Of a stretch of DNA of 10,554 nt, positions 1-10,554 are shown piece after piece. The notes beneath the pieces were generated by a model. It was not told where the DNA came from and made no database searches. It worked only from the letters and a program-made list of their open reading frames with translations. The first letter of the stretch is position 1. Every line of letters begins with the position of its first letter. The DNA lies in the NCBI GenBank assembly GCA_044226625.1, contig JBGAGQ010000116.1, positions 1 through 10,554 on the forward strand. Direction: 5' to 3'. This DNA comes from Thermoanaerobaculia bacterium. Lineage in GTDB: Bacteria > Acidobacteriota > Thermoanaerobaculia > Multivoradales > UBA5704. Made by a program: the position numbers and the translations under genes.

Positions 1-468
1 TCGGCGGAACAGGAAGGTGAATCGCCCCCTCCCCTGGGGATAAGTCCAGATTTCGAGCGGCAGGAGAAAGAGCCCGCAATCCGTGGCGTAGATCGAGGCG
101 GGCTCGCCCTTCAACATGTAGATGCGGCCTCGGTCGTCGGCTTTGTCCGGATAACGCGCCTTGCGTTCCTCGAGCCTGCGCCGCCATTCGGTCTCGAATT
201 CGTTGCGGACCGTCTCAGGATAGGGGTCGCGCGCTTTCCAAAACTCCCGGATGAACGCCTCGCGCTGATAGTCCTTCTCGAGCGCCAGAAACGCCTTCGT
301 CTCCTCCGGCGTGATCAGCAGCGCGACCTCTTCGAGAAATTGGCGGAAGGGCGGAGCTAGATCTTTGGCGACGTCCTGGGCGAGGGACGCGGCCGGAGCG
401 AGGAGGAGACAAGCTACCGCCAGCAATCCGCGCATCGCGCGAGGAAGGCTGTGCCGATCTGAGCGCAT
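1..468 (-). CDS. GWxTD domain-type secreted protein, 5' part (runs off the left edge; absent from the ORF track)
   Basis: Hand translation of the minus strand is open to position 1: MRSDRHSLPRAMRGLLAVACLLLAPAASLA-QDVAKDLAPPFRQFLEEVALLITPEETKAFLALEKDYQREAFIREFWKARDPYPETVRNEFETEWRRRLEERKARYPDKADDRGRIYMLKGEP...PLEIWTY. It has a signal peptide plus the 'LITPEE..AFL.L', 'FI..FW..RDP.P.T..NEF', 'DRGRIY...G.P' and 'E.W.Y' motifs typical of GWxTD domains. The start is uncertain, with in-frame ATGs at 435, 468, 486 and 498. Confidence 0.85.
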   Translation of the reverse strand, partial: MRSDRHSLPRAMRGLLAVACLLLAPAASLAQDVAKDLAPPFRQFLEEVALLITPEETKAFLALEKDYQREAFIREFWKARDPYPETVRNEFETEWRRRLEERKARYPDKADDRGRIYMLKGEPASIYATDCGLFLLPLEIWTYPQGRGRFTFLFRR

Positions 469-511
469 GGAGACAGGTACGAGCATCTTCTGTGCCATGC
501 GTGCAATCTTT

Positions 512-1522
512 TCATCGGGAGAGGCCGGCCGATGAATCCGGGTTCGTCGGAAGATCCCGGAAGGAGAACGCTCTCGACACCCCGGCCGAGAGTGGCTTTC
601 CGTCGATTTCCACATACGGATAAATGAAGAAGTTGAGCGGTCGGCCATGCTGGCGCGGAGCGAGGTCTACGTCGCGGCCGACGGTGAACAAAACGCGATT
701 CTCATCGTGGGCACCGAAGAAATAGTCCCGCTTGTCGGGGTGCTTCCGTGCCTCCGATGCGTCGACCGGTATCCAACCATACCCGTCGAGGTAGAACTCG
801 GCCCAGCAGTGGTAGCCCCCGACCTCGCCTTGTCCGCGTTCGAGAGGAATGGGAAATCCGATTTCGAATTTGGCCGGAATACCGGCCGCCCGCGCAAGCC
901 CAATAAATAGGGCATGGAAGTCGGTGCAGTTGCCACGTTTCGCATCACAGGCCCAGTTGACGTCTCCTTCGCCCCATCCCGTTCCCGACTTGTCGTATGT
1001 CATCGTGTCGACGACGTAGTCGTAGATTGCGCGCGCTTTCTCAACGTCCGACTTCTTGCCTCGTGTTACGTCTTTTGAAATCCTGCGGACCCGTTCATTG
1101 AGCGGGACCCTCAGGTCGGCGTGAAGCCACCGAGCTAGCTCGGGCGTACGTCTCGCGAGCTTCCGGCGAGCCCGCGCGAAATCGCGGCGAATGAGCTCGG
1201 TTCGAGCGACCCGTACCTTCATCTCAATCGATAGGGTTTTCTCCGCAGCATCTTGGATCGATACGTGCAGCACGGAATTGCCGGATCGCCCTTCCTTTTC
1301 GACCTTCCATGACGCGTCGGAGACCACCGTAACGTCGACCGTCTGTTGCTCGTCGGTCGTCGGGTAGGGCAACCAGAGGTCGAGATGTCCGCCGGTCGGA
1401 ACGACCGAGACCGTTGTTCGGTAGCTGAGCTCGAAGGTGCGAATCTTGGTGGTCTGCGCGTAGAACGGGGACGCCGAGAGCGCCAAGATCGCTGCTGTGA
1501 GGTGGATGTAGACCTTTCGCAT
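512..1522 (-). CDS. Secreted transglutaminase-like (cysteine protease superfamily) domain protein, 336 aa
   Basis: Catalytic triad motifs GNCTDF (Cys), GYHCWAEFY (His) and GWIPVD (Asp). Start reassigned from 1792 to ATG 1522: it has the SD GAGGAG at 1535-1530, is followed by the signal peptide MRKVYIHLTAAILALSASPFYA-Q, and avoids overlap with the divergent gene at 1587. Confidence 0.9.
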   Translation of the reverse strand: MRKVYIHLTAAILALSASPFYAQTTKIRTFELSYRTTVSVVPTGGHLDLWLPYPTTDEQQTVDVTVVSDASWKVEKEGRSGNSVLHVSIQDAAEKTLSIEMKVRVARTELIRRDFARARRKLARRTPELARWLHADLRVPLNERVRRISKDVTRGKKSDVEKARAIYDYVVDTMTYDKSGTGWGEGDVNWACDAKRGNCTDFHALFIGLARAAGIPAKFEIGFPIPLERGQGEVGGYHCWAEFYLDGYGWIPVDASEARKHPDKRDYFFGAHDENRVLFTVGRDVDLAPRQHGRPLNFFIYPYVEIDGKPLSAGVSRAFSFRDLPTNPDSSAGLSR

Positions 1523-1586
1523 GGATTTCTCCTCGTCCATGGGACGATTTGTGGTAAGAAAATCCGAGCCTACGGGGAACTGAAAG

Positions 1587-3293
1587 ATGGCCACGACTCG
1601 CCAAGCTCTGTGCAAGTTTCTGGTACCGCCGATGGCGGTCCTTCTGCTCGCGCCACCCACCCGGTCCGCAGCGGCTGAGATCGTGGCACTCCAAACCGGC
1701 CCTCTCGGAGGTCTCGAATCGATCGGCCCGCCCGTCTCGCCGGGCTCGGCCTTCCCGGCGCTCTCGGTGGAGGGACCGACGACAGGCACCACAGAAGATC
1801 AGGTTTTGTTGACGTGGGTATCGCCGAGTCCCGCGGGGCCGCGATTCGAGTTCTCCCGCTGGGCCGGTGGTGTATGGAGCTCACCGGTCACGATCGCGCC
1901 CAAGGTTGAAGTCGCCGGCCCTCCCGACCGGCCGGTGCTGGCAGTGATTGAAACGCAGGCGGTTCGGCGGACGCTGATCGCTCGGACGGGCGATGTCGTC
2001 GGCCGTAGTGCCGATGCCGGACGAAGCTGGGACCGGCTCCCAGCCCGGGAGCTCCCTTTCGCCTCGATGGTGGGTGGCGACGATGGGGCGTTCGCGTTTT
2101 GGCTGGCCTCGAATGGCGATGGAACAGCAAGGCTCCTGGGGACCCGGGTGCTCGCGGGCGAAAGTCTCCTGGATCCGCTCGTCGCCGACGGCTCCGGTAC
2201 GGCGGCGGCGATGACCTGGGACGGTCCGATCGTGGTCTACCGCGATCGGGATGCGACGGGGGCGGAAGATCTTTCGATCGTGCGGCGTGAGGCAGGGCGG
2301 TGGACGGCCCCCGGCGCGATCGCCCGGGAATGTTGGCGCCCTGAGAAGACGCCCGGCAGCGGCCCGGCGATCTCGGCATCTCGCCGTCGGATTGCCGTCG
2401 CCTGGTACAGCGAAGCGCAGGGATCGCCGGCCCTCTGGGTCGCTTTCTCGGGCGATGCGGGACGAACCTTCGGCGCCCCTGTGAAGGTGGACTCGTTAAC
2501 GAAGGGGCACGCACCGTGGGGACCGGTGGCGGTCGCTCTGGACGAGAAAGGAGATGCGTTGGTCCTTTGGCTAAGCCTCTCCGGCTCGACCGAGACGACA
2601 CTCCTCCTTTCGCGGGTTGCGGCCGACGGCCGGCGGGGTGAACCCGTCACCGTCGCCAGAGGTCGTTTGTCGAGCGCCAAAGGCGAGCCTCAGCTCGCGG
2701 TCGCGAACGGGCGCGCTGTGATCGCTTGGGTCGAAGGCGGTTCCGCTTCGGGAGTTCGCGTCGCGACTCTATTGCTCGCGGAAATTCCCCCTGCCCTCGA
2801 GGCAGCATCCCAAGGAGGGAAGGACGCCGTCGCGGAAGCGCCGTTGGGGCGTGGACGCGTGGGTGACACGCTGCCCGACCTTTCGGTCGATTCAGCCTCC
2901 GATCGGCGGGTTTCGCCCACCTCGCTCCGGGGCCGGGCGGTATTGCTGAACCTCTGGGCCACTTGGTGCGCGCCCTGCCTTGCCGAGATGCCCGAGCTGA
3001 GTGCCCTCGATGCCCGCTATCGCGCCAAGGGGCTAACCGTCGTCGGAGTGAACGGCGATGTCGAGGGAAGTGCAGAGAAGGTGCGCGCTTTCGTCGCAGC
3101 GCGGAAGTTGCCGTTCGAGGTCTGGCTCGATCCCGAGATGAGCTTCAACCGCGCCCTTCGAGTCCAGGGGTTGCCGACGACTTTCGTCATCGACCGCGCG
3201 GGACGCATCGCCACGCGCTTCGACCGTCCGATCACCGCGGAAGATCCGGAGCTTCTGCTGGCGATCGAGAAAGCATTGGGCGGCCCGAAATAG
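1587..3293 (+). CDS. Secreted fusion of an Asp-box/BNR-repeat (sialidase-like beta-propeller) domain and a C-terminal TlpA/ResA-type thioredoxin-like disulfide reductase, 568 aa
   Basis: N-terminal hydrophobic signal ending near AAA-E. Asp-boxes SADAGRSW (2007-2030) and SGDAGRTF (2448-2471). C-terminal LRGRAVLLNLWATWCAPCLAEMP (CxxC at 2967-2978) and the cis-Pro motif GLPTTFVIDRAG, both characteristic of TlpA-like proteins. Confidence 0.88.
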   Translation: MATTRQALCKFLVPPMAVLLLAPPTRSAAAEIVALQTGPLGGLESIGPPVSPGSAFPALSVEGPTTGTTEDQVLLTWVSPSPAGPRFEFSRWAGGVWSSPVTIAPKVEVAGPPDRPVLAVIETQAVRRTLIARTGDVVGRSADAGRSWDRLPARELPFASMVGGDDGAFAFWLASNGDGTARLLGTRVLAGESLLDPLVADGSGTAAAMTWDGPIVVYRDRDATGAEDLSIVRREAGRWTAPGAIARECWRPEKTPGSGPAISASRRRIAVAWYSEAQGSPALWVAFSGDAGRTFGAPVKVDSLTKGHAPWGPVAVALDEKGDALVLWLSLSGSTETTLLLSRVAADGRRGEPVTVARGRLSSAKGEPQLAVANGRAVIAWVEGGSASGVRVATLLLAEIPPALEAASQGGKDAVAEAPLGRGRVGDTLPDLSVDSASDRRVSPTSLRGRAVLLNLWATWCAPCLAEMPELSALDARYRAKGLTVVGVNGDVEGSAEKVRAFVAARKLPFEVWLDPEMSFNRALRVQGLPTTFVIDRAGRIATRFDRPITAEDPELLLAIEKALGGPK

Positions 3294-3326
3294 GTCGGAC
3301 CGCCCAGTGGGGGACTGGAAACGATC

Positions 3327-3959
3327 TCACCCCCCGGAGTTTCTCGCTTGGCCGGCCGACGGCTCGACGTCGCTCTGCTCCCGCGCCTCTTTCTTCTCTC
3401 TGGGACTGAAAGCCAAGCGAAGCAGCCACTTCTTTTCGTCCGGGATGAACAGTCGGTGGCGTGGCGCGTCGCCGAGGAACGCGCTCAGCCGGCTGGCCGA
3501 CGCCGAGAGGTCGCCAGAGAAAGGGTCTCCCCCCGAGGCGGTCGAAGCGTCGTTTTGACGGCTCTTGAGAAACGCGCGTCGCAACCATGCCACTTCGTCC
3601 GCCGCGGCCAAGGCGAAACGGTCCGCCGCGCCCCCTTCGAATTGGAGGAAGCGGGACGTGAGCTCGATCGATTGGCGGCGGAACTCCGCGGCTGAAATCC
3701 GGTCTCCGCTTTCTCGCACCTGAATCTCGTCGAGGTCTCGCCAGAGCTGCTTGTGATCGCGCACGTCGGCCATCTTGAGGCCGGGAATTCCGGCTTTGAA
3801 CTCCGGCTCCGTCGAACCCGACTTCGCCGTCGCCGGTGCTGTAGGCGGCGGTGTCTGGGCCAGTGCCGGATGGAGAGTTGGCCCTAGGCTCACGCAGCCG
3901 AGGGCCAGCAGAAGGTGCACCCTTCGGCCTGTTCTGGAAGGTCGTTCGGATCGGTTCAC
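3327..3959 (-). CDS. Hypothetical secreted protein, 210 aa
   Basis: GTG start overlaps the SCO stop (GTGA) and is preceded by a strong SD (GAAGGAGG). Signal-like N-terminus ending ALA-Q, then a Pro/Thr/Ala linker and a helical-looking body. No family recognised. Confidence 0.7.
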   Translation of the reverse strand: MNRSERPSRTGRRVHLLLALGCVSLGPTLHPALAQTPPPTAPATAKSGSTEPEFKAGIPGLKMADVRDHKQLWRDLDEIQVRESGDRISAAEFRRQSIELTSRFLQFEGGAADRFALAAADEVAWLRRAFLKSRQNDASTASGGDPFSGDLSASASRLSAFLGDAPRHRLFIPDEKKWLLRLAFSPREKKEAREQSDVEPSAGQARNSGG

Positions 3960-4705
3960 TGTGAATTTCCTCCTTCCTCGACGTTCTCCGTCGCAGGACG
4001 TCCCGGATCGCCGGGGAGGCTGCCGATGGTCCCTTCCTGCCCCGCCTCAGGCGCCATCCAGGCGAGGAGGCGGGCGATTTGCCGAGGATCGGCTAGCGAC
4101 GGCGATGCCCCCCACCATCCCCTCGGTTCGTTACCCATTTTGACCGTGCCGATGTGATTCGTCAGGTCCGCGTCCAACACCGGGTCGCTCCAGGCGAAAC
4201 CGAGGTTCTGGCGAAGGGTCTCCAGGTCTTCGGGATTCCCGGTCAGGAAGAGCCAACCCGGCCCGACGCCGAAACGCCTGGCGTAGTCGGCCAGGACTTC
4301 GGGGGTGTCCTTGTCGGGCTCCATGGTGAACGAGTAGAACCAGACGTCTTTTCCCATTCGATCGCCGAGCATTCGTTGAACCTTCACGAGGTTCTGGGTG
4401 ATGCCCGGTCACCGTCCCTTGCAGTTGGCATACATGAAGTTGATCAGGACGATCTTGCCTTTGAGGAGATCGTCGTAGAACCGAACGTTCTTGCCTTCCT
4501 GGGTTTTGAGAACTACGTCCGGGAAGCGCTCCGCGAACGGATTCGGGCTTGAGATTCGGGTGTCCCGCGCGAGCGAGTCTTGGGCCGGCGAAACCGCCAC
4601 GGCCTGGGCGCGAGCCCAGACCGTGGCGGCAAACAGAACGGCCACGGCTACGATCGCGACGCGGAGAACCCGGAGCTTAGGGTTCCGCGACGCAGGCGAC
4701 GTCAT
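3956..4705 (-). CDS. SCO1/SenC family copper chaperone, predicted selenoprotein (CxxxU, Sec99), 249 aa
   Basis: Track ORFs 4409..4705 and 3956..4387 are in the same frame, separated only by TGA (4411-4409) and 7 sense codons: ...FPDVVLKTQEGKNVRFYDDLLKGKIVLINFMYANCKGR[TGA]PGITQNLVKVQRMLGDRMGKDVWFYSFTMEPDKDTPEVLADYA...GWLFLTG...NHIG. The TGA occupies the second Cys of the SCO CxxxCP motif, and the DTPE motif and His ligand are intact. SD GGGAGG at 4720-4715. Confidence 0.88.
4365..4408 (-). promoter_or_regulatory. Putative bacterial SECIS element of the SCO gene
   Basis: mRNA directly after UGA: CCGGGCAU-CACCCA-GAACCU-CGUGA-AGGUUC-AACGA-AUGCUCGG. This gives an 8-bp lower stem (one G-U), an internal loop, a 6-bp upper stem, and a 5-nt loop with G at position 2 starting 20 nt after UGA. 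Confidence 0.75.
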
Positions 4706-7520
4706 GGTCGACGACCTCCCATAGGAGCATCATGGCGTGATCTTCGTGGACCGTGTTGTGACAGTGCATCGGGTATTCGTTGAGCCAGTCCCGTTGACGG
4801 ATCGTCAACGTGACGGAGTCGTTCGGGCGTAGCAGCGCTACGTCCTTTCTCATCTGCTCGAAATCGGGTGGGGTGGCCCCGTCGCGGATCTCGAACTGGT
4901 GTTCCTCCATGTGAATGTGAATCGGATGCTCCCAGTCCCGGGAGGCGTTCTTGATCGTCCAGCGTTCGGCCGTTCCACGTTTCACCTGGAAGCGTGGGAG
5001 GAAGTCGAACAGCTGACCGTTGATCGTCCAGCCGCCGTTTTTGTTGTCGAAGGCGAACGTCCTTTCGCAGACGATCTCGCTTTCCTGGATCTCCGGCTTC
5101 TCCCGCATTACCGCTGGTACTCGGCTTGGATCGTTGACCGCCGGTCCGATTACGCGGAACTGCATCACCTTCTTCGCGAGGTCGGAGGTCATGGGTGCGA
5201 AGACCCCAGTGCGACCCTTGCCGCTCGTTTGGTCGGCGATGTCCATCAGATTGATCCGGGCGCCGGCCGGGAAATGGCTGAAGTCGATGACCAGCTCCAT
5301 CCGTTCGGCCGGGGCGATCGTCGTTTCGTCGATCGTGAGCGGCTGATGGAGGAGGTTGCCGTCATTGGCGATCAGCGTGAGATCCGTTGCCGATTCGTCG
5401 CTCGCGCACTCGACGCCGTCGGTTCCGACCGGACAGGTCTTCAGGGTGTAGATTCTCGACGGCCCGGCGTTGACGATGCGGAACCTGTACTTCCGGCGCT
5501 GGACGCGCATGAACGGAGTCACCGCACCGTTGACCGTGATGTGCTCTCCGAGGAATCCGTCGAGGTCGAACGGGTTGAACATCAGTTTGTGGGTGATCGG
5601 GTCGAACTGCTTGTCCGCGAGCAGGAGCGGAACGTCGAACCTGCCGCTCGGAAGGTGGAAGGCCGCGGGGTTCGGGTCGCGCTCGTTGCCCGAATCGAGG
5701 GTGTCGTAGGCGAGGAAGTTGCCGGCGAGGCCCTTGTAGACGTTCTGGGATGTGAAGTCGGGGCGGTGGTCGTGGTACCAGAGCTGGCCCAGAACCTCCC
5801 GAGGATCGCCCCCGGCAGGGTACATGGAGTAGTGAAAGTCCATGTAGTTGCCGGTGTCGAAGAACATCAGCGGCCCGCCGTCGCTCTCCGGCGCGGAGTG
5901 GAAGTTGTGCAGGTGAGTCGAGATCTGCGGGATGCCGAAACCGCCGTTTCCGGGGAAGGTAGCCGGCAGGTTGTTGTGAATGCGCACCACGATCGGCTGG
6001 CCATAGCGCTCGCGGAATGTGGGGCCGGGGCTGAAGGTATGAAACTTGTTGCCGTAACCCCAGATGGTCGACGGCTGCATCAGGTCGGGATGGAAGAGGT
6101 GCTTGACCGGCCGCACGAACATCTCGTACTGCTTGACCGGACGGAATTCGGCATACCGCTGGAGAGCGCGATCTGGGGGCCGGTTGGCTCCCGGTTCGCC
6201 AGCATAGAGGTTACATCCGTCCGTCGGATCGCTCGCCGGCGGATGCTCGGCTTTGCAGTTGTCGTTCGGATCGACGGCAGGACGGAGCGCAAAGACACGC
6301 ACCGAAGCGTCTGCGTCGGGTGGGGTCGGAACCCGCTGGGCAAACGGACGAAGGGCGAGTTTGGGAGTGTTGCAAAACTCTCCGGTCTCCCGGAGACAGA
6401 CGAAATTCTCGACGATGTCGGTGTCGACAGTGGGGACGGCGATGGCGTCGGCTGCGATTGACCCCGCACGGGGGTCGATGAGAATCGGTCAGACAACGAA
6501 TGGAGGCCCGTCCAGTGCCTCGTTTTCGGCCGTCACCGGATTGTCGGGTCGGGCGGGGTTTCCGAAACCATCCACCTGGCGGCGGGTCCTCACGGTGACG
6601 CAGACCTGTCCGCCTTCGTCCGGCTCCACTCCCGGAATGTCGTTACGCGGGTCGGGGTTCGGAAGGCCGTGAGCCCCCGGCAGCGCGCCGTGGAGCACCA
6701 CTTGATTGGCTCCCTGCCCTGCGACCATGTCGCCGCTCGCCACGTCCAAGACCTCGCGGACCGTTCGGAACAGAGGGGTTCCGTCGGTATCGAATCCGTT
6801 GCGGGCCGCCTGCTTGGCCATCCGCGCCTGGCAGGCGGGCGTTGCGACGTCCGGCCCGTCCCAGGTGACGAAGACGATCCGCCAAAGCTGAAGCGGGTTT
6901 TGCGTGAGGTAGCCGTTGCCCGTGTCGAAGATGTTGTCCTGACGGCGGTTGCACGGCCCCGGATCGAGAAGGTCGCCCGAGGTGGCGCTGCCGCCGCAGC
7001 CGGCGACCGGGTTTGCCCCCGGTTTGGTGCGCGGGAACAGGAAGACGAAGGAGCGGTTCGTCAGGTCCTTGGTCTCTTGGTTCTTGAACGCGCTTTCGAA
7101 GAAGAAGGCCGGGGGATCGGGATAGAACAGCATTTCACCGGCGGCGTTCGTTCCCAGATTGTGGATCTTGATCCGGCTGTCAGCCAGGAACCGGCTGTCG
7201 GGCGCGGGTCCAGGCGCCGTCTGGGCGTCGCCGGGGCCGCGGAAAAAGGCCCCGAACCGGCTCGGAGCCGTGGCGCCGTTCTCTTGGCTCCGCATCTCCG
7301 CCGCGTCGATGCCGTTGGCGCTGTAGAAAGCGTCCGAGAAATTGAAGCCCGGACCGCGCCCGGCTTCCGGACCGCTTTGGACGAAGTCCGCCTCCCCGGG
7401 GGCGAACACGTCACCTCCGATCGTATTCTGGGCGCGCGCGATGCCGAAAGGCGCACCCGCCATCCAAACGACGGCGAGTATGCTCGCCGCCCGGCGACAC
7501 CTCCACCTACGTCCCTTCAT
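4677..7520 (-). CDS. Secreted multicopper oxidase (bilirubin oxidase/CotA-like) with a fused N-terminal unknown domain; predicted selenoprotein (Sec344), 947 aa
   Basis: Track ORFs 6489..7598 and 4677..6302 are in the same frame, joined by TGA (6491-6489) and 62 stop-free codons (GPPFVV[TGA]PILIDPRAGSIAADA...FVCLRETGEFCNTPKLALRPFAQRVPTPP). All four Cu motifs are present: HLH (5915-5907), WYHDH, HPIHIH and HCHNTVHEDHAMM. ATG 7520 has the SD GAGGAAGGAGG (7536-7526) and a signal peptide ending ARA-Q. The MCO identity is very secure; the read-through fusion is inferred. Confidence 0.82.
6455..6488 (-). promoter_or_regulatory. Putative bacterial SECIS element of the MCO-fusion gene
   Basis: mRNA directly after UGA: C-CGAUU-CUCAUC-GACCCC-CGUGC-GGGGUC-AAUCG. 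This gives a 5-bp lower stem, a bulge, a 6-bp upper stem, and a 5-nt loop CGUGC starting 18 nt after UGA. The loop core is the same as in the SCO element. Confidence 0.72.
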
Positions 7521-7660
7521 GAGACCCTCCTTCCTCGATGACCGGCTTCGTTTCGGAGCCGGTTGAAATGGCTTCTTGATGGCGACTGAGGACGGCAAGT
7601 GGGCCGAAGTGAGGCGTCCTTCTTCGGTCGGCCCGGCCGCCTAGTTTTGGAATCCGGTAT

Positions 7661-8341
7661 CTATTGGAGCCGTGGTTCGCGTCGAGCCCAGAGCGTGCCG
7701 GCGATCGCCCCGACCAGCGACATCGCGGTGGTGGCACCCGGGTGCCAGACTGCGAGATGGACGAGATCGGAACGTGGGCAGGCGAGGTGCCAAACGACGT
7801 CGGCGAGCAAGCCGGCCCCAGCGCCCGCGAGCGCCCCGGCCCAGAACGGGCGTAGAGGAAAGGCCCGGCGGGCAAGCCAAAGAGCGACCGCCAAGTGGGG
7901 TAGCGCGATCGCTGTTTCCATCAGCGCGCATTGCGCCCCAACCGCGGCGCCGTCGGGCGGCGCGATGCCCGCGCCGGACCCCTGCCAGATCACCACGCCG
8001 CGAGCGATCTCCAGCACCAGCGCCAAGCCGAGCGTGAGGGCCGCCTTACCCGCGCCGATCCCCAGGCCCGGTACGGCTTCGCGCATCGCGAGCCAGACGA
8101 GGAGCAGGCCGACCAGCCACTGGAAAGCGGCGCAGCCGAGCTTCGGCAGCGAAAGAGGCGCTTGGTCGCCGGAGAGCGCGGCGATCCATTGAGCCGCCAG
8201 AGGGACGGCGAGAGCCGGGAGGGCCAGCGCCAATGCGCGTCGCCAAGGGGGGGCGAGGGAAGGCCTCGAGGCGAAATCTCCGCGAATCGCGAGCCGCAGC
8301 CCAGCGGGAACCGGTTCGAGGTCGAGCGCACGGCGCTTCAT
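7661..8341 (-). CDS. NrsF/DUF1109-like membrane anti-sigma factor, 226 aa
   Basis: ATGA-coupled to the ECF sigma gene. N-terminal 'DLEPV' and 'RPSLAPPWRR' segments, about 6 hydrophobic helices, and the motifs 'REAVPG', 'AQCALME', 'ARRAFPLRP..AGALAG' and 'HLACP...HLAVWH' resemble NrsF-family proteins with two conserved Cys. Confidence 0.78.
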   Translation of the reverse strand: MKRRALDLEPVPAGLRLAIRGDFASRPSLAPPWRRALALALPALAVPLAAQWIAALSGDQAPLSLPKLGCAAFQWLVGLLLVWLAMREAVPGLGIGAGKAALTLGLALVLEIARGVVIWQGSGAGIAPPDGAAVGAQCALMETAIALPHLAVALWLARRAFPLRPFWAGALAGAGAGLLADVVWHLACPRSDLVHLAVWHPGATTAMSLVGAIAGTLWARREPRLQ

Positions 8342-8940
8342 CGGATTCCATCCTCTACGAGTCGCTCCCGCAGGGCGCCGATCGCCCGGTGCACACGAAC
8401 CTTCGCCGCGGTCTCCGAAATTCCGAGAACGATGGACGCTTCGCGGATCGATAGCCCCTCGGCGTGTCGCAGCCAGAGAATCTCACGCCCCTTTGCGCTG
8501 ATCTCGCACAACGCGCGGGCGAGCGCGATTCGGTCGAGCGTTCCGGCCAATCGGGCGAGCGCCGGATCGTCGAGTAGCTCGTCGGTCGGATGCACCTCGT
8601 GGCTCGCTAGGCGAAGTTGACTGCGCTGGGCCATCAGGCCGACGTGGCGGGCAATTGCGAAGAGCCACGGCCGAACCGGCTCGCCAGAGAGGTAGCTCTG
8701 GCGTGACCGGTGGAGTTGCAGAAACGTGTTCTGCACCGAATCCTCCACGTCCACCCCCGGGGGAACGAGGGTTCGCAGATAGCCGCGAACGGAGCGTGCC
8801 AACCGACCGTAGAGCTCGTTGAACGCGGATTCGTCTCCCGCCAGGTAAGAGCTCATCAGGGCCGGCAGGTCCTCGGGCAGATCGTCGGACGCGCCTTCTG
8901 AGGGGTCGGAAGGCGACACTTCGTGCCGCTCGACTTTCAT
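8338..8940 (-). CDS. ECF-type RNA polymerase sigma-70 factor (SigF/ECF16-like by its partner), 200 aa
   Basis: Region 2 motifs 'GDESAFNELY', 'VEDSVQNTFLQLH' and 'VRPWLFAIARH', and region 4 'EGLSIREASIVLGISETAAKVRVHRA'. SD GGAG lies 5 nt before ATG 8940. Confidence 0.93.
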   Translation of the reverse strand: MKVERHEVSPSDPSEGASDDLPEDLPALMSSYLAGDESAFNELYGRLARSVRGYLRTLVPPGVDVEDSVQNTFLQLHRSRQSYLSGEPVRPWLFAIARHVGLMAQRSQLRLASHEVHPTDELLDDPALARLAGTLDRIALARALCEISAKGREILWLRHAEGLSIREASIVLGISETAAKVRVHRAIGALRERLVEDGIR

Positions 8941-8941
8941 A

Positions 8942-8967
8942 TTTGCTCCAGGTTCCGAAAAGGTTAC
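8942..8967 (-). promoter_or_regulatory. Possible ECF (SigF-type) autoregulatory promoter, GTAACC-N16-CAAA
   Basis: Minus strand GTAACC (8967-8962), 16 nt, CAAA (8945-8942). One mismatch from the Caulobacter SigF consensus as I recall it (GTAACC-N16-CGAA). The -10 abuts ATG 8940, which would require a downstream start codon. Confidence 0.4.
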
Positions 8968-9042
8968 CTGGCAAAAGAATACTCGATCAGCGAAGTGTCG
9001 CCCGGGTGCGGGCGTGCTGAGGTATTTGTAGCCGGTTTCCCG

Positions 9043-10554
9043 TCATTCGGCTCCAGCCGGCGGCGCGAGCGTCAGCCGGTGAACCGCCTTACCCGGCAGA
9101 AACGGCGTCGGCTCGCCTTTTTCCCATGCCTCGTGGCCGGCCAGGTAATAGGGGGAAAGTGGATGCCCGCTCTCTCCGATCGGCATCTCGAAGATGCCTT
9201 TCTCCTCGGCCCCGGGCGAGACCGCGAGCCGCTCCGACGCGCCGAAGAATGGGGTCTGGACGCGGGGCATGTTCTGATCGCCCGGCAGGGGGCGGCTCGG
9301 CGCGTTCAGGTAGCGGCCGAGTGCCGGGACCGCCTGCGCGATCGGATGCCGGAACCGCGAGGTGTTGCGCCGGCCCCAGGTCCGTTCGGAGAGCTTCGGC
9401 CCGAGCTGCCGGGTATCCTCGGCAAACTTGTCGACGGCCGCGAGCAGCAGGTCGTCCCAGCTCCGGAAGCGTGGGTCGAGAAGGTGGGCCGGCCGCTTCG
9501 AGACCATCTCCCAGAGGGGACCTTCGAGCTGGCCGAACGCGTACGGATCGAAATTCGGATCGGCCGCCTTGCAGCGCGCGAACAGGCCCGAATAGACCCG
9601 CTCGAAGACGTTCCCTCGGAAATTGCGGACCGCGAGATAGGCCACCGAATCGATCGACGCCTTGCCCGTCCAGGTGGTCTCGAGCAGGCGTCGGATCTCG
9701 GCCCGTTCCGGGTGGCCGGACAGCGCCTGGGGCGAGAGCGTCGCGAGCTCCAACGTGCGCCAGCGGTCGAGGAAAAGCGCGCGGTCGTCGAGCTGGATCG
9801 CGAGGAAGTCCTTGGGGGTCGCCTTCTCGAGCTTCGCGAGACCGTCTCGGATCTGGCGCGCCCGGGCGCCGAGGTCGTGGCCGCCGTTACCCAGTTTCGC
9901 GAGCGACTCGCCGCCGACCGTCCGGTTGTTGGCCGTCCAGATCCTGCCGGCCGGCGGGTCGAAGATCGCCGGCACCTCCTCGTCGGAGAGCCAGCCGTTC
10001 CAGCCGCGCGTGCCGTCGCCCCACGAGGTGGGCGTTTGACCGTCCCAGCCGAACCGGCGTGGCACGGCGCCGACGACCGTCCAGCCGGCATGGCCGTCGG
10101 CGTCGACCACGGTGAAGTTCTGAGGCGGGATGCCCGCCTTGTGCGCGATGCGGATCGCCTCGGCGACGCTCGTCGCCCCTTCGAGGGCGAGGCTTTCCAG
10201 ATTGAGCGCTTCCGGATGATGGGCGGTCCACGCAAGCACCCGCGGACGCTTCGTGTGATCGCTGTCGAGCACGGGGCCCCAGATCGTCTCGAGCACCGTG
10301 AGCTGGACGGGAGGGCGGCCCTTGACCCGGATCGTCTCCTCGAAGTGCTCGAACGGTTTGGGACCGGAAGGGGTGCCGTAGACCTTCGGATTCTTCGCGT
10401 CGAAATCGAGCTCAACCAGATCGGTCCAATCGCCATAGCTGTTGGTGAAACCCCACGCGACGTGGCCGTTCGAGCCGACCGCGACCATCGGCGTACCGGG
10501 CAGAGTGACCCCTGTCGTCTTTCGCCCGGCGCCGGAGGCATCGTTCCAGATCAG
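9043..10554 (-). CDS. Penicillin acylase family protein (Ntn hydrolase, peptidase S45), 3' part (beta-subunit region)
   Basis: Frame is open to the right edge (LIWNDASGAGRKTTGVTLPGTPMVAVGSNGHVAWGFTN...). Motifs 'G.TLPG.P', 'G.NGH.AWG.TN', 'T.WGPV', 'PPQNF...D..GH', 'DPP.G.I.TANN', 'GARARQI' and 'G.SGHP.SPYY'. The catalytic N-terminal Ser lies outside the window. Confidence 0.93.
   Translation of the reverse strand: MIWNDASGAGRKTTGVTLPGTPMVAVGSNGHVAWGFTNSYGDWTDLVELDFDAKNPKVYGTPSGPKPFEHFEETIRVKGRPPVQLTVLETIWGPVLDSDHTKRPRVLAWTAHHPEALNLESLALEGATSVAEAIRIAHKAGIPPQNFTVVDADGHAGWTVVGAVPRRFGWDGQTPTSWGDGTRGWNGWLSDEEVPAIFDPPAGRIWTANNRTVGGESLAKLGNGGHDLGARARQIRDGLAKLEKATPKDFLAIQLDDRALFLDRWRTLELATLSPQALSGHPERAEIRRLLETTWTGKASIDSVAYLAVRNFRGNVFERVYSGLFARCKAADPNFDPYAFGQLEGPLWEMVSKRPAHLLDPRFRSWDDLLLAAVDKFAEDTRQLGPKLSERTWGRRNTSRFRHPIAQAVPALGRYLNAPSRPLPGDQNMPRVQTPFFGASERLAVSPGAEEKGIFEMPIGESGHPLSPYYLAGHEAWEKGEPTPFLPGKAVHRLTLAPPAGAE

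Follow-up and report, generated by a model that had tools for sequence, protein, structure and literature searches.

A minus-strand reading frame of 947 codons, interrupted solely by one in-frame TGA, runs from ATG 7520 to a TAA stop in the 10,554-nucleotide stretch of Thermoanaerobaculia DNA analysed here (the window; Table 1), and there is a strong case that it encodes one exported 947-residue selenoprotein belonging to a conserved module of a domain of apparently new fold (domain X), a multicopper oxidase (MCO) and a SCO-like protein, with a role for its selenocysteine (Sec344) that is proposed below. It is very likely that the TGA is a genuine Sec codon and the product a single polypeptide. 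With TGA translated as U the frame reads ...GPPFVV-U344-PILIDPRAGS..., and in the public record of the window the same stretch is split into gene calls of 343 and 541 aa; judged against related loci, these two genes are most likely one exported protein. An earlier note, made from the letters of the window, had interpreted the frame as one Sec-containing MCO fusion, and this interpretation is supported: comparison across genomes shows the pairing of Sec with Cys, the fusion and the module, as well as the occurrence of Sec machinery, all at the level of sequence.

Table 1. Features of the window, with positions counted from its first letter
Feature	Position	Strand	Basis or remark
Whole selenoprotein gene	4677..7520	-	947 codons plus TAA stop (4679-4677)
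Shine-Dalgarno-like AGGAGG, 5 nt 5' of ATG 7520	7526..7531	-	by eye
Residues 1-30, likely signal peptide (MKGRRWRCRRAASILAVVWMAGAPFGIARA, followed by Q)	7431..7520	-	by eye
Domain X, residues 31-390 (start and end approximate)	6351..7430	-	holds Sec344 and the C375/C383 pair
In-frame TGA, probable Sec344, motif FVV-U-P	6489..6491	-	TGA in related loci, Cys in homologs
Candidate SECIS hairpin, GACCCC / loop CGUGC / GGGGUC	6460..6476	-	12 nt past the UGA
Pro-rich linker, residues ~391-460, two conserved Cys (DNCKAE...DGCNLY)	6141..6350	-	low pLDDT in full-length model
Three-domain multicopper oxidase, residues ~461-947	4680..6140	-	Pfam and PDB alignments
SCO1/SenC-like gene, 249 aa, overlapping the end of the MCO gene	3956..4705	-	Pfam PF02630; stop TGA 3958-3956
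In-frame TGA, probable Sec99 of the SCO-like protein	4409..4411	-	copper motif CxxxC, at its second Cys
Candidate SECIS hairpin in the SCO gene, GAACCU / loop CGUGA / AGGUUC	4378..4394	-	14 nt past the UGA
Conserved 210-aa gene, GTG start overlapping the SCO stop (GTGA)	3327..3959	-	homologous ORFs
ECF-type sigma factor (8940-8338) and NrsF-like anti-sigma factor (8341-7661)	7661..8940	-	Pfam PF04542, PF08281, PF06532

The in-frame UGA and its reading

On re-reading, the frame holds the one TGA that the earlier note had reported, and the 186 nt (6488-6303) that separate it from the annotated GTG 6302 are in frame, free of stops and, as the note had it, encode DPRAGSIAADA...CLRETGEFC and the segment PFAQRVPTPP. 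If this TGA were a true stop, the products would be a truncated domain X of 343 aa and an oxidase initiated separately, by translational coupling or reinitiation, and the two public gene calls, a GTG present in many orthologs 11 codons past the TGA and the statistically unremarkable hairpin of the MCO gene (see below) fit such an arrangement. We nevertheless consider it improbable. In the window the 62 codons of the 186-nt stretch contain no ATG, as had been noted, and also no GTG or TTG, and GTG 6302 has by eye no Shine-Dalgarno-like purine run upstream. On its own the oxidase would have no signal peptide, and ATG 7520 has, likewise by eye, both AGGAGG and signal-peptide-like residues 1-30 (basic n-region, hydrophobic core, ARA-Q), with an equal N-terminal layout in orthologs ahead of AQNTIGGD. 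The note had also considered that the oxidase might have a conserved start of its own, or that homologs of the N-terminal part might end at the TGA, and neither was found. Across orthologs, the 62 codons that follow the TGA contain no conserved start codon, the +11 GTG being missing in the window and six other TGA forms (7/17). The ~45 residues past U344 (DPRxG...FxCLxxTGxxC) are part of domain X, even in stand-alone members without an MCO, so that a stop there would cut a conserved domain; Sec344 lies within domain X and not at its boundary. In addition, the 62 codons 3' of the TGA are evolving as coding sequence under purifying selection, to judge from the differences of 23 orthologs from the window at codon positions 1, 2 and 3 (398, 235 and 707).

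The codon itself was examined in 32 loci, 27 of which gave readable rows. TGA occupies the U344 column in 19 of them (18 distinct loci), and TGC the other eight; P0002 and seven fused orthologous loci have TGC, and since the same TGA recurs in the same motif in 19/27 rows, more than chance is involved. Three further members from a phylum scan (L056, L057 and L063) also have TGA at this position. In a 79-row alignment of the family, the column contains Cys in 41 rows, Sec seen in the DNA in 6, other residues in 7 (Gly in one row, Trp in none) and one fragment, and the remaining 24 rows are database gene calls that end exactly one residue before it. The checks that the earlier note had proposed, for Cys in an xxCP motif among homologs of residues 31-385 and for uninterrupted fusions to MCOs, both gave positive answers, the latter in the 949-aa Cys forms P0002, L027-L029, L033, L048 and L052; Cys-bearing fusions of this kind are 949-954 aa long. 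Cys at the exact column and the existence of such fusions also argue against a true stop.

That the TGA is a lesion in a pseudogene, or an error made in sequencing or assembly, is very improbable: the sequence is derived from a metagenome-assembled genome (MAG) with 5.5% contamination, and some related assemblies contain frameshifts (L022, L030), but 18 distinct loci, drawn from independent assemblies and metagenomes, share the same TGA in the same motif, and the codons past it are under purifying selection. There is equally little to recommend a reading of UGA as Trp, Gly or Cys through a variant code or near-cognate suppression. The frame would be open under any sense reading of TGA, but the SCO gene of the window itself ends with TGA, the frames of SelA and SelB are free of internal TGA, and the aligned residue is Cys in 41/79 rows, with Trp at this column seen in P0054, a relative outside the alignment. 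Against it stands also the full Sec machinery of the genome, with SelA (353 bits), SelB (315), SelD (333) and tRNA-Sec (70.9) all above curated cut-offs and the SelD gene itself containing one TGA.

This machinery is on other contigs of the 133-contig MAG, the window being an entire contig of 10.5 kb, and the gene was found in 0/7 same-genus genomes, so the binning of the window contig could be wrong. The concern is lessened by the presence of SelA in 5/5 other genomes with the TGA form, including contig 1 of G440 (record L031), a one-chromosome assembly of about 5.12-5.2 Mb. In a tree built from the columns upstream of Sec, the Cys orthologs of the window are nested in a Sec clade (support 99). 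That Cys forms belong to genomes that have lost the Sec trait was ruled out, as SelA is present in 5/5 Cys-form genomes. Among the sequencing runs searched, no RNA run contained the stretch, the only full match being the probable source sample.

In bacterial SECIS elements the apical loop is at a distance of about 16-37 nt from the UGA and has a G early in it. The hairpin of the MCO gene, which begins 12 nt past the UGA and has a 6-bp stem and a CGUGC loop, is compatible with such an element, but it is not diagnostic, since it is kept in Cys forms as well. Its stem is invariant across TGA forms, and the loop is CGUGC in all orthologs except L031 (CGGGC); L063 has a 7-bp version, and L017 retains the stem although a one-base shift against the reading frame puts the 3' arm in another codon phase. 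Shuffled sequence folds just as well (z = 0.48 and 0.36), and the hairpin has no covariation among orthologs. Cys forms fold at this site into comparable hairpins of similar energies because the DPRxG codons (CCC/GGG) pair with each other, and the nesting of the window's Cys orthologs inside a Sec clade explains why they retain 'fossil' hairpins. With the non-significant z values and the similar energies in Cys forms, the hairpin was dropped as a discriminating argument. The SCO-gene hairpin is alike in design (6-bp stem, CGUGN loop in both); it has z = -2.47, with 4/200 shuffles folding equally well, and is invariant in all orthologs; L018 and L019, two distant Cys forms, lack it. An Rfam search of positions 3800-7700 gave zero family matches. 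No SECIS consensus with the SelD gene of the same genome is claimed, as the apical loop after the SelD UGA is different and ambiguous.

Domain X and the oxidase

The C-terminal part of the protein is, by Pfam and PDB alignments, a three-domain MCO of the bilirubin-oxidase/CotA type. The C-terminal piece scores above the cut-offs for PF07731 (53.4 bits) and PF07732 (26.2 bits) and just below that for PF00394 (20.9 bits, cut-off 21), and its closest comparisons in the PDB include Myrothecium bilirubin oxidase (E 1e-55) and Bacillus subtilis CotA (E 4e-40). Judged by the patterns HxH, HxH, HxxHxH and HCHxxxHxxxxM, the four copper-ligand motifs HLHNFH, WYHDH, HPIHIH and HCHNTVHEDHAMM line up with the corresponding motifs of bilirubin oxidase. 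The type-1 copper Cys, in HCHNTVHEDH, is encoded by TGT, and Sec is outside the copper core, just as the earlier note had observed. Bilirubin oxidase and CotA share with the window protein the three cupredoxin domains, the four copper motifs and the ordinary type-1 Cys, whereas the window protein adds the Sec-bearing domain X of ~360 residues and the Cys-containing linker. None of the solved MCOs in the PDB search has such an N-terminal extension, the alignments starting at residue ~58-71 of the C-terminal piece.

Domain X is apparently of new fold, although a missing match is no proof of one. It has no Pfam match, and NCBIfam has no family for it, for seven of its relatives or for the SCO-like protein. 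The best hits were at E 0.23 in a PDB profile search and E 1.5 with Foldseek, VIA-align gave 0/48,161 chains at Z >= 2 (and 0/91 in another comparison), and a protein atlas lookup with the natural Cys homolog P0002 (residues 31-395) found no usable match. The AF2 model of the domain has pLDDT 84.4 and pTM 0.86; that of the full-length protein has a mean pLDDT of 67, with low confidence in both the oxidase and the linker.

With 99 representative relatives, domain X is recognised by the motif W/F-V-V-[U/C]-P...DPRxG. Nearly invariant polar residues in the 79-row alignment are R193, Q194, Y204, N241 and D246, with W/F/Y at 341, and the conserved residues of that alignment include no His or Met pointing to a copper site. 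C375 and C383 probably form a structural disulfide, both being lost together in some members, and Sec344 is inferred to be a lone reactive selenolate. Five stand-alone X genes (L017 and L056-L059) have no SCO or MCO gene within about 1.5 kb, so domain X can work without either.

The SCO-like neighbour and the three-gene module

The gene that follows the MCO gene encodes a protein of the SCO1/SenC copper chaperone family (PF02630, 63.9 bits; cut-off 22.8). The motif CxxxC is at its canonical place and a His invariant in the SCO alignment examined (H145 there) is present, and the protein differs from SCO1/SenC chaperones in having Sec as the second Cys (C95-K-G-R-U99-P). Among 20 loci in which this motif was read, 12 have TGA and eight Cys, and the SCO genes of L025 and L031 also have TGA, making 14 Sec loci. 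Downstream is a 210-aa gene with zero Pfam family matches and homologous ORFs 3' of SCO in L022 and L034. The sigma/anti-sigma pair is upstream of the selenoprotein gene on the same strand, and the window also contains an AhpC/TSA-redoxin neighbour gene, as do L064 and L065.

Comparison of gene arrangements shows domain X, the oxidase and the SCO1/SenC-type chaperone, as these are assigned by homology, to be a conserved module. In G009, G311 and G015 they are separate genes, in the order MCO, SCO and stand-alone X (a Rosetta-stone pattern), all three with Cys, and the linkage, fused or split, is found in every lineage close to the window. The co-variation of Sec/Cys states between X and SCO is incomplete: the six fused Cys/Cys loci are one close clade, and a strict rule is refuted by G167, which has Sec in X and Cys in SCO. 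Complex prediction with the X and SCO proteins from L029, a Cys ortholog, scored 0.00, gave no verdict and is counted neither way.

SCO1/SenC genes likewise adjoin a periplasmic copper enzyme in mtoX-SCO1/senC-mauG operons, where the authors take them for maturation chaperones, on circumstantial evidence (PMC5739008); as described there, the enzyme is SBP56 and not an MCO, and there is neither a domain X nor Sec in the chaperone.

Possible roles of Sec344 and relation to known selenoproteins

In the mechanism that we propose, the UGA would be decoded as Sec by SelA, SelB, SelD and tRNA-Sec, aided by the hairpin 12 nt downstream, to give a product in the order signal peptide, domain X, linker and three-domain MCO, from an operon that may be under an ECF sigma/NrsF-type stress switch. 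Together with the SCO-like protein, Sec344 might then serve as a soft-metal (Cu(I)) ligand and relay, loading or feeding the oxidase; alternatively, in the same partnership, it could be redox-active, with its electrons ending on O2 via the oxidase. The copper relay specifically is a tentative proposal, held at clearly less than even confidence. The methionine-rich Cu(I) site of CueO and the accessory subunits MnxE/MnxF are extra elements adjoining the type-1 copper that bind metal substrate or copper for an oxidase, and they may offer a purely functional analogy to domain X; there is no relation in sequence or fold, and their elements use Met/His whereas domain X uses Cys/Sec. A broader possibility, which is speculative, is that X and the SCO-like protein form a selenium-based copper pathway in which Sec344 and Sec99 pass Cu(I) or electrons to an envelope MCO, X being a new-fold family of selenoenzymes or metallochaperones whose Sec and Cys forms have been interconverted many times.

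It is also possible, if on balance doubtful, that Sec344 is genuine and acts as catalytic residue in a self-standing redox enzyme (with a peroxidase- or thiol-oxidase-like activity, for instance) that in this lineage is simply tethered to the oxidase, domain X being no copper relay. The five loci with X alone and the nearly invariant polar and aromatic residues listed above are consistent with this, the latter by a possible likeness to the Sec/Gln/Asn/Trp redox site of glutathione peroxidases, and neighbours with a thioredoxin fold occur often (DUF255 in L017, besides the AhpC/TSA-redoxin genes already mentioned). According to a 2026 inventory, the majority of selenoproteins are believed to have redox roles (PMC13188914), which also fits. 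Against it stands the linkage of X with MCO and SCO in all lineages near the window, and there is no CxxC/UxxC-type resolving partner beside Sec344.

That inventory lists 119 prokaryotic selenoprotein families or subfamilies in its Table 1, among which there is no PF07731, PF07732 or PF02630 entry (PMC13188914), in agreement, as far as that table goes, with the statement in the earlier note that no characterised MCO selenoprotein is known. The literature matches listed likewise included no Sec-containing MCO or Sco on topic, while supplementary tables of selenoproteome papers could list some. The window protein resembles the listed families, as the table and accompanying text describe them, in its conserved in-frame UGA, Cys homologs and Sec machinery and in a downstream hairpin, here a candidate SECIS, and the DxxUP motif of 'DsbA-like form 2' in that inventory also ends in U-P (PMC13188914).

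If these assignments are true, domain X and SCO1/SenC would be two additions to the prokaryotic selenoproteome, both outside the 119 families as tabulated there (PMC13188914), and the window protein would be the first in which a selenoprotein and a multicopper oxidase are physically joined. A systematic annotation error would also be corrected, since public records divide the gene in two and 24/79 representatives of the family seem to be cut off at the Sec codon. With their fused and split arrangements, X, Sco and oxidase make a testable three-part module. Should the proposed pathway hold, Sec344 and Sec99 would be the first natural Se-Cu sites in biology, and a natural C-x3-U copper site together with a lone Sec beside an O2-reducing copper enzyme would give handles, through Se K-edge spectroscopy and U/C swaps, on how copper or electrons are delivered to envelope oxidases.

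Probable read-through of the UGA at position 344

A plain list of open reading frames splits the oxidase locus into two pieces (6489..7598 and 4677..6302), the same two that appear in the public annotation, and the gene calls on the window's own record give proteins of 343 and 541 aa. On the minus strand between ATG 7520 and TAA 4679-4677, the sole in-frame interruption is a TGA at 6491-6489, and reading it as selenocysteine (Sec, U) gives a single protein of 947 residues (...NEALDGPPFVV-U344-PILIDPRAGSIAADA...), which an earlier note had claimed to be a multicopper oxidase (MCO) selenoprotein. All of the sequence statements in that note are correct and its observation is confirmed: from the TGA to GTG 6302 there are 186 nt, coding for residues 345-406 that both annotated ORFs lack, which stay open and in frame without any ATG (or GTG or TTG), ATG 7520 has both an SD sequence (AGGAGG, 5 nt upstream) and a putative export signal (residues 1-30 are signal-peptide-like), GTG 6302 has no comparable SD or signal as read from sequence, and the codon of the type-1 copper Cys is TGT.

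The window's genome, a 6.6-Mb MAG of 133 contigs (97.9% complete, 5.5% contamination), contains Sec machinery, with SelA (353 bits), SelB (315 bits), SelD (333 bits) and tRNA-Sec (70.9 bits) all exceeding curated cut-offs. Its SelD gene has one in-frame TGA of its own (L010, G000:C93:45915-46859; ...TTGG-U-AAKVGPG...), and a long stem-loop lies downstream of that UGA.

Read-through as Sec is supported by comparison with homologs having TGA or Cys. A 76%-identical ortholog from another family of the same order (G027) has the same TGA in the context ...GPPFVVUPILIDPRAGS..., and scans of genome and metagenome collections provided 26 further loci. Among the 32 loci examined, the U344 column could be read in 27, with TGA in 19 rows (18 distinct, because one genome accounts for both L016 and L022) and TGC in eight; the five unread loci were either too short (three) or missed by the pattern (two), and tblastn found Cys at this column in the latter two. 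The carriers are mostly MAGs of Thermoanaerobaculia (Acidobacteriota), with one each labeled Deltaproteobacteria, Myxococcota and Ca. Multivoradales. Uninterrupted MCO fusions with Cys at the xxCP column, which the earlier note had proposed to look for, do exist, as in database protein P0002 (949 aa, 67% identity, ...PPYVA-C-PLLIDPRGGS...), and NCBI annotates the Cys forms at 949-950 aa. The NCBI records of Sec-form orthologs, named 'multicopper oxidase domain-containing protein', have 594 or 631 aa, which points to split annotations, as do nine database gene calls of ~590-606 aa that start just past the TGA position.

The MCO has no conserved start codon of its own in the 62 codons after the TGA; a GTG at +11 is present in many orthologs and absent from the window and six other TGA forms. 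These codons carry a coding signature, as differences between the window and 23 orthologs number 398, 235 and 707 at codon positions 1, 2 and 3, respectively. SelA was found in all five other genomes with a TGA form, including G440 (assembly of ~5.2 Mb; its record, L031, describes a single chromosome of 5.12 Mb), where it lies on contig 1, and also in 5/5 genomes with a Cys form, so that an origin of the Cys forms by loss of the Sec trait is ruled out.

The hairpins, the Sco-like partner and the gene neighborhood

Features of the X-MCO locus in the window
Feature	Position	Strand	Remarks
ECF-type sigma factor	8940-8338	minus	directly upstream, with the anti-sigma gene
NrsF-like ('negative regulator of sigma F') anti-sigma factor	8341-7661	minus	
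X-MCO gene	7520-4677	minus	between anti-sigma factor and SCO gene
Candidate SECIS hairpin, GACCCC-CGUGC-GGGGUC	6476-6460	minus	12 nt 3' of the X-MCO UGA
SCO1/SenC-like (SCO) gene	4705-3956	minus	overlaps the MCO stop
In-frame TGA of the SCO-like gene	4411-4409	minus	gives C95-K-G-R-U99-P
SCO hairpin, GAACCU-CGUGA-AGGUUC			14 nt after the UGA; same design as the X-MCO hairpin; z = -2.47
Conserved 210-aa ORF	3959-3327	minus	GTG start overlaps the SCO stop (GTGA)
568-aa protein	1587-3293	plus	C-terminal AhpC/TSA-redoxin (TlpA-like) domain

The stem of the hairpin that follows the X-MCO UGA is invariant across the TGA-form orthologs while flanking third positions vary, and the CGUGC loop is found in all of them except L031 (CGGGC). 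L017, a distant Sec form of X that stands alone, retains the stem with its 3' arm in a different codon phase, and the hairpin at L063 has a 7-bp stem and a GGU loop. These properties fit a bacterial SECIS element and are not discriminating. The fold is not better than that of shuffled sequences (z 0.48 and 0.36), no covariation was seen among the orthologs, Rfam gave no match to the hairpin, and the Cys forms fold much alike in this region (-6 to -17 kcal/mol), since the CCC...GGG of the conserved DPRxG codons is self-complementary. In a tree built from the columns upstream of Sec, the window's Cys orthologs are nested in a Sec clade (99*), and their hairpins may therefore be relics. Encoded by GC-rich codons, the conserved DPRxG peptide yields a hairpin unaided even in Cys forms, which could have pre-adapted the site to repeated Cys-to-Sec switches.

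In the adjacent SCO-like gene, Sec99 takes the place of the second Cys in CxxxC, the copper-binding motif of SCO (CKGRUP). This motif has TGA in 12 and Cys in eight of the 20 loci read, and L025 and L031 add two TGA to give 14. Where both X and SCO are readable, 14 loci are Sec/Sec, with L022, the assembly of which is frameshifted, likely another; Cys/Cys is found in six fused loci and three split systems, and the only mixed state seen is in G167 (Sec in X, Cys in SCO, CTGSCP). Such co-variation argues weakly, as the six fused Cys/Cys loci form one close clade; the stronger argument is the way in which MCO, SCO and X are arranged in other genomes. In three genomes (G009, G311 and G015; loci L064, L065 and L066), an MCO, an SCO with CxxxC and a stand-alone X with Cys are encoded by three consecutive genes, which is the unfused counterpart of the fusion in the window, and in two of them an AhpC/TSA-redoxin-domain gene comes after the split system (L064:9678-10751; L065:2543-3547). 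A second and more distant fusion, X(Sec)-MCO, is found in G167 (L067/L063, G167:C7) with an SCO gene after it. No MCO or SCO lies within ~1.5 kb of five stand-alone X genes (L017, L056-L059), one of which, L017, adjoins a DUF255/thioredoxin-like gene. Stand-alone X genes and thioredoxin-like neighbors both favor the alternative that domain X is an autonomous redox enzyme, which we consider possible and slightly less likely than the copper relay described below.

The 210-aa ORF belongs to no Pfam family. Its homologs (...EPEF.PGIPGLKMADVRDH...) lie downstream of SCO in L022 and L034, and the gene is therefore probably the fourth member of the operon. The ECF sigma/NrsF-like pair that precedes the X-MCO/SCO operon on its strand points to regulation of the operon by stress.

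Domain X and the oxidase part

Residues ~461-947 match PF07732, PF00394 and PF07731 and can be aligned to bilirubin oxidase (E 1e-55) and CotA (E 4e-40); the four copper motifs are all present. The full-length model is weak in the linker and oxidase domain 1 (mean pLDDT 67). One ortholog (L026:3974-6940) has a long Ser-Asp repeat (SDSDSD...) between two conserved linker cysteines (DNCKA...DGC). Apparent frameshifts affect the MCO of L030 (about 6000-6100) and, in L022 (about 6800-7700), the SCO gene and the 3' end of the MCO; they are probably MAG assembly errors.

No family in Pfam or NCBIfam was found for domain X or nine relatives, and a PDB sequence profile search with the domain had a best E of 0.23. 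AlphaFold2 models X by itself with confidence (mean pLDDT 84.4, pTM 0.86); against known structures, Foldseek gave a best E of 1.5 and VIA-align returned 0/48,161 chains at Z >= 2 (0/91 in another run), a total blank that is unusual given the stated noise level and that means 'no match found' and does not establish a new fold. Searching the full library with residues 31-390 gave 99 representative relatives at E <= 1e-3 (48 at <= 1e-10), most of which are secreted stand-alone proteins of 250-430 aa, publicly named 'hypothetical protein'. Members are sparse, occurring in 7/401 sampled genomes of the phylum and in 0/7 genomes of the same genus.

The earlier note had allowed that homologs of the N-terminal domain might end at the Sec codon. 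Instead, ~45 conserved residues follow this column (P..DPRxG....DA....F.CL..TG..C) and, from the alignment, Sec344 is not at a domain boundary. The 79-row family alignment also contains the anticipated Cys, with 41 Cys, six Sec seen in DNA, seven Ala, Phe or Gly and one fragment at the U column; the other 24 are gene calls that stop exactly one residue before it (...PWVV, ...PWVI, ...PRYVV) and, as read from protein calls alone, are most simply TGA-truncated. In the above tree from upstream columns, made by a quick search with midpoint rooting, Sec forms are limited to one half of the family (30 Sec and 19 Cys of 50 rows), with zero Sec in the 29 rows of the other, and at least 10 Sec/Cys changes are required by parsimony, at least three of them forced by well-supported branches. 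The seven rows with Ala, Phe or Gly are stand-alone relatives, and another X-MCO fusion, P0054 (701 aa), has Trp at the column, so part of the family works without a chalcogen.

Nearly invariant residues are F145, P163, R193, Q194, Y204, N241, G242, D246, G247 and P249, and position 341 (W/F) is conserved as well. C375 and C383 are lost jointly in some members, which suggests that they form a disulfide pair and leave Sec344 as the lone reactive residue. Six stand-alone members (P0034, P0047, P0048, P0073, P0075 and P0077) have C-terminal tails with ...W/F-x-x-G-C-x at the end, a pattern similar to motifs for anchoring or sorting.

A new selenoprotein family and the possible role of selenium

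Decoding follows the usual bacterial mechanism, and the protein families are absent from current lists. A review of May 2026 gives, in its Table 1, 119 prokaryotic selenoprotein families and subfamilies; a Cu-oxidase or SCO1/SenC domain occurs in none of the entries, and none of the NCBIfam-modeled 'hypothetical' families match X or the SCO-like protein (PMC13188914). The terms copper, multicopper, laccase and SenC are all absent from the main text of the deep-Sep paper. The earlier note knew of no characterized MCO selenoprotein and, in searches of main texts, we likewise found none, nor any Sco selenoprotein. As judged from sequence, domain X constitutes a new selenoprotein family; in the window it is joined to an MCO, with a Sec-containing Sco as partner. 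The earlier interpretation is supported in its testable parts, namely the Sec read-through, the Cys of the xxCP column and the existence of unbroken fusions.

Comparison of sequences shows one gene with Sec at a conserved Cys position of a predicted exported domain, its fusion to a complete MCO, and a genetic link between X, the MCO and a protein of the Sco type. A precedent for SCO1/SenC beside a periplasmic copper enzyme is described for the mtoX-SCO1-mauG operons, where the authors read SCO1, on circumstantial grounds, as a maturation chaperone (PMC5739008). Here, Sec344 would be a lone selenolate that acts with the Sco-like C-x3-U/His site. The two might ligate Cu(I) and pass it on, either to load the oxidase or to present Cu(I) as its substrate, and this copper relay is a version that we put forward tentatively, as possible and short of probable. 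The two sites might otherwise redox-cycle, with the electrons ending on O2. Expression would be under the control of an ECF sigma/NrsF-type envelope-stress switch.
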